Shown: positions 1 through 33,961 of the stretch, one piece after another
Layout of the letters: each line of letters opens with the position of its first letter
Numbering within the stretch: position 1 is the first letter of the stretch
IMG/VR virus record: IMGVR_UViG_2636415959_000001
Span: 1-33,961 of that record
Reading direction: 5' to 3' (one strand)
Length of the DNA: 33,961 nucleotides
Source of the DNA: a virus
Lineage: Duplodnaviria; Heunggongvirae; Uroviricota; Caudoviricetes
Translations under genes and position numbers: made by a program
Notes under the pieces: generated by a model
Told to the model about the DNA's origin: nothing
The model's input: only the letters and a program-made list of their open reading frames with translations
The model's database searches: none

Positions 1-1314
1 TTAACTTACTGATTTTAATAATCCTCTACTGCTAGTTTGTGGTCTATGGGGCATCAATGGGGCAAAATCACCCAGCTTCTGATTCAGCATTGCGATCTGC
101 TCTGCGTTATTGTCTGCCATCCATGCGCCGTACACATTGAAAACCATTTGCGCACTAGCGTGCCCCATCTGACTGGCTATAAAGCTTGGATTGGCGCCAG
201 CGGCCAGTGACCAGCACGCGTAAGTGTGGCGCGACTGGTAAGCTTTTCGATGCCTGATCCCCGCCTTTTTTAACCCTGCGTCCCACGAGTCACCAAACGA
301 ATCAACCTTGTAGATAACCCCCACATCCTTACTTCGACGGACTATCTTAGGGTTAAAGACAAATGTACAGCTGTGCTGCGTTGTTCGACCATATTCACGC
401 AATTGCACGTTGATGTGATACTGCTGCCCGAGTCTAGTCATTTCCATCTGATTCCTTAACGCATCGATGGCTGGCTGAATGAGGTGTATCACTCTATCCG
501 TACTGGCGTCCGTTTTCGGTAGTGTGAACTCGCCCAGTTTTGTATAATTACGGCGAATTGTTATTGTACCCGCTTCAAGGTCTATATCTTCCCATGCCAG
601 GGAAACCAGTTCTCCGTGACGAACACCTGTGTACACCGCCAGTGACCACATGTTTTTCGTCTGCTGATGCCGGCACGCATCTATCAGACGGATGAATTCA
701 TCACGGCTGAGCGGATCTGGCTCCACCCTGGCCCTTTTTAATGGCTTTATTCCATCAAAGGGATTTGCCTTTATGTACCCATTATCGGCGGCGAACTGGA
801 ACATTCCGGCGATAGTCGTCATGTAGTAATTGACGGTGACCGCGCTCCGGCCCTTAACAGGGATCCTGCCCTTTGCCGCGCACTGATAACCCATCAAAAG
901 CTCTTTCCTGATGTACAGCAACTCTTCTTTCTCAATCGCTGTCACCAGTCGGGTAGCCCCGATCAGCGGTACAACAACTGCCACGACCGACTCGTACCGT
1001 TTGTGCGCGTTCGCGCTGATTTCCATCTTTTTCAGATCCAGCCACTTCTCTTCGAGTTCTTTCACTGTGATTTCTTTCTTGCCCAACCCAAAAATTTTAA
1101 GGTTAGGTGAATCTGGAAACCGTTCAGCATAATCAAAGCTTCCCGTGCGGATGGCAAAGCATACCGACACCCGCAGTTCCCCGGCGATCTTCCTGTTCTT
1201 AGCGGTGTCAGGGACACCGAGGTTTTCCCTGACGCGCTTACCTTTAAAATTAAACCAGATGCGCAGACTGCCACCGTGGTTTTCGACGCCTGTTGGATAT
1301 GTGATTTTATCCAT
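1..1314 (-). CDS. int: Tyrosine-type site-specific integrase (phage integrase)
   Basis: 437-aa ORF; C-terminal catalytic region with conserved R (..TGVRHGELVSL..), H-x-x-R (..RHTYACW..) and terminal Tyr region (..VFNVYGAWM..); N-terminal arm-binding-like domain; stop codon at window position 1-3. Confidence 0.9.
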   Translation of the reverse strand: MDKITYPTGVENHGGSLRIWFNFKGKRVRENLGVPDTAKNRKIAGELRVSVCFAIRTGSFDYAERFPDSPNLKIFGLGKKEITVKELEEKWLDLKKMEISANAHKRYESVVAVVVPLIGATRLVTAIEKEELLYIRKELLMGYQCAAKGRIPVKGRSAVTVNYYMTTIAGMFQFAADNGYIKANPFDGIKPLKRARVEPDPLSRDEFIRLIDACRHQQTKNMWSLAVYTGVRHGELVSLAWEDIDLEAGTITIRRNYTKLGEFTLPKTDASTDRVIHLIQPAIDALRNQMEMTRLGQQYHINVQLREYGRTTQHSCTFVFNPKIVRRSKDVGVIYKVDSFGDSWDAGLKKAGIRHRKAYQSRHTYACWSLAAGANPSFIASQMGHASAQMVFNVYGAWMADNNAEQIAMLNQKLGDFAPLMPHRPQTSSRGLLKSVS

Positions 1315-1369
1315 TAATACCTCCAGACGCCCAAGAGCGATACGAGCTTACCTTTTTCATGGCATCAAA

Positions 1370-1606
1370 TCATCCTGGCTGCTTGCTTTTCATTGAAGCG
1401 ACCCAGGCATCTACAGCCTTTCTGTTATACATGCACTCACTGGAAGGTTTTGGATTCCCGTCAGGTGATACGTGGATATACTCCCTCCCAACCATCCAGC
1501 ACTCTTTTCTGGCCCGGAGGATGGTACCGGGCTTGAGCCCGGTAACCGCGATAAGAACGCTTTCACAAACCCAATCGTTAGGAGCTAACTGAATAACATT
1601 GCTCAT
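1370..1606 (-). CDS. Excisionase-like DNA-binding protein
   Basis: 78-aa ORF immediately upstream of int, same strand; motif ..GLKPGTILRARKECWMVGREYIHVSPDG..PKPSSEC.. resembles the putative-excisionase family as I recall it; RBS GAGG upstream. Confidence 0.65.
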   Translation of the reverse strand: MSNVIQLAPNDWVCESVLIAVTGLKPGTILRARKECWMVGREYIHVSPDGNPKPSSECMYNRKAVDAWVASMKSKQPG

Positions 1607-1615
1607 ATACCCGCC

Positions 1616-1762
1616 TCACACCAAGTCAAGGCCACGGCAGTGGCGCCACACATCAAACATCCGCTTTACCACTTCCCTACAGTAAAAACCGTCGCAATCT
1701 CGCGTAAGGTCGTAACGGCTCCCGTACCGTTGGCGCACCCATATTTCAAATGCTTTGTGCAT
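1616..1762 (-). CDS. Small Cys/His-containing hypothetical protein (48 aa), below ORF-track size cutoff
   Basis: Hand translation MHKAFEIWVRQRYGSRYDLTRDCDGFYCREVVKRMFDVWRHCRGLDLV; its ATG overlaps the upstream gene stop (TAATG) and its stop lies just before the xis-like RBS, suggesting translational coupling. Confidence 0.35.
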   Translation of the reverse strand: MHKAFEIWVRQRYGSRYDLTRDCDGFYCREVVKRMFDVWRHCRGLDLV

Positions 1763-2073
1763 TACTTCACCTCTGCAGATAACGTCGTCACAATGACATG
1801 CTGGCGCGCCTTGGGTTTTATCAGAAAAATAGCCTTGTCATGCCTGAGCCCGTATCCACCTTCACGTTCGCAGCGTGCGACTGAGGCGCACAAAGAGCGG
1901 GGAATACCTTTCTTGCTGACATCAAATACCCAGGCGTTTTTGAGATCGAGGATCAGATTTCCTACATCGCCACCAATGCGTTCGATATAGCGTTCAATAG
2001 CGTGAACAGTCACCATGTAGTGGCGAAACTGCACACTTCCTGAGGCGGTCATTATTGGTGTAGTGGTGGTCAT
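1762..2073 (-). CDS. Hypothetical early protein (103 aa)
   Basis: ORF 1762-2109; preferred start MTTTTPIM at 2073 because it overlaps the upstream stop as TGATG. Confidence 0.5.
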   Translation of the reverse strand: MTTTTPIMTASGSVQFRHYMVTVHAIERYIERIGGDVGNLILDLKNAWVFDVSKKGIPRSLCASVARCEREGGYGLRHDKAIFLIKPKARQHVIVTTLSAEVK

Positions 2074-2534
2074 CACTTCACCTCCACGCCGATCCCGGCA
2101 ATGACACAAGCTCGCTCTATAGCTTCTTTCACCCAGCGCTTATAGGTTTCCGGATGGAATACTTCGCTTTTCCCGGTACCGCTCCAGAACGCTTTTGACG
2201 TAATATCTGGCAGGGTGATGGTCAACGGTTTACCAGAAGTGACATCGCTAACCACTCTCTCCCAGCGGTCGCCAGTCTGCGATTCAAGACGCTGAATTAA
2301 CTCCCCAATACTTAAAGGGGCGATCAACTGCTGGCGTAAGCGCTGAATCTCCGCCGCCATGTAGTAACCGGTTTTGCTCCAGGTATCTACATCATCACCG
2401 GCCATATCCGGTTCCATCGTCGCCATCAGAACGGCGTCGTGATAGTCCTGGCTGCCATTGGTGATCGCGACAGCGTAGGTATCACTGTTTTCGCGCTTAT
2501 GGATAAGCACGACAGGGTTAGTGATTTTGCTCAT
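2073..2534 (-). CDS. Hypothetical early protein (153 aa)
   Basis: ORF in the same leftward operon; overlapping stop/start with neighbours. Confidence 0.55.
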   Translation of the reverse strand: MSKITNPVVLIHKRENSDTYAVAITNGSQDYHDAVLMATMEPDMAGDDVDTWSKTGYYMAAEIQRLRQQLIAPLSIGELIQRLESQTGDRWERVVSDVTSGKPLTITLPDITSKAFWSGTGKSEVFHPETYKRWVKEAIERACVIAGIGVEVK

Positions 2535-2743
2535 TCCGCTGTCTCCCGCTCAGCTTCGATGATGGCATCTACAGCCATCACCAGGGTTTTGGCGAGGTCG
2601 TCGTAATCCTGCCATGCATCATTGCTAAAAAAATTCGTGAGCATTACTGGCGCTATCTGCACAACGAGGTGCTGGCGATAGGTCATGCCACGGGGAGTAT
2701 CGATGCGCGGGCATGGGTAAGCTGAATGCTGGCCTTTGCTCAT
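2531..2743 (-). CDS. Hypothetical early protein (70 aa)
   Basis: Small ORF with 4-nt overlaps to both neighbours (operon packing). Confidence 0.45.
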   Translation of the reverse strand: MSKGQHSAYPCPRIDTPRGMTYRQHLVVQIAPVMLTNFFSNDAWQDYDDLAKTLVMAVDAIIEAERETAE

Positions 2744-2964
2744 CGTGTCGCCTCTCGTTGAATTGTCTTGTAGGCTCGCAACATATCGCGAGATTTTCCG
2801 GACAAAACCGTCTTCATGAAGAACATTCCACTACGGTTTGCAACTATTCCTGGTGTGCAGAGCAGCGTGGCGTCTACCACGCGGTTATGTTTACGGAACT
2901 CAAACACAGTGCTGGTGATCACGATGTTCGCTACGGCGCCATAGTCCTGATATTCGATTTTCAT
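2740..2964 (-). CDS. Hypothetical early protein (74 aa)
   Basis: Small ORF with 4-nt overlaps to both neighbours. Confidence 0.45.
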   Translation of the reverse strand: MKIEYQDYGAVANIVITSTVFEFRKHNRVVDATLLCTPGIVANRSGMFFMKTVLSGKSRDMLRAYKTIQREATR

Positions 2965-3527
2965 GCCAGATGCTCCTCAATAATTTTGAAAGCATCATCA
3001 CGGCATGGCATCACGACGAACTCAGGATTACCGTATGCAGTGTTGATCACTGGATCGAACTGAATGCGAACCGCTCCAGCCTCACCGGAAGGGCGTAACT
3101 GGATGGGAATAAACTTCCGCTCGCGACCAAACATCTTTTCCGGATAACTGAGGTATTCAGCCCGGATAACCGGATTGATACTGAAATCCACTTTTTTCGG
3201 GATGACGCGTTCCATATCAGGAAAGCGACCATCAACAAGTTTGATGCCGGTGATCGAAATCCGGCGTTCGAATGCGTCGCGGTGAATGGCAAACGCTTCT
3301 TTGTTAAATACCAGTTCAGTGGTTTCCGCTTTCGCCGGAACCGGCCCTTCAAACTGGACGATGATGTTTTTCTTCGTCCGGATGCCGTGCTCCATGCGCA
3401 GGGCTACATGCCCGTTAGTCGACTCGATATATTTCGGAGTGATGTGCACACCATTCAGGTAGTAACGGACATCATTTTTTGCTGCGCATACCAGAGCTGC
3501 GCGAATAAGTTTCGACTGGAGGATCAT
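2961..3527 (-). CDS. Truncated DNA polymerase III beta sliding clamp (DnaN)-like protein
   Basis: 188 aa; motifs ..NDVRYYLNGVHI.., ..KLVDGRFPDMERVIPKK.. and C-terminal ..FVVMPCR.. parallel E. coli DnaN segments (..HQDVRYYLNGMLF.., ..KLVDGRFPDYRRVLPKN.., ..YVVMPMRL) as I recall them; covers roughly clamp domain II and part of III only. Confidence 0.6.
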   Translation of the reverse strand: MILQSKLIRAALVCAAKNDVRYYLNGVHITPKYIESTNGHVALRMEHGIRTKKNIIVQFEGPVPAKAETTELVFNKEAFAIHRDAFERRISITGIKLVDGRFPDMERVIPKKVDFSINPVIRAEYLSYPEKMFGRERKFIPIQLRPSGEAGAVRIQFDPVINTAYGNPEFVVMPCRDDAFKIIEEHLA

Positions 3528-4360
3528 GCTTCCACCTCCACGAAGATCTCTTTCGGATCCTTACGCAGAACGAAGCCACCAAATTCAGGATGTTGCCAGC
3601 GCTTGCGTTTACCGCTTGGGCGAACGGATTCTTCCAGCAGCACCTGAAATGCGTGAATGAACGATTCATGATGTACGCACAGCCCACGAACTCCCGGCAA
3701 CTGTCTGGAGGGCAGGTTTGCGAACTGAACAAGACGACGGCACGAAGGATCGGACAGACTGGTTTCCCATGACACTTTGTGTACCGGAACGAATTCGGCA
3801 TCGGTATTCACGAATTCAGTCGAACTAATGCGCCGTTGTGGTAGAGAGGAAGATACAGGCGAAGCAGCAACCAGGTTGGCGCCACTCACTTCCATTACTG
3901 CTTTCATCGTCGCTGATGCGGTTGCTTCGGCCACAACGCGGGCCAGTGAAAGAATGTCATGGTTCATGCTGATTTCTTGCTGGTGTGATTTAGCTACTGG
4001 CACTTCTTTGCTGTATGTGCCTGTGGTCATGATGGCAGGGAGTACATCCTCACAAACCCAGTCCTGTACGCGTTCAGCCGATGGAAGCTGGCTTCGCAGG
4101 ATAAGGCGGAACAAGTCGGCCTGACCAGCCAGCTGAGTACCGCGCGGTTTTTCACCAAAACCCAATTCTAACGATTCGTTATAATCAAGTTTAATCAACG
4201 CCTTGCAGTGGTCTTTCAGCGCTTTTGCTGGGTTCGTATAACCGAGGGATTTAGCCAGTTCTACAGCGTCAAAGGCTGGTTTTCCCTCATAAAGAATTCC
4301 GCTCATAGAAAAATTGAGTTCTTCTGAGCTAAAGGCCATAAGTTGGTTTTTCATCATCAT
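3524..4360 (-). CDS. BRO-N (KilA-N/Bro N-terminal) domain protein, antirepressor-like
   Basis: 278 aa; N-terminal ..FDAVELAKSLGYTNPAKALKDHC..LFRLILRSQLPSAERVQDWVCEDVLPAI.. fits the BRO-N pattern; C-terminal half unrecognised. Confidence 0.65.
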   Translation of the reverse strand: MMMKNQLMAFSSEELNFSMSGILYEGKPAFDAVELAKSLGYTNPAKALKDHCKALIKLDYNESLELGFGEKPRGTQLAGQADLFRLILRSQLPSAERVQDWVCEDVLPAIMTTGTYSKEVPVAKSHQQEISMNHDILSLARVVAEATASATMKAVMEVSGANLVAASPVSSSLPQRRISSTEFVNTDAEFVPVHKVSWETSLSDPSCRRLVQFANLPSRQLPGVRGLCVHHESFIHAFQVLLEESVRPSGKRKRWQHPEFGGFVLRKDPKEIFVEVEA

Positions 4361-4365
4361 TTACC

Positions 4366-4869
4366 TCAGTGCAAAATGTGTTGAACGGGTATTGCTTCGC
4401 CGACACGTAACCGAACAGCAAGATCCATAAACATCTCGTCGAGAAAACCGCTGAACCACGAATGACCGTCTTCTTTCAGGCGCTGATCGTTGGCGGAGTA
4501 GAACTGGAAGACAGCCAGATATCGCTCCTGTGGTTTTTGCTCGATCAGTGCGCCTTCTACGTGTTCAATAAGCAGGTTCTCGATAAGCTGCCGCGTTAAG
4601 CCAAAAACAAACTTACCGGTTTTAAACTGATACTCACCGTCACGGAGGCCCCAGCGTTTTTCACATTCAATCAGGTAGGTAAGGGCGACTGTTCCGCGCA
4701 TGTGCTTACAGATGATTTCAGCCCACTCGTGCTGCTCGGCAGCAGTTAGCTCGTGGTCTCCACTGCGTTTTTCATCCATCATCCATGCAGGGAAATTCAT
4801 ACCAGTCCTTTCATGGATATCTTTCAGCCTGGCGACAAGCTGCTTGATGTTTTCGTTATTTCCTGCCAT
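4366..4869 (-). CDS. Hypothetical protein (167 aa)
   Basis: ORF with plausible start; no recognised motif. Confidence 0.5.
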   Translation of the reverse strand: MAGNNENIKQLVARLKDIHERTGMNFPAWMMDEKRSGDHELTAAEQHEWAEIICKHMRGTVALTYLIECEKRWGLRDGEYQFKTGKFVFGLTRQLIENLLIEHVEGALIEQKPQERYLAVFQFYSANDQRLKEDGHSWFSGFLDEMFMDLAVRLRVGEAIPVQHILH

Positions 4870-4964
4870 CAGTTAATTCCTCCGCTGCATGTTTCTTTTT
4901 CACGTAATCAACAACCTCGCTCAGAAGTTCGTCGATAATTAATTTTCCTGAATCCGTCAGGTAT

Positions 4965-5222
4965 TCAGGTGTGTTTATTAATTTCTATGGCATTTTGATA
5001 TGCGTTTTTGATAGTGGAGTCACCCTCATATCTGCTAAGCCCAACCCCAGTTAATCCTTCAAAACGTAATAAAAGCTGATTCATGAAGTGATCATTTACT
5101 TCTACGGTTTCAATTTTGTTATCTGGAAGTTTTATAATCAGTAGGTTTCCACCGGTATTACGCTTGAGTCGCGCTAATGCCGCATTAGCAATCCGGCGTC
5201 GATAGGTATCGATAATATTCAT
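4965..5222 (-). CDS. Hypothetical small protein (85 aa), AT-rich gene
   Basis: ORF in the AT-rich island next to the repressor; basic N-terminus (..YRRRIANAALARLKRN..). Confidence 0.5.
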   Translation of the reverse strand: MNIIDTYRRRIANAALARLKRNTGGNLLIIKLPDNKIETVEVNDHFMNQLLLRFEGLTGVGLSRYEGDSTIKNAYQNAIEINKHT

Positions 5223-5328
5223 AGTTAGTACCCATAAGCTTTCTTAAGATAAAGAAGAGCGATTGCTTCGTAACCGCAGGACGCATAAAGGCATGCTGTT
5301 CTGTATGCCGTTTTATCTTTGATGAAAG

Positions 5329-5715
5329 TCATACGAAGCGCCTCACAGCTAAAGAAGCGACTACCCGACCATGAATTTTGATATCTTTCAGCTCATCGGT
5401 ATTGAGGGTGAAGGTTTCGTAATGATGGTTGTCCGAAATAATTTTCAATGAACCACAAACTAATGGCTCAACTCTCTTAATAAAAAGGCACGGACGGCCA
5501 AATACATCCATCGTATAAACATAAATGCCAGGGGTTAGCGTGCGGCCACCGCAATCAACGAAAGCCACAACCTCACATGGTTCGATGGTCGGCTGCATTG
5601 AGTCTCCCTCCATCATGCAGCTCTTAACACGGTTACCAAAGTCATTAATGTTGTCAGAGCCGAACAGCATTTGAGGTGTTTTAATTGGCTGATTAATTGC
5701 GATAGCGTTTTGCAT
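5329..5715 (-). CDS. Standalone S24 (LexA/CI/UmuD-type) peptidase-domain protein without HTH
   Basis: 128 aa; GDSMQP serine motif and downstream ..LFIKRVE.. lysine motif parallel the C-terminal domain of the adjacent CI (..GNSMEPVI.. / ..GWKRLKI..); no N-terminal DNA-binding domain; RBS GAGGAA 7 nt upstream. Confidence 0.6.
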   Translation of the reverse strand: MQNAIAINQPIKTPQMLFGSDNINDFGNRVKSCMMEGDSMQPTIEPCEVVAFVDCGGRTLTPGIYVYTMDVFGRPCLFIKRVEPLVCGSLKIISDNHHYETFTLNTDELKDIKIHGRVVASLAVRRFV

Positions 5716-5788
5716 TTTAATTTCCTCAGGGTGAGTTTATCCCCACGCAAAAAGGTGTTATTTATGATTAAATGTGTTAATTAGTTAG

Positions 5789-6082
5789 TTAAATAGCAGA
5801 GAACATTTTTTTAATGTCAGGATGGTCATCTATGATTTTTTTAGCATCATCACATGCTTCTTCATATGACTTGAAGAAATCAACCAGAACAAAATAATTA
5901 TCTACACGTTCGTAGATAGCGAATTCCAAACCATCAATAAAAGTGGTGTTAAATTCGTAATCAAAATCATTCTGATGAGGCTGTGCAGCTCGTAAATAAA
6001 TCCAGTGTGAATTTGCTGCTTTAAGCTTGGCGTGGATATCAAATGCCTGGCTCGCTGGGTTTGGTTGGGAGGTTGTATTCAT
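5789..6082 (-). CDS. Hypothetical protein (97 aa), first gene leftward of the repressor
   Basis: ORF in AT-rich context downstream of the cI terminator and the OL-like palindromes. Confidence 0.5.
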   Translation of the reverse strand: MNTTSQPNPASQAFDIHAKLKAANSHWIYLRAAQPHQNDFDYEFNTTFIDGLEFAIYERVDNYFVLVDFFKSYEEACDDAKKIIDDHPDIKKMFSAI

Positions 6083-6109
6083 CTCGTTGGCTCCGTTGTT
6101 TGCCGATGA

Positions 6110-6160
6110 AATGAGAATACTTAAGTATTAATTGAAGGTCAATGGTATTAATACAAAAAG
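6110..6160. promoter_or_regulatory. Putative left operator/promoter (OL/PL-like) with TAATAC/GTATTA palindromes
   Basis: Perfect palindrome AATACTTAAGTATT (6116-6129) and GTATTAATAC (6145-6154); the same half-site recurs in the cI-cro intergenic region. Confidence 0.4.
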
Positions 6161-6203
6161 AATAATAGATTTCTTATGTATTTGTTATTGAAGATTATTT
6201 TAG

Positions 6204-6244
6204 TAATAAAAAAGCCGACACTATGGTCGGCTTGGTGCTTTTTT
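6204..6244 (-). terminator. Intrinsic terminator downstream of cI
   Basis: Stem GCCGAC / GTCGGC (6214-6219 / 6226-6231), 6-nt loop, followed on the minus strand by a T-run. Confidence 0.55.
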
Positions 6245-6253
6245 GGTAGCGGA

Positions 6254-6946
6254 TCAGAAGATTGTTGATACCCAAAACAGCCTTCCTAAAACCTCAAGAC
6301 TATCCATGTCTACTTCTTCGTCAGGGTATTCATCAGAGTTATAGCTTCTGATTGTCACCTTGTCTGGCCCAGATCTGTAGAGGATTTTTAACCTTTTCCA
6401 TCCACCTTGGTTGATGCCGTAAATTTTACCATCAACGATACGCTTGTCATGGCAGTTTATAGCAACAGTAGAGCCATCAGCGATCACTGGCTCCATGCTA
6501 TTCCCGTGTGCAGCAAAGCATAGAACGCCATCACCATCACTATTAGCTCCCACCTTTCGCAATGTTGCTTTGGAAAACCTAAGTTTTTTGCCATTGTAAT
6601 CATCATTAAGAGCGCTGCCATCTCCACATGCGAACTCGATATCCTTCAAGTAAGGCACCTCTACCTCATCATCCTCAAGCGGCGTTTGCTTATCCCATGG
6701 ATCTATACCAAACATCCTTTGTTCTGGAGTTTTTGCGGGCCCCATGGTGCCTTCACCAGTGCTTAACCATATTGGATCTACATCCAACGCTTTGGCTATA
6801 TCCACGATTTTTCCGCTGGACTGGGCTTTTCCTGAGGTTAGTTTTTGTATGGCCCCCTGGCTTACCCCAACCCTATGCGCTAATTGACTTTGTGTAGCCC
6901 CGGCATGAGCCATCGCCAGCCTTAGTCTTTCTGCAAGTGTGTTCAT
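6254..6946 (-). CDS. cI: CI-like phage repressor (HTH + S24 peptidase)
   Basis: 230 aa; N-terminal HTH (..QSQLAHRVGVSQGAIQKLTSGK..); C-terminal autocleavage domain (GNSMEP, KRLK); divergent from the cro-like gene. Confidence 0.9.
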   Translation of the reverse strand: MNTLAERLRLAMAHAGATQSQLAHRVGVSQGAIQKLTSGKAQSSGKIVDIAKALDVDPIWLSTGEGTMGPAKTPEQRMFGIDPWDKQTPLEDDEVEVPYLKDIEFACGDGSALNDDYNGKKLRFSKATLRKVGANSDGDGVLCFAAHGNSMEPVIADGSTVAINCHDKRIVDGKIYGINQGGWKRLKILYRSGPDKVTIRSYNSDEYPDEEVDMDSLEVLGRLFWVSTIF

Positions 6947-7072
6947 CTAAGTATCTCCGATTTCTGTGCATATTTAATACCACAGGATTAACCATGGCAA
7001 GCGGATAATACTTGATTAATTATTCCTTTGGTATTATTTTATATCTTTAATATTAATACTAAGGGCTTTGTT
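6947..7072. promoter_or_regulatory. Immunity switch region (OR / PRM / PR-like) between cI and cro
   Basis: 126-bp AT-rich divergent intergenic region with repeated TAATAC / GTATTA half-sites (e.g. 6975-6980, 7007-7012, 7032-7036, 7054-7059). Confidence 0.5.
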
Positions 7073-7315
7073 ATGACTGATGAGGTTTTTGAATCCCCAA
7101 TGGCGAAAGCCGTGTACGTTGCTGGTGGGCAAAGTTCGCTTGCTAAAAAGGTTGGCGTTACGCAAGGAGCGGTCTGGAAGTGGGTCAGGGGGGTCAAGAA
7201 AGTTTCTCCTGTCCATGCAGTAGCAGTCTCAAACGCAGTTAATGGAGTTGTTAAGCCTCATGAACTGCGTCCTGATTTGCCGACTCTTTTCCCACACCCG
7301 GGCAATGAGGTGTGA
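7073..7315 (+). CDS. cro: Cro-like HTH regulator
   Basis: 80 aa from ATG 7073; HTH ..SSLAKKVGVTQGAVWKWVRG..; divergent from cI. Confidence 0.7.
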   Translation: MTDEVFESPMAKAVYVAGGQSSLAKKVGVTQGAVWKWVRGVKKVSPVHAVAVSNAVNGVVKPHELRPDLPTLFPHPGNEV

Positions 7316-7316
7316 T

Positions 7317-7514
7317 ATGTCGCACTCAATCACTACCGAAAACCAAATTAAGCCATTGGATATCGATTATCGCGATCCGCGCGGTGTGATTGTGCATGTC
7401 ACCGGCTGGAATCGGGATAAGCAGCAGGTGTATTTCACCAGGCAGAATTATCCGCATGAGTGCATGCAACCGGTCTGGAAGTTTCAACAGTATTTCAAGA
7501 GGTTAACATCATGA
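7317..7514 (+). CDS. Hypothetical protein (65 aa) between cro and the replication gene
   Basis: ORF starting MSHSITTENQ at 7317; occupies the cII-equivalent position but shows no obvious HTH. Confidence 0.4.
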   Translation: MSHSITTENQIKPLDIDYRDPRGVIVHVTGWNRDKQQVYFTRQNYPHECMQPVWKFQQYFKRLTS

Positions 7515-8434
7515 GCAGCAAACTACAGGGCTATGTCTGGGATGCCTGCGCTGTTTCTGGTGTCAAGGGGACGCGGCTAATGGTTATGGTACGCCTGGCT
7601 GATTATTCCAGTGATGATGGGAAAAGCTATCCTGGCATAAAAACCATTGCCCGCCAACTTGGCGCGGGGGAGAGCACCATACGAACAGCCATTGCTGAAC
7701 TTGAATCAGAGAAATGGCTTCGACGTGAGAATCGCCGGAATGGTAACCGCAATACATCAAATATGTACTTTTTGAATGTCGAAAAACTTGAAGAAATTGC
7801 ACTTCGGGAGAGATCTGCTATTCGTCTGGATCGACGCAAAAACAACCATTTTGACCCGTCAGATTCTGACGTATCGGATTCTGACAAGTCAGATTTTGAC
7901 GCGTCAGAAATGAGTGACTCAAGTGCACTTGACCCGTCAGATTCTGGCAAAAACAACCATTTTGACCCGTCAGATTCTGGGGGACATGATCCACAAGGTT
8001 TAAAACATGATCCACAAGTAAAAGATCATGAACCACAAGAAGTGCGCGCAAAGCGCCAGAAAAAATCTTCTTTCGACCCTGCATGGCTAAAACCTGAAAA
8101 CGTCAGCGCTGAAATCTGGCTGGACTGGATTAAATTTCGCCGGGAGAAGCGTCAACCGCTGACGGAAACAACCTGCGCATACCAGGCTAAGCAGCTTGCA
8201 GGCCATCAGAATGCCGATGAAGTGATCCGACGCTCAATTGCTGGAGGCTGGCAGGGATTGTTCCCGGATCGTGTGCCCAACAAGCCCGCAATGTCACTAG
8301 CTGAAAACGAAACGCTGACCGCAAGTCAACCGCCAGCTGGGTCATGGTGCACACCATCTGGAGATGGAACAGCGGAGGTATTTATCAACCAGGCCGCTAT
8401 CGAGCGCATGAAGCGCGGGAGTTATCGCCCATGA
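7511..8434 (+). CDS. Replication initiation protein (lambda O-like role) with internal iteron-encoded repeats
   Basis: 307 aa from ATG 7511; N-terminal winged-helix-like region; central low-complexity KNNHFDPSDSD repeats encoded by DNA iterons; conserved C-terminal region. Confidence 0.65.
   Translation: MSSKLQGYVWDACAVSGVKGTRLMVMVRLADYSSDDGKSYPGIKTIARQLGAGESTIRTAIAELESEKWLRRENRRNGNRNTSNMYFLNVEKLEEIALRERSAIRLDRRKNNHFDPSDSDVSDSDKSDFDASEMSDSSALDPSDSGKNNHFDPSDSGGHDPQGLKHDPQVKDHEPQEVRAKRQKKSSFDPAWLKPENVSAEIWLDWIKFRREKRQPLTETTCAYQAKQLAGHQNADEVIRRSIAGGWQGLFPDRVPNKPAMSLAENETLTASQPPAGSWCTPSGDGTAEVFINQAAIERMKRGSYRP
7836..8040. repeat. Iteron array (putative replication origin) inside the replication initiator gene
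   Basis: 33-bp direct repeat GCAAAAACAACCATTTTGACCCGTCAGATTCTG at 7836-7868 and 7947-7979; further ~15-bp GTCAGATTCTGAC-like units; CATGATCCACAAG repeats at 7985-8040. Confidence 0.65.
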
Positions 8435-8540
8435 AATCATTCCTCAAGCGTGTGCTGGTGGCTGGATATAATCACGGCGTTCTGAGCGAGGGATTCGTGA
8501 CATGGTGTTTTGTTAAATTTGATTTACGGAGTGAGTGAGC

Positions 8541-10412
8541 ATGACGCCCGCCGAACTTTCAGAAAAATTATGGGACAACGCCGAAAGGGTTGCAAAGTAC
8601 CTGCTGCCAAAAGGTCACCTGGAAGGCAAAGAATGGTGTGTTGGGAATATCAACGGTGACGCCGGAAAGAGCCTTAAAATTAACATCGGTGGCAAAAAAA
8701 CGTGGGCAGACTTCGCCAGCGGCGACAGTGGTGATCTGCTTGATTTGTGGGTGTTGGTACGCAACTGCCAGCTGCATGATGCGATGCGTGAGGCAAAAGA
8801 ATTTCTCGGTCTGAAAGACGACGATCACCATTTCGAGGCGAAGAAAAAAACATTCTCCAGGCCGACGAAGAAGGGCGTGAAAAAAGCGAGCAATTGTTAC
8901 GGTTATCTGGCTTCGCGTGGTATCACCCGAGAGACAGTGGATCTGTTCCGGGTATCTGATGCGGTGGTCTGGTATCACGATGAAAATCGCGAAGTACCCG
9001 CCGTGGCATTCCCGTACATCCGGAACGGCGAACTGCTTCAAGTAAAACGCATCGGTACTGAACGACCAAACGGCAAAAAGATAATTATGGCTGAGGCGGA
9101 TTGCGAGCCATGTCTCTTTGGTTGGCAGGCCCTGGACAAATCCACGCGTCTGGTCGTTCTGTGCGAAGGCGAGATTGATTGTATGACCTTCACGCAGCTT
9201 GGTTACGACGCACTTTCTGTTCCCTTTGGCGGCGGCAAGGGTGCCAAACAGCAGTGGATTGAATATGAGTACCACAATCTGGATCGCTTTCAGGAGATCT
9301 GGCTTTGCCTGGATAACGACGATGTCGGCCGTGAAGCTGCAAAGGAAATTGCCAGACGACTTGGCGAGCATCGCTGCCGCATGGTTGAACTCCCGCACAA
9401 GGATATCAACGATTGCCTGATGAGCGGCATGGACAGTGAGTCCATCCTGGAGCACATGGAACGCGCTAAATTTTTCGATCCAGATGAACTGTGCTCGGCA
9501 GGTGATTTACTTCAGGAAACCATTGAAGCGTTTGAGCATCGCGATGTTGGCTTGTTCACCAGCCCATGGACCTCGCTGAATTACAATTTCAAATTTCGCG
9601 CCGGAGAACTGACGCTGGTAAATGGCGTGAATGGTCACGGCAAGACCGAACTGGTTGGCCATATCGCAGTTGCTGCTATGAATCAGGGGATTCGGACGTG
9701 CATCGCCTCTCTGGAACTGAAGCCAGGGAAAATGTTGGCCCGCCTGACGCGGCAGACTATCTGTACCGCATCACCGAAACGCGAAGAAATCGTTATGACG
9801 AACGAATGGTTCTCCGATCGTCTGTGGGTGTTCAAACTCACCGGCACCGCGAAAGCTGGCCGTCTGCTGGAAATCTTCGCCTATGCCCGGCGTCGGTATG
9901 GAATCGATCTGTTCGTTATCGACAACCTGGCGAAATGCGGGCTCGATGAGGAGGACTACGGCGGACAGAAAGAATTTATCGACACCCTGTGTGACTTCAA
10001 AAACGAACATAACTGTCACGTCCTTCTGGTGACGCACGCCCGCAAAACCAACGAAGCGGCACCGACCGGGAAAATGGACGTCAAAGGCACCGGCGCATTA
10101 ACCGATATGCCTGATAACGTTATGTCCGTCTGGCGCAACATTCCCCGCGAACTGGCACAACGTAAGGCTGAAAAAATGGGATACGAAAGCCTGGATAAGG
10201 ATGAGCAGGCAGCGCTCCAGATGCCAGCTTCAATGATTCGCCTGCTCAAACAACGCGAAGGTGAGGGGTGGGTTGGTGATATTGGCGCAAATTTTGATAC
10301 CCGTTCACACCAGTTTCTGGAAGGAGAAAAACAACCATTTAACTATCTGGTCGGTAAGCCTCAGAGCGAGGTGGATCTTGAATGGGAAGCAGGCAACGTT
10401 ACGAGGTACTGA
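8541..10412 (+). CDS. Bifunctional DNA primase / DnaB-family (SF4) helicase, T7 gp4-like architecture
   Basis: N-terminal primase-like region and Toprim-like motif (..VVLCEGEIDCMTF..); C-terminal Walker A-like GVNGHGKTE and Walker B-like DLFVIDNL; ATG 8541 preferred over GTG 8535. Confidence 0.8.
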   Translation: MTPAELSEKLWDNAERVAKYLLPKGHLEGKEWCVGNINGDAGKSLKINIGGKKTWADFASGDSGDLLDLWVLVRNCQLHDAMREAKEFLGLKDDDHHFEAKKKTFSRPTKKGVKKASNCYGYLASRGITRETVDLFRVSDAVVWYHDENREVPAVAFPYIRNGELLQVKRIGTERPNGKKIIMAEADCEPCLFGWQALDKSTRLVVLCEGEIDCMTFTQLGYDALSVPFGGGKGAKQQWIEYEYHNLDRFQEIWLCLDNDDVGREAAKEIARRLGEHRCRMVELPHKDINDCLMSGMDSESILEHMERAKFFDPDELCSAGDLLQETIEAFEHRDVGLFTSPWTSLNYNFKFRAGELTLVNGVNGHGKTELVGHIAVAAMNQGIRTCIASLELKPGKMLARLTRQTICTASPKREEIVMTNEWFSDRLWVFKLTGTAKAGRLLEIFAYARRRYGIDLFVIDNLAKCGLDEEDYGGQKEFIDTLCDFKNEHNCHVLLVTHARKTNEAAPTGKMDVKGTGALTDMPDNVMSVWRNIPRELAQRKAEKMGYESLDKDEQAALQMPASMIRLLKQREGEGWVGDIGANFDTRSHQFLEGEKQPFNYLVGKPQSEVDLEWEAGNVTRY

Positions 10413-10414
10413 GC

Positions 10415-10603
10415 ATGACAAACGAAATTTTAAAAGAAGCCATTGAAAACTATCAGCACCTGAAATCGCAGGTTCGCCAGCAGGAAGAAGAAGACGATGG
10501 CATTGAGTATTTCGGTGGGGTTGATACGGATTTATTTGAACGGTTCATGTTTGCCAAAAGTCAGCTTCAGGAGCTGATTAACCCGATGATTATTTTGCGA
10601 TGA
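10415..10603 (+). CDS. Hypothetical small protein (62 aa)
   Basis: ORF from ATG 10415 directly after the primase-helicase stop. Confidence 0.4.
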   Translation: MTNEILKEAIENYQHLKSQVRQQEEEDDGIEYFGGVDTDLFERFMFAKSQLQELINPMIILR

Positions 10604-10737
10604 AGTATAAGGTGTCGCACCTTAACAACGAGATCGGGGCGCTGATACTAGAAAATATCATTCTTAAAAATGAGGTCGCCAGGTTAGGCGGCAATACTGA
10701 TTTTTTGGGTAATGTGGACGTTGAGGGGAAAGCATGA
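10600..10737 (+). CDS. Hypothetical small protein (45 aa), below ORF-track cutoff
   Basis: Hand translation MKYKVSHLNNEIGALILENIILKNEVARLGGNTDFLGNVDVEGKA; start overlaps the previous stop (ATGA) and its stop overlaps the Q start (ATGA). Confidence 0.35.
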   Translation: MKYKVSHLNNEIGALILENIILKNEVARLGGNTDFLGNVDVEGKA

Positions 10738-11357
10738 AACTGGAAGCAGCTCTTAAACATTTCAGTCCTCAGGGAATGCACATCAGCGACGACGTGAAAG
10801 GAACTTCGCCGGATCGTCTCACCGGTACAGATGTAATGGCTGCTATGGGGATGGCGCAATCACAAGCCGGATTCGGTATGGCTGCATTCTGCGGCAAGCA
10901 CGAACTCAGCCAGAATGACAAACAAAAGGCTATCAACTATCTGATGCAATTTGCACACAAGGTATCGGGGAAATACCGTGGTGTGGCAAAGCTTGAAGGA
11001 AATACTAAGGCAAAGGTACTGCAAGTGCTCGCAACATTCGCTTATGCGGATTATTGCCGTAGTGCCGCGACGCCGGGCGCAAGATGCAGAGATTGCCACG
11101 GTACAGGCCGTGCGGTTGATATATCAAAAACAGAGCTGTGGGGGAGAGTTGTTGAGAAAGAATGCGGAAGATGCAAAGGTGTCGGCTATTCAAGAATGCC
11201 AGCAAGCGCCGCATATCGCGCTGTAACGATGCTAATCCCAAACCTTACCCAACCCACCTGGTCACGCACTGTTAAGCCGCTGTATGACGCTCTGGTGGTG
11301 CAATGCCACAAAGAAGAGTCAATCGCAGACAACATATTGAATGCGGTCACACGTTAG
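10734..11357 (+). CDS. Q: Late-gene antiterminator Q (lambda Q-like)
   Basis: 207 aa; C-terminal two thirds (..GTDVMAAMGMAQSQAGFG..CRDCHGTGRAVD..CGRCKGVGY..ADNILNAVTR) matches lambda Q as I recall it; zinc-finger Cys pairs. Confidence 0.8.
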   Translation: MKLEAALKHFSPQGMHISDDVKGTSPDRLTGTDVMAAMGMAQSQAGFGMAAFCGKHELSQNDKQKAINYLMQFAHKVSGKYRGVAKLEGNTKAKVLQVLATFAYADYCRSAATPGARCRDCHGTGRAVDISKTELWGRVVEKECGRCKGVGYSRMPASAAYRAVTMLIPNLTQPTWSRTVKPLYDALVVQCHKEESIADNILNAVTR

Positions 11358-11399
11358 CTGCATGATTGCCACGGATGGCAACATATTAACGGCATGATA

Positions 11400-11428
11400 T
11401 TGACTTATTGAATAAAATTGGGTAAATT
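11400..11428 (+). promoter_or_regulatory. Late promoter PR'-like (Q-modified promoter)
   Basis: TTGACT (11400-11405), 17-bp spacer, TAAATT (11423-11428), followed by TGACTCAACGATGG; matches the lambda PR' region as I recall it. Confidence 0.6.
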
Positions 11429-11463
11429 TGACTCAACGATGGATAAATGCACTCGTTAAATAA

Positions 11464-11492
11464 AGCCCTGAGTTAATAGCTCGGGGCTTTTT
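11464..11492 (+). terminator. Intrinsic terminator shortly downstream of PR' (tR'-like)
   Basis: 9-bp stem AGCCCTGAG / CTCGGGGCT with one G-T pair, 7-nt loop, TTTTT tract. Confidence 0.55.
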
Positions 11493-11635
11493 GCGTTTTA
11501 AGCACGACCTTTCTGAAAGCACATCAAACCAAATACCAGACAGACCAAAATAATCACCTTATCCGCTGTGGCTACGGTGCGGTGTGCTTTGCATAAAAGA
11601 AAACCAGCGCAATGGCTGGCTTCGTGAAAGCGGGT

Positions 11636-11670
11636 GGCAGGAGGTCGCGCTAACAACCTCCTGCCGTTTT
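11636..11670 (+). terminator. Second intrinsic terminator in the Q-S intergenic region
   Basis: Perfect 10-bp stem GGCAGGAGGT / ACCTCCTGCC, 10-nt loop, then GTTTT. Confidence 0.6.
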
Positions 11671-11789
11671 GCCCGTGCATATCGGTCACGAACAAATCTG
11701 ATTACTAAACACAGTAGCCTGGATTTGTTCTATCAGTAATCGACCTTATTCCTAATTAAATAGAGCAAATCCCCTTATTGGGGTAAGAC

Positions 11790-12113
11790 ATGAAGATGCC
11801 TGAAAAACATGACCTGTTAGCCGCCATTCTCGCGGCAAAGGAACAAGGCATCGGGGCAATCCTTGCGTTTGCAATGGCGTACCTTCGCGGCAGATATAAT
11901 GGCGGTGCGTTTACAAAAACAGTAATCGACGCAACGATGTGCGCCATTATCGCCTGGTTCATTCGTGACCTTCTCGACTTCGCCGGACTAAGTAGCAATC
12001 TCGCTTATATAACGAGCGTGTTCATCGGCTACATCGGTACTGACTCGATTGGTTCGCTTATCAAACGCTTCGCTGCTAAAAAAGCCGGAGTAGAAGATGG
12101 TGGAAATCAATAA
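11790..12113 (+). CDS. S: Holin, lambda S family (dual-start MKM)
   Basis: 107 aa, near-identical to lambda S as recalled ([39 protein letters not shown]...); upstream leader also lambda-like. Confidence 0.9.
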
Positions 12114-12573
12114 TCAACGTAAGGCGTTCCTCGATATGCTGGCGTGGTCAGAGGGAACAGATAACGGACGTCAGAAAACCAGAAATCATGGTTATGACGT
12201 CATTGTAGGAGGAGAGCTATTCACTGATTACTCCGATCACCCTCGCAAACTTGTCACGCTAAACCCAAAGCTCAAATCAACAGCCGCCGGACGTTACCAG
12301 CTTCTTTCACGCTGGTGGGATGCTTACCGTAAACAGCTTGGCCTGAAAGATTTTTCTCCAGAAAGCCAGGACGCTGTAGCTCTGCAGCAGATTAAAGAGC
12401 GTGGCGCTTTACCGATGATTGACCGTGGCAATATTCGTCAGGCAATCGACCGTTGCAGCAATATTTGGGCTTCATTGCCCGGTGCTGGCTACGGTCAGTA
12501 TGAACACAAGATCGATAGTCTGATTGCCAAATTCAAAGAAGCTGGCGGGGTGGTTAATGAAACTTCGCTATAA
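12097..12573 (+). CDS. R: Endolysin, lambda R-type lytic transglycosylase
   Basis: 158 aa, [49 protein letters not shown]... closely matches lambda R. Confidence 0.9.
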
Positions 12574-12949
12574 GCTGGTTATTTCTGCTTTCCTCCTGAC
12601 TTTATTCGGTTCTCTCGTCTGGTCAGCTAACCACTACCACAGCAAATACCAGCGCGAAAAGAAACGTGCTGATGAGGCTGTACAAAATGCCGAATCGGCA
12701 ACCGCTATTACCAATAACGTCCTGCAATCACTGCAAATCGTCAATACAGTTCTGGAGGCTAACCAGCATGCAAAACAGCAGATCACACTGGAGTCACAGA
12801 GAACCCAGGAAGATATCAAAGTGGCTGTTGCGGATGATGATTGTGCTTCACGTCCTGTGCCTGCTGCCGCTGCTGACCGGTTGCGGAAGTACGCGAACAG
12901 TTTACGTGCCTATTCCGGCGGTACCGTTGCCAGCAAGCCTGACTACTGA
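12557..12949 (+). CDS. Rz: Spanin inner-membrane subunit (Rz-like i-spanin)
   Basis: 130 aa from ATG 12557; N-terminal TM helix (ISAFLLTLFGSLVW), coiled-coil-like remainder; position after endolysin. Confidence 0.7.
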   Translation: MKLRYKLVISAFLLTLFGSLVWSANHYHSKYQREKKRADEAVQNAESATAITNNVLQSLQIVNTVLEANQHAKQQITLESQRTQEDIKVAVADDDCASRPVPAAAADRLRKYANSLRAYSGGTVASKPDY

Positions 12950-13106
12950 AACTCCCCAGCCAGTTATTCCCGATCCTCTGACCTATGGGGCCAGCCTGGA
13001 TCTGAATGTGAGCCTGCTTTCGGCGTTGGGACAATGCAATATTGACAAAGCGGGGATTAGAAGTATCGAGATGCGCCGTAACGTTTTGCTGGCAGCAGGC
13101 AAATAG
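12834..13106 (+). CDS. Rz1: Spanin outer-membrane lipoprotein subunit (Rz1-like o-spanin), overlapping Rz in another frame
   Basis: Starts MMIVLHVLCLLPLLTGCGS (lipobox LTGC) in the +1 frame within the Rz 3' region; Pro-rich mature part. Confidence 0.6.
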   Translation: MMIVLHVLCLLPLLTGCGSTRTVYVPIPAVPLPASLTTETPQPVIPDPLTYGASLDLNVSLLSALGQCNIDKAGIRSIEMRRNVLLAAGK

Positions 13107-13132
13107 TCTGGACAAAGAACAGGAATATATTT

Positions 13133-13483
13133 ATGCCTCCTCGAACCCCAAAAGCCTGCCGCGTTCGCGGCTGCCCCCATACCACCACTGACTCGTCAGG
13201 CTATTGCGAAAGGCACAAAAGCGAAGGCTGGAAGCAATACAAGCCAGGCCAGTCCCGTCATCAGCGCGGTTATGGTTCGAAGTGGGACAGTATCCGCGCG
13301 CGCGTCCTGAAGCGTGACAAAGGTTTATGTCAGTTATGTCTGCGTGCCGGTGTGGTGCGTGAAGCTAAAACCGTTGACCACATCATCCCTAAAGCGCATG
13401 GCGGCACCGATGCAGACAGTAATCTGCAGAGCCTGTGCTGGCCGTGCCATAAGACGAAGACGGCCCGTGAACGGCTAAAGTGA
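13133..13483 (+). CDS. HNH endonuclease (terminase-associated)
   Basis: 116 aa; Cys-rich zinc motifs (CRVRGCPH..CERH; CQLC..CWPCH) and HNH core ..VDHIIPKAHGGTDADSNLQSLCWPCH..; immediately upstream of terminase genes. Confidence 0.8.
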   Translation: MPPRTPKACRVRGCPHTTTDSSGYCERHKSEGWKQYKPGQSRHQRGYGSKWDSIRARVLKRDKGLCQLCLRAGVVREAKTVDHIIPKAHGGTDADSNLQSLCWPCHKTKTARERLK

Positions 13484-13509
13484 TAATAATTCTCAACTGC
13501 TTGAGGGGA

Positions 13510-13569
13510 GGGGCGGGTCAAATCCCTGTGGCCTGACGTCTTCCGGACTGCCCGCCCCATCGTTTTTTT
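13510..13569 (+). terminator. GC-rich long hairpin with T-tract (terminator-like; possibly cos-related)
   Basis: GGGGCGGG (13510-13517) ... CCCGCCCC (13551-13558) inverted repeat followed by TTTTTTT (13563-13569), between the HNH and terminase small subunit genes. Confidence 0.4.
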
Positions 13570-13608
13570 ATACCCGCGAAAAATGAAATTTAACCAGGAG
13601 TGCCGCAT

Positions 13609-14103
13609 ATGGCTGGAACGGCGGGGCGTTCCGGGCGTCGCCCCAAGCCAACGGCGCGCAAGGCGCTGGCCGGAAACCCCGGCAAGCGAGCCCTGAACAA
13701 AGATGAACCTGTTTTTACGCCCATCAAAGGTGTTGAGCCACCAGAGTGGTTCGCTGAAGAAGATCTCCCTCTCGCCACGATCATGTGGCAACTGACAACC
13801 AAAGAACTCTGCGGTCAGGGCCTGTTGTGCGTGACTGACCTCGCGGTGCTTGAGCGGTGGTGCGTGGCCTATGAGTTCTGGCGACGTGCCGTGAAAAATA
13901 TTGCCATACAGGGCAACACCATCACCGGTGCAATGGGCGGCAGGGTCAAAAATCCGGAGCTGACCGCCAAAAAAGAACAGGAGTCCGAGATGAGCAGCAC
14001 GGGGGCAATGCTCGGACTCGACCCCAGCAGCCGCCAGCGTCTGATTGGCCTGGCGGGGCAGAAGAAAGCCACTAACCCGTTTCTGAAAATCATCGAGTCA
14101 TGA
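13609..14103 (+). CDS. Terminase small subunit (P27-family-like)
   Basis: 164 aa from ATG 13609 (RBS AGGAG 8 nt upstream); Arg/Lys-rich N-terminus; stop overlaps the terL start (ATGA). Confidence 0.75.
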
Positions 14104-15833
14104 GCCGGAAATCTTACCCCAACGTAAATGCTGCCAATCAGTATGCCCGTGATGTTGTGCGCGGAAAGATTGTGGCCTGCCAGTTTGTGATTCAGGCCTG
14201 CCAGCGCCATCTTGATGACCTGATGGCGGAAAAAAGTAAGTCGTTTCGTTACCGCTTCGACAAGGACCTGGCTGAACGGGCCGCGAAATTTATTCAGCTG
14301 TTGCCGCACACCAAGGGGGAGTGGGCATTCAAACGGATGCCCATCACGCTGGAGCCGTGGCAGCTATTTGTGATCTGCTGTGCGTTTGGCTGGGTCAATA
14401 AAGGCACCCGGTTGCGCCGCTTCCGGGAGGTGTACACCGAAATCCCCCGTAAGAACGGCAAATCAGCAATCTCTGCCGGTGTTGCCCTGTATTGTTTTGC
14501 CTGTGATAACGAGTTTGGCGCGGAAGTGTATTCCGGTGCCACGACAGAGAAACAGGCGTGGGAAGTCTTTCGCCCGGCACGACTGATGTGTAAACGCACA
14601 CCCATGCTGACGGAAGCGTTCGGGATTGAGGTTAACGCCTCAAACATGAACCGTCCGGAGGATGGCGCGCGGTTTGAACCGCTGATCGGCAACCCAGGTG
14701 ATGGTTCATCACCCCACTGTGCCGTGGTTGATGAATATCACGAGCATGCCACCGATGCGCTTTATACCACAATGCTTACCGGGATGGGGGCGCGACGTCA
14801 GCCACTGATGTGGGCCATCACCACCGCCGGGTACAACATTGAGGGGCCGTGCTACGACAAGCGGCGGGAAGTCATCGAGATGCTCAACGGCTCGGTGCCT
14901 AACGATGAACTGTTCGGGATCATCTATACCGTTGATGAAGGTGACGACTGGACCGACCCGCAGGTGCTGGAAAAAGCCAATCCAAATATTGGCGTGTCGG
15001 TTTATCGCGAATTTTTGTTAAGTCAGCAGCAGCGTGCGAAAAATAACGCCCGTCTGGCAAACGTCTTTAAAACAAAACACCTCAATATCTGGGTGTCGGC
15101 GCGTTCGGCGTATTTCAACCTGGTGAGCTGGCAGAGCTGCGAGGATAAATCACTGACCCTTGAGCAGTTCGAGGGGCAGCCGTGCATTCTGGCCTTTGAC
15201 CTGGCGCGTAAGCTGGATATGAACAGCATGGCGCGACTTTATACCCGCGAGATTGACGGTAAAACGCATTACTACAGTGTGGCCCCGCGTTTCTGGGTAC
15301 CGTATGACACGGTGTACAGCGTCGAGAAAAATGAAGATCGACGGACAGCCGAACGCTTTCAGAAATGGGTGGAAATGGGCGTTCTGACCGTTACCGATGG
15401 TGCGGAGGTGGATTATCGCTACATCCTCGAGGAGGCCAAAGCGGCGAACAAAATCAGCCCGGTCAGTGAGTCACCCATCGACCCCTTCGGGGCGACCGGG
15501 TTGTCACATGACCTTGCTGATGAAGACCTGAACCCCATCACTATCATTCAGAACTACACCAACATGTCCGACCCGATGAAAGAGCTGGAAGCGGCAATTG
15601 AATCGGGGCGCTTTCATCATGATGGCAATCCCATCATGACCTGGTGTATCGGCAACGTGGTCGGCAAAACCATTCCGGGTAACGATGATGTGGTGAAGCC
15701 CGTCAAAGAGCAGGCGGAAAACAAAATCGATGGTGCAGTTGCGCTGATTATGGCGGTTGGCAGAGCCATGCTGTACGAGAAAGAAGACACGCTGTCTGAC
15801 CACATTGAGTCCTATGGGATCCGCTCGCTTTAA
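14100..15833 (+). CDS. Terminase large subunit
   Basis: 577 aa; ATPase-like N-terminal half and nuclease-like C-terminal half; position between terS and portal. Confidence 0.85.
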
Positions 15834-15844
15834 CTGAGGTAATT

Positions 15845-16027
15845 ATGATCATGCTGATTCTCGCGCCTCTGGTGGGCGTGCTGGGGGCGCTTTTGCTGGC
15901 GTATGGTGCCTGGCTGATTTATCCCCCGGCGGGGTTTGTTGTTGCCGGGGCGTTGTGCCTGTTCTGGTCGTGGCTGGTGGCGCGATATCTTGACCGTACA
16001 CAGTCGTCTGTCGGCGGAGGTAAATAG
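15845..16027 (+). CDS. Small membrane protein (60 aa, two predicted TM helices)
   Basis: [45 protein letters not shown]; RBS GAGGT 4 nt upstream of ATG. Confidence 0.45.
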
Positions 16028-17268
16028 TGTTCTTTTCGGGATTATTTCAACGAAAAAGTGACGCACCGATGACCACGCCAGCAGAGCTGGCGGAGGCTAT
16101 CGGGTTGTCCTACGACACCTATACCGGAAAGCAGATCAGCAGCCAGCGGGCCATGCGACTGACGGCGGTTTTTTCCTGCGTCAGGGTGCTGGCAGAGTCG
16201 GTCGGGATGTTGCCCTGCAATCTGTATCACCTGAACGGCAGCCTGAAACAGAGAGCCACCGGCGAGCGTCTGCATAAGCTGATCTCCACGCATCCCAATG
16301 GCTATATGACGCCGCAGGAGTTCTGGGAGCTGGTGGTCACCTGTCTGTGCCTGCGGGGAAACTTTTACGCCTACAAAGTGAAAGCATTTGGCGAAGTGGC
16401 TGAACTGCTGCCCGTCGATCCCGGCTGTGTGGTACCGAAGCTTAACAGTAGCTGGGAGCCGGTCTATCAGGTCACATTCCCGGATGGCTCCACGGATGTA
16501 CTGAGCCAGGAGGATATCTGGCATGTGCGCACGCTGACGCTGGACGGACTGGTGGGGCTGAATCCCATCGCCTATGCCCGCGAGGCAATATCGCTGGCGG
16601 CAGCGACCGAAGAGCACGGGGCCAGACTGTTCAGCAATGGCGCGGTGACGTCGGGTGTGTTGCGTACAGAGCAGACGCTGTCAGATCAGGCTTATGAGCG
16701 CCTGAAGAAAGATTTTGAGGAGCGTCACACCGGGCTTGGCAATGCTCACCGCCCGATGATCCTTGAGATGGGGCTGGACTGGAAGTCGATGGCGCTGAAC
16801 GCCGAGGACAGCCAGTTCCTGGAAACCCGCAAGTTTCAGCTTGAAGAAATCTGTCGTCTGTTCCGGGTGCCGTTGCACATGGTGCAGAACACCGATCGCG
16901 CCACCTTCAACAATATCGAAGAGCTGGGGCTGGGATTTATCAACTATTCACTGGTGCCGTATCTGACCCGCATCGAACAGCGGATCAACACCGGACTGGT
17001 ACGAAAAAGTAAGCAGGGCGTTTATTACGCCAAATTTAACGCCGGGGCGTTACTGCGCGGGGATATGAAGTCCCGTTTTGAAGCCTACGCCACCGGGATC
17101 AACTGGGGAATTTACTCTCCCAATGACTGCCGCGACCTGGAAGATATGAATCCACGACCCGGTGGTGATGTCTATCTCACACCGATGAACATGACCACGA
17201 AACCCTCCGATGGCAGTAAAGCCGGTAAGCAGAAGGATAACGCCAATGCAGACGAAACAACGTCTTGA
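16027..17268 (+). CDS. Portal protein (HK97 family)
   Basis: 413 aa; position after terL, before prohead protease; alternative start ATG 16069 (MTTPAELAEA). Confidence 0.8.
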   Translation: MFFSGLFQRKSDAPMTTPAELAEAIGLSYDTYTGKQISSQRAMRLTAVFSCVRVLAESVGMLPCNLYHLNGSLKQRATGERLHKLISTHPNGYMTPQEFWELVVTCLCLRGNFYAYKVKAFGEVAELLPVDPGCVVPKLNSSWEPVYQVTFPDGSTDVLSQEDIWHVRTLTLDGLVGLNPIAYAREAISLAAATEEHGARLFSNGAVTSGVLRTEQTLSDQAYERLKKDFEERHTGLGNAHRPMILEMGLDWKSMALNAEDSQFLETRKFQLEEICRLFRVPLHMVQNTDRATFNNIEELGLGFINYSLVPYLTRIEQRINTGLVRKSKQGVYYAKFNAGALLRGDMKSRFEAYATGINWGIYSPNDCRDLEDMNPRPGGDVYLTPMNMTTKPSDGSKAGKQKDNANADETTS

Positions 17269-17896
17269 TGTACCGCTGAGTCTGAAATCTGTCAGTGACT
17301 CCGGTGAGTTTGAAGGGTATGGCTCCGTCTTTGGTGTAAAGGACAGCCACGATGATGTGGTGATGTCCGGGGCATTTGCTGCTTCCCTGCGGGCGTGGAG
17401 TGACAGAAAAGCGTTACCTGCGCTGCTCTGGCAGCACCGCATGGATGAACCCATCGGTGTTTACACTGAAATGAAGGAAGACGATGTCGGGCTTTACGTC
17501 AGGGGACGGTTGCTTATTGATGATGATCCCCTCGCAAAACGCGCACATGCACACATGAAGGCCGGTTCGTTAACCGGCCTTTCTATTGGGTACGTCCTGA
17601 AAGACTGGGAATACGACCGGAGCAAAGAAGCCTTTCTGCTGAAAGAAATCGACCTCTGGGAAGTCAGCCTGGTGACGTTCCCGTCTAACGACGAGGCGCG
17701 GATCAGCGACGTCAAGAACGCACTGGCCCGCGGGGAAATCCCCGAACAGAAAAAAATCGAAAGAGTCCTGCGTGATGTCGGACTCTCCCGTACCCAGGCC
17801 AAAGCATTCATGGCCGGGGGCTATGGCGCACTGTCCCTGCGCGACGCTGAGGATGTGGGCTCTGCACTGAATGCACTGAAAAATCTGAACTTCTAA
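17246..17896 (+). CDS. Prohead protease (HK97 family)
   Basis: 216 aa from ATG 17246; ..SGEFEGYGSVFGVKDSHDDVVMSGAF.. typical of HK97-type prohead protease. Confidence 0.8.
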   Translation: MQTKQRLDVPLSLKSVSDSGEFEGYGSVFGVKDSHDDVVMSGAFAASLRAWSDRKALPALLWQHRMDEPIGVYTEMKEDDVGLYVRGRLLIDDDPLAKRAHAHMKAGSLTGLSIGYVLKDWEYDRSKEAFLLKEIDLWEVSLVTFPSNDEARISDVKNALARGEIPEQKKIERVLRDVGLSRTQAKAFMAGGYGALSLRDAEDVGSALNALKNLNF

Positions 17897-17910
17897 TCAG
17901 GAGAAATACG

Positions 17911-19116
17911 ATGGCGGTTGATATTAAAGATGTGGAACAGGTCGCGCAGGAGCTGCAGCAGAAGTTTGACGACTTCAAAGCAAAGAACGACAAGCGCGTG
18001 GATGCGATTGAGCAGGAAAAAGGCAAGCTTGCCGGGCAGGTGGAAACCCTGAACGGGAAACTCAGCGAGCTGGAAAATCTCAAAAGCGACCTTGAAAAAG
18101 AGCTGCTTGAGCTGAAACGTCCGGCAGGTGGAGCGCAAAATAAACTGGCCACCGAGCATAAAGAGGCGTTTGTGGGCTTCCTGCGTAAAGGCCGTGAAGA
18201 CGGTCTGCGCGATCTGGAGCGTAAGGCATTGCAGGTGGGTACCGATGAAGACGGTGGCTACGCCGTGCCGGAAGAACTGGATCGCAACATTCTTAACCTG
18301 CTGAAAGATGAAGTGGTGATGCGTCAGGAAGCCACGGTGATCACCGTTGGCGGTTCCGACTACAAAAAACTGGTGAATCTGGGCGGTACGGCTTCCGGAT
18401 GGGTGGGGGAAACGGATACGCGAGCCCAGACTGCCACCTCCAGACTGGAGCTGATTGAACCTCTCATGGGGGAAATCTACGGCAACCCGCAGGCTACCCA
18501 GAAAATGCTGGACGATGCCTTCTTCAACGTGGAGGCCTGGATCAACAGCGAGCTGGCAACCGAATTTGCCGAACAGGAAGAAATTGCCTTTACCTCAGGC
18601 GATGGCACCAAGAAGCCGAAAGGGTTCCTGGCGTATGAATCCACTGATGAAACCGACAAGGTCCGGGCGTTCGGCAAACTTCAGCATATTGTATCCGGCG
18701 AAGCGACCGCGGTGACCGCAGACGCCATTATCAAACTGATTTACACGCTGCGTAAGGCACACCGCACTGGCGCGAAGTTCATGATGAACAACAACAGCCT
18801 GTTTGCCATCCGTCTGCTGAAAGACACCGAGGGTAACTATCTGTGGCGTCCGGGGCTGGAACTGGGGCAGCCGTCCTCTCTGGCGGGTTACGGTATCGCT
18901 GAAAACGAACAGATGCCGGATATCGCCGCTGATGCGAAAGCCATTGCATTTGGTAACTTCAAACGGGGTTACACCATCGTTGACCGTATCGGCACCCGCA
19001 TTCTGCGTGACCCGTACACCAATAAACCGTTTGTCGGTTTTTATACCACCAAGCGCACCGGCGGGATGCTGGTCGATTCGCAGGCCATCAAACTGCTGAA
19101 GATTGCAGCGGCGTAA
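17911..19116 (+). CDS. Major capsid protein (HK97 fold) with N-terminal coiled-coil scaffold/delta domain
   Basis: 401 aa; N-terminal ~100 aa coiled coil; position after protease. Confidence 0.85.
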   Translation: MAVDIKDVEQVAQELQQKFDDFKAKNDKRVDAIEQEKGKLAGQVETLNGKLSELENLKSDLEKELLELKRPAGGAQNKLATEHKEAFVGFLRKGREDGLRDLERKALQVGTDEDGGYAVPEELDRNILNLLKDEVVMRQEATVITVGGSDYKKLVNLGGTASGWVGETDTRAQTATSRLELIEPLMGEIYGNPQATQKMLDDAFFNVEAWINSELATEFAEQEEIAFTSGDGTKKPKGFLAYESTDETDKVRAFGKLQHIVSGEATAVTADAIIKLIYTLRKAHRTGAKFMMNNNSLFAIRLLKDTEGNYLWRPGLELGQPSSLAGYGIAENEQMPDIAADAKAIAFGNFKRGYTIVDRIGTRILRDPYTNKPFVGFYTTKRTGGMLVDSQAIKLLKIAAA

Positions 19117-19165
19117 TCACTCAGGGGCGCGGAACCGCGCCCCCTGTTCTGACGGGTGAAGAATC

Positions 19166-19366
19166 ATGATCCTGAAACAAGATCTGAAATGGTCACCGGA
19201 CGGTATGCGTGTTGAGGTCATTCGGGCCGGTGAGTATGACGACGGGGCGCTTCCTGCCCGGGTGCAGGAGATTGCACTTCAGGCCGGGTTAGCAGAGCGC
19301 GGAATCAGTGCAAAAAGCAGTAAAGCGGCAAAAGAGAAAAAAGCCACGACCAGTAAAGAGGGCTGA
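19166..19366 (+). CDS. Hypothetical small head-module protein (66 aa)
   Basis: ORF between capsid and connector genes; Lys-rich C-terminus. Confidence 0.4.
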   Translation: MILKQDLKWSPDGMRVEVIRAGEYDDGALPARVQEIALQAGLAERGISAKSSKAAKEKKATTSKEG

Positions 19367-19368
19367 GT

Positions 19369-19692
19369 ATGCTTCTGACAATGGAAGAGATTAAAGCCCA
19401 ACTCCGGCTGGATGAGGATTTCGATGCTGATGACCGCCATCTGCAACTGCTGGCCTGTGCGGCGCAAAAGCGGACGGAAACGTATCTGAACCGGAAGCTC
19501 TATGCTCCGGATGAAACCATTCCGGACAGCGATCCGGACGGGCTGCACCTGCCGGATGATATTCGTCTGGGGATGCTGATGCTTATCAGCCATTTTTACG
19601 AAAACCGCTCGTCGGTTACGGAAGTGGAGAAACTCGACATGCCGCAGAGTTTTGGCTGGCTTGTCGGCCCGTACAGGTACTTTCCGCAATGA
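19369..19692 (+). CDS. Head-tail connector protein (gp6-like)
   Basis: 107 aa; position and acidic N-terminus typical of head-tail connector / DNA-packaging proteins. Confidence 0.6.
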   Translation: MLLTMEEIKAQLRLDEDFDADDRHLQLLACAAQKRTETYLNRKLYAPDETIPDSDPDGLHLPDDIRLGMLMLISHFYENRSSVTEVEKLDMPQSFGWLVGPYRYFPQ

Positions 19693-20099
19693 AAATTCGT
19701 CAGGCGCAGACCAGCGCAACCTACATTCTGCCGGACCCCGGTGAACTGAATAAACGCGTCCTGATCCGCCAGCGGGTGGATATGCCCGCGGATAACTTTG
19801 GCGTGGATCCTCAATACCCGGTTGCGTTCCGGACATGGGCGAAGGTTGTCCAGACCAGTGCCACCACCTGGCAGGAAACAGCGCAGACCGGGGACGCCAT
19901 CACCCATTACATCACCATTCGTTACCGCCGGGGGATCACCGCTGATTATGAGGTGGTCTGCGGTGACAGTGTGTACCGGGTGAAACGTCAGCGCGATCTG
20001 AACGGGGCGCGGCGCTTTCTGCTGCTGGAGTGTACGGAACTGGGCGAATTTACGCAGAGTCACGGAGGCAGCAATGGCGACTCCCTTTTTTCACGTTGA
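19689..20099 (+). CDS. Head closure / head-tail adaptor protein
   Basis: 136 aa ORF in head-tail joining position; 4-nt overlap with the upstream gene. Confidence 0.55.
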   Translation: MKIRQAQTSATYILPDPGELNKRVLIRQRVDMPADNFGVDPQYPVAFRTWAKVVQTSATTWQETAQTGDAITHYITIRYRRGITADYEVVCGDSVYRVKRQRDLNGARRFLLLECTELGEFTQSHGGSNGDSLFSR

Positions 20100-20580
20100 T
20101 GTTCAGCAGCCCGCGGAGATGCGCTTTAACCGTGCCCGTGTCCGGCGGGCGTTTGTCACGATTGGGCAGCGTCATATGCGTGATGCCCGTCGGCTGGTGA
20201 TGCGCCGTGCGCGGTCGGCACCGGGTGAAAACCCCGGTTATCAGACCGGACGCCTGGCTCGTTCGATTGGTTACATGGTGCCGGGAGCCAGTAAAAAGCG
20301 AGCCGGTTTTATGACACGCATTGCCCCTAACCAGCGCAACGGGAAGGGGAACCGGATGATCTCTGGTGACTTCTATCCGGCGTTTCTGTTTTTTGGTGTC
20401 CGGGGAGGAGCAAAGCGTCGTCGCAGCCATCATCGTGGTGCATCCGGTGGCAGCGGCTGGCGACTGGCTCCACGTAATAACTTTATGGTGGAAACGCTTG
20501 AAAAGAACCGCAGCTGGACACGCTATTTTCTGGCGCGGGAATTACGTAAATCACTGAAGCCGGAGCGACGACACAGATGA
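20074..20580 (+). CDS. HK97 gp10-like neck / tail-completion protein
   Basis: 168 aa, basic; position; start uncertain (alternative internal ATG near 20119). Confidence 0.55.
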   Translation: MATPFFHVDVQQPAEMRFNRARVRRAFVTIGQRHMRDARRLVMRRARSAPGENPGYQTGRLARSIGYMVPGASKKRAGFMTRIAPNQRNGKGNRMISGDFYPAFLFFGVRGGAKRRRSHHRGASGGSGWRLAPRNNFMVETLEKNRSWTRYFLARELRKSLKPERRHR

Positions 20581-21137
20581 AACTGACGCCTGTTATTGCT
20601 GCGCTGCGTGCCCGCTGCCCGTATTTTGAAAACCGGGTGGCAGGCGCGGCACAGTTCAAAAATCTGCCGGAGGTCGGAAAGCTGAGACTCCCGGCGGCAT
20701 ATGTTGTACCGGGTGATGACTATCCGGGAGAAAACAAAAGCCAGACCGACTACTGGCAGGAGCTGAAAGAGGGCTTCTCCGTGGTTATCATACTGAGTAA
20801 CGGGCGTGATGAGCGCGGTCAGTTTGCTTCGTATGATGTGGTGGACGATGTCCGGCAGATGCTCTTTAAGGCCCTGCTGGGCTGGAACCCGGAAGCGTGC
20901 GGTAACCCGATTACCTATGACGGCGGCACGCTGCTGGATCTGAATCGTCATGAGCTGATTTATCAGTTCGATTTTTCGGTCATCAGCGAGCTGACCGAAG
21001 ACGATACCCGCCAGCAGGATGACCTGAACAGTCTGGATGAACTGCGAACGCTGGCGATTGATGTTGATTATCTCGATCCCGGTAACGGGCCTGACGGCGA
21101 TATCGAACATCACACCGAAATAACCCTTCCTTCCTGA
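20577..21137 (+). CDS. Tail-associated structural protein (tail terminator/neck candidate)
   Basis: 186 aa, acidic; immediately upstream of the sheath operon. Confidence 0.5.
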   Translation: MKLTPVIAALRARCPYFENRVAGAAQFKNLPEVGKLRLPAAYVVPGDDYPGENKSQTDYWQELKEGFSVVIILSNGRDERGQFASYDVVDDVRQMLFKALLGWNPEACGNPITYDGGTLLDLNRHELIYQFDFSVISELTEDDTRQQDDLNSLDELRTLAIDVDYLDPGNGPDGDIEHHTEITLPS

Positions 21138-21145
21138 GAATCTTC

Positions 21146-21316
21146 ATGTTTGTGAAACCTGTTAAAGGGCGGTCAGTTCCTGACCCTGCCCGTGGCGACC
21201 TTTTGCCCGCCGAGGGGCGAAATGTTGATGAGAACAACTACTGGCTGCGCCGTGAAGCAGCGGGTGATATCCGGCGCGTGAATAAAAAGGTGAATACCGA
21301 TGACGATAAGCTTTAA
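21146..21316 (+). CDS. Small conserved protein preceding the tail sheath (56 aa), below ORF-track cutoff
   Basis: Hand translation MFVKPVKGRSVPDPARGDLLPAEGRNVDENNYWLRREAAGDIRRVNKKVNTDDDKL; overlaps the sheath start by 17 nt. Confidence 0.4.
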   Translation: MFVKPVKGRSVPDPARGDLLPAEGRNVDENNYWLRREAAGDIRRVNKKVNTDDDKL

Positions 21317-22796
21317 CACCATTCCGTCGAATACGCTGGTTCCGTTGTTTTATGCGGAAATGGATAACCAGGCGGCGAATACTGCACAGGACAGCGGAGC
21401 ATCGCTGCTGATTGGTCATGCCAATAACGGTGCAGAGATTGTTGCCAACAGTCTGGTGCTGATGCCGTCGGCAGACTATGCACGCCAGATTTGTGGTGCG
21501 GGAAGTCAGCTGGCGCGTATGGTTGAGGCTTATCGCCAGACCGACCCGTTTGGTGAGCTGTATGTGATTGCCGTTCCGGAAGCCACAGGCGCGGCGGCAA
21601 CGGTTACGCTGACGGTGACCGGGGAAGCAACCGAAAGCGGCACGGTGAATGTCTATGTGGGACGTACCCGCGTGCAGGCTCCGGTGACCAACGGCGATAA
21701 CGTCACGACGATTGCCAGCAGTATCCAGGATGCCATCAATGCCGTTCCGACTCTGCCGTTTACAGCTTCATCTTCGGCTGGCGTGGTCACACTGACCGCG
21801 CGTCATAAGGGGCTTTGCGGGAATGAAATTCCTGTCAGCCTCAATTACTACGGCTTTGGTGGGGGCGAAGTGCTGCCTGCGGGCGTACAGATTGCCGTGG
21901 CGACGGGGACCGCCGGAACGGGCTCTCCTGTTCTCACCGGCGCGGTGGCTGCAATGGCGGATGAGCCGTTTGATTATATCGGCCTGCCATTCAACGACAC
22001 GGCCTCCGTTAACACGCTGGTGACCGAGATGAACGATACCAGCGGTCGCTGGAGCTATGCGCGTCAGCTGTATGGTCATGTGTATACGGCAAAGATCGGC
22101 ACGCTGTCAGAACTGGTGACCGCAGGTGATCAGTTTAACCAGCAGCACATTACCCTGGCGGGGTACGAAAAAGAGACCCAGACGCCTGCTGACGAGCTGG
22201 CGGCAAGCCGTACCGCCCGCGCAGCGGTGTTTATTCGCAACGATCCGGCACGTCCCACGCAGACCGGTGAGCTGGTGGGTATGCTGCCTGCGCCGAAGGG
22301 GAAACGGTTCACGATGACCGAACAACAGACCCTGCTGTCTCATGGCGTGGCAACGGCGTATGTCGAAAGTGGGGTACTGCGCACTCAGCGTGATGTCACC
22401 ACGTACAGGAAAAACGCTTACGGGGTTGCGGATAACAGCTACCTCGACAGTGAGACACTGCATACCAGCGCGTATGTACTGCGCAAACTGAAATCCGTCA
22501 TTACCAGTAAGTACGGGCGTCACAAGCTTGCCAGCGACGGTACCCGCTTTGGTCCCGGTCAGGCGATTGTCACCCCGGCGGTAATCAAAGGGGAACTGCT
22601 GGCAACCTACCGTCAGCTTGAGCGTGCGGGGATCGTGGAAAACTACGAACTGTTTAAGCAGTACCTGGTTGTGGAGCGTGATGCCAGCGATCCGAACCGC
22701 CTGAACACGCTGTTCCCGCCTGACTATGTTAACCAGTTGCGTGTTTTTGCCGTGGTTAACCAGTTCCGTCTTCAGTATTCAGAGGAGTCTGCATAA
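21300..22796 (+). CDS. Contractile tail sheath protein (Mu L-like)
   Basis: 498 aa; first gene of a sheath-tube-chaperone-tape-measure series. Confidence 0.8.
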   Translation: MTISFNTIPSNTLVPLFYAEMDNQAANTAQDSGASLLIGHANNGAEIVANSLVLMPSADYARQICGAGSQLARMVEAYRQTDPFGELYVIAVPEATGAAATVTLTVTGEATESGTVNVYVGRTRVQAPVTNGDNVTTIASSIQDAINAVPTLPFTASSSAGVVTLTARHKGLCGNEIPVSLNYYGFGGGEVLPAGVQIAVATGTAGTGSPVLTGAVAAMADEPFDYIGLPFNDTASVNTLVTEMNDTSGRWSYARQLYGHVYTAKIGTLSELVTAGDQFNQQHITLAGYEKETQTPADELAASRTARAAVFIRNDPARPTQTGELVGMLPAPKGKRFTMTEQQTLLSHGVATAYVESGVLRTQRDVTTYRKNAYGVADNSYLDSETLHTSAYVLRKLKSVITSKYGRHKLASDGTRFGPGQAIVTPAVIKGELLATYRQLERAGIVENYELFKQYLVVERDASDPNRLNTLFPPDYVNQLRVFAVVNQFRLQYSEESA

Positions 22797-23152
22797 TGGC
22801 CCGTATCGGGGGAACCTGTTATTTCAAAATTGACGGTCAGCAGCTATCGCTGACCGGCGGCATTGAGGTGCCCATGAACAGGACGGTCAATGATGACATC
22901 ATCGGCCTGGACGGTTCAGTGGACCGCAAGGAAACTCACCGTGCGCCTTATGTCAAAGGGACCTTCAAGGTGCCGAAGAATTTTCCGGTGAGCAAAATCA
23001 CCTCGTCTGATGAGATGACCATCACTGCCGAGCTGGCGAACGGTCAGGTCTATGTATTGTCGTCCGCCTGGCTGCACGGAGAAGCGAACCATAATGCCGA
23101 AGAAGGCACGGTTGATCTTGAGTTCCACGGTGAAGAAGGGGATTACCAGTAA
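22796..23152 (+). CDS. Tail tube protein (Mu M-like)
   Basis: 118 aa directly after the sheath with ATGA-type overlap. Confidence 0.75.
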   Translation: MARIGGTCYFKIDGQQLSLTGGIEVPMNRTVNDDIIGLDGSVDRKETHRAPYVKGTFKVPKNFPVSKITSSDEMTITAELANGQVYVLSSAWLHGEANHNAEEGTVDLEFHGEEGDYQ

Positions 23153-23421
23153 TGAAAGAGCTTGAGTTAAAGAAACCGATTATCGCTCATGGTGAGACAC
23201 TCTCCGTACTGGAGTTTGATGAGCCCACCGGGAAAGATGTCCGCGAGCTGGGATATCCCTACCAGATGAATCAGGATGAGTCCGTCAGACTTCTGGCGCA
23301 TGTGGTATCGAAATACATCGTGCGGCTGGCGAAAGTGCCGCAAAGCTCTGTCGACCAGATGTCTCCGGCAGACCTGAATGCAGCGGCGTGGCTTGTGGCC
23401 GGTTTTTTCCTCCAGGCCTGA
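23152..23421 (+). CDS. Tail assembly chaperone (short form)
   Basis: 89 aa directly upstream of the tape measure; contains slippery T_TTT_TTC at its 3' end. Confidence 0.65.
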   Translation: MKELELKKPIIAHGETLSVLEFDEPTGKDVRELGYPYQMNQDESVRLLAHVVSKYIVRLAKVPQSSVDQMSPADLNAAAWLVAGFFLQA

Positions 23422-23570
23422 CGGCTGAATACCTCACTGATCGCTTCTTTGACTGCGCCAGTTACTGGCGCATTAATCCCTTCGAATTGCTGAATATGCC
23501 GATCAGTGAAATTCCCTTGCTGGTCAGTCAGGCAAACAGGATAGAGCAGGAGAAACGCACACATGGCTGA
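23152..23570 (+). CDS. Tail assembly chaperone, predicted -1 frameshift fusion product
   Basis: Slippery heptamer TTTTTTC (23403-23409) in the 0 frame (GGT TTT TTC); a -1 shift enters the overlapping ORF that ends at 23570. Confidence 0.5.
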
Positions 23571-25530
23571 ATTTGAGCTTAAGGCGTTGATCACCGGTGT
23601 CGACAGGCTTTCTCCCGCGCTGTCGAAAATGCAAAAGAAAATCCGGGGATTTAAACGCCAGGCGGAAGAAGCGTCAAAGGGTGGGCTGGCGCTTGGTGGC
23701 GGACTGGCAGCGGGTCTGACGCTTTCCCTGAAATCTTATGCCGATCAGGAAAACGCCGCCACCGGGCTGAAAGTCGCCATGATGGATGCGAATGGCGAGG
23801 TTGGAAAGAGCTTTCAGGACATCAATAAACTGGCTATTGGCCTGGGTAACCAGCTACCCGGTACAACGGCTGATTTCCAGAACATGATGCAGATGCTGGT
23901 GCGTCAGGGGATCCCGGCAGAAAACATTCTTGGCGGTGTGGGTAAAGCGACAGCTTATCTTGCGGTACAACTGAAAAAAACACCGGAAGCGGCTGCTGAG
24001 TTTGCTGCAAAGATGCAGGATGCTACCGGAACGGCGTCAGAAGACATGATGGGGCTGTTCGACACTATCCAGAAGGCGTTTTATCTGGGCGTTGACGATA
24101 CCAACATGTTGTCCTTCTTCACTAAAACCAGTTCTGTTCTGAAGATGGTGAACAAGGACGGTCTTCAGGCTGCACAGAGCCTTGCCCCCATCAGCGTCAT
24201 GATGGATCAGATGGGGATGAACGGGGAGTCGGCAGGTAATGCCCTGCGAAAAGTTATCCAGTCCGGATTAAGCGTTAAGAAAATCAGGGACGTCAATAAA
24301 ATCATGGCCCGCCAGAAACTCGGGGTACAGCTCGATTTTACTGACGGCAAAGGAAGTTTTGGCGGTCTTGATAACATGTTCAGGCAACTGGCAAAGCTGC
24401 GAAAACTGACCGACGTTAAGCGAACAGGCGTACTTAAGGCAATATTTGGTGATGATGCCGAAACCCTTCAGGTGGTCAATGCACTAATCGATAAAGGAAA
24501 GGATGGTTACGATCAGATCCAGCAGAAGATGAATAAACAGGCCAGCCTGAATAAACGTGTTCAGGCACAGCTTGGTACGCTGTCCAACCTGTGGGAGGCA
24601 ATGACGGGGACCGCAACTAACGGCCTTGCGGCTATTGGCGGCGCATTTTCTGGTGACGCCAAAAATATCACGCAATGGCTGGGGGAGTTGGGGGAAAAAT
24701 TCACGAAGTTTGCGGATGAAAATCCCCGGGTTATTCGCGGCGTCGTCGGGCTTGCTGCCGGTCTTGCGATTCTGAAACTGGGATTGATGGGCGTGGGCAG
24801 TGCCATCAGTATCGTCAGCAGGATCATGTCGATGACGCCGATTGGCATGATTGCGACGGCGATTGCCTTGGCTGCGGGATTAATTATCACTAACTGGGAT
24901 GTTGTTGGACCTTATTTCAAGAAGCTCTGGGAAACCATTGGTCCTTATTTTGAGGCTGGCTGGGAACTTCTGAAGAAGGTTTTTGCCTGGTCGCCGCTGG
25001 GGATGGTAATCAATAACTGGGGACCGGTTGTTAAGTGGTTTCAGGATATGTGGGACAAGCTGAAGCCAATTATTGAGTGGTTTACCGACAGTTCCGGTGA
25101 CACGGTCGATGCCATTAACTCGGCGCAGTGGGGCGCGGGTGCTTATGATGCTTATGGGACGGGAATACCGGCGCGGGGATACACACCTTATCCGGCGGTA
25201 GATCCGGCTCAGTCAAACAACGCCTCCGGTGACACGGTCGATGCCATTAACTCGGCGCAGTGGGGCGCGGGTGCTTATGATGCTTATGGGACGGGAATAC
25301 CGGCGCGGGGATACACACCTTATCCGGCGGTAGATCCGGCTCAGTCAAACAACGCCTCCGATGCTACAGGCCCGAATCCCTTCATGATTAACAAAGCTTC
25401 TGCGCCAAAAGTTGACGGTGAGATCAAGGTCTCTTTTGTGAATTCGCCTCCGGGTATGCGGGTTATGGAAACGCGATCCAGCGGTTTTGATATAAATCAC
25501 GATGTTGGCTATACGCATATTGGCAGATGA
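23563..25530 (+). CDS. Tail tape measure protein
   Basis: 655 aa; helical/Gly-Ala-rich membrane-like segments; contains a perfect in-frame 132-bp tandem duplication. Confidence 0.85.
   Translation: MAEFELKALITGVDRLSPALSKMQKKIRGFKRQAEEASKGGLALGGGLAAGLTLSLKSYADQENAATGLKVAMMDANGEVGKSFQDINKLAIGLGNQLPGTTADFQNMMQMLVRQGIPAENILGGVGKATAYLAVQLKKTPEAAAEFAAKMQDATGTASEDMMGLFDTIQKAFYLGVDDTNMLSFFTKTSSVLKMVNKDGLQAAQSLAPISVMMDQMGMNGESAGNALRKVIQSGLSVKKIRDVNKIMARQKLGVQLDFTDGKGSFGGLDNMFRQLAKLRKLTDVKRTGVLKAIFGDDAETLQVVNALIDKGKDGYDQIQQKMNKQASLNKRVQAQLGTLSNLWEAMTGTATNGLAAIGGAFSGDAKNITQWLGELGEKFTKFADENPRVIRGVVGLAAGLAILKLGLMGVGSAISIVSRIMSMTPIGMIATAIALAAGLIITNWDVVGPYFKKLWETIGPYFEAGWELLKKVFAWSPLGMVINNWGPVVKWFQDMWDKLKPIIEWFTDSSGDTVDAINSAQWGAGAYDAYGTGIPARGYTPYPAVDPAQSNNASGDTVDAINSAQWGAGAYDAYGTGIPARGYTPYPAVDPAQSNNASDATGPNPFMINKASAPKVDGEIKVSFVNSPPGMRVMETRSSGFDINHDVGYTHIGR
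25093..25356. repeat. Perfect tandem duplication (2 x 132 bp) inside the tape measure gene
   Basis: 25093-25224 and 25225-25356 read identical by eye (TCCGGTGACACGGTCGATGCC...CAAACAACGCC), encoding two copies of a 44-aa unit. Confidence 0.9.
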
Positions 25531-25546
25531 CGGAACCAGATATAAT
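25520..25546 (+). promoter_or_regulatory. Putative sigma70 promoter of the moron gene
   Basis: TTGGCA (25520-25525), 15-bp spacer (short), consensus TATAAT (25541-25546); overlaps the tape measure stop. Confidence 0.4.
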
Positions 25547-25582
25547 TTGTCTTTAAGTTTGTTATCAACTGAAGGGAAATCT

Positions 25583-25960
25583 ATGGGTCTGTTACATGCC
25601 ATTATAGGTAATGCCGGTGAAATTAATGCATCAGATGCACAACAGGAATTAGGGGCTGTTTTAGGTGAGGGAGAAAATGTCGAACTTGCCTATAAACTCA
25701 TTCGTGACCAAATTATTCTGACTAACAGAAGGTTAATTTTTATTGATAAGCAGGGTGTCACAGGGAAAAAAGTAGAGTATCGTTCGATTCCTTATAAATC
25801 TGTGACAAACTTTTCTATTGAAACCGCCGGGCATCTTGATCTTGATGCTGAAATGAAGATATGGATTTCTGGTATTGCAGAACCGATAAAAAAACAGTTC
25901 AGTAAAGGAGCAAACATTTATAAATTGCAGGCTCATCTGGCTCAAAAAATAGCAGGGTAA
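25583..25960 (+). CDS. AT-rich moron gene: hypothetical 125-aa protein, possibly a bacterial PH-like fold
   Basis: ATG 25583 with RBS GAAGGGA; codon usage markedly AT-richer than flanking tail genes; own promoter-like element and terminator; ..ILTNRRLIFIDKQGVTGKKVEYRSIPYKSVTNFSIE.. (fold assignment is a tentative recollection). Confidence 0.6.
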   Translation: MGLLHAIIGNAGEINASDAQQELGAVLGEGENVELAYKLIRDQIILTNRRLIFIDKQGVTGKKVEYRSIPYKSVTNFSIETAGHLDLDAEMKIWISGIAEPIKKQFSKGANIYKLQAHLAQKIAG

Positions 25961-25986
25961 ACCTTACATTAATTTATGTCTTTCAT

Positions 25987-26008
25987 GCCCACTTCGGTGG
26001 GCTTTTTT
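25987..26008 (+). terminator. Intrinsic terminator after the moron gene
   Basis: GCCCAC-TTCG-GTGGGC hairpin followed by TTTTTT. Confidence 0.65.
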
Positions 26009-26023
26009 ATATCCGGAGTTTAT

Positions 26024-27352
26024 ATGACGTGGAAAGACAGGCTTCAGGACGCGTCATTTCGCGGTGTGCCGTTTAAGGTTGAAGAAGAAAGTGCGGGAAC
26101 AGGTCGCCGTGTGGAAACACACGAATATCCGAACCGCGACAAACCCTATACCGAAGATCTGGGAAAAGTCACTTTCCGCCCGTCCATCACGGCTTATGTG
26201 GTGGGCGATGACTGCTTTGACCAGCGCGATCGCCTGATTGACGCGCTGAATAAACCCGGTCCCGGCACGCTTGTCCACCCGACTTACGGTGAGCTGAAAG
26301 TCTGTGTTGACGGAGAGGTTCGGGTCAGCACATCGAAAAGTGAAGGGCGTATTGTCCGCTTTGACCTGAAGTTTGTCGAAGCGGGAGAACTCTCTTACCC
26401 CACATCAGGTGCGGCGACGGCGCAGACGCTGATGTCATCCTGTTCTGCACTGGATGACTGCATCAGTGACAGCTTCAGCGGTTTCAGTATCGATGGTGTG
26501 GCGGATTTCGTGCAGAACGACGTTATCGGTAATGCCAGCATAATGCTGGGGTATGTTTCTGATGCGATGAAAGTGGTGGATTCTGCCGTATCGGATGCCG
26601 CCAGGCTGTTGCAGGGGGATATCTCGGTACTTCTGCCGCCGCCATCGTCAGGCAAAAATTTCGTTGAGCAGGTGCAGAAAATGTGGCGTACCGGGAAACG
26701 CCTTTATGGTAACGCCAGCGACCTGGTCACCATGATCAAAACGCTTTCCGGTGTCAGCCTCGGCAGCGATCTGCAACCGCGCGGCGTCTGGAAAACGGAC
26801 AGTAAAACCACCGCCACGGCGACGCAGCAGCGTAACGTGGTTGCCAGTACCCTTCGTACGACCGCAATCAGCGAAGCGGCGTATGCCGTCACCCAATTGC
26901 CTGCGCCAACAACTTCCGCGGTGATGCAGAATTCCTCAGTGGGGCAGGCTACAACACCTGCGCAGAGCACTGGCTGGCCTTCCGTCACGCATCCGGCACT
27001 GAACAATGCACCGGCGGTGAAAAACACGGTTGACCTGCCGACGTGGGAAGAACTGACTGACATTCGCGACACACTGAATACGGCAATTGATAAGGAGTTG
27101 TCCCGTACAACCAGTGATGCGCTGTTTCTGGCGCTGCGCCGGGTGAAAGCAGATCTGAATGCGGATATCAACACGCGCCTTGAACAGTCTGCACGGATCA
27201 TTCAGCGCACACCGGATGAGGTTTTACCCGCGCTGGTGCTGGCGGCGACCTGGTTTGATAACGCGGCGCGTGACGCGGACATTATCCGGCGTAATGCCAT
27301 TACGCATCCCGGCTTTGTGCCGGTGATCCCTCTGAAGGTGCCAGTGCAATGA
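26024..27352 (+). CDS. DNA circularization protein (Mu N-like)
   Basis: 442 aa from ATG 26024 (RBS GGAG); N-terminal MTWKDRLQDASFRGVPFKVEEE.. typical of Mu N-like proteins as recalled; position after tape measure. Confidence 0.7.
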   Translation: MTWKDRLQDASFRGVPFKVEEESAGTGRRVETHEYPNRDKPYTEDLGKVTFRPSITAYVVGDDCFDQRDRLIDALNKPGPGTLVHPTYGELKVCVDGEVRVSTSKSEGRIVRFDLKFVEAGELSYPTSGAATAQTLMSSCSALDDCISDSFSGFSIDGVADFVQNDVIGNASIMLGYVSDAMKVVDSAVSDAARLLQGDISVLLPPPSSGKNFVEQVQKMWRTGKRLYGNASDLVTMIKTLSGVSLGSDLQPRGVWKTDSKTTATATQQRNVVASTLRTTAISEAAYAVTQLPAPTTSAVMQNSSVGQATTPAQSTGWPSVTHPALNNAPAVKNTVDLPTWEELTDIRDTLNTAIDKELSRTTSDALFLALRRVKADLNADINTRLEQSARIIQRTPDEVLPALVLAATWFDNAARDADIIRRNAITHPGFVPVIPLKVPVQ

Positions 27353-28428
27353 ACGACAATGTCACGCTACGGGTAAATGGCCGGGAGTGGAATGGCTGGA
27401 CATCGGTGCGCATCGGTGCCGGTATTGAACGGCTGGCGCGGGATTTCAGTGTGGAGATCACCCGCCAGTGGCCGGGAGATGAGGGTATTACCACGCTTCA
27501 GTCGCGCATTAAAAACGGTTCAAAAGTGGAGGTGCTGATTGGTGATGAGCTGGTGATCACCGGCTGGGTGGAGGCGACGCCCGTTCGTTACGATGCCCGT
27601 TCGGTCAGCACCGGTATTGCCGGACGCAGTCTGACCGCTGACCTGATTGACTGTGCAGCCGAACCGACACAGTTTAACGGACGATCGCTGGTACAGATTG
27701 CGCAGGCGCTTGCTGCGCCTTTCGGCATTGAGGTGGTGAACAGCGGTGCGCCGTCGGGTGTTATTCCTGATGTTCAGCCTGATCACGGTGAAACGGTGAT
27801 TGAGGTAATCAACAAAATACTCGGTCAGCAGCAGGCACTGGCTTACGACGACCCGCACGGCAGGCTGGTGATTGGCGGTATTGGCTCAACGCGGGCACAT
27901 ACTGCGCTGGTACTCGGGGAAAACATCCTTTCCTGCGATACGGAGAAGAGTATCCGGGAGCGATTTTCTGTTTACCAGGTGGCGGGGCAGCGTGCCGGAA
28001 ACGACGATGATTTCGGTGAGGCCACCACCACCGCGCTGCGGGCCCGCACAGAGGACGCATTTATTGCCCGTTACCGTCCGATGTATATCAGGCAGACAGG
28101 GCAGGCTACGGGGGCAGGCTGTATTGCGCGTGCTGACTTTGAAGCCCGGCAACGGGCGGCGCGGACGGATGAAACCACCTATGTGGTGCAGGGCTGGCGA
28201 CAGGGTAACGGTACGCTGTGGCAGCCCAACCAGCGGGTGATTGTCTTTGATCCGGTCTGTGGTTTCGACAATACCGAACTGCTTGTTTCGGAAGTCACGT
28301 TTACTCAGGACCAGAACGGCACCCTGACGGAAATCCGTGTCGGCCCGCCTGATGCTTATCTGCCTGAACCCGAAGCCCCCGGCGCGCGGAAAAAGAAAAA
28401 AGCCAGAGTACAGGAGGACCCGTTCTGA
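27349..28428 (+). CDS. Baseplate hub / tail protein (Mu P/gp44-like)
   Basis: 359 aa; position in the Mu-type baseplate series; 4-nt overlap with the upstream gene. Confidence 0.7.
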   Translation: MNDNVTLRVNGREWNGWTSVRIGAGIERLARDFSVEITRQWPGDEGITTLQSRIKNGSKVEVLIGDELVITGWVEATPVRYDARSVSTGIAGRSLTADLIDCAAEPTQFNGRSLVQIAQALAAPFGIEVVNSGAPSGVIPDVQPDHGETVIEVINKILGQQQALAYDDPHGRLVIGGIGSTRAHTALVLGENILSCDTEKSIRERFSVYQVAGQRAGNDDDFGEATTTALRARTEDAFIARYRPMYIRQTGQATGAGCIARADFEARQRAARTDETTYVVQGWRQGNGTLWQPNQRVIVFDPVCGFDNTELLVSEVTFTQDQNGTLTEIRVGPPDAYLPEPEAPGARKKKKARVQEDPF

Positions 28429-28976
28429 TGAGGACGATTGAAGCCATGCAGCGACAACTCCTCGGCCTGATTGGGCGGGCAGTGGTGAAAAGCATCAGTG
28501 CCGCCACGAAATGTCAGACCGTGGATGTGTCCCTGATTGCCGGTGAACCCAAAGCCGGGATTGAACATCTTGAGCCCTACGGTTTTACCGCAAGGGCAAA
28601 CAGCGGTGCGGAAGCGGTGGTGTTGTTTCCGGATGGCGACCGTTCTCATGCGGTGGTTGTTACGGTGTCGGACCGGCGCTACCGCCTGAAAGGGCTGCAG
28701 ACGGGTGAGGTGGCTGTCTATGACGATCAGGGGCAGTCTGTGACGCTGACCCGGGAGGGGATCGTGGTGGACGGTGCAGGTAAAACGATCACGTTTCGCA
28801 ATGCGCCTAAGGCACGTTTTGAAATGGACCTGGAAGTGACAGGACAGGTGAAAGACCTGTGCGACTCCGGCGGCACCACCATGTCAGCGATGCGGCTTGC
28901 CTATAACGGGCATCGTCACAGAGAGAACGGTCAGGGCAGTAACACCGACAAACCGGATAAAGCGATGGAGGCATGA
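28428..28976 (+). CDS. Baseplate assembly/spike protein (Mu gp45-like, V-type)
   Basis: 182 aa; position and size. Confidence 0.65.
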   Translation: MRTIEAMQRQLLGLIGRAVVKSISAATKCQTVDVSLIAGEPKAGIEHLEPYGFTARANSGAEAVVLFPDGDRSHAVVVTVSDRRYRLKGLQTGEVAVYDDQGQSVTLTREGIVVDGAGKTITFRNAPKARFEMDLEVTGQVKDLCDSGGTTMSAMRLAYNGHRHRENGQGSNTDKPDKAMEA

Positions 28977-29401
28977 TGGAACTGTGGCTGACGGTGAACG
29001 GTAAACGCACCTGCGCCAGCGCACCGCTGGATCCGCTGACCCGCGCTGTGGTGATTTCCCTGTTTACCTGGCGGCGGGCGGAGCCTGATGACAACGCCGA
29101 CGTCCCGATGGGATGGTGGGGGGATACCTGGCCTGCGGTACAGAATGACCGTTACGGCTCCCGACTGTGGCTGCTTCAGCGCAGCAAACTGACCAATCAG
29201 CTGGTGCAGACGGTAAGGGGGTATATCCGCGAATGCCTGCAATGGATGATTGATGACGGCGTGGTGTCCCGTATTGATCTGGATATCCGCCGTACCGGGA
29301 TTAATGAACTGGGTAACAGTATCACTCTCTGGCGTCGTGACGGACCGGTAATGATTTCTTTTGATGATCTGTGGAGTGCGATAACGCATGGCGGACAGTG
29401 A
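28973..29401 (+). CDS. Baseplate protein (Mu gp46-like, W/gp25 family)
   Basis: 142 aa; position. Confidence 0.6.
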   Translation: MMELWLTVNGKRTCASAPLDPLTRAVVISLFTWRRAEPDDNADVPMGWWGDTWPAVQNDRYGSRLWLLQRSKLTNQLVQTVRGYIRECLQWMIDDGVVSRIDLDIRRTGINELGNSITLWRRDGPVMISFDDLWSAITHGGQ

Positions 29402-30446
29402 ATTTCAGCGCCCGACGCTGGCAGAAAATATCAGTATGCTCCGTAACGATTTATTCGCCAGGCTGGACGTCAGCGACACGCTCCGGCGCATGGATGAAGA
29501 CGTGCGGGCAAAGGTGTATGCGGCGGCGCTGCATACGGTCTACGGTTACATCGATTATCTGGCAATGAACATGCTGCCTGACCTGTGCGATGAGTCCTGG
29601 CTGGCGCGACATGCTGCGATGAAACGGTGTCCGCGCAAGGGGGCCACGGCTGCCAGCGGGTATATGCGCTGGGAAGGTGTCAGCGATGGCCTGAAGGTGA
29701 CCGCCGGGAGTGTTATTCAGCGCGATGACCTGGTGCAGTACACGGCAACTGCCGATGCAACCAGCTCCGGTGGTGTCCTGCGCGTGCCGATCGCCTGCTC
29801 AAGTGCAGGCGCGGTCGGTAACGCTGACGACGGTACGTCATTAATCCTGGTCACGCCGGTGAATGGTCTGCCGTCTTCCGGCGTGGCAGATACACTGACA
29901 GGTGGATTTGATACTGAAGAGCTGGAAACGTGGCGCGCCCGCGTCATTGAGCGGTATTACTGGACGCCGCAGGGCGGGGCTGACGGGGACTATGTCGTCT
30001 GGGCTAAAGAAGTGCCCGGCATTACCCGCGCATGGACATACCGACACTGGATGGGAACGGGGACTGTCGGTGTGATGATTGCCAGCAGCGACCTGATTAA
30101 TCCCATTCCGGAAGAATCAACGGAAACGGCGGCAAGGCTGCATATCGAGCCACTGGCCCCGGTGGCAGGCTCTGATTTGTATGTGTTCAGGCCGGTGGCA
30201 CATACGGTGGATTTTCATATCCGTGTGACGCCGGACACACCGGAAATACGGGCTGCCATCACCGCGGAGTTGCGTTCGTTCCTGCTGCGTGATGGTTATC
30301 CGCAGGGAGAACTGAAGGTGTCACGTATCAGTGAAGCGATTTCCGGTGCGAACGGGGAATACAGCCATCAGTTGCTTGCACCGGCGGACAATATCTCCAT
30401 TGCAAAAAATGAACTGGCGGTACTGGGGACGATTTCATGGACGTGA
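29388..30446 (+). CDS. Baseplate J-like protein (Mu gp47-like)
   Basis: 352 aa; position and size. Confidence 0.75.
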
Positions 30447-31021
30447 CAAACGATGATTACATCCGTCTGTTGTCGGCACTGCTGCCGCCCGGTCCGGCGT
30501 GGTCAGCCAGAGATCCGGCGATTGCCGGTACGGCACCGTCATTAACCCGTGTTCATCAGCGTGCGGATGCCCTGATGCGGGAGCTGGATCCGCGCACCAC
30601 CACCGAACTGATAAACCGCTGGGAGCGTCTGTGCGGCCTGCCGGATGAATGTATTCCTACAGGGACACAGACCCTTCGCCAGCGCCAGCAACGGCTGGAT
30701 GCGAAGGTTAACCTGTCGGGTGGCATCAACGAGGATTTTTATCTTGCACAGCTTGCTGCCCTGGGCAGACCAGATGCCACCATCACGCGATACGACAAAA
30801 GCACGTTCACCTGCTCATCGGCCTGTACTGACGCGGTGAATGCGCCGGAATGGCGGTATTACTGGCAGGTCAACATGCCAGCCGCCACCAACACCACCTG
30901 GATGACATGTGGCGATCCCTGTGATTCCGCACTGCGTATCTGGGGCGACACCGTTGTCGAGTGTGTGCTTAACAAACTCTGCCCGTCGCATACCTACGTA
31001 ATTTTTAAATATCCGGAGTAA
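30437..31021 (+). CDS. Tail protein (Mu gp48-like)
   Basis: 194 aa; position before the tail fibre gene. Confidence 0.6.
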
Positions 31022-31024
31022 TCC

Positions 31025-31825
31025 ATGCATCGTATAGACACGAAAACCGCGCAGAAGGATAAGTTCGGCGCGGGTAAGAACGGTTTTACCCGTGGTAATC
31101 CCCAGACTGGTACGCCTGCCACCGATCTGGATGATGACTACTTTGACATGTTGCAGGAGGAGCTTTGCAGCGTTGTGGAGGCATCCGGTGCCAGCCTGGA
31201 GAAGGGGCGGCATGACCAGTTGCTTACCGCACTTCGCGCACTGCTGTTAAGCCGCAATAATCCGTTTGGTGATATCAAATCGGACGGCACTGTGCAAACG
31301 GCTCTCGAAAACCTTGGTTTGGGAGAAGGTTCAGCATTACCGGTTGGTGTGCCTGTTCCGTGGCCTTCAGCTACACCACCGACAGGCTGGTTGAAATGCA
31401 ATGGTGCAGCTTTTTCTGCTGAAGAATACCCGGAACTGGCAAAGGCTTACCCGACAAATAAATTGCCTGATTTACGCGGTGAGTTTATTCGTGGCTGGGA
31501 TGATGGACGCGGTGTGGATACGGGGAGGGCAATATTATCATCTCAGGGCGATGCCATACGTAATATCTATGGTGAGTTCAAGACTGTAAACGCCGAAAAT
31601 TATTCAATATGGGAATCAGTAGACTCTTTTAAGGGGGCAGTGGTGCCTTTGAACCCCTCAACGGACAATAGTTATTTCTCCATAATCAATAGTATGTTGA
31701 CACAAAGAACAGATGGCTCTGTTTACCCAACAGTGATTGGCCTTGATGCTTCAAGAATTGTTCCAACTGCAAACGAAAACCGTCCACGAAATATTGCATT
31801 TAACTTTATCGTGAGGGCTGCATAA
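31025..31825 (+). CDS. Tail fibre protein with tail-collar domain
   Basis: 266 aa; ..[49 protein letters not shown].. fits the phage tail-collar motif; C-terminal part AT-rich. Confidence 0.75.
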
Positions 31826-32427
31826 TGGATAACGCTGTATTAAATAGCGAGCTTATTGCCACGAAGGCGGGGAATATTACCGTCTATAGCTATGATGGTG
31901 AAACTCGGGAATATATTTCCACTTCAAATGAATATCTTGCCGTTGGCGTCGGTATCCCGGCATGTTCTTGTTTAGATGCACCAGTTACACATAAAGCTGG
32001 TTATGCAATCTGCCGTTCTGCAGATTTTAACTCATGGGAATATGTGCCAGACCATCGCGGTGAAATCATCTATAGCACCGAAACAGGAGAATCGAAAGAA
32101 ATCACAGCTCTGGGTGATTACCCTGAAAATACAACCACTATCGCCCCGTTAATGCCATATGATAAATGGGATGGTGAGAAATGGGTGACAGATACTGAGG
32201 CACAGCATAGTGCCGCAGTAGACGCGGCAGAAGCACAGCGCCAGTCACTGATTGATGCAGCAATGGCTTCCATTAGTCTGATTCAGCTGAAATTACAGGC
32301 CGGACGTAAACTGACGCAGGCAGAAACAACCAGACTTAACGCCGTGCTGGATTACATTGACGCGGTGACGGCAACAGATACCAGCACCGCGCCGGATGTC
32401 ATCTGGCCTGAACTGCCGGAGGCGTAG
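31825..32427 (+). CDS. Tail fibre assembly protein (Tfa)
   Basis: 200 aa directly after the tail fibre (ATGA overlap); typical Tfa composition. Confidence 0.7.
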   Translation: MDNAVLNSELIATKAGNITVYSYDGETREYISTSNEYLAVGVGIPACSCLDAPVTHKAGYAICRSADFNSWEYVPDHRGEIIYSTETGESKEITALGDYPENTTTIAPLMPYDKWDGEKWVTDTEAQHSAAVDAAEAQRQSLIDAAMASISLIQLKLQAGRKLTQAETTRLNAVLDYIDAVTATDTSTAPDVIWPELPEA

Positions 32428-32818
32428 GCCATTCAATATCGAGTGCTGTTGAAGTATTAATACGCATCAATAGCACTCGATATTCTTTCCATGCCAGTAA
32501 CAGTTTCGTTTCATCATCTGTTGCCATACCTAAATCAACCGCATCCTGAAGCGGAGCTATTACATTCGTTGCCTCTGCTATCAGTGCAGATTTCTTTTCA
32601 TCATTTATTAAGGCTAATTGTTCTGGTGTTGGAGAAGGACGGTCAACAATGACAGGATGACCGTTCTCACCACAGGTAATCATTTTTGTTACACTCTGTG
32701 CATTAATCAGTGTTTTCCACTCTGATTCCGAGATTTCCACTGCATCATCAGGAATATTGGTGCCGTGAAATTCAGTCGAATAAAATCCGTTTGTCGATGC
32801 AGAATAAAAATATGACAT
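32399..32818 (-). CDS. Tail fibre assembly protein, second copy in inverted orientation
   Basis: 139 aa from ATG 32818 (MSYFYSASTNGFYSTEF.., a typical Tfa N-terminus); convergent with the plus-strand Tfa. Confidence 0.65.
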   Translation of the reverse strand: MSYFYSASTNGFYSTEFHGTNIPDDAVEISESEWKTLINAQSVTKMITCGENGHPVIVDRPSPTPEQLALINDEKKSALIAEATNVIAPLQDAVDLGMATDDETKLLLAWKEYRVLLMRINTSTALDIEWPTPPAVQAR

Positions 32819-32822
32819 TTCG

Positions 32823-33221
32823 TTAATATCCCATTGCAATGTAATACGCATCAGCAGATGAACCATATCCTGAACCGGGCGACACTGTAATATTAAATCC
32901 AGTGTTCTGGACATTTGTCGCCGATACAGTCGGCTGCCCTGACGCGCCAGTAACGTTCAATGTAACTGTGACAGCAAGGACTCTTGAGAATGTCATCGGG
33001 AACCTTATCTCGTATGTTGAAGAAACATTCGGGGAGCCATTCAACTGACCGCACTGTAAAATTAAACCAGACGGAAATTTTTGCGCAGCAGCCGTTGCGG
33101 TATTACTTGACGCGAACAGGCTCATATCAGGTATCTGATTCGCCCCTGTACCTACATTCCTTTTAGCTGCTTCTCCCAAACCAACGTTTACGAAAATAAA
33201 AATCCGCCACAGCGTAATCAA
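32823..33221 (-). other. Inverted tail-fibre C-terminal (receptor-binding-like) coding segment lacking its own N-terminal part
   Basis: Minus-strand ORF ending 4 nt before the inverted Tfa; track start is a non-ATG codon inside the dinI terminator; first in-frame ATG at 33125 has no clear RBS. Confidence 0.45.
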
Positions 33222-33240
33222 AACGTAACAGTGGCGGATA
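33191..33240 (-). terminator. Intrinsic terminator downstream of the dinI-like gene
   Basis: ATCCGCCAC / GTGGCGGAT stem (33202-33210 / 33231-33239), large loop, followed on the minus strand by TTTTTATTTT. Confidence 0.5.
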
Positions 33241-33250
33241 TTGAAAAACT

Positions 33251-33493
33251 TTACTCACTCACTAACCAAAATTCAGCCTCTTCAAACATTTCCTGGACTA
33301 CTGCACTGATCCGTTCCTTCTCGTGCTTGCTGGCGTCAGTGTTGATCGCCGGTAGTGTCATCATCGGTTTAACCCGAACATCAGCGTCAGGGAAAATCCG
33401 GTGAACCCTCTTGGTCAATTCGCCCAGAATGATATCTTTTGCACCGGGAAGACCATCAAAATTCCTTTTGTCATAAACGAGTTCCACGAACAT
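33251..33493 (-). CDS. dinI: DinI-family protein
   Basis: 80 aa; ..FPDADVRV.. and acidic C-terminus ..EEAEFWLVSE parallel E. coli DinI (..DDWFVSE) as recalled; LexA box in its promoter. Confidence 0.8.
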   Translation of the reverse strand: MFVELVYDKRNFDGLPGAKDIILGELTKRVHRIFPDADVRVKPMMTLPAINTDASKHEKERISAVVQEMFEEAEFWLVSE

Positions 33494-33508
33494 TGCTCAT
33501 TGCCTCTT

Positions 33509-33528
33509 TGCTGGATGGATATACAGTA
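33509..33528. promoter_or_regulatory. LexA (SOS) box in the divergent dinI-like / umuD'-like promoter region
   Basis: Minus-strand reading TACTGTATATCCATCCAGCA (CTGT-N8-CCAG), very close to the E. coli dinI box as I recall it; lies between -35 TTGCTG and -10 TATACT (plus strand) and directly downstream of -10 TATAAA (minus strand). Confidence 0.6.
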
Positions 33529-33571
33529 TTTATACTGTGTTTTTATCCGGTATTCAAGAGAGGGCGTAAAC

Positions 33572-33961
33572 ATGGGCTTTCCTTCACCTGCTGCAGATTA
33601 TGTTGAAACACGAATCTCCCTCGATCAGCAGTTAATCAGCCAGCCCGCAGCGACTTATTTCATGCGTGCATCGCGTTCACATTTCAGGGAAGGGATAATT
33701 CAGGGGGCGCTGCTTGTTGTTGATGCCTCACTTTCAGCCTGTGATGGCTCGCTGCTGATCTGCGCGATAGACGGAGAATTTAGGATCAAGCGATATCGGA
33801 CACATCCTCAACCCCACCTCGTTAATCTGGAGAACGGGAGAAAGGAGGCGCTGCCAGTAGATGATGGCGGTTACAGTTCTGCACCCGCTGTATTTGGGGT
33901 GCTTACTTACATCATCAATGACGCCAGGAATGCAGAGTTTGATGATTGCCCGGTGATGTGA
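33572..33961 (+). CDS. UmuD'-like protein (S24-family fold, N-terminally pre-truncated, catalytic Ser not conserved)
   Basis: 129 aa from ATG 33572 (RBS GAGAGGG); starts MGFPSPAADYVE.., aligning to E. coli UmuD from Gly25 (..CGFPSPAADYVEQ..); GDSM position reads RSHF; Lys of ..EFRIKR.. retained; stop is the last codon of the window. Confidence 0.75.
   Translation: MGFPSPAADYVETRISLDQQLISQPAATYFMRASRSHFREGIIQGALLVVDASLSACDGSLLICAIDGEFRIKRYRTHPQPHLVNLENGRKEALPVDDGGYSSAPAVFGVLTYIINDARNAEFDDCPVM

What the first reader, a model, noticed from the sequence alone, without database searches (positions are those of the whole stretch)
25520..26008. Self-contained AT-rich moron between tape measure and DNA-circularization genes
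A complete transcription unit sits in the 493-bp gap between two tightly packed tail genes: a consensus -10 TATAAT (25541-25546) with a -35-like TTGGCA, RBS GAAGGGA, a 125-aa ORF (25583-25960), and a GCCCAC-TTCG-GTGGGC + T6 terminator (25987-26008). The gene is visibly AT-richer than the GC-rich structural genes on both sides, which suggests separate acquisition. The protein has no structural-protein character and may adopt a bacterial PH-like fold (tentative). Morons in late/tail operons of other phages (lambda lom/bor, P2 fun and tin) typically act in the lysogen as exclusion or conversion factors, so this is a candidate uncharacterised prophage-encoded defence or exclusion gene.
Basis: partly seen in the sequence, partly recalled or inferred. 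Interest (0 to 1): 0.7.

Follow-up and report, generated by a model that had tools for sequence, protein, structure and literature searches.

The report
Prophage cargo gene: bacterial PH-domain protein
A small AT-rich gene for a ring-forming bacterial PH-domain protein of unknown function sits as optional cargo between two tail genes of an E. coli prophage, in a slot where related phages carry nothing or other small genes, so it is a real "moron", but there is no evidence yet that it defends against phages.

Summary
ORF 25583-25960 is real and is a full-length PF08000 (bPH_1/PHb1) protein. It is about 60% identical to the solved Shewanella structures 3DCX and 3HSA and keeps all eight published binding-site residues. 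Its GC is 0.38 against 0.52 for the window.

It is optional cargo in an SfV/SfII-type prophage. Of 1,096 E. coli genomes matching the 1.8-kb junction query, 27 carry it, and IS1 disrupts it in 4 of those. The same slot is otherwise empty (60-bp gap) or holds at least five unrelated small envelope proteins.

Every junction state has them, including empty sites, so they are a conserved backbone terminator and cargo inserts upstream of it.

The -35, -10 and RBS are conserved between the E. coli and Edwardsiella copies although synonymous sites are saturated (dN/dS 0.02-0.03). That supports an own promoter, but no expression data exist.

In other temperate phages bPH_1 genes sit in lysogeny modules, as already noted in 2010. 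A defence role is untested and weakly supported: there is no PADLOC hit, and chromosomal homologues are highly conserved stand-alone genes outside defence islands. This is a new member of a known kind, of moderate interest.

The parts
23563..25530 (+). Tail tape measure gene (upstream backbone gene). Its last ~40 nt are linked to the cargo type and contain the -35 element.
   Evidence: PF10145 E 8e-27 and phrog_28/17727 tape measure. The 3' end allele differs between cargo states.
25520..25525 (+). -35-like hexamer TTGGCA (5/6), 15-nt spacer to the -10; lies inside the TMP coding sequence.
   Evidence: Sequence. The block TATTGGCAGAT is invariant between the E. coli and Edwardsiella cassettes, where it is non-coding.
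25541..25546 (+). -10 hexamer TATAAT (consensus), first element inside the inserted DNA.
   Evidence: Sequence. It is the only composite of this quality in the window, P about 0.003 locally. GATATAA is invariant in A2, but the Edwardsiella copies read TATAAC.
25536..25968 (.). Inserted cargo cassette relative to the empty site of SfII (about 433 bp: -10, leader, RBS, PH gene, short 3' UTR).
   Evidence: Alignment of junction states, A1. Gap is 493 bp here against 60 bp in empty sites. GC 0.37.
25571..25577 (+). Ribosome-binding site GAAGGGA, 5 nt before the ATG.
   Evidence: Sequence. GAAGGG is invariant in A2. TGAAGGGA is shared with the 170-aa cassette.
25583..25960 (+). Cargo gene: 125-aa PHb1 / bPH_1 (PF08000, DUF1696) protein, soluble.
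   Evidence: PF08000 163 bits over the full length. 3DCX/3HSA at about E 1e-39. AF2 pLDDT 82, TM 0.80-0.85 to 3DCX. dN/dS 0.02-0.03. 8 of 8 site residues present. No hydrophobic segment.
25987..26008 (+). Intrinsic terminator (6-bp GC stem, TTCG loop, T6). It is a conserved backbone element that precedes the RBS of N in all junction states.
   Evidence: Present in empty SfII and Yersinia sites and, with compensatory stem changes, in all plus-strand cargo states. Annotated as a terminator in SfII.
26024..27352 (+). Mu N-like 'DNA circularization' / baseplate hub gene (downstream backbone gene).
   Evidence: PF07157 E 3e-34 and phrog_184 baseplate hub.

Best explanation
The window is a near-complete SfV/SfI/SfII-type temperate prophage of E. 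coli with a Mu-type tail. This phage group has a cargo slot between the tape measure gene and the N-like hub gene, arranged as: TMP stop, optional cargo, conserved intrinsic terminator, N.

Here the slot holds a horizontally acquired low-GC gene for a canonical PHb1 (bPH_1) protein. By about 60% identity to 3DCX and 3HSA it should form the same dome-shaped C5 ring, with an acidic binding site built between neighbouring subunits.

Most likely mode of action (inferred):
1. In the lysogen the gene is transcribed from its own weak sigma-70 promoter (TTGGCA, 15 nt, TATAAT).
2. That transcript stops at the resident terminator, so the baseplate genes stay silent.
3. During lytic growth the Q-antiterminated late transcript reads through both.
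4. The ring binds a basic segment of a conserved, probably membrane-associated, cellular partner.
5. This acts as a lysogenic-conversion factor that protects the lysogen. The protection could be envelope-stress tolerance and/or interference with genome entry by superinfecting phages.

Steps shown: insertion, identity, fold, purifying selection, dispensability, conserved non-coding elements.
Steps inferred: lysogen expression, ring formation, partner, phenotype.

Component confidences: optional cargo in a hotspot 0.95; own promoter active in the lysogen 0.6; acts on a conserved host partner 0.5; net anti-phage effect 0.3.
For: Backbone. The DNA is 96% identical to SfII, SfI and SfV. The window encodes integrase, CI, Q, terminase, portal, capsid, sheath, tube, TMP, N, P and baseplate J.

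Polymorphic slot. Of the 89 loci and the window where both the TMP C-terminus and N could be placed (90 junctions), 33 are empty and 57 are occupied. The cargo families are bPH_1; a 160-170-aa signal-peptide protein; a 176-aa N-terminal-TM protein; a 148-150-aa TM plus OB-fold protein on the minus strand; a 145-aa two-TM protein on the minus strand; and a 140-aa lipoprotein. Genome counts in E. coli are 178 (176-aa), 85 (170-aa), 72 (OB-fold) and 27 (PH).

Terminator. It is conserved in all states, with compensatory stem changes.

Gene is functional. dN/dS is 0.016-0.031 with pS about 0.73 between E. coli and Edwardsiella. Residues D42, D55, Q57, K63, E80, D86, D88 and E90 are all retained.

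Promoter. It is unique in the window, and the -35, -10 and RBS blocks are invariant while third-codon positions are about 49% identical. The 176-aa cassette also has its own extended -10 promoter.

Lysogeny association elsewhere. In ul36 the order is int, PH, ORF355, metalloprotease, CI. In a Vibrio 186-like prophage the order is CI, PH, SIR2, int. Among 143 neighbours of 44 IMG/VR copies, 16 match HTH_3, 9 S24, 5 integrase, 5 ImmA/M78, 2 Ltp and 2 GtrII.

Dispensable. IS1 disrupts the gene in 4 of 27 genomes, and the plaque-forming Edwardsiella phage EPP-1 carries it.

Conserved host partner. The protein is 60-66% identical to chromosomal copies across phyla. B. subtilis YozO is sigma-W induced and YvbH is peripheral-membrane (PMC2817789).
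Against: There are no expression data.

The spacer is 15 nt, and the Edwardsiella -10 reads TATAAC, which lacks the critical last T.

Some cargo in the same slot has no room for a promoter: the Pantoea 160-aa gene starts 14 nt after the TMP stop. So the slot may simply be a tolerated site within the late operon.

E. coli has no native PHb1, so the presumed partner must exist without it.

No conserved gene neighbour points to a partner.

PHb1 is the only non-envelope cargo in the slot, so arguing from the slot-mates is weak.

Xu et al. argue that the acidic surface is not suited to direct membrane binding.
Confidence: 0.45

Rival explanations
1. Dedicated anti-phage gene. The PHb1 ring is a single-protein superinfection-exclusion or defence factor that directly recognises a component of incoming phages (for example a tape measure or ejection protein at the cytoplasmic face) and blocks genome entry or assembly. 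This would resemble HK97 gp15, P22 SieA, or Tab and Tai.
For: It sits in a late-operon moron position next to the TMP, like HK97 gp15 (cited in PMC13190303). Tab and Tai are also morons. The slot-mates are small envelope proteins typical of Sie factors. In a Vibrio prophage the gene is adjacent to a defence-type SIR2 gene. One homologue lies beside KAP NTPase, DUF676 and Tpt1 genes. The Ltp exclusion lipoprotein appears among neighbours.
Against: There is no PADLOC or NCBIfam match and no paper. Conservation is extreme (dN/dS 0.02; 60% identity across phyla; identical site residues), which is the opposite of the diversification usual for proteins that recognise phage parts. Chromosomal copies are not in defence islands. 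The protein has no TM segment.
Confidence: 0.22
2. Late-gene accessory. The gene has no independent expression, is made only from the Q-dependent late transcript, and serves the phage's own lytic cycle (tail assembly, injection, lysis timing or host takeover).
For: It lies inside the tail operon on the same strand, with no terminator between the TMP and the gene. The promoter is suboptimal. The Pantoea cargo is directly coupled to the TMP. A plaque-forming phage, EPP-1, carries it.
Against: About two thirds of otherwise near-identical prophages lack any cargo, and the rest carry unrelated genes, two families of which are on the opposite strand. IS1 knock-outs persist. In other phage lineages the family sits in the lysogeny module, co-oriented with the repressor and integrase. 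The promoter blocks are conserved under saturated divergence.
Confidence: 0.15
3. Passenger with no current function in E. coli. It is a recently spread hitch-hiker kept only by linkage in a tolerated insertion site.
For: All 27 E. coli copies are at least 99% identical, so the spread is recent. The gene is rare, at 0.5% of genomes. IS1 disrupts it in 4 genomes. E. coli has no native PHb1 pathway.
Against: Purifying selection against the anciently diverged Edwardsiella copies is strong, with intact reading frames and conserved regulatory blocks. The same family has been recruited independently by Firmicute, Actinobacterial and Vibrio temperate phages.
Confidence: 0.12

Closest known systems
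PHb1 proteins of Pfam PF08000 (DUF1696): Shewanella loihica Shew_0819 (PDB 3DCX) and S. amazonensis Sama_0667-type (PDB 3HSA); Xu et al. 2010, PMC2817789
   Same: Same length (~125 aa). About 60% identity over the full length. Same fold (TM 0.80-0.85). All eight inter-protomer site residues and four of five perimeter residues are identical.
   Different: It is encoded on a prophage in a species that has no chromosomal copy. F85 is Leu. The oligomeric state was not determined here.
Phage-borne PHb1 genes: Lactococcus phage ul36 ORF124 and Microbacterium phage Min1 gp77
   Same: Same family, 37-39% identical. Both are temperate phages, and the gene is non-structural accessory cargo of unknown function. 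This was noted in 2010.
   Different: Those genes lie in or next to the lysogeny module or at a genome end. Here the gene is inside the tail operon, between the TMP and N.
HK97 gp15 moron (Cumby et al. 2012, J Bacteriol 194:5012; cited in PMC13190303)
   Same: A single small gene inserted in the tail gene cluster next to the tape measure gene of a temperate coliphage. It is absent from relatives and is expressed from the prophage (from established knowledge of the paper).
   Different: gp15 is an inner-membrane protein that blocks DNA entry. The PH protein has no TM segment and no known phenotype. There is no sequence relationship.
Classical late-operon morons and prophage hotspots: lambda bor/lom, P2 tin/fun/old, JBD26 Tab (PMC10884400), Tai (PMC11364771)
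   Same: Architecture: AT-rich optional cargo with its own promoter inside or beside a late operon, with variable content at a fixed position.
   Different: This position (the TMP/N junction of Mu-type tail modules) and its pre-existing terminator were not described in any paper I could find. The function is unknown.
B. subtilis PHb paralogues YozO, YvbH and YjqA
   Same: Same family. YozO belongs to the sigma-W envelope-stress regulon, and YvbH is a peripheral membrane protein. This is the only physiological lead for the family.
   Different: These are chromosomal. Group 2 members carry a C-terminal extension (3B77 matches here only at E 4e-6).

Membership tests
Pfam PF08000 bPH_1 / PHb1 (DUF1696), group 1 | Full-length match to the family HMM above the gathering threshold | tested here: met
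   163.2 bits against a cut-off of 27.7; residues 3-122 match profile positions 2-121 of 122. phrog_7115 E 6e-54.
Pfam PF08000 bPH_1 / PHb1 (DUF1696), group 1 | Single-domain protein of ~125 aa with a PH fold (beta-sandwich capped by a C-terminal helix) | tested here: met
   125 aa. AF2 model has pLDDT 82, strands from 33 to 107 and a helix at 112-124. Foldseek gives 3DCX at E 2e-13, TM 0.80/0.85.
Pfam PF08000 bPH_1 / PHb1 (DUF1696), group 1 | Conserved acidic inter-protomer site (D42, D55, Q57, K63, E80, D86, D88, E90 in PHb1(sl)) | tested here: met
   All eight are present at the same positions. In the 20-sequence alignment, seven of the eight are invariant columns and E90 is nearly invariant.
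Pfam PF08000 bPH_1 / PHb1 (DUF1696), group 1 | Dome-shaped C5 ring oligomer | not testable with these tools
   Inferred only, from about 60% identity to 3DCX and 3HSA, each of which has five chains in its entry (PMC2817789).
Phage moron (Juhala/Hendrix sense) | Present in some genomes and absent from otherwise colinear relatives, between genes that are adjacent in those relatives | tested here: met
   SfII, SfI and SfV have a 60-bp gap. The gene is in 27 of 1,096 E. coli genomes matching the junction query.
Phage moron (Juhala/Hendrix sense) | Nucleotide composition different from the flanking genes | tested here: met
   GC 0.378 against 0.518. GC3 0.29 against 0.57 and 0.61. Lowest 2% of windows.
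Phage moron (Juhala/Hendrix sense) | Own promoter upstream | tested here: inconclusive
   The motif TTGGCA-15-TATAAT is unique in the window (P about 0.003), and its blocks are conserved against Edwardsiella. However, the spacer is 15 nt, the Edwardsiella -10 is TATAAC, and no transcript data exist.
Phage moron (Juhala/Hendrix sense) | Own terminator downstream | tested here: met
   A terminator is present. It is a resident backbone element found in every junction state, including empty ones, and was not imported with the gene.
Phage moron (Juhala/Hendrix sense) | Expressed from the repressed prophage | not testable with these tools
   Needs RNA-seq, 5'-RACE or proteomics of a lysogen.
Known anti-phage defence or superinfection-exclusion proteins | Sequence match to a described defence family | tested here: not met
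   PADLOC-DB gives 0 hits at E<=1 and NCBIfam gives 0 hits. Foldseek against the PDB and BFVD finds no characterised defence protein.
Known anti-phage defence or superinfection-exclusion proteins | Membrane anchoring typical of injection-blocking Sie proteins (HK97 gp15, P22 SieA, T4 Imm) | tested here: not met
   The maximum 19-residue Kyte-Doolittle hydropathy is 0.58, with no signal peptide or lipobox. The other five cargo families in the slot each have an N-terminal hydrophobic segment or a lipobox.
Known anti-phage defence or superinfection-exclusion proteins | Enrichment of homologues in defence islands | tested here: not met
   Of seven distinct chromosomal contexts examined, six are ordinary metabolic or stress neighbourhoods and one (L011) has KAP NTPase, DUF676 and Tpt1 neighbours. 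The sample is small.
Known anti-phage defence or superinfection-exclusion proteins | Protection phenotype against phage | not testable with these tools
   Needs a cloning and challenge experiment.

The most novel reading that the evidence does not exclude
The PHb1 ring is a new kind of single-protein lysogenic-conversion factor. It caps the cytoplasmic face of a conserved inner-membrane assembly that incoming phages need for genome entry. Temperate phages from Firmicutes, Actinobacteria, Vibrio and Enterobacteria have each captured this host gene to exclude competitors. The junction between the tape measure gene and N, with its resident terminator, is a dedicated landing pad that lets such cargo be expressed in the lysogen without switching on the baseplate genes.
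Probability: 0.18. Interest if true: 0.75.

Novelty: new member of a known kind. Interest (0 to 1): 0.4.

Why it matters
PF08000/PHb1 has had crystal structures since 2008-2010 and is widespread and unusually conserved, yet it still has no known function or partner.

This prophage offers a clean experimental handle. E. coli has no chromosomal PHb1, and here a fully canonical copy sits in a compact cassette of about 430 bp with a putative lysogen promoter. Any phenotype, such as phage exclusion or envelope-stress tolerance, and any binding partner could therefore be assigned directly.

The comparison also defines a cargo hotspot in SfV/Mu-type tail modules that, in the papers I could search, had not been described. 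It has a conserved terminator and at least six unrelated small cargo genes, five of them envelope proteins. These are candidates for exclusion or conversion functions and occur in roughly a third of such E. coli prophages.

Tried and rejected
- PADLOC and NCBIfam scans of the PH protein gave no hits. PADLOC scans of the five other cargo proteins also gave no hits.
- The Rfam scan of the whole window found nothing.
- Foldseek against the PDB (to April 2026) and BFVD returned only the three 2007-2009 structural-genomics entries, then generic eukaryotic PH domains. No characterised viral protein matched.
- Literature searches on bPH_1/DUF1696/PF08000, YozO/YvbH/YjqA, PH domain plus prophage defence, ul36/bIL285 superinfection exclusion, SfV morons, tape-measure hotspots and PHb follow-ups found no functional study of the family after Xu et al. 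2010.
- The PH domains mentioned in the SNIPE paper are N-terminal membrane-targeting modules of a nuclease and are unrelated to this protein.
- The morons described in the SfIV and SfII papers are elsewhere, in the Q-lysis region.
- Tai and Tab are functional analogies only.
- I looked for a conserved operon partner among chromosomal homologues and found none.
- I considered PH plus SIR2 as a two-gene system. It rests on a single Vibrio prophage and I did not pursue it.
- I rejected the idea that the moron brought its own terminator.
- I rejected the longer 152-aa ORF from the ATG at 25502, because all homologues start at MG(L/F)L and the RBS precedes 25583.
Full report
**What is there.** The tape measure gene (TMP, 23563-25530; PF10145) ends at 25530, and the Mu N-like "DNA circularization"/baseplate hub gene (PF07157, phrog_184) starts at 26024. 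That leaves a 493-bp gap. The gap contains, in order:
- TTGGCA at 25520-25525, still inside the TMP;
- a 15-nt spacer;
- TATAAT at 25541-25546;
- GAAGGGA at 25571-25577;
- a 125-codon ORF at 25583-25960;
- the hairpin GCCCAC-TTCG-GTGGGC followed by T6, at 25987-26008. The terminator scan calls it and it folds at -12.7 kcal/mol, z = -2.2.

The gene's GC is 0.378 against 0.518 for the window, and only 2% of equally sized windows are as low. GC3 is 0.29, against 0.57 for TMP and 0.61 for N. The consensus scan missed the promoter only because it requires a 16-18-nt spacer. By my own count this is the only TATAAT in the window, on either strand, with a 5/6 or better -35 at 15-19 nt. The chance of such a composite in the shuffled upstream 103 nt is about 0.003.

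**What the protein is.** The tentative PH-fold guess is right, and the evidence is strong.
- The product matches Pfam PF08000 (bPH_1, formerly DUF1696) end to end, at 163 bits and E 3e-48.
- It matches phrog_7115, which has no assigned function.
- It aligns at about 60% identity (E about 1e-39) with the two solved Shewanella PHb1 proteins, 3DCX and 3HSA.
- An AlphaFold2 model (pLDDT 82) superposes on 3DCX with TM 0.80-0.85.

Xu et al. (2010, PMC2817789) showed that these proteins form dome-shaped C5 rings. The rings have a conserved, mostly acidic site built between neighbouring subunits from D42, D55, Q57, K63, E80, D86, D88 and E90. All eight residues are present at the same positions here. 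In an alignment of 20 homologues from several phyla, seven of the eight are invariant columns and E90 is nearly invariant. The protein has no hydrophobic segment, signal peptide or lipobox. Ring formation is inferred and was not tested.

**What the element is.** The window is a near-complete SfV/SfI/SfII-type temperate prophage. Its genes run in this order: integrase, CI repressor, primase-helicase, Q antiterminator, terminase, portal, capsid, sheath, tube, chaperone, TMP, N, P, baseplate and tail fibres. The flanking DNA is about 96% identical to Shigella phages SfII, SfI and SfV.

In those three phages the TMP and N are separated by only 60 bp. Among 5,426 complete E. coli genomes, 1,096 match the 1.8-kb junction query (tape measure 3′ end, cassette and 5′ part of N), and only 27 carry the PH cassette. 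All 27 copies are at least 99% identical. A more sensitive DNA search finds no other copy in the species. In 4 of the 27 genomes an IS1 element splits the gene. The gene is therefore optional and dispensable cargo, which is what the term "moron" means.

**The junction is a cargo hotspot.** I could place both the TMP end and the N start in 89 fetched loci plus the window (90 junctions). They come from E. coli, Shigella, Edwardsiella, Scandinavium, Buttiauxella, Atlantibacter, Citrobacter, Pantoea, Serratia, Yersinia and IMG/VR contigs. Of these, 33 are empty and 57 are occupied. The occupants fall into at least six unrelated families:
- bPH_1;
- a 160-170-aa protein with a signal peptide;
- a 176-aa protein with an N-terminal TM helix;
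- a 148-150-aa TM plus OB-fold (PF12869) protein on the opposite strand;
- a 145-aa two-TM protein on the opposite strand;
- a 140-aa lipoprotein.

All cassettes are AT-rich, with GC 0.31-0.42. In E. coli complete genomes the counts are 178 (176-aa), 85 (170-aa), 72 (OB-fold) and 27 (PH). PH is thus the rarest of the four E. coli cargos, and it is the only one that is not an envelope protein. None of the others matches PADLOC.

**Correction on the terminator.** The moron did not import the hairpin and T-run. A GC-rich hairpin followed by T5-T7 sits immediately before the RBS of N in every state of the junction, including the empty sites:
- SfII (empty): TCCCAC-TCCG-GTGGGA;
- Yersinia (empty): ACCCAC-TTCG-GTGGGT;
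- 166-aa and 160-aa cargo: ACCCGC-TyCG-GCGGGT;
- 140-aa cargo: AACCCACC-ATCA-GGTGGGTT.

The stems differ by compensatory changes, and SfII annotates the hairpin as a terminator. The layout is therefore: TMP stop, optional cargo, resident terminator, N.

Because the prophage encodes a Q-type antiterminator (PF03589, 10734-11357), late transcripts are expected to read through this terminator. That expectation rests on established knowledge of lambdoid late transcription. Non-antiterminated transcripts from a cargo promoter would stop there. The arrangement would keep baseplate genes silent in a lysogen that expresses the cargo. This is an inference.

**Evidence on expression.** There is no transcript evidence. 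The best indirect evidence is a phylogenetic footprint. Edwardsiella prophages and the plaque-forming Edwardsiella phage EPP-1 carry the same cassette at the same junction, at 87-90% amino-acid identity. Between the E. coli and Edwardsiella copies synonymous sites are saturated (pS about 0.73, third-position identity about 0.49), while dN/dS is 0.016-0.031. Against that background several blocks are invariant: TATTGGCAGAT (-35), GATATAA (-10), GAAGGG (RBS) and the entire hairpin plus T-run.

In Edwardsiella the -35 block lies in a non-coding remnant of an E. coli-type TMP 3' end. Its conservation there cannot be explained by coding constraint.

Three points weaken the promoter case. The Edwardsiella -10 reads TATAAC. 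The E. coli spacer is 15 nt. One cargo, in Pantoea, starts 14 nt after the TMP stop and so has no room for a promoter. On the other side, the 176-aa cassette has a recognisable extended -10 promoter of its own.

**Where the family sits in other phages.**
- In Lactococcus phage ul36 the homologue (ORF124) lies between the integrase and the repressor block.
- In a Vibrio 186-like prophage it lies between CI and a defence-type SIR2 gene next to the integrase.
- In Microbacterium phage Min1 it is the last gene of the genome.
- I scanned the two genes on either side of 44 further IMG/VR copies (143 proteins). The commonest families were Cro/CI HTH (16), S24 peptidase (9), integrase (5) and ImmA/M78 (5). 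The Ltp exclusion lipoprotein and GtrII each appeared twice.

The family is thus recurrently recruited as lysogeny-side cargo. Xu et al. had already pointed this out for ul36 and Min1.

**What it probably does.** No database or paper assigns a function. Two facts shape my reading.

First, the phage copy is a fully canonical PHb1. It has identical site residues, is under very strong purifying selection, and is 60-66% identical to chromosomal copies in Photobacterium, Clostridium, Paenibacillus and Bacillus. That argues for a conserved cellular partner and against a fast-evolving phage target.

Second, chromosomal homologues are stand-alone genes in ordinary metabolic or stress neighbourhoods. 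They have no conserved partner and, with one possible exception, are not in defence islands.

The only physiological leads come from B. subtilis: YozO belongs to the sigma-W envelope-stress regulon and YvbH is a peripheral membrane protein.

I therefore favour the following. The gene is a lysogen-expressed conversion factor whose ring docks, through its acidic inter-subunit sites, on a basic segment of a conserved membrane-associated assembly and protects the lysogen. Exclusion of superinfecting phages at the genome-entry step is one specific and testable version of this idea. My confidence is 0.45 for the package as a whole and about 0.3 for a net anti-phage effect.

The rivals are:
- a dedicated phage-sensing exclusion protein (0.22);
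- a late-operon accessory that serves the lytic cycle (0.15);
- a functionless passenger (0.12).

**Comparison with known systems and novelty.** The protein is a member of PF08000 group 1; every testable defining feature is met. The unit fits the moron definition in presence/absence, position and composition. The own-promoter criterion is inconclusive, and the terminator criterion is met only through a resident element. It is not a member of any described defence family.

The nearest functional analogy is the HK97 gp15 moron beside the tape measure gene. That protein is an inner-membrane protein and is unrelated in sequence. The morons reported in SfIV and SfII lie elsewhere, in the Q-lysis region. 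None of the papers I could search describes the TMP/N junction as a hotspot.

Overall this is a new member of a known kind: real, cleanly delimited and experimentally tractable. The defence interpretation that drove the original score is not supported by any direct evidence.

Noticed in passing
window 25093-25360: The tape measure gene carries a perfect in-frame 132-bp tandem duplication (2.0 copies, 100% match). This makes it 655 aa, against 611 aa in SfII and in E. coli 30EVA2. If the protein is functional, the tail should be longer by about 44 residues' worth.
   Followed up: partly
window 25531-26023 and loci L001-L113 (junction between the tape measure gene and N): The junction is a cargo hotspot with a conserved resident terminator. 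It holds at least five other unrelated small AT-rich genes: a 170-aa secreted protein, a 176-aa TM protein, a 148-aa TM plus OB-fold protein, a 145-aa two-TM protein and a 140-aa lipoprotein. None has a PADLOC hit, and only the OB-fold one has a Pfam hit. Three of them are in 335 E. coli genomes in total.
   Followed up: partly
L114 (E. coli EC_J_9, NZ_CP075062) 2136-3289: An IS1B element is inserted in the PH gene at the same point in four E. coli genomes (H66-H69), splitting it into 33-aa and 100-aa fragments.
   Followed up: yes
L006 3350-3500, L024 3408-3560 (Edwardsiella cassettes): The Edwardsiella PH cassettes carry about 65 nt of a non-coding remnant of an E. coli-type tape measure 3' end, including its stop codon, upstream of the gene. 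In E. hoshinae, N is 97-100% identical to E. coli N but the TMP C-terminus is only 49% identical. A mosaic recombination boundary therefore lies exactly at this junction.
   Followed up: partly
L008 3950-6237 (Vibrio phage 10N.286.45.B12_PE001): A PHb1 homologue lies directly upstream of, and co-oriented with, a 612-aa SIR2-domain protein that matches PADLOC Aga_SIR2 and PDC-S65 models. The pair sits between the CI repressor and the integrase. It could be a two-gene unit or just neighbouring cargo.
   Followed up: no
window 31305-31328 and 33170-33193: A 24-nt inverted repeat (92% complementary, with an AAACC..GGTTT core) brackets about 1.9 kb containing two opposed tail-fibre-assembly genes (31825-32427 on the plus strand, 32399-32914 on the minus strand). 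It looks like a Gin/Cin/Pin-type invertible host-range segment. No invertase gene lies inside the window.
   Followed up: partly
window ~4366-6082 (minus strand): A second low-GC stretch lies beside the CI repressor (6254-6946). It holds three small ORFs: 167 aa and 97 aa with no Pfam hit, and 128 aa that is a truncated S24 peptidase-like protein. These may be further lysogeny-side cargo or immunity-region remnants.
   Followed up: partly
window 33401-33961: The last ORF of the window is a 186-aa S24 peptidase-family protein (UmuD- or repressor-like), located downstream of the tail-fibre region at the prophage end.
   Followed up: no
L115 (E. coli TUM18781 plasmid pMTY18781-3, NZ_AP023208): One PH-bearing SfV-type element is recorded on a 70-kb circular 'plasmid' record and not on the chromosome. 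This could be a phage-plasmid state or an assembly artefact.
   Followed up: no

Follow-up and report, generated by a model that had tools for sequence, protein, structure and literature searches.

A tandem 44-codon repeat in the tape measure gene of an SfV-like prophage of Escherichia coli G3/10

Phages of the SfV group belong to the myoviruses, and their contractile tail measures about 110 nm. O-antigen modification (gtr) genes, responsible for serotype conversion, are located next to the integrase gene in SfV/SfI/SfII-like phages. The tape measure gene of SfV (orf14), SfI, SfII, SKA5, and vB_EcoM-689R6 is 1836 nt long, encodes 611 aa, and contains one 132-bp unit followed by the residues SGAT. 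That the length of the tape measure protein (TMP) sets the length of the tail is an established ruler principle. TMP length was engineered by in-frame deletion and duplication in lambda gpH (Katsura & Hendrix 1984), T4 gp29 (Abuladze et al. 1994), and TP901-1 (Pedersen 2000; Mahony 2016). Slippage that adds or removes repeats is recognized as one way in which TMP length varies (Belcaid et al. 2011; Moreno-Rodriguez et al. 2026).

The DNA analysed here, designated the window, is a stretch of 33,961 nt from E. coli G3/10 (Symbioflor 2, a licensed probiotic; AC No. JPKI01000002.1) with an SfV/SfI/SfII-like prophage. Its tape measure gene is 97-98% nt identical over the whole gene to those of the five phages and stands in the same order of tail genes. 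It differs in carrying two adjacent units and coding for 655 aa, and in the residues SDAT after the repeat; a PH-domain gene is present downstream, which SfV is without. The duplication is an ordinary length polymorphism, an event of a known kind, and represents one allele of a repeat that occurs in one, two, or three copies.

Tail genes of the prophage and the repeated unit

The gene set of the prophage includes an integrase, CI-type repressor, primase-helicase, terminase, capsid, baseplate, and fibre, and judged from it the prophage is apparently complete. HK97-type capsid and Mu-type baseplate domains were recognized in the morphogenesis genes, and both sequence identity and synteny agree with the SfV/SfI/SfII-like phages. 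Any gtr locus of the G3/10 prophage would lie outside the window, which begins at the integrase. The genes relevant to the tail are as follows.

1-1314, integrase gene, at which the window starts
21300-22796, plus strand, tail sheath gene (Pfam PF04984, PF17482, PF17481)
22796-23152, plus strand, tail tube gene (Pfam PF10618)
23152-23421, plus strand, tail assembly chaperone gene (Pfam PF10109) with the slippery site T_TTT_TTC, found in the sequence and translations
23388-23570, plus strand, ORF extending the chaperone in the -1 frame and ending at the TMP start
23563-25530, plus strand, tail tape measure protein gene, 655 aa (PF10145)
26024-28428, plus strand, DNA-circularisation (Mu N-like) and baseplate hub (Mu P/gp44-like) genes (PF07157, PF21683, PF22255, PF21929; gene calls)

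In the order sheath, tube, PF10109 chaperone with its -1 ORF, TMP, DNA_circ_N, and Mu gp44-like hub, the 655-aa product occupies the position expected of a TMP. Its residues 88-296 matched PF10145 (PhageMin_Tail, TP901-family core) with an E value of 7.8e-27 and 94.9 bits, the cut-off being 33.2. By analogy, the length of the sheath and tube polymer is expected to be set by this protein, and the Mu N-like and hub proteins are likely docking partners of its C-terminus. An ORF at 25345-25602 on the minus strand was rejected as coding, since it is a mechanical ORF within a well-supported gene.

Tandem Repeats Finder reported a repeat at 25093-25360 with period 132, 2.0 copies, 100% matches, 0% indels, and a score of 536. 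Repeat search and direct string comparison gave two 132-nt copies with 100% identity. The repeat is exactly 25093-25356, because a third register begins with the extra positions 25357-25360 (TCCG). Its offset in the ORF (25093-23563 = 1530) equals 510 codons, so the repeat is in frame, and each 132-bp unit encodes the 44-aa segment SGDTVDAINSAQWGAGAYDAYGTGIPARGYTPYPAVDPAQSNNA (residues 511-554 in copy 1 and 555-598 in copy 2). A chance origin of a perfect 132-nt match in 34 kb is of the order of 4^-132, i.e., impossible. The earlier note had named the gene a tape measure gene and had described in it a perfect in-frame 132-bp duplication adding 44 aa; the PF10145 match and tail gene order bear out the former, and Tandem Repeats Finder, the repeat search, string identity, and codon count agree on the latter. 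The elements of the repeat are listed below.

25093-25224, plus strand, repeat copy 1, 132 bp, codons 511-554, represented in relatives by a 120-bp 'P' or 'A' variant
25093-25099, plus strand, TCCGGTG, left bracketing direct repeat, read from the sequence
25198-25209, plus strand, GTAGATCCGGCT in copy 1, 12 nt (VDPA) missing from the 120-bp unit of relatives in the unit-by-unit comparison
25225-25356, plus strand, repeat copy 2, 132 bp, codons 555-598, same sequence as the single unit of strain RM9088
25225-25231, plus strand, TCCGGTG at the junction of copies 1 and 2, where AACAACGCC meets TCCGGTGAC in a novel joint diagnostic of at least two copies
25357-25363, plus strand, TCCGATG, right bracketing repeat, with one G>A change (SDAT) in the lineage of the window; the SfV type has TCCGGTG (SGAT)

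Copy-number alleles among related prophages

The single-copy relatives presumed in the earlier note do exist and form the majority when TMP lengths are compared. One unit and 611 aa were found in SfV, SfI, SfII, SKA5, UTI89, and about 900 complete E. coli genomes. Beside this allele, which is in great majority, two-copy alleles were seen as 132+132, 120A+132, and 120P+132 and a three-copy allele as 120P+120P+132. Scanning of 5426 complete E. coli genomes, about 912 of which carry the TMP, revealed the junction of AACAACGCC with TCCGGTGAC in five. It is also present on four IMG/VR contigs (L009-L012, including the three-copy L010 and the 120A+132 intermediate L012), on one metagenome contig (L017), and in the sequence L018. 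The widespread TMP of 651 aa (120+132 bp) accounts for the five complete genomes and was counted on 189 or more contigs, with examples in 730V1 and HH107 (WP_001514800.1) and in strain G5, and a three-copy TMP of 691 aa is known from KTE41 (WP_016236824.1). All eight TMPs of sequenced phage isolates are single-copy, none having two or three copies. There was no match to the junction in the GTDB species representatives, as expected with one genome per species.

The 651- and 691-aa alleles share the junction, the downstream haplotype, and the PH-domain gene with the window. They differ from it in their first unit or units, which are 120 bp long owing to the VDPA deletion and usually of the 'P' haplotype, whereas the window has two undeleted, identical units. 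The 12 nt coding for VDPA sit between two ATCCGGC direct repeats, and their deletion is confined to multi-copy alleles. The three-SNP 'P' haplotype (A>P) is common and occurs in about 113 genomes that have a single copy. The window allele is set apart from the other multi-copy alleles only by its perfect copy 1, and the exact allele (132+132, 'A+A') was not found elsewhere in the 5426 complete genomes and the protein collection.

L018 carries another 132+132 allele, with two copies sharing three SNPs that the window does not have. It has SGAT downstream, no PH-domain gene, and 33 flank differences from the window, and by these sequence marks it is an independent duplication on a different haplotype. 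At least two independent duplications are evident from the sequences. The closest prophages in complete E. coli genomes showed about 97% identity over about 80% of the 25-kb query; neither a near-identical prophage nor a second G3/10 assembly was found among these genomes.

Origin and age of the duplicated allele

TCCGGTG occurs at the unit start and directly after the unit in SfV, UTI89, and L018. In the window, unit end is followed by unit start with no filler between the copies. Microhomology-mediated tandem duplication at the TCCGGTG repeats, by slipped-strand mispairing in replication or by unequal exchange, would yield exactly this junction. In the SDAT background of the window, the bracketing homology is only TCCG + TG (6/7). 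Among the multi-copy alleles, copy 1 would later have lost 12 nt through slippage and received the 'P' haplotype by import. Recurrence at the same site (L018) and further expansion (L010, KTE41) were observed; the reciprocal zero-copy deletion junction, which is expected from slippage, is absent in the 5426 genomes. A natural in-frame head-to-tail duplication of 44 codons, belonging to a recurrent copy-number polymorphism of E. coli prophages and inherited by the window within a multi-copy clade, is considered the probable explanation.

The window has no difference from 1332KP (L003) and L010 in the 1530 nt of TMP upstream of the repeat and the 592 nt downstream. The upstream 1530 nt are identical to two- and three-copy alleles and to no single-copy allele; single-copy alleles have 19-50 differences, and RM9088 (L014) has 26 over the 2227-nt flank. 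Because the same junction and identical upstream TMP sequence occur elsewhere, the two-copy state appears common to a clade, and it is very unlikely from these sequences that the two copies are an invention of the assembler. With clade divergence of 0.5% or less, about 0.6 differences are expected per pair of 132-nt copies, so their complete identity does not date the duplication; perfect repeat identity is a poor clock where divergence within the clade stays below 0.5%. The earlier note saw in the identical copies either a recent event or an artefact. Judged by junction and flanks, the two-copy state is common to a clade and the duplication is neither private to G3/10 nor demonstrably recent, and what stays of that alternative is a possible artefact in copy 1, in its fine sequence. 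That copy 1 is perfect may come from gene conversion, from the ancestral state, or from a consensus error in the 454 assembly. Most likely, copy 1 was converted by copy 2 or the original state was kept; flank sites show mosaic recombination and are compatible with either direction of change between 132+132 and 120+132.

A consensus error would mean that the two copies are real and the true allele is 120P+132, with copy 1 replaced by the consensus of the repeat when the 454/Newbler assembly was made and finished by hand. The G3/10 genome was indeed built from Roche 454 FLX reads, which gave about 190 contigs, and PCR and fosmid walking were used to finish it. The TMP beyond copy 1 is 100% identical to the 120P+132 (1332KP) and three-copy alleles, and the uniqueness of 'A+A' to the G3/10 assembly points in the same direction. 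However, 454 reads of a few hundred bases and Sanger reads exceed one unit and should resolve a 12-nt indel and three SNPs, natural 132+132 (L018) and intermediate 120A+132 (L012) alleles do occur, and the intact ORFs of the window suggest a polished sequence. An artefact of this sort is rather unlikely, and the deposited 454 assembly merits checking at the repeat. An improbable origin is a private and very recent de novo duplication in G3/10 from a single-copy ancestor. The identity of the copies would agree with it, as would the independent duplication of the site at least once (L018) and the single-copy allele of RM9088, which has the exact unit, downstream haplotype, and PH-domain gene of the window; but the flanking TMP sequence is at zero distance from multi-copy alleles and at the distances given above from RM9088 and other single-copy alleles, and common descent in the multi-copy clade is a simpler account of the shared junction and haplotype. 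It is hardly credible that the whole duplication is an assembly error, e.g., of unmerged overlapping contig ends, in a single-copy strain. Concatenated overlapping ends can give perfect tandem duplications, and many joins were made manually here, yet the in-frame boundaries match the junction in many independent assemblies, including complete genomes of the long-read era; the nearest haplotypes are multi-copy, and an arbitrary overlap would not recreate the joint.

Position of the unit, tail length, and comparison with other tape measure proteins

The insertion lies at residue 554/555 of 655, between the terminal anchor regions, and the last 57 residues are unchanged in comparison with the 651-aa alleles. 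The unit is rich in Gly, Pro, and Tyr and poorly hydrophobic (G+P 23% and ILVMF 9%, vs. 13% and 32% in residues 1-510), and it is located between Trp-rich helices and the C-terminal anchor. Hydrophobic stretches are found at about residues 390-445 of the translation. An AF2 model of the whole TMP, computed with an alignment of 14 sequences, has a mean pLDDT of only 32.7, too low to show the unit to be disordered, and was used, as weak evidence, for the coarse helix/coil boundary alone; in it, residues 1-522 are helical and the unit is coil past its first 12 or so residues. Composition, the low-confidence coil, and the position after the last Trp-rich helices place the unit outside the helical ruler body. 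An enzymatic or binding motif embedded in the unit was considered and rejected, as Pfam gives PF10145 only, elsewhere in the protein. By analogy with other TMPs, the last 57 or so residues would be fixed in the hub or spike of the baseplate. In diffocin, the TMP forms a trimeric coiled coil whose C-termini are placed on the spike (PMC11329794), and tube polymerization of XM1 halts at the TMP end (PMC10457771).

A tape measure longer by 7% would, by the ruler rule, give a longer tail, as predicted in the earlier note. The added length would be from about 6.6 nm, at 1.5 Å per residue, to 8 nm when scaled to SfI, which has a tail of about 110 nm (PMC3636060) and a TMP of 611 aa here, and this corresponds to one or two tube/sheath rings. 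A tail longer by about 6.6 nm, or one to two rings, is plausible by analogy. Because the segment is non-helical and adjoins the anchor, the gain could be anything from none to about three rings.

The duplication could also be real and without phenotype, as slack of the linker in the lumen of the hub or tube, or in a prophage from which no virions are made, the tail being unchanged and the polymorphism neutral. This is a serious possibility, somewhat short of probable. The Gly/Pro-rich, non-hydrophobic unit predicted as coil agrees with slack, and linker length varies among natural alleles by -15, -4, +40, +44, and +80 aa. In TP901-1, the tail lengthens linearly with the TMP, about 127 terminal residues contribute nothing to its length, and deletions near the C-terminus are tolerated (PMC5099701). 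The rarity of multi-copy alleles, about 0.5% of carriers, fits neutral or slightly deleterious variants. On the other hand, a narrow lumen must make room for three 44-aa chains, and tail length changes in proportion when insertions are engineered at other places in TMPs. The 651-aa allele is found across differing serotypes, continents, and flank haplotypes, and this wide spread suggests transmissible, functional phages, although it says nothing of tail length. It is quite unlikely that the series of one, two, and three copies represents a natural length polymorphism of contractile tails, kept up among E. coli prophages because the 7-bp repeat slips again and again. If it did, tails would differ in length by whole rings according to copy number, perhaps in line with differences in the thickness of the host envelope or O-antigen, and the series would be a test provided by nature of whether the ruler includes residues beyond the coiled-coil body.

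Variation of TMP length by gain and loss of repeats is textbook knowledge, and its understanding is unchanged by the present allele. Documented here is a recurrent site of one to three copies, for which the junction and the bracketing repeat are defined, in a prophage family that is very common in E. coli and Shigella. The site could be used to ask whether a non-helical linker by the C-terminal anchor counts in the length of a contractile tail.

Sequence search of solved structures gave one weak match, the diffocin TMP CD1366 (PDB 8v3w; E value 4e-4, query residues 294-501), which does not reach the duplicated unit; this search yielded no structure corresponding to the unit. The TMP repeats described by Belcaid et al. 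(2011) and Moreno-Rodriguez et al. (2026) are mainly short periodic motifs of siphoviruses, in contrast to the 44-aa repeat of a contractile tail in the window. Myovirus TMPs are typically without tandem repeats in the survey of Moreno-Rodriguez et al. (2026), so the repeat in the window is less typical. The window shares the in-frame change of length with the engineered TMPs of lambda, T4, and TP901-1. In those phages, it was mostly the helical or repeat ruler body that was altered, and tails were measured by EM, whereas the change in the window is natural and located in a non-helical linker near the anchor.

Tape measure gene and its surroundings

The ORF at 23563-25530 (+) encodes 655 aa and matches Pfam PF10145 (phage minor tail/tape measure core, E 7.8e-27); together with the tail genes around it, this bears out its earlier naming as the gene for a tape measure protein (TMP). 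It is 97-98% identical to genes of the Shigella/E. coli myoviruses SfII, SfV, SfI, SKA5, and vB_EcoM-689R6. The window sits in contig JPKI01000002.1 of GCA_000768425.1, as recognized by an exact protein match. This is E. coli G3/10 (DSM 16443), a constituent of the probiotic Symbioflor 2 (PMC4358396). Public databases already contain the 655-aa protein, annotated merely as tape measure protein. Features of the region are as follows.

21300-22796, tail sheath gene, 5' of TMP
22796-23152, tail tube gene, 5' of TMP
23152-23421, tail assembly chaperone gene (PF10109), 5' of TMP
near 23403-23409, T_TTT_TTC slippery heptamer in the chaperone gene
23388-23570 (+), -1 frame ORF overlapping the chaperone gene and ending at the TMP start
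25093-25224 and 25225-25356, copies 1 and 2 of the 132-bp unit
25583-25960 (+), PH-domain gene (mechanical ORF 25502-25960; PF08000, E 6e-48)
26024-27352, DNA-circularisation gene
31825-32427 (+) and 32399-32914 (-), Caudo_TAP tail-fibre assembly genes
33401-33961, last ORF, Peptidase_S24 domain

The slippery site and the -1 ORF form a canonical arrangement that agrees with the programmed frameshift conserved among tail chaperones. The TMP gene is followed by genes for a bacterial PH-domain protein, for Mu N-like DNA circularisation, and for a Mu gp44-like baseplate hub. Integrase, CI-type repressor, primase-helicase, terminase, HK97-type capsid, baseplate J, and tail fibre genes are encoded elsewhere, and with this set the prophage looks complete.

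The PH-domain gene, between the TMP and DNA-circularisation genes, is found only in a minority lineage (the window and relatives' loci L001-L005 and L014-L016) and is absent from SfV, UTI89, C9, and L018 (a locus in a different draft genome). In L019, a locus from another strain, its slot is taken by an unlike ORF of 170 aa that gave no Pfam match; the position resembles a site of moron insertion within the tail operon. The stretch 31025-32914 holds a tail fibre gene (Collar domain) and, after it, the two Caudo_TAP genes in opposite orientations. Such a layout is reminiscent of an alternative fibre cassette, either invertible or a remnant; the window showed no invertase.

Tandem repeat and copy number in relatives

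Tandem Repeats Finder reported 25093-25360 with period 132, 2.0 copies, 100% matches, and no indels. A repeat search gave the same two 132-nt copies, which are identical in string comparison; 25357-25360 (TCCG) are four extra bases starting a third register. Such a repeat cannot be a chance product, and the perfect tandem duplication is exactly as the earlier note had claimed. It is also in frame: it starts on a codon boundary, 1530 nt (510 whole codons) past the start codon, and each unit thus gives exactly 44 residues, SGDTVDAINSAQWGAGAYDAYGTGIPARGYTPYPAVDPAQSNNA.

All eight phage isolates align over 1832 nt against 1964 query nt, one unit short, and SfV orf14 and the UTI89 gene have 1836 nt, 611 aa, and a single unit. 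Forms of 611/610 aa dominate the protein collection, in clusters with thousands of members, in agreement with the claim of one-copy relatives. A 393-nt probe just 5' of the repeat detected the gene in 912 of 5426 complete E. coli genomes. The copy 1/copy 2 junction (60-mer probe) was present in five, 730V1, G5, 1332KP, 873.10, and HH107, all with a 1956-nt, 651-aa gene; multi-copy alleles thus make up about 0.5% of carriers. The 22-nt junction AACAACGCC/TCCGGTGACACGG was also found in four IMG/VR contigs and one metagenome contig. Junction-bearing and single-copy alleles were split into units, giving the allelic series below.

Allelic series of the TMP repeat (132, undeleted unit; 120P and 120A, 120-bp unit with and without the P haplotype)
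132, one copy: SfV, UTI89, C9, RM9088 (L014), LR-62-2, 30EVA2
132+132: window
132+132, other haplotype: L018 (protein P0023)
120A+132: L012 (IMG/VR contig)
120P+132: L001-L005 (among them 730V1, G5, and 1332KP), L009 (IMG/VR contig), L017 (metagenome contig); L011 (IMG/VR contig) partial
120P+120P+132, three copies: L010 (IMG/VR contig)

The 120-bp unit is without GTAGATCCGGCT (VDPA), and the missing stretch is flanked by two ATCCGGC direct repeats. This 12-nt deletion was seen only in multi-copy alleles. The P haplotype, three clustered substitutions (A>P in protein), is a common polymorphism, carried by about 113 single-copy genomes. In the window's 90% protein cluster the 655-aa member comes from the G3/10 assembly only; the cluster also holds 651-aa proteins on at least 189 contigs (96+36+25+19+...) and one 691-aa protein from E. 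coli KTE41, and additional 651-aa sequences occur among protein-collection relatives. The comparison of TMP length across related prophages gave mostly 611 aa, and the 651-aa and 691-aa alleles are multi-copy.

A perfect 42-bp (14-aa) in-frame VNTR lies in the DNA-circularisation gene of 730V1 (L001 4206-4345), with three full copies there (3.3 by TRF) and two in 1332KP, 873.10, and HH107; none was found in this gene of the window or G5. Annotated lengths of the gene in close relatives range from 1329 to 1413 nt, making it a second tail gene of the family with repeat copy-number variation. Elsewhere in the family, L019 (CP056594.1, 2824-3082; proteins P0001 and P0002) has a 123-bp tandem duplication (2.1 copies, 99% identical) in the Trp-rich region of TMP. 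TMP relatives P0042, P0045, P0046, P0047, P0048, and P0098 represent in-frame deletion alleles, and some TMPs end in an alternative C-terminal module whose linker is shorter by 15 aa.

Age and origin of the duplication

In the 2227 nt 5' of the repeat, 7-19 sites separate the window from multi-copy alleles and 19-50 separate it from single-copy ones; the 592 nt 3' of the repeat are without difference across all alleles of the PH-gene lineage. All seven differences from 1332KP (120P+132) and the three-copy L010 are in the tube and chaperone genes, with none over the 1530 nt of TMP 5' of the repeat. Copy 1, with three SNPs and a 12-nt indel, is the sole TMP difference from a common two-copy allele. 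Because the window TMP matches multi-copy alleles outside copy 1, the junction is, on sequence comparison, common to a clade and not private to G3/10. A truly single-copy G3/10, the outcome that the earlier note had set against its claim, is very unlikely. TMP divergence in the clade is about 0.46% (7/1530 sites, window versus 730V1), so by calculation a duplication as old as the clade would leave only about 0.6 expected differences between its two 132-nt copies, and perfect identity says little on its age. The earlier argument that perfect identity means a recent event or an artefact needs revision; an artefact could still account for the identity of copy 1.

An arbitrary contig-overlap artefact is very unlikely, as it would not yield a natural, in-frame junction. 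A repeat-consensus error is an unlikely but real candidate for the perfect identity; the G3/10 genome was sequenced by Roche 454 FLX, with about 190 contigs that were finished through PCR and fosmid walking (PMC4358396). The slightly favoured candidate is gene conversion of copy 1 by copy 2, since the window flanks are nested within the abundant and diverse 120P+132 alleles. Alternatively, the window may have kept the original state, 132+132, with 120A and later 120P derived from it. G5 (L002, CP060065.1) and G3/10 share a donor and a probiotic product, and both have multi-copy alleles, 120P+132 and 132+132, respectively; their prophage flanks differ at 19/2227 sites, so the two prophages are related but distinct.

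The second 655-aa TMP, P0023 (L018, GCA_020170735.1), is 132+132 with the same junction as the window. Both its copies carry three SNPs not found in the window and differ mutually by one C>T; its 3' part is SfV-like (SGAT just after the unit, a different C-terminus, and no PH-domain gene), and its 2.2-kb upstream flank differs from the window at 33 sites. The likeliest reading is that an L018-type single-copy unit was duplicated independently. In SfV, UTI89, and L018, TCCGGTG opens the unit and recurs directly after it, the pattern to be expected if 7-bp direct repeats at 132-bp spacing underwent slipped-strand mispairing or unequal exchange, by which the duplication probably arose. The right-hand repeat is TCCGATG in the window's lineage, a change also present in single-copy alleles RM9088, LR-62-2, 30EVA2, and C9. 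The reciprocal zero-copy deletion was not found among the 5426 complete E. coli genomes; with just five duplications in the same genomes, this is only a weak hint that at least one unit may be needed.

Tail length and comparison with known systems

In the established ruler model, the tube polymerises round the lumenal TMP until the TMP end, and engineered in-frame deletions or insertions change tail length proportionally (PMC13585406, PMC5099701, and, for XM1, PMC10457771); the length changes of lambda gpH and T4 gp29 are cited in PMC13585406. About 127 terminal residues of the TP901-1 TMP add nothing to length, and its final 60 are essential (PMC5099701). The diffocin TMP, the only structural relative found by sequence search, forms a trimeric coiled coil whose N-termini lie at the collar and whose C-termini sit on the spike (PMC11329794). 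The duplicated unit (residues 511-598) follows hydrophobic segments and Trp-rich helices and precedes the conserved last 57 or so residues. Its Gly/Pro content is 23% versus 13% in residues 1-510, its aliphatic content 9% versus 32%, and the last helix ends near residue 522 in a low-confidence AF2 model.

SfI, with a TMP of 611 aa, has a tail of about 110 nm (PMC3636060). If helical (1.5 A per residue), the 44 extra residues would add 6.6 nm; scaling in proportion to SfI gives about 8 nm, a compact form as little as 1-2 nm, and a fully extended one up to about 15 nm. The ring rise of contractile tails is about 4 nm; the gain would lie between zero and three rings, with one or two most likely, and a longer tail is plausible. 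Multi-copy alleles are rare yet spread over several serotypes, countries, and flank haplotypes, a pattern that suits a roughly neutral variant which transmissible phages tolerate.

That tape measure genes gain and lose repeats in frame, and that this is linked to tail length, is well known. A modest addition is a defined site, recurrent at one to three copies and bracketed by a 7-bp repeat, in a very common prophage family; within this contractile-tail TMP it apparently falls in a non-helical linker. According to a recent survey, myovirus TMPs are typically without tandem repeats (Moreno-Rodriguez et al. 2026), whereas the TMP of the window has one.

Follow-up and report, generated by a model that had tools for sequence, protein, structure and literature searches.

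In the G segment of phage Mu (Gin) and the C segment of phage P1 (Cin), a constant N-terminal part of the tail fibre is joined to one of two alternative C-termini, each with its own chaperone, and the two are exchanged through inversion of the segment by a serine invertase. Swapping of fibre tips by such a switch leads to a change of host range. In this family the crossover sites are imperfect palindromes of 26 bp in inverted orientation, and the gene of the serine invertase, a protein of about 180-195 aa with Resolvase and HTH_7 domains, lies beside one of them. The Gin and Cin genes carry a Fis-dependent enhancer in their 5' end. A similar arrangement is found for Hin, where the Fis-dependent enhancer lies within the 5' coding region of the invertase gene, about 100 bp from hix (PMC3798978). 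The characterised system closest to the locus described here is the P region of the cryptic E. coli K-12 prophage e14 (stfP-tfaP / tfaE-stfE, with PinE as invertase), for which the published P-segment repeats are TTGGTTTGGGAGAAGG and CCTTCTCCCAAACCAA (PMC12529663). In e14 the P segment is locked in a pinE deletion strain despite the presence of pinQ, and PinQ has also been found to invert this segment in trans, across prophages (PMC12529663). Earlier work has also described invertible regions that have no recombinase in their vicinity (PMC9881135).

The DNA analysed here is a stretch of 33,961 nucleotides, which we call the window. It extends from an integrase gene (1-1314) to a DinI-like gene and an S24/UmuD-like peptidase gene, and looks like an otherwise complete prophage of the SfII/SfV type integrated at yecD, a locus also occupied by a lambdoid prophage in E. 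coli Nissle 1917. Over 11.5 kb, the window's head and tail genes share 97-98% identity with their counterparts in the Shigella phages SfII and SfI, and baseplate genes of the Mu gp45-48 type, with matches to Phage_Mu_Gp48 and related Pfam families, are found upstream of the fibre. Positions 31302-33196 are a Din-family (Pin/Gin/Cin-type) host-range cassette, orthologous to the e14 P region. The features of the cassette and its surroundings are the following.

31025-31825, plus strand: expressed short tail fibre, 266 aa (ORF; Pfam Collar, E = 1.9e-15)
31302-31327, no strand: left crossover site, CTCTCGAAAACC-TT-GGTTTGGGAGAA, with core TT at 31314-31315 (inverted-repeat and Din-pattern scans)
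31314-33184, no strand: invertible segment spanning the two cores (1,869 bp counted from one core position to its equivalent)
31825-32427, plus strand: Tfa1, the TfaE orthologue and chaperone for the expressed tip, 200 aa (Caudo_TAP, E = 6e-32)
32399-32818, minus strand: Tfa2, chaperone for the silent tip, 139 aa (Pfam Caudo_TAP, E = 4e-31)
32823-33183, minus strand: silent alternative fibre tip (gp53-like / H-type-lectin-like), 119 codons (Gp53-like_C, E = 3e-15)
33171-33196, no strand: right crossover site, TTCTCCCAAACC-AA-CGTTTACGAAAA, with core AA at 33183-33184 (inverted-repeat and Din-pattern scans)
33198-33272, no strand: spacer of 75 bp at the position of the invertase gene in relatives (alignment to Ecol_545, L009)
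33251-33493, minus strand: DinI-like gene directly after the cassette (Pfam DinI, E = 1.7e-18)
33572-33961, plus strand: S24 (UmuD-like) peptidase, the last gene of the window (Peptidase_S24, E = 1.6e-8)

The two pairs of tip and chaperone are convergent, with Collar and Caudo_TAP domains on the plus strand and Gp53-like_C and Caudo_TAP domains on the minus strand. An earlier reading, made from the letters of the window alone (the sequence-only reading), had proposed an expressed fibre and its Tfa on the plus strand upstream of a convergent inverted pair, and a second Tfa at 32399-32818; both proposals are borne out by the domain matches. In the expressed fibre the constant N-terminus comprises residues 1-97 (up to 31315) and is joined to a Collar-domain tip of the StfE type. 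Residues 1-105 are 97% identical to e14 StfP and the tip is 59% identical to StfE, while Tfa1 has 93% identity to e14 TfaE.

For the minus strand, the same reading had described a fibre segment at 32823-33221. The description of a C-terminal tip lacking its N-terminal part and start signals was correct; the limit at 33221 was not, since the segment really ends at the core dinucleotide, 33183-33184. Position 33221 is the mechanical start of the ORF and corresponds to a TTG within a hairpin loop, which leaves the segment without start signals; it also contains no ATG. The silent tip has an additional weak match to H-type lectin, an intact reading frame and 95% identity to the expressed tip of SfIV gp20. 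Tfa2 is 98% identical to the SfIV chaperone, with zero stops, and only 34% identical to e14 TfaP; an in-frame ATG at 32914 gives a longer form of 171 aa, which is the version given by gene callers. Neither the silent tip nor Tfa2 carries a lesion in its ORF. The estimated dN/dS values of the silent genes (0.15-0.49) are based on just 4-18 substitutions per comparison and are therefore uninformative on relaxed selection; together with the intact ORFs they fit continued use and recent loss equally well.

The two crossover sites form the best inverted repeat of the region. The sequence-only reading had proposed a search for inverted repeats around the cassette, and this search returned a 24-nt, 92%-complementary repeat at 31302-31327 and 33171-33196. 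The crossover regions that it had itself put forward, 31510-31540 and 33130-33160, are linked by no repeat and were misplaced by about 200 and 30 bp, respectively. The left site (full sequence CTCTCGAAAACCTTGGTTTGGGAGAA) falls in codons 93-101 of the fibre gene, and the right site reads TTCTCCCAAACCAACGTTTACGAAAA in full. When scanned with a 26-bp pattern of the Gin/Pin/Cin/Hin type, the whole 34-kb window gave these two sites as the sole matches, with 1 and 0 mismatches, where 0.01 matches are expected by chance. The central dinucleotides, TT (left) and AA (right) on the plus strand, are identical in inverted orientation. Compared with the e14 sites, the left site is identical at 26/26 and the right site at 25/26 positions, and of the published e14 repeats the left copy (TTGGTTTGGGAGAAGG) is matched exactly by the inner half-site and the right copy at 15/16 positions (PMC12529663). 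Since homology to e14 stops only about 7 bp beyond the right site, this site is complete. It is also 26/26 identical to the site that has recombined between two related records (L027 and L025, see below), which makes it a competent substrate.

Strand exchange simulated at TT 31314-31315 and AA 33183-33184 preserved the reading frame. The simulated flipped product is a fibre of 216 aa, composed of the 97-residue constant N-terminus and the gp53-like tip, and it is identical to SfIV gp20 at 209/217 positions (96%) and to SfII gp23 at 205/217. The silent half thus represents the tip used by infectious relatives. As to the boundaries of the segment, matches in other phages begin and end at the crossover sites, and those in HK97, P2-like and Klebsiella phages start at the left site. 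In the mechanism that we propose, the constant N-terminus, ending at the left site, would read into the Collar-domain (StfE-type) tip and then into the chaperone TfaE, and the gp53-like tip and its chaperone would be silent because they have neither promoter nor start codon. A serine invertase acting on both sites would cleave the DNA at the TT/AA cores and turn the segment around, which would place the constant part in frame with the gp53-like tip, giving the 216-aa fibre of SfI, SfII and SfIV.

DNA identity to e14 is 96% across jayE, ymfQ and the stretch of stfP that encodes the constant part, as far as the left site. Also shared is the convergent layout of two tips and two chaperones, the segment being 1,797 bp in e14 and 1,869 bp here. 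There are also clear differences. In e14, pinE lies about 55 bp past the right site, whereas dinI is found at that place in the window; the second tip and chaperone of the window are another allele (gp53-like; Tfa2); e14 is a decayed remnant, while the prophage in the window looks complete; and, compared with the MG1655 reference, the window has the opposite orientation and expresses the StfE-type tip. The logic of the Mu G and P1 C segments is the same, with 26-bp sites of the same consensus in the window. However, those segments are about 3-4.2 kb long and code for far longer fibres, compared with 1.9 kb and fibres of 216 and 266 aa here, and their adjacent invertase genes contain an internal Fis enhancer, whereas the window has no invertase. 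The suggestion of a layout of the Mu G, P1 C or e14 P type was therefore well founded, as the inverted 26-bp sites, their matching cores, the in-frame fusion and the convergent pairs all demonstrate. We find that the cassette is best filed as a degenerate, invertase-less member of the Din-family host-range cassettes; it is a system of an ordinary and already known kind and holds no surprise for the specialist.

Tail-fibre regions are mosaic, and the same cassette halves are found in P2-like, lambdoid and Mu-tail prophages. One half has also undergone real decay in SfII and SfIV, through a deletion and an IS insertion, respectively. This could suggest that the minus-strand pair is nothing but debris of a second fibre operon, brought in by illegitimate or homologous recombination between prophages, and that no switch is involved. 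We regard such an origin as very improbable, since the fragment starts exactly at a consensus site whose inverted counterpart lies within the expressed gene, the simulated inversion keeps the reading frame, e14 shows the same arrangement, sites included, and clean inversions between such sites are documented in relatives. In annotation, the minus-strand genes should accordingly be described as the silent half of an e14-type host-range switch, neither junk nor a second operon, and the pseudogene labels with a "missing N-terminus" that pipelines assign to such fragments are misleading.

A serine invertase is absent from the window and from the 7.9 kb beyond it, as judged by tblastn with four invertase types taken from relatives (the F404 type, the ABWA45 type, PinE of Ecol_545 and the yciI-locus type); the window yields only chance matches with E > 1, in agreement with the absence stated in the sequence-only reading. 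The further idea that a serine invertase might be located past the edge of the window did not hold. The window's own contig (GCA_000768425.1, JPKI01000002.1), identified by exact-protein look-up and identical to the window at 12,937/12,937 nt of the overlap, continues past the S24 gene with ynaM, an intact yecD, aspS, nudB, yebC and ruvCAB, which is host chromosome. The invertase is absent all the way from the integrase through the host genes past attR. A 182-aa gene with Resolvase and HTH_7 domains, situated about 1 kb downstream of an identical S24 peptidase in eight contigs, was considered as a candidate for the missing invertase and rejected: it sits at a different locus, beside yciI, and the contig of the window, at yecD, has no such gene.

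In relatives, namely e14 (pinE), F404, ABWA45 and Ecol_545, a recombinase gene lies directly past the right site. In E. coli F404, whose prophage is of the same type, the recombinase at this position is intact (187 aa), and the gene order in ABWA45 and Ecol_545 is site, recombinase, dinI, S24. Positions 33170-33197 and 33273-33564 of the window align to 3692-3719 and 4475-4765 of Ecol_545 (L009), and the gap from site to dinI is 755 bp with pinE in Ecol_545 and 75 bp in the window. No remnant of any invertase 5' end is present at the DNA level in the window, and the usual location of the enhancer is consequently gone. Probes from the 5' end of pinE gave a 17-nt match at 32902-32918 (E = 0.18), which we ascribe to chance. 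By analogy with the systems described above, the second defining feature of such a switch, an enhancer in cis, is probably missing too, with the position of pinE reduced to 75 bp and the enhancer inside the invertase 5' end presumably lost along with the gene; Fis sites are, on the other hand, too degenerate for sequence alone to exclude an enhancer elsewhere near the cassette.

Within the spacer, a hairpin at 33199-33242, with a fold of -18.9 kcal/mol, precedes a run of T on the minus strand. This structure is probably the terminator of dinI, a cautious assignment because the fold only marginally beats those of shuffled sequences (z = -1.9). A scan for consensus terminators did not flag the hairpin at 33199-33242, since its 20-nt loop is above the limit of the scan. 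The region has some bearing on the question of whether the so-called silent tip might be expressed alone, for instance by read-through from the SOS-inducible dinI, to give a free receptor-binding domain that masks the receptor, as proposed for StfE2 of e14. The gene dinI and the silent tip are indeed co-oriented, with about 70 bp between them, and the chimeric StfE2 of e14 is reported to block T2 adsorption (PMC12529663). However, the hairpin and T-run separate dinI from the fragment, the sole in-frame start is the TTG in the hairpin loop, an ATG being absent, and a promoter-like site was not found on the minus strand of 33184-33250. An independent role of this kind therefore seems extremely unlikely.

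The orientation of the segment in relatives was used as a proxy for switching. Among genomes with an adjacent recombinase, the gp53-like half lies beside the recombinase in F404 and ABWA45 and the Collar-type half in Ecol_545, fEC.1 and CDF6. The clonal hospital isolates EC15 and EC12 carry, in a P2-like prophage, a segment that is 97% identical to that of the window and lies in opposite orientations in the two strains, with the flanking half-sites unmoved. The recombinase adjoining this segment is truncated to 67 codons, and the EC15 pseudogene retains the 5' 201 bp, the expected position of the enhancer. In the pair L027 and L025 the flanks are 99.8-100% identical, the interior is inverted and the right site abuts dinI; here an F404-type recombinase and a third site are found in cis, 1.7 kb off, past dinI, S24, ynaM and a yecD fragment. 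Both orientations thus occur among relatives only where a recombinase gene is present in cis, next to the segment or at a distance of 1.7 kb. Without a recombinase in cis, all records (23/23) have the orientation of the window. These are 21 complete genomes (19 Nissle 1917 derivatives, 027_SK3 and ABW_S38), L023 and the window itself, and they represent only about five independent lineages. When flipped junctions of the two types (window and Nissle) were simulated and compared with 5,426 complete E. coli genomes, none was matched without interruption. Exact-site scans for this census gave one match in IMG/VR and none in the JGI metagenomes, and an exact look-up of Tfa2 returned P2-like contexts only, all in the same orientation.

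Since the gene for the flipping enzyme is missing, the switch is probably stuck in one position. We consider it likely that it is structurally intact yet functionally locked in the state that expresses the Collar-type tip, the silent half being a recent, undecayed relic. We also infer that this relic may persist as material that can be mobilised through recombination with other prophages. The proposal of an invertible cassette in the sequence-only reading is hence valid for the structure and for the occurrence of both orientations in relatives, while switching in this genome itself probably does not take place.

Several observations count against a lock: both silent ORFs are intact, both sites are undamaged, Pin-type invertases are able to act in trans (PinQ), and the EC12/EC15 inversion is found beside a truncated recombinase. 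It is conceivable that the cassette still works, being flipped in trans by a Din-family invertase elsewhere in the genome, such as PinE of e14, PinQ/PinR of Qin/Rac or an F404-type enzyme, in which case no enhancer would be needed, or an unrecognised Fis-binding element close by would take its place. The intact sites almost match those of e14, recombination at the identical right site separates L027 from L025, PinQ works across prophages (PMC12529663), and the silent genes show no lesion, all of which is compatible with flipping in trans. Nevertheless, 0/23 records without a cis recombinase are flipped, whereas flipped forms are easily found with one. Deletion of pinE locks the e14 segment with pinQ still there (PMC12529663), and while the EC12/EC15 inversion adjoins a truncated invertase, the EC15 pseudogene keeps its 5' 201 bp, the stretch expected to hold the enhancer, of which the window keeps none. 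We therefore hold occasional flipping in trans to be possible, although rather unlikely for this prophage.

A locked switch can be compared with the states of the cassette in other phages. SfI, SfII and SfIV are of the same phage type as the window, and their fibre is its predicted flipped product (94-96% identical); they differ in being fixed in the other orientation, with neither right site nor invertase, whereas the window keeps both halves and the sites. The second half is deleted in SfII and truncated by an IS in SfIV, and in L026, of an invertase-less lineage, the crossover sites are already degenerate. The window in this way represents a clean intermediate stage of decay, with tips, chaperones and sites intact and the invertase alone gone, in a series that leads from working switches (e14, F404) through the stage of the window to fixed and eroded ones (SfII, SfIV). 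Should the phage prove inducible, we would expect it to infect only hosts bearing the receptor recognised by the Collar-type tip, a restriction that could be lifted experimentally with a supplied invertase and enhancer.

The Nissle 1917 lambdoid prophage resembles the window in the identical right site and the junction that follows it, with dinI, S24, ynaM and yecD (91% identity), and it is likewise invertase-less, in the same orientation and at the same locus, yecD. It differs in its lambdoid (siphovirus) tail genes, as opposed to the Mu-type baseplate genes of the window, and its tips and chaperones are other alleles, with 33-62% identity. Similarity to F404 extends to 33189, within the right site (93.9% over 30900-33189 and 97.3% over the last 890 bp), and the right arm of the window is 99.9% identical to L013 from 33178 and 91% identical to Nissle from 33123. 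Because the F404-like and the L013/Nissle-like homologies meet there, the SfV-type body and the dinI-S24 right arm are joined within the crossover site. Protein-identical cassette halves are also present in P2-like prophages. Such joints may have arisen either by site-specific recombination or by homologous exchange between conserved flanks.

It is tempting to speculate that the invertase-less junction is not the result of a simple deletion but a mobile arrangement, made and spread by the crossover sites themselves, although we find this doubtful. If true, Din sites would serve as joints between prophages that shuffle fibre tips, SOS-related cargo would be inserted or removed between cassette and invertase, and the cassette of the window could still switch in any cell that contains such a recombinase. 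In strains with the arrangement at the yciI locus, a block of dinI, S24, ynaM and yecD' lies between two directly repeated crossover sites, with the recombinase past the second one, and the point at which homology between unrelated prophages (P2-like, lambdoid and Mu-tail) is lost lies no more than a few bases from the site cores.

A tyrosine integrase gene stands at the start of the window and a CI-type repressor gene is also present, which indicates that the window spans essentially the whole prophage. The features of the window that concern us here are:

1-1314, tyrosine integrase (Arm-DNA-bind_2 and Phage_integrase), first gene
6254-6946, CI-type repressor (HTH_3 and Peptidase_S24)
31303-31314 and 33178-33197, homology break points against many phages
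32435-32484, inverted repeat of 18 nt, 94% complementary, 14-nt loop
33572-33961, S24/UmuD-like peptidase, 129 aa

Homology to P2-like, HK97-like, Klebsiella and SfV-type phages begins or ends no more than a few bases from the cores of the two crossover sites of the tail-fibre cassette, and the sites therefore fall at boundaries of mosaic modules. In L026, another lineage without an invertase, both crossover sites (4798-4823 and 6614-6639) are degraded, with three mismatches each that include the core-proximal AAACC motif, which is consistent with decay following invertase loss. The clonal E. coli isolates EC15 (L002, 5864-6144) and EC12 (L003) differ in that the cassette of their P2-like prophage is inverted between them, and the adjoining recombinase gene is in both a stump of 67 codons. 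This suggests that inversion can take place in trans as long as the gene keeps its 5' end, the presumed enhancer.

A different arrangement is found at the yciI locus of other E. coli strains (L025, L027 and L029; region 2462-4823 in locus coordinates), where dinI, the S24 peptidase gene and ynaM are followed by a fragment of yecD, past which lie a third crossover site (3070-3095) and a 182-aa recombinase of the type found in strain F404. This third site has the same sequence as the right site of F404 and is a direct repeat of the right site abutting dinI, so that the block from dinI to the yecD fragment is bracketed by two sites. Loss of the DNA between them would restore the canonical order of cassette, site and invertase.

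At least four tail types unrelated to one another, namely those of a tailspike/GDSL-lipase phage, two lambdoid types and a Mu-type, are followed by the same S24/UmuD-like peptidase at 100% identity (window and L010-L017), which looks like a common prophage-end module or a recombination hotspot beside the attachment site.

Within the cassette, the inverted repeat lies just past the Tfa1 stop codon, within the 3'-terminal part of the convergent Tfa2 gene, and may act as a transcriptional stop separating the two halves.

IS elements sit in or next to the fibre cassette in two relatives:

L023, another yecD prophage, 6472-7452, IS element in the fibre gene
L006, SfIV, 4090-5236, IS element in place of the silent Collar tip

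Follow-up and report, generated by a model that had tools for sequence, protein, structure and literature searches.

A dinI-like gene on the minus strand and a umuD′-like gene on the plus strand diverge at the right-hand edge of the window, by which we mean the whole 33,961-nucleotide stretch of viral DNA analysed here, and the question raised by this locus is whether the two genes form an SOS cassette governed from a single LexA operator, with a umuC-like partner lying beyond the last letter. We find that the SOS cassette is a real and well supported observation, and we think it very probable that a temperate prophage, probably of Citrobacter, carries here, at its tail-fibre end, a two-gene accessory module that LexA represses and that works in the manner set out below. 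The arrangement was already known from the earlier annotation of phage phiKO2, and by sequence comparison the window copy is an ordinary one.

Identity of the two genes

The coordinates and gene calls of the initial annotation proved correct: genes of the DinI and HumD families diverge across the 78-bp spacer that it had described (Table 1), the window ends at the humD stop codon as it had said, and the Pfam DinI and NCBIfam HumD matches agree with its reading of a divergent DinI-like and UmuD′-like pair.

Table 1. Positions in the window of the cassette genes and of their observed or predicted regulatory features
Feature	Position	Strand	Description
Probable intrinsic terminator of the dinI-like gene	33192-33239	minus	Found by RNA folding
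dinI-like gene	33251-33493	minus	80 aa; coordinates include the stop codon
Spacer between the dinI-like and humD genes	33494-33571		78 bp
Putative humD promoter	33508-33536	plus	TTGCTG (33508-33513), 17 nt, TATACT (33531-33536); predicted from sequence
LexA box 1	33509-33528	no strand	TGCTGGATGGATATACAGTA; strong predicted operator, CTG and CAG both kept
Putative dinI-like promoter	33529-33557	minus	TTGAAT (33557-33552), 17 nt, TATAAA (33534-33529); predicted from sequence
LexA box 2	33533-33552	no strand	TACTGTGTTTTTATCCGGTA; degenerate, CGG for CAG
humD gene	33572-33961	plus	129 aa plus stop; UmuD′ homologue without the cleavable N-terminal tail

The minus-strand product matches Pfam DinI PF06183 above its gathering score (E = 1.7e-18; 67.1 bits, cutoff 24.2) and PHROG 189 ("RecA filament binding protein DinI"), and it aligns to the E. 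coli DinI structure 1GHH through to the acidic C-terminal helix typical of the family, where EEAEFWLVSE in the window stands opposite ESADDWFVSE. Identity with the host dinI orthologue was rejected, because the protein scores only 43.3 bits against the chromosomal DinI equivalog NF007893 (cutoff 111); on these scores it is a phage-type DinI-like protein, and gp22 of phiKO2 shares 78% identity with it (tblastn). Downstream of the gene, folding of the RNA yields the probable terminator, in which a G+C-rich stem of 9 bp (33231-33239 paired with 33202-33210) is followed by UUUUUAUUUU; the minimum free energy of the fold is -16.4 kcal/mol (z = -2.46 versus shuffles), and the phiKO2 record annotates a terminator in the same relative place. 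A consensus terminator scan of 33100-33961 passed no candidate, and this one was missed by it because its loop is long.

The plus-strand product matches the NCBIfam HumD equivalog NF051876 over its full length (residues 1-129 of 129; 219.6 bits, cutoff 120), and is 72% identical to HumD of phage P1 and 68-70% identical to phiKO2 gp23. Its N-terminus, M-GFPSPAADYVE, starts exactly at the point of cleavage of UmuD between Cys24 and Gly25: residue 2 aligns with residue 1 of UmuD′ (1UMU) and with residue 25 of full-length UmuD (8GMT_B), and the alignment to UmuD opens with a gap of 23 residues. HumD is translated, that is, in the UmuD′ form and without a cleavable tail, and it has been termed an already activated UmuD (PMC7092418). 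Both cassette genes are under purifying selection; dN/dS against relatives is 0.03-0.19 across the pair, a range that the dinI-like gene spans, and 0.04-0.13 for humD, in which the selection is strong over the whole length.

A second protein consisting of an S24 domain only (5329-5715) was considered as a possible second UmuD′ and set aside, having no similarity to HumD. An inverted repeat (33327-33346 and 33911-33930) lies within the two coding regions and was taken as chance.

LexA boxes and promoters in the spacer

Candidate LexA sites were scored with a heterology-index (HI) matrix built from the literature on 27 E. coli operators, and absolute HI values are approximate. This scoring bore out the good LexA box that the initial annotation had placed in the spacer: box 1 is the best LexA-like site of the 34-kb window, with a symmetrised HI of 4.5 (training range 2.1-11.1, median 6.4), a score reached by none of 1000 windows simulated with a first-order Markov model. 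As a check independent of this matrix, we counted matches to TACTG-N10-CAGTA with at most one mismatch, the LexA consensus being quoted as TACTG(TA)5CAGTA (PMC6590174), and found three in the window against 0.5 expected, two of them adjacent in the cassette spacer. The third (29302-29321), a match within coding DNA whose CTG is broken and which does not rank with the 15 best HI sites, was rejected.

Box 1 has what is expected of an SOS operator, a near-consensus CTG-N10-CAG overlapping both candidate promoters, and also the constancy expected of an operator of the LexA regulon, in that 11 orthologous spacers from five genera, and phiKO2, show no variation at CTG, at CAG or in the flanking TATACAGTA; the LexA site of phiKO2 itself occupies the same position. 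Conservation extends over the whole spacer and not over the humD side alone; all 78 positions are identical to those of E. coli Nissle, despite a synonymous divergence of 0.42-0.48 in the flanking genes.

The claim that one operator serves both genes holds in part. A LexA operator region is indeed shared, but the description was incomplete, since a degenerate second box lies 4 bp to the right of the first. Box 2, with one mismatch to TACTG-N10-CAGTA, is the second-best LexA-like site of the window (HI 8.3; sites this good are expected about 0.013 times per 34 kb), and the HI scan of the window gave no LexA-like site outside the cassette spacer. Because CTG-N10-CAG is intact at box 2 in the Kluyvera orthologues (L018, L019 and L021; HI 3.4-4.3) and in Klebsiella spallanzanii (L033), the sequences point to two adjacent operators, not one, as the ancestral design. 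The window is alone among the 11 orthologues in carrying G at position 2 of box 1, and because of this, and of the loss of the critical A of CAG in box 2, the cassette may be less tightly repressed here than in the relatives.

Neither promoter passed a consensus scan of 33100-33961: the putative humD promoter, with 8 of 12 consensus matches, falls under the threshold, and TATAAA on the dinI-like side breaks the rule that a -10 hexamer should end in T. Both nevertheless have counterparts in phiKO2, the regulatory coordinates of whose record fit its sequence only after a shift of 18 bp; with this correction the humD -10 is that of phiKO2 gene 23, and the dinI-like promoter corresponds to TTGACA/TATAAA of gene 22. 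The two candidate -10 hexamers overlap, as had been claimed and as is annotated for phiKO2. Transcription is predicted to begin near 33543 on the plus strand and near 33522 on the minus strand. Box 1 had been described as lying between the -35 and -10 of the plus-strand promoter and abutting the minus-strand -10; the second part stands, whereas on the plus strand the box overlaps the -35 and so is not strictly between the hexamers.

A probable orphan humD and its relatives

The suggestion that a umuC-like partner may follow humD was not borne out. In eight contigs encoding the identical 129-aa HumD no IMS domain is encoded within 8 kb downstream, where ynaM, an isochorismatase fragment, a resolvase-type gene, yciI and tonB are found instead. 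A UmuC query (tblastn) had no match in the window, in any of 38 HumD-family loci from different species or in any phage locus, while the same search found UmuC beside a true umuD in two outgroup loci (L057 and L060). Two open reading frames examined as UmuC candidates encode an MFS transporter (433 aa, in L023) and LepA (622 aa, in L026). In none of the relatives is an IMS gene directly downstream, as it would be in a Pol V operon of the umuDC or impCAB type. The initial annotation had held that lack of a following Y-family polymerase gene would refute an SOS cassette; it does not, because the orphan state, with no cognate umuC in the operon, is a defining trait of HumD, and is seen in the relatives of the window humD, at whose stop codon the window DNA ends.

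What does accompany humD, essentially universally, is a LexA box. A strong one (HI of 6.9 or less) is present in the promoter at all 38 HumD-family loci; it stands 14-45 bp ahead of humD or, failing that, upstream of a small preceding gene, here called gene X.

Searched for near identity, the phage collection yielded only a 94-bp match, to the tail-fibre DNA of SfI, SfII and SfIV, and phage relatives of the cassette in that collection were found at the protein level only. The closest in design is phiKO2 (AY374448), whose genes 22 (DinI-like) and 23 (UmuD-like) are an orthologous pair in the same orientation and in the same place after the tail-fibre genes, with the same overlapping -10 hexamers (TATAAA/TATACT), which its record annotates together with the LexA site. 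Sizes are close to those of the window: 80 aa in both for the DinI-like protein, 127 against 129 aa for HumD, 77 against 78 bp for the spacer, and 44 against 43 bp from LexA box to humD start. Box 1 of phiKO2 (TACTGTATGCATATACAGTA) is nearer to consensus than ours, and its second box is destroyed in the distal half, whereas the second box of the window lacks just one key base; phiKO2 is also a linear plasmid prophage, in contrast to the integrated prophage with a Mu-like tail seen here.

P1 HumD resembles the window protein in its length of 129 aa, its pre-cleaved N-terminus and the absence of a umuC partner. The P1 gene has a LexA box 19 bp upstream and, according to its annotation, shares this site with a divergent gene upstream, but that gene is lxr (190 aa) and not a dinI homologue; the P1 spacer is also longer (174 bp), and the annotated P1 humD promoter is far upstream. 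HK140 has the same order as the window, of tail fibre, DinI (minus) and HumD-like (plus), at a prophage end beside attP and int, but differs in having, between the operator region and humD, gene X (79 aa; PHROG 3893), which Citrobacter portucalensis and C. braakii also have and the window lacks. As the pair, the LexA site and the overlapping -10 hexamers were annotated in phiKO2, and HumD was characterised in P1, the discovery value of the window copy is small.

Proposed working of the cassette and its alternatives

We propose that in an undamaged lysogen host LexA would occupy box 1 and perhaps, weakly or cooperatively, box 2. The two divergent promoters would overlap fully within the 78 bp, each box taking in the start region of one promoter together with the other's -35 and spacer, and because each box would thereby cover parts of both promoters, LexA would close both genes. 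DNA damage would activate RecA, leading to LexA self-cleavage and the opening of both promoters. By analogy with E. coli DinI, the DinI-like protein would then bind RecA filaments and damp their co-protease activity, including UmuD cleavage, and HumD, needing no RecA-mediated cleavage because it is made in the UmuD′ form, would dimerise and recruit host UmuC to give a Pol V-like translesion polymerase, with no phage umuC involved. This partnership with host UmuC has been reported for P1 HumD only, and is extended to the window protein by analogy.

Two further ideas could be built upon this scheme, although we find them unlikely: that the cassette is a phage takeover of translesion synthesis, in which the DinI-like protein damps the UmuD-cleavage checkpoint and HumD bypasses it; and that the fully overlapping promoters, with their opposed -10 hexamers and neighbouring LexA operators, fire one side at a time, giving either anti- or pro-mutagenic expression from cell to cell. 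Were such either/or firing to occur, the decay of box 2 in the Citrobacter and E. coli copies would shift the balance.

HumD might instead be mainly a decoy or modulator. The phage would then gain from slower replication or a changed SOS checkpoint, brought about, for example, by titration of the host's UmuC, UmuD, beta clamp or RecA filaments. Such a role would suit a HumD without a cognate UmuC, and also the variation of its Ser60-equivalent catalytic residue (S in the window and P1, T in phiKO2 and HK639), as only binding surfaces would need to be kept; products of the umuD gene are known to act on Pol III, and native expression in the P1 HumD study was reportedly poor. We consider it unlikely all the same, since P1 HumD, to which the window protein is so similar, reportedly restored mutagenesis and bound both UmuC and RecA filaments in the 1999 work of McLenigan and co-workers, and since the full HumD length is retained under strong purifying selection.

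Distinctly unlikely, in our view, is that LexA controls humD only, the dinI-like gene being not effectively blocked or answering to another regulator, so that there is no co-regulation. The position of the real dinI promoter is uncertain, given the -10 without its conserved final T; box 2, in the spacer of that promoter, is degenerate here; and humD elsewhere has a box of its own without any dinI, the identical HumD occurring also behind a different promoter that bears TACTGTATATAAAAACAGTG. Yet box 1, directly downstream of the proposed dinI-like -10, extends over the start region of that promoter; LexA represses other SOS genes from such a position (PMC8072944), and the prophage dinI homologues tested, those of Salmonella, are LexA-controlled and damage-induced (PMC3121763; PMC8072944). 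The conservation of the entire spacer, dinI side included, and the placing of both promoters around one site by the phiKO2 authors, argue likewise for joint control.

That the dinI-like gene is the first of a prophage-induction module, and that the cassette serves as a lytic switch, appears very improbable. In Gifsy-1, -2 and -3 a LexA box is followed by a dinI homologue and then an antirepressor, and Tum of phage 186 is an antirepressor-DinI fusion (PMC3121763). The cassette is like the damage-induced Gifsy operons in having a LexA box directly ahead of a prophage dinI homologue, but it has no antirepressor or irsA after the dinI-like gene, and its partner is the divergent humD. Within about 12 bp of the dinI-like gene comes the stem-loop and U-run of the terminator, and past this the right arm of an invertible tail-fibre segment; the sole downstream minus-strand ORF of at least 30 aa (33163-33258; 31 aa) overlaps both the end of dinI and the terminator. 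Deletion of the dinI homologue from Gifsy prophages gave no induction phenotype (PMC3121763), a result that we counted against our own preferred explanation. A cleavable CI-type repressor (HTH plus S24 self-cleaving domain; 6254-6946) already explains RecA-dependent induction of the window prophage, and no LexA-like site in the window lies outside the cassette.

That the cassette instead forms the 5′ portion of a full operon of the umuDC/impCAB type, its umuC beyond the window edge, is suggested by a window ending exactly at the humD stop, by the umuC genes following true umuD in the outgroup loci and by impCAB, which joins a DinI homologue with umuD and umuC homologues, but is extremely improbable given the loci without umuC described above, the genes that do follow humD in phages (attP and int in HK140; a terminator and par genes in N15 and phiKO2) and a HumD equivalog defined by the missing tail, which matters only for regulated Pol V assembly. 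The LexA-repressed accessory module that we favour does share with umuDC, mucAB and impCAB both LexA repression and an accessory subunit of the UmuD fold, and impCAB pairs the DinI homologue ImpC with a UmuD homologue. The cassette differs from these operons in having no UmuC, MucB or ImpB gene, in making its accessory subunit already processed, and in transcribing its dinI-like gene divergently, the DinI homologue of the impCAB type being in the same operon.

For annotation, a UmuD′-sized S24 protein at a prophage end would thus be better read as an orphan HumD, borrowing host UmuC, than as a truncated umuDC. Such cassettes are common and therefore may contribute to damage-induced mutagenesis in lysogens: among 5426 complete E. 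coli genomes, 120 gave matches, of which 23 covered at least 80% of the query, and the index of the assembly collection lists the identical HumD in 328 blocks. Both genes are already named by PGAP in E. coli and Citrobacter genomes.

The divergent DinI-like/humD cassette and its LexA boxes

The terminal 771 bases of the window are occupied by two back-to-back ORFs with 78 bp of intervening DNA; ORFs and family matches together bear out the divergent dinI-like/umuD'-like pair that the initial annotation placed here. The minus-strand protein has a Pfam DinI match in the domain search (E = 1.7e-18), is assigned to PHROG 189 ('RecA filament binding protein DinI') and aligns with the solved structure of E. 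coli DinI, acidic C-terminal helix included; at 43 bits it falls well under the chromosomal DinI equivalog cutoff of 111, which makes it a DinI-like protein of the phage type. Against the NCBI HumD equivalog (cutoff 120) the plus-strand protein reaches 219.6 bits. Its residue 2 aligns with residue 1 of crystallised UmuD' and residue 25 of full-length UmuD and, judged from this alignment, HumD is made directly in the form that UmuD attains only through RecA-mediated cleavage. Strong purifying selection acts on both genes (dN/dS 0.03-0.19).

Features of the window and of comparison loci (L numbers denote comparison loci or contigs)
Feature	Position	Strand	Remarks
Integrase	1-1314		
S24-only protein	5329-5715	minus	128 aa; GDSM serine motif; near CI-type repressor gene
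CI-type repressor	6254-6946		HTH + S24 domains
Inverted repeat TCGAAAACCTTGGTTTGGGAGAAG	31305-31328 / 33170-33193		24 nt; arms 92% complementary
Alternative fibre tip	32823-33221	minus	
Stem-loop then U-run	33192-33239	minus	probable terminator of dinI-like transcript
DinI-like ORF	33251-33493	minus	80 aa
LexA box 1, TGCTGGATGGATATACAGTA	33509-33528		
LexA box 2, TACTGTGTTTTTATCCGGTA	33533-33552		degenerate
Putative humD promoter, sigma-70-like	-35 TTGCTG 33508-33513; -10 TATACT 33531-33536	plus	17-nt spacer
Putative dinI-like promoter, sigma-70-like	-35 TTGAAT 33557-33552; -10 TATAAA 33534-33529	minus	17-nt spacer
HumD ORF	33572-33961	plus	129 aa
YnaM/YnfT-family gene	L001 6894-7010; L004, L006 8438-8554	opposite to humD	38 aa
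HumD module switching	L003-L010 7860-8000; L015, L017 ~3680-4000; L081 1262-1501		

Box 1 retains both CTG and CAG and has four mismatches to the LexA consensus TACTG(TA)5CAGTA, as quoted in PMC6590174. The heterology index (HI; lower is better) was computed with a home-built matrix of 27 E. coli operators from the literature rather than a published one, so that absolute values are approximate; with this matrix, symmetrised, box 1 scores 4.5, the training operators ranging from 2.1 to 11.1 (median 6.4). It ranks first among all sites on both strands of the 33,961 bases and was equalled in 0/1000 first-order-Markov simulations of the window, which upholds its earlier designation as a good LexA box. 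As a check independent of this matrix, the pattern TACTG-N10-CAGTA with at most one mismatch was found three times against 0.5 expected, a number reached by no shuffle, and two of the three matches stand side by side in the dinI/humD spacer.

The second of these is box 2, four bases to the right of box 1. The proposal of a single shared box thus holds for box 1 and overlooked this degenerate neighbour, which at HI 8.3 ranks second in the window, where about 0.013 such sites are expected, and departs from a good operator mainly in CAG having become CGG. At the same position three Kluyvera loci have TACTGTGTTT(A/T)TATCCAGTA (HI 3.4-4.3) and Klebsiella spallanzanii also has CTG-N10-CAG, while in phage phiKO2 the left half alone remains. 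Because box 2 is intact in Kluyvera and K. spallanzanii, the ancestral cassette appears to have had two adjacent LexA operators, of which the second appears to have decayed in the window and in its Citrobacter and E. coli relatives.

The spacer is identical to that of E. coli Nissle 1917 despite a synonymous divergence of 0.42-0.48 in both genes, and CTG (spacer bases 18-20) and the block TATACAGTAT.TATACTGT are among the columns conserved without exception in an alignment of 11 orthologous spacers (Citrobacter, Escherichia, Kluyvera, Klebsiella and phiKO2).

Proposed regulation in the lysogen

The -10 hexamers of the two inferred promoters overlap on opposite strands, as had been suggested. 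Box 1 spans the -35 and spacer of the inferred humD promoter plus the start region of its dinI-like counterpart; for box 2 the arrangement is mirrored, the -35 and spacer of the dinI-like promoter being covered together with the humD start region. Neither promoter reaches the thresholds of a consensus promoter scan. The predicted leaders are about 29 nt for both genes, with AGAGG-type ribosome-binding sites.

Strong sequence and comparative evidence suggests that in the lysogen LexA most likely represses both promoters, although it is possible that just one of the two genes is so controlled; related prophage dinI genes are experimentally under LexA control (PMC3121763; PMC8072944). Damage-activated RecA would then provoke LexA self-cleavage and expression of both genes. 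By analogy with E. coli DinI and P1 HumD, the DinI-like protein would bind RecA filaments and moderate their co-protease activity, and HumD, needing no processing, would join host UmuC; a non-polymerase role for HumD is also possible. That the dinI-like gene instead heads a Gifsy-type antirepressor operon is unlikely, since no real ORF lies downstream of it, the probable terminator follows it and the prophage encodes a cleavable CI-type repressor, through which induction presumably proceeds. Boxes 1 and 2 excepted, the window holds no site better than HI 12.6, and nothing in the whole-window LexA scan suggests a LexA-controlled antirepressor.

The promoter/LexA layout proposed here is the one described in the phiKO2 record. 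In that record (AY374448, L012; 1955-2002) the lexA site, the two -10s and the gene 22 -35 fit sensible motifs only after an 18-bp left shift, reading TACTGTATGCATATACAGTAT, TATAAA, TATACT and TTGACA; the gene 23 -35 signal is seemingly misplaced by about 100 bp. The initial annotation placed the cassette correctly and its main interpretation was right; it re-describes a known module, one that the records of phiKO2, P1 and HK140 already annotate and that PGAP now names automatically. This analysis adds the decayed second operator, the presence of a LexA box at every HumD locus, the existence of three alternative upstream modules, and evidence that refutes the expected umuC.

A probable orphan humD and its alternative upstream modules

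Since the window ends at the humD stop codon, the umuC-like partner that had been suggested might follow 33961 was sought in relatives, and there the expectation failed. Eight contigs with exactly the same HumD continue into ynaM, an isochorismatase-family fragment, a resolvase-type gene, yciI, tonB, yciA, yciB, yciC and ompW. An IMS-family gene lies near humD in 0/38 family loci and in none of the E. coli or phage loci; what comes after humD is attP and int in HK140, a terminator plus partition genes in N15 and phiKO2, and phd-doc in P1. A UmuC query found its target in just two loci, both of them outgroups that carry genuine umuD genes. Orphan status is a defining property of HumD (PMC7092418), and a umuC hidden past the window edge is very unlikely. 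Two long ORFs downstream of humD, checked as UmuC candidates, were identified as an MFS transporter and LepA.

Scanning one genome per species gave 38 full-length HumD-family loci. In 24 a LexA box (HI 1.1-5.8) lies 14-45 bp upstream of humD; in the other 14 a 79-aa gene X (PHROG 3893, starting MPRRSDIE..., with no Pfam match) abuts humD and is in every case preceded by a LexA box (HI 1.0-6.9). Identical HumD is also encoded downstream of an unrelated region that lacks dinI and carries TACTGTATATAAAAACAGTG, nearly the umuDC operator. With a box at all 38 loci and in this dinI-less region, LexA control, as judged from sequence, is a constant of humD regardless of upstream module. The same protein is joined, exactly at its start codon, to divergent dinI with two boxes, to the umuDC-like box without dinI, or to dinI, boxes and then gene X.

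Prophage context and mosaicism

The window looks like an entire prophage cut at gene boundaries: the CI-type repressor gene is followed by replication and Q-antiterminator genes, structural genes, tail-fibre and tail-fibre-assembly genes and then the cassette. No similarity was detected between the S24-only protein and HumD. The host is probably Citrobacter, because the nearest species-level HumD matches (93-95% identical) lie in C. meridianamericanus, C. portucalensis, C. freundii and C. braakii. The top match in complete E. coli genomes (91% DNA identity) is Nissle 1917, where PGAP names the products 'DinI-like family protein' and 'HumD family translesion DNA polymerase'.

A contig with different tail genes (L005, 7607-8390) has in common with the window only the final 784 bp (33178-33961), at 99.9% identity. 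The cassette behaves as a mosaic module swapped between prophages at the same chromosomal site near yciI-tonB. The shared stretch begins inside the right inverted-repeat arm. This repeat, which resembles hix/gix crossover sites, flanks two opposed tail-fibre-assembly genes and the alternative fibre tip; 31305-33193 is a predicted invertible tail-fibre segment. The window contains no invertase gene; genomic contexts of identical HumD have a 182-aa Resolvase+HTH_7 gene about 1 kb past humD, so that the SOS cassette apparently separates the segment from its putative invertase.

In several E. coli and Citrobacter contexts the YnaM/YnfT-family gene lies within about 50 bp after humD and is followed by an isochorismatase-family (yecD-like) fragment. 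Because in E. coli Nissle the prophage adjoins an intact yecD, this suggests that the fragment is an attachment-site piece carried along.

Follow-up and report, generated by a model that had tools for sequence, protein, structure and literature searches.

A prophage-encoded HumD protein predicted to be made directly at the size of UmuD'

Known UmuD homologues in bacteria and phages

In Escherichia coli, UmuD' arises by RecA-stimulated self-cleavage of UmuD at Cys24-Gly25, and the RecA-mediated cleavage of UmuD is restrained by DinI. UmuD homologues are also carried by phages, and the closest described system to the gene analysed here is HumD of phages P1 and P7 (AAQ14073.1 in P1). By its title, cited in PMC4713147, the study of McLenigan et al. 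(1999, J Bacteriol 181:7005) presents P1 HumD as a functional homologue of UmuD' that facilitates SOS mutagenesis. The P1 gene belongs to a plasmid prophage, where it is divergent from lxr and has phd-doc after it.

The protein described in the current study has the same length as P1 HumD (129 aa), is 72% identical to it from end to end, and begins with the same Met-Gly-Phe-Pro-Ser-Pro at the position of UmuD Gly25. The two also share the C-terminal sequence EFDDCPV(M/I) and a one-residue deletion before Gly-Ile, a LexA box about 20 nt before the ATG, and the lack of a umuC partner. At the nucleophile the motif is S-R-S-H in this protein, against A-D-S-H in P1 HumD. Unlike P1 humD, the present gene is found at the end of an integrated prophage (contractile tail, Mu-like baseplate), where its divergent neighbour is a dinI-like gene. 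Its counterpart of the P1 LexA box is degenerate, and there is a second box upstream of that one. The original prediction pointed to P1 HumD as a sequence to align, but it missed that the protein is itself a HumD. Identity to the homologues of D6, N15 (gp26), phiKO2 (Gp23) and HK639 is 64–71%, with N15 gp26 and the HK639 "UmuD" at 64–67%. A megablast search of the locus against the phage collection gave no match, and the kinship with P1 is visible at the protein level only.

Compared with E. coli UmuD and UmuD', accessory subunit of DNA polymerase V (PDB 1umu, 1ay9 and 8gmt; 42% identity, fold TM 0.75–0.77), the protein retains the segment GFPSPAADYVE and a lysine at the Lys97 column, but lacks both the 24-residue N-terminal arm and the Cys/Ala-Gly cleavage site, does not have G-D-S-M intact, is one residue shorter around the nucleophile, carries 10 extra residues at its C-terminus, and is not encoded in an operon with umuC. 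Salmonella phage vB_SosS_Oslo (gp31-gp32) offers another comparison, as it too is a temperate phage with a UmuD homologue placed after the tail-fibre genes. Unlike the HumD described here, the Oslo UmuD possesses an N-terminal arm, a Cys-Gly site, the G-D-S-M motif, the lysine and an adjacent UmuC gene, and it has no acidic tail. With the LexA repressor, the protein has in common the S24 peptidase C-terminal domain.

The prophage and its terminal gene

The window (the whole stretch of DNA that was analysed, 33,961 nt) represents an entire prophage, with genes for an integrase (1–1314, minus strand), primase-helicase, terminase, portal, capsid, tail sheath, Mu-type baseplate and tail fibre. Its last bases are the stop codon (TGA, 33959–33961) of the humD-type ORF, and the features at this end are as follows.

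33251–33493, minus strand: dinI-like gene, 80 aa, divergent from humD (Pfam DinI, 1.7e-18)
33494–33571: divergent control region of 78 nt between the dinI-like gene and humD
33572–33961, plus strand: humD-type gene, 129 codons and a TGA stop

The product of the dinI-like gene matches PHROG 189, "RecA filament binding protein DinI" (3.6e-20), and scores 43 bits with the E. coli DinI equivalog model, below its cutoff of 111 bits. As in P1, humD is here an orphan without a umuC partner: the large ORFs of the window that were tested gave no Y-family polymerase domain, and the 6 kb that follow humD contain no IMS-family gene in six related loci, nor in the E. coli copies. The same protein adjoins differing tail modules (tailspike, GpJ-type or Mu-type) at one chromosomal junction, a variety that is typical of a mobile accessory gene at a prophage end. 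An imperfect inverted repeat of 20 nt, with one arm in the dinI-like gene (33327–33346) and the other in humD (33911–33930), was set aside as a probable chance occurrence.

The 129-aa product belongs to the HumD family. It matches the NCBIfam model NF051876, "HumD family translesion DNA polymerase", with 219.6 bits (E = 9e-66), and residues 1–129 of the protein cover positions 1–129 of this 129-position equivalog model, which has a cutoff of 120 bits. The UmuD model NF007621 gives 89.5 bits, under its 110-bit cutoff, and TIGR00498 (LexA) 32.2 bits against a cutoff of 110.95. Pfam Peptidase_S24 (PF00717) is also matched. Some database records name this protein after LexA, but "LexA family transcriptional regulator" is a misnomer, as the 129 residues contain only the S24 domain and lack the N-terminal winged-helix DNA-binding domain. 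Among PDB sequences the best matches are UmuD' structures, with 1umu found at E = 7e-23 when the single sequence is used (phmmer) and at 4.9e-27 when the family profile is the query. In 8gmt_B, a UmuD chain of 139 residues, positions 25–136 align with residues 2–116 of the query. A Foldseek search placed UmuD/UmuD' (8gmt, 1umu) first, with TM 0.75–0.77, followed by LexA C-terminal domains; this search used an AlphaFold model built from a diverse alignment (mean pLDDT 73.2, core 80–86), while an earlier model from 100 close homologues (mean pLDDT 48.5) was set aside.

From these comparisons, the product of 33572–33961 is identified as a prophage HumD, that is, a phage-type UmuD homologue predicted to be made directly at the size of UmuD'. 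The family has already been described and this exact sequence already deposited under its name: the identical protein occurs in public data on 150 contigs (328 index blocks), where "HumD family translesion DNA polymerase" is among its names, and it belongs to a 90%-identity cluster of 1430 members. A length of 129 aa is shared by 71 of the 120 close homologues listed. That a UmuD'-like protein would be synthesised without a cleavable arm, as originally proposed, is the defining trait of the HumD family, the model of which this protein matches end to end. The gene is under strong purifying selection, with dN/dS of 0.04–0.05 relative to E. coli prophage copies and 0.13 relative to P1.

The control region shared with the dinI-like gene

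Each 20-mer of the 33,961-nt window was scored against TACTGTATATATATACAGTA in a scan for LexA sites. The two top-scoring 20-mers of the whole window both lie in the spacer between the divergent genes, and the next best matches only 13 positions.

33509–33528: LexA-like box 1, TGCTGGATGGATATACAGTA, with CTG-N10-CAG, adjoining the start codon of the dinI-like gene; 16 of 20 positions match
33533–33552: LexA-like box 2, TACTGTGTTTTTATCCGGTA, left half-site intact, right half changed from CAG to CGG; 15 of 20 positions match

Box 2 lines up position by position with the annotated LexA site of P1 (AF234172, 87545–87564), and also with the perfect CTGT-N8-ACAG boxes of N15, of HK639 and of three loci from a second prophage group (L006, L007 and L011). 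From position and homology, LexA control through these putative dinI-humD operators is probable, in agreement with the LexA repression assumed in the original prediction. A strict scan of 33200–33700 for sigma-70 promoters and terminators returned no sites. By eye, weaker promoter candidates can be picked out (TTGCTG-17-TATACT on the plus strand and TTGAAT-17-TATAAA on the minus strand, each with 8–9 of 12 matches), and these are offered as candidates only. The layout of promoters and operators is therefore a putative one.

When compared with the prophage copy in E. coli Nissle, the 78-nt spacer shows no differences (0/78), whereas the humD coding sequence has 40 differences in 387 nt, 33 of them synonymous (dS 0.48, dN/dS 0.05). 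Full conservation of the spacer beside a diverged coding sequence fits regulatory DNA, with overlapping promoters and operators, and does not fit a coding extension of humD.

Where translation starts

The features relevant to the start of the protein are the following.

33515–33517, plus strand: upstream in-frame ATG, used by PGAP in some genomes for a 148-aa product
33556–33564, plus strand: Shine-Dalgarno-like AAGAGAGGG, read from the sequence, ending 7 nt before the ATG at 33572
33572–33574, plus strand: ATG start codon; Met1-Gly2 correspond to Cys24-Gly25 of UmuD

The placement of Met1-Gly2 opposite Cys24-Gly25 was obtained both with MAFFT and with phmmer (to 8gmt_B), and upholds the original prediction that the ORF begins at the equivalent of UmuD Gly25. 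The protein opens with Met-Gly, and the N-terminal arm with its Ala/Cys-Gly self-cleavage site is absent. All homologues examined here, including those of P1, N15, HK639 and other prophage contexts, open with ATG GGN TTY CC, and a purine-rich block (AAGGAG, GAGGTG) is found in them at the place of AAGAGAGGG. The upstream DNA of eleven loci was also aligned. Between unrelated carriers (this prophage group, the second prophage group, P1, N15 and HK639) the DNA 5' of the LexA box is unrelated; similarity starts at the box and runs through the purine-rich block to ATG-GGN-TTY-CC. The ATG at 33572 is, on this comparative evidence, judged to be the true start.

The alternative is that the real product is 148 aa or longer, begins at the ATG at 33515, and loses a 19-residue arm by self-cleavage at Met-Gly, as a conventional UmuD. 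In favour of this, the frame is open upstream of 33572 as far as a GTG at 33401, RefSeq calls of 148 aa exist in E. coli Nissle and other genomes, and Lys73 and a nearby serine are kept. The ATG at 33515, however, falls within LexA-like box 1, the divergent dinI start being just 21 nt away, and is not preceded by a purine-rich ribosome-binding block; the longer ORF, from the GTG, overlaps the dinI-like gene on the opposite strand. In four loci (L006, L007, L010 and L011) that encode the identical 129-aa protein downstream of unrelated DNA, an in-frame TGA occurs 19 codons upstream of the start, so the extension is absent there, and this disfavours the ATG at 33515. Stops are similarly present in frame 5' of the start in P1 (TGA at 5 codons), in N15 (TAA at 9) and in the other contexts (19–20). 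At the synonymous rate of the coding sequence the 57-nt extension should have gathered about 5 such changes relative to the E. coli copy, but it has no substitutions, and the curated NF051876 model begins at the methionine encoded at 33572.

The residue that precedes the conserved glycine also argues against cleavage of a longer product. When 1.84 billion cluster representatives were searched with a profile, 4455 relatives were recovered (E ≤ 0.001), and the usable sequences among the best 150 of these gave 48 long, cleavable forms and 31 born-short forms that start with "MG-FPSPA". In the long forms the residue before the glycine is Ala (35/48) or Cys (8/48), so that these two account for 43 of the 48, and it is never Met (0/48); all 31 short forms have Met there. 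A self-cleaving 148-aa product is considered very unlikely, and the view that the upstream extension is probably unused, which formed part of the original prediction, is strengthened by the upstream stops in other contexts and by the position of the ATG at 33515 inside box 1.

Serine or histidine at the nucleophile position

Two sets of codons correspond to the catalytic dyad of UmuD.

33677–33682, plus strand: codons for Ser36-His37, the candidates for UmuD Ser60 (alignments split four to three)
33788–33790, plus strand: codon for Lys73, equivalent to UmuD Lys97 (aligned by all methods)

The lysine is straightforward. Lys73 falls at the Lys97 column in every alignment, as was originally claimed, and is lysine in 119 of 121 close homologues. 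The serine is less so, as the stretch from the strand ATYF(M/V)(R/K)A to the Gly-Ile after the nucleophile has one residue fewer in HumD-type proteins than in UmuD (A-S-R-S-H-F-R-E-G-I in this product, A-S-G-D-S-M-I-D-G-G-I in UmuD). Since the one-residue gap can be placed either before or after the motif, the residue assigned to Ser60 varies. With the gap before the motif Ser36 falls on Ser60 and His37 on Met61, while with the gap after it His37 falls on Ser60. The first arrangement was returned by MAFFT, by the HumD-family profile against UmuD' PDB sequences, by summed profile column scores (15.6 vs 12.6–12.8) and by hmmalign to an HMM of the cleavable long forms only. The second came from single-sequence phmmer, from hhalign of short against long profiles, and from the profile against LexA. 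The tally is four of seven methods for Ser36 and three of seven for His37.

Spacing and conservation can be set beside this count. Only the Ser36 alignment keeps the arrangement of UmuD and LexA in which glycine is found at S+5 and isoleucine at S+6, and only under this alignment do N15 (G-A-T-H) and HK639 (G-S-T-Y) retain a glycine at -2. Among 120 close homologues, 90 have Ser and 27 have Thr at position 36, and 111 have His and 8 have Tyr at position 37. In the AlphaFold model, the DSSP assignment of residue 37 is an isolated bridge. Ser36 is the likelier equivalent of UmuD Ser60, and the replacement of the catalytic serine by histidine, as put forward in the original prediction, is not secure, a serine being placed at this position by the majority of the alignments. 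What has been lost is the G-x-S-M context, which reads S-R-S-H here, with both the Gly and the Met replaced.

Born-short homologues as a class

Variation at the two dyad columns is better appreciated across the 48 long and 31 born-short forms drawn from the best 150 of the 4455 relatives. In the long forms, serine is found at the Ser60 column in 43 of 48, and lysine at the Lys97 column in the same number (43/48). Among the 31 born-short forms the Ser60 column has Ser in 5, Thr in 10, Ala in 6 and a scatter of other residues in the remainder, and the Lys97 column has Lys in 12, Arg in 9, Cys in 4 and others in the rest; these short-form counts are rough, as the C-termini of several metagenome representatives are garbled, with frameshifts or read errors as the probable cause. 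Individual proteins, also from complete phage genomes, display the same trend. The HK639 homologue has Met in place of the Lys, and the homologues in Hafnia phage yong1 (46% identical) and Aeromonas phage pAEv1818 (43%) have neither the Ser nor the Lys. The Ser/Lys dyad appears to be under relaxed constraint in the born-short class because no cleavage is needed, and self-cleavage chemistry looks dispensable for it. The suggestion that a protein of this kind needs no self-cleavage holds for the class, in which both columns vary.

The acidic C-terminal tail

A further feature of the protein lies beyond the end of UmuD.

33935–33958, plus strand: acidic tail EFDDCPVM, specific to the HumD clade

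Proteins of this clade run 10 residues past the end of UmuD, and in close homologues conservation reaches 90% or more at each of E122, F123, D124, D125, P127 and V128. The tail is carried by 8 of 31 born-short representatives, whereas all 63 long ones lack it, and it is kept in the Hafnia and Aeromonas phage homologues (43–46% identity) that are without the dyad. Variants in relatives include EFDDTPF, EFHDNLPF and EWDDLPVI. Residues 124–129 have pLDDT below 50, as expected of a flexible tail, and the acidic tip is probably disordered.

EFDDCPVM resembles the C-terminal tip of SSB, MDFDDDIPF, and the variants ending in EFDDTPF and EFHDNLPF come closer still. The SSB tip recruits many repair proteins (PMC10018359, PMC5872125). 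The HumD tail might be an SSB-tip mimic or some other short docking peptide, which would target the phage Pol V subunit to SSB-interacting replication and repair proteins, or compete for them; this is a tentative suggestion and, as it stands, rather unlikely. On this reading the HumD clade would be more than an arm-less UmuD', having acquired the tip as it lost the arm and relaxed the dyad. The literature searched contained no description of the HumD tail, nor of phage SSB-tip mimics relevant to HumD.

Proposed role and alternatives

The gene very probably encodes a HumD-family orphan that is translated in the size and register of UmuD' and shares with the dinI-like gene a control region with LexA-like boxes, its role being modelled on P1 HumD and Pol V. 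The function proposed for this HumD rests on its 72% identity to the P1 protein, which is reported to stand in for UmuD' in vivo, to dimerise, and to bind UmuC and RecA filaments. In the lysogen, LexA would keep the divergent dinI-like and humD promoters closed. Upon DNA damage the repression would be lifted and HumD produced already in the UmuD' form, after which it would dimerise like UmuD' and join host UmuC (with RecA-ATP) to give a translesion polymerase of the Pol V type. Such a route would skip the slow, RecA-dependent cleavage of UmuD. The DinI-like neighbour would be induced at the same time, and one may conjecture that a DinI-like gene and a cleavage-independent UmuD' make up a coherent module.

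Other roles can be weighed against this one. Ser36 (or His37) might form with Lys73 a working site that cleaves in trans, with host UmuD, LexA or a phage repressor as the substrate. UmuD can cleave intermolecularly, and the preservation of Ser or Thr at position 36 in 117 of 120 close homologues, and of Lys73 in 119 of 121, speaks for such a site. It is nonetheless a most improbable reading, as Thr stands in for Ser in 27 of the 120 close relatives, HK639 has Met for Lys, homologues of 43–46% identity lack both residues, the G-x-S-M motif is not intact, and the born-short forms retain Ser in only 5 and Lys in only 12 of 31 compared with 43 of 48 for each in the cleavable forms. Still less credible is that humD is a decaying, 5'-truncated remnant of umuDC without function. 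Its position at the prophage edge, by the chromosomal junction, and the lack of umuC would suit a remnant, but a dN/dS of 0.04–0.13, a 90%-identity cluster of 1430 members with the exact sequence on 150 contigs, a curated family of its own (NF051876), and a start codon, ribosome-binding block and LexA box conserved across the unrelated P1, N15, HK639 and other carriers make this scarcely conceivable.

The remaining alternative concerns what an active HumD would do. P1 HumD is said to be poorly expressed and to have complemented well only from a high-copy plasmid, and in view of this weak complementation at low copy the natural role of HumD may not be mutagenesis as such. It could instead modulate or antagonise the host SOS response by titrating UmuC, by forming mixed dimers with UmuD or UmuD', or by acting on RecA filaments along with the DinI-like protein. 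The divergent pairing with the dinI-like gene under common LexA-like boxes points in this direction, as do the orphan state of the gene, without a umuC of its own, and the conserved, clade-specific C-terminal tail that is missing from UmuD'. On the other side, P1 HumD is reported to be a functional homologue and to facilitate SOS mutagenesis, and a modulating or antagonistic role is regarded as improbable. The role of a UmuD'-like partner for host UmuC is preferred.

Implications

As a discovery the gene has little value, since HumD was described in 1999, a curated family exists for it, and this exact sequence is already in public data. HumD is a known family with a known prototype; the pre-truncation reading of the present protein is right, and the serine-loss reading is unproven. 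There are consequences for annotation. The 148-aa PGAP calls, whose start falls within a LexA-like box, ought to be shortened to 129 aa, and the label "LexA family transcriptional regulator" is wrong for this HumD protein. More generally, the drift of the dyad in born-short proteins illustrates that Ser60 and Lys97 would be needed for processing only, and not for the function of UmuD'. The acidic tail provides an inexpensive lead on how phage HumD proteins may plug into the replication and repair machinery of their hosts.

Inverted repeats and a putative invertible tail-fibre segment

Three inverted-repeat structures lie towards the right end of the window:

31305–31328 and 33170–33193: 24-nt inverted repeats, 92% complementary, core AAACC..GGTTT
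32435–32484: perfect-looking 18-nt hairpin, 94% complementary, 14-nt loop
33327–33346 and 33911–33930: 20-nt inverted repeat, 85% complementary

The 24-nt repeats enclose about 1.9 kb, carrying the C-terminal part of the tail fibre, a convergent pair of tail-fibre-assembly genes and, in the opposite orientation, a gp53-like fibre tip. Invertible host-range segments of the Gin/Cin/Pin type have this gene layout. The window itself contains no invertase gene. The hairpin is situated at the centre of this putative segment, between the two convergent assembly genes, and is possibly a bidirectional terminator. The 20-nt repeat, whose first arm falls within the dinI-like gene and whose second lies close to the 3' end of humD, is probably a chance occurrence.

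Genomic setting of humD and the right end of the prophage

The tail genes adjoining humD differ greatly between related loci. In six of these (L006–L011), the identical HumD protein adjoins unrelated tail modules (a tailspike with a GDSL lipase, a GpJ-type tip, or a Mu-type baseplate), with the dinI-like gene either present or absent beside it. The chromosomal genes next to the HumD gene are always the same in these loci: an isochorismatase fragment, an invertase, a yciI-like gene and ompW. Related loci also carry a gene for a 182-aa Resolvase+HTH_7 protein about 1 kb past humD, and because of this the true right end of the prophage may lie beyond the end of the window.

The HumD C-terminus and gene annotation

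HumD ends in a conserved, clade-specific acidic tail, EFDDCPVM (aa 122–129; nt 33935–33958), which is similar to the C-terminal tip of SSB, MDFDDDIPF. A tail of this type was found in none of 63 long UmuD-like representatives, and it is still present in phage homologues sharing only 43–46% identity with HumD, although the Ser/Lys dyad has gone.

Some records name the protein a 'LexA family transcriptional regulator', a name given here to a protein without a DNA-binding domain. Depending on the genome, RefSeq/PGAP calls the gene as 129 aa or 148 aa. A Citrobacter freundii homologue (P0001), 98% identical to HumD, has a Thr codon in place of the canonical Met1 codon (TGFPSPAA) and is called from the upstream ATG; its start codon may have mutated, or the gene may be a pseudogene.

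The 148-aa start (nt 33515; 8314 and 8313 in loci L001 and L002) falls within a LexA-like box. The 78-nt spacer between dinI and humD (nt 33494–33571) is identical to its copy in a prophage of E. coli Nissle 1917, even though the humD coding sequence beside it differs from that copy with a dS of 0.48. Constraint on the spacer appears far stronger than on synonymous sites.
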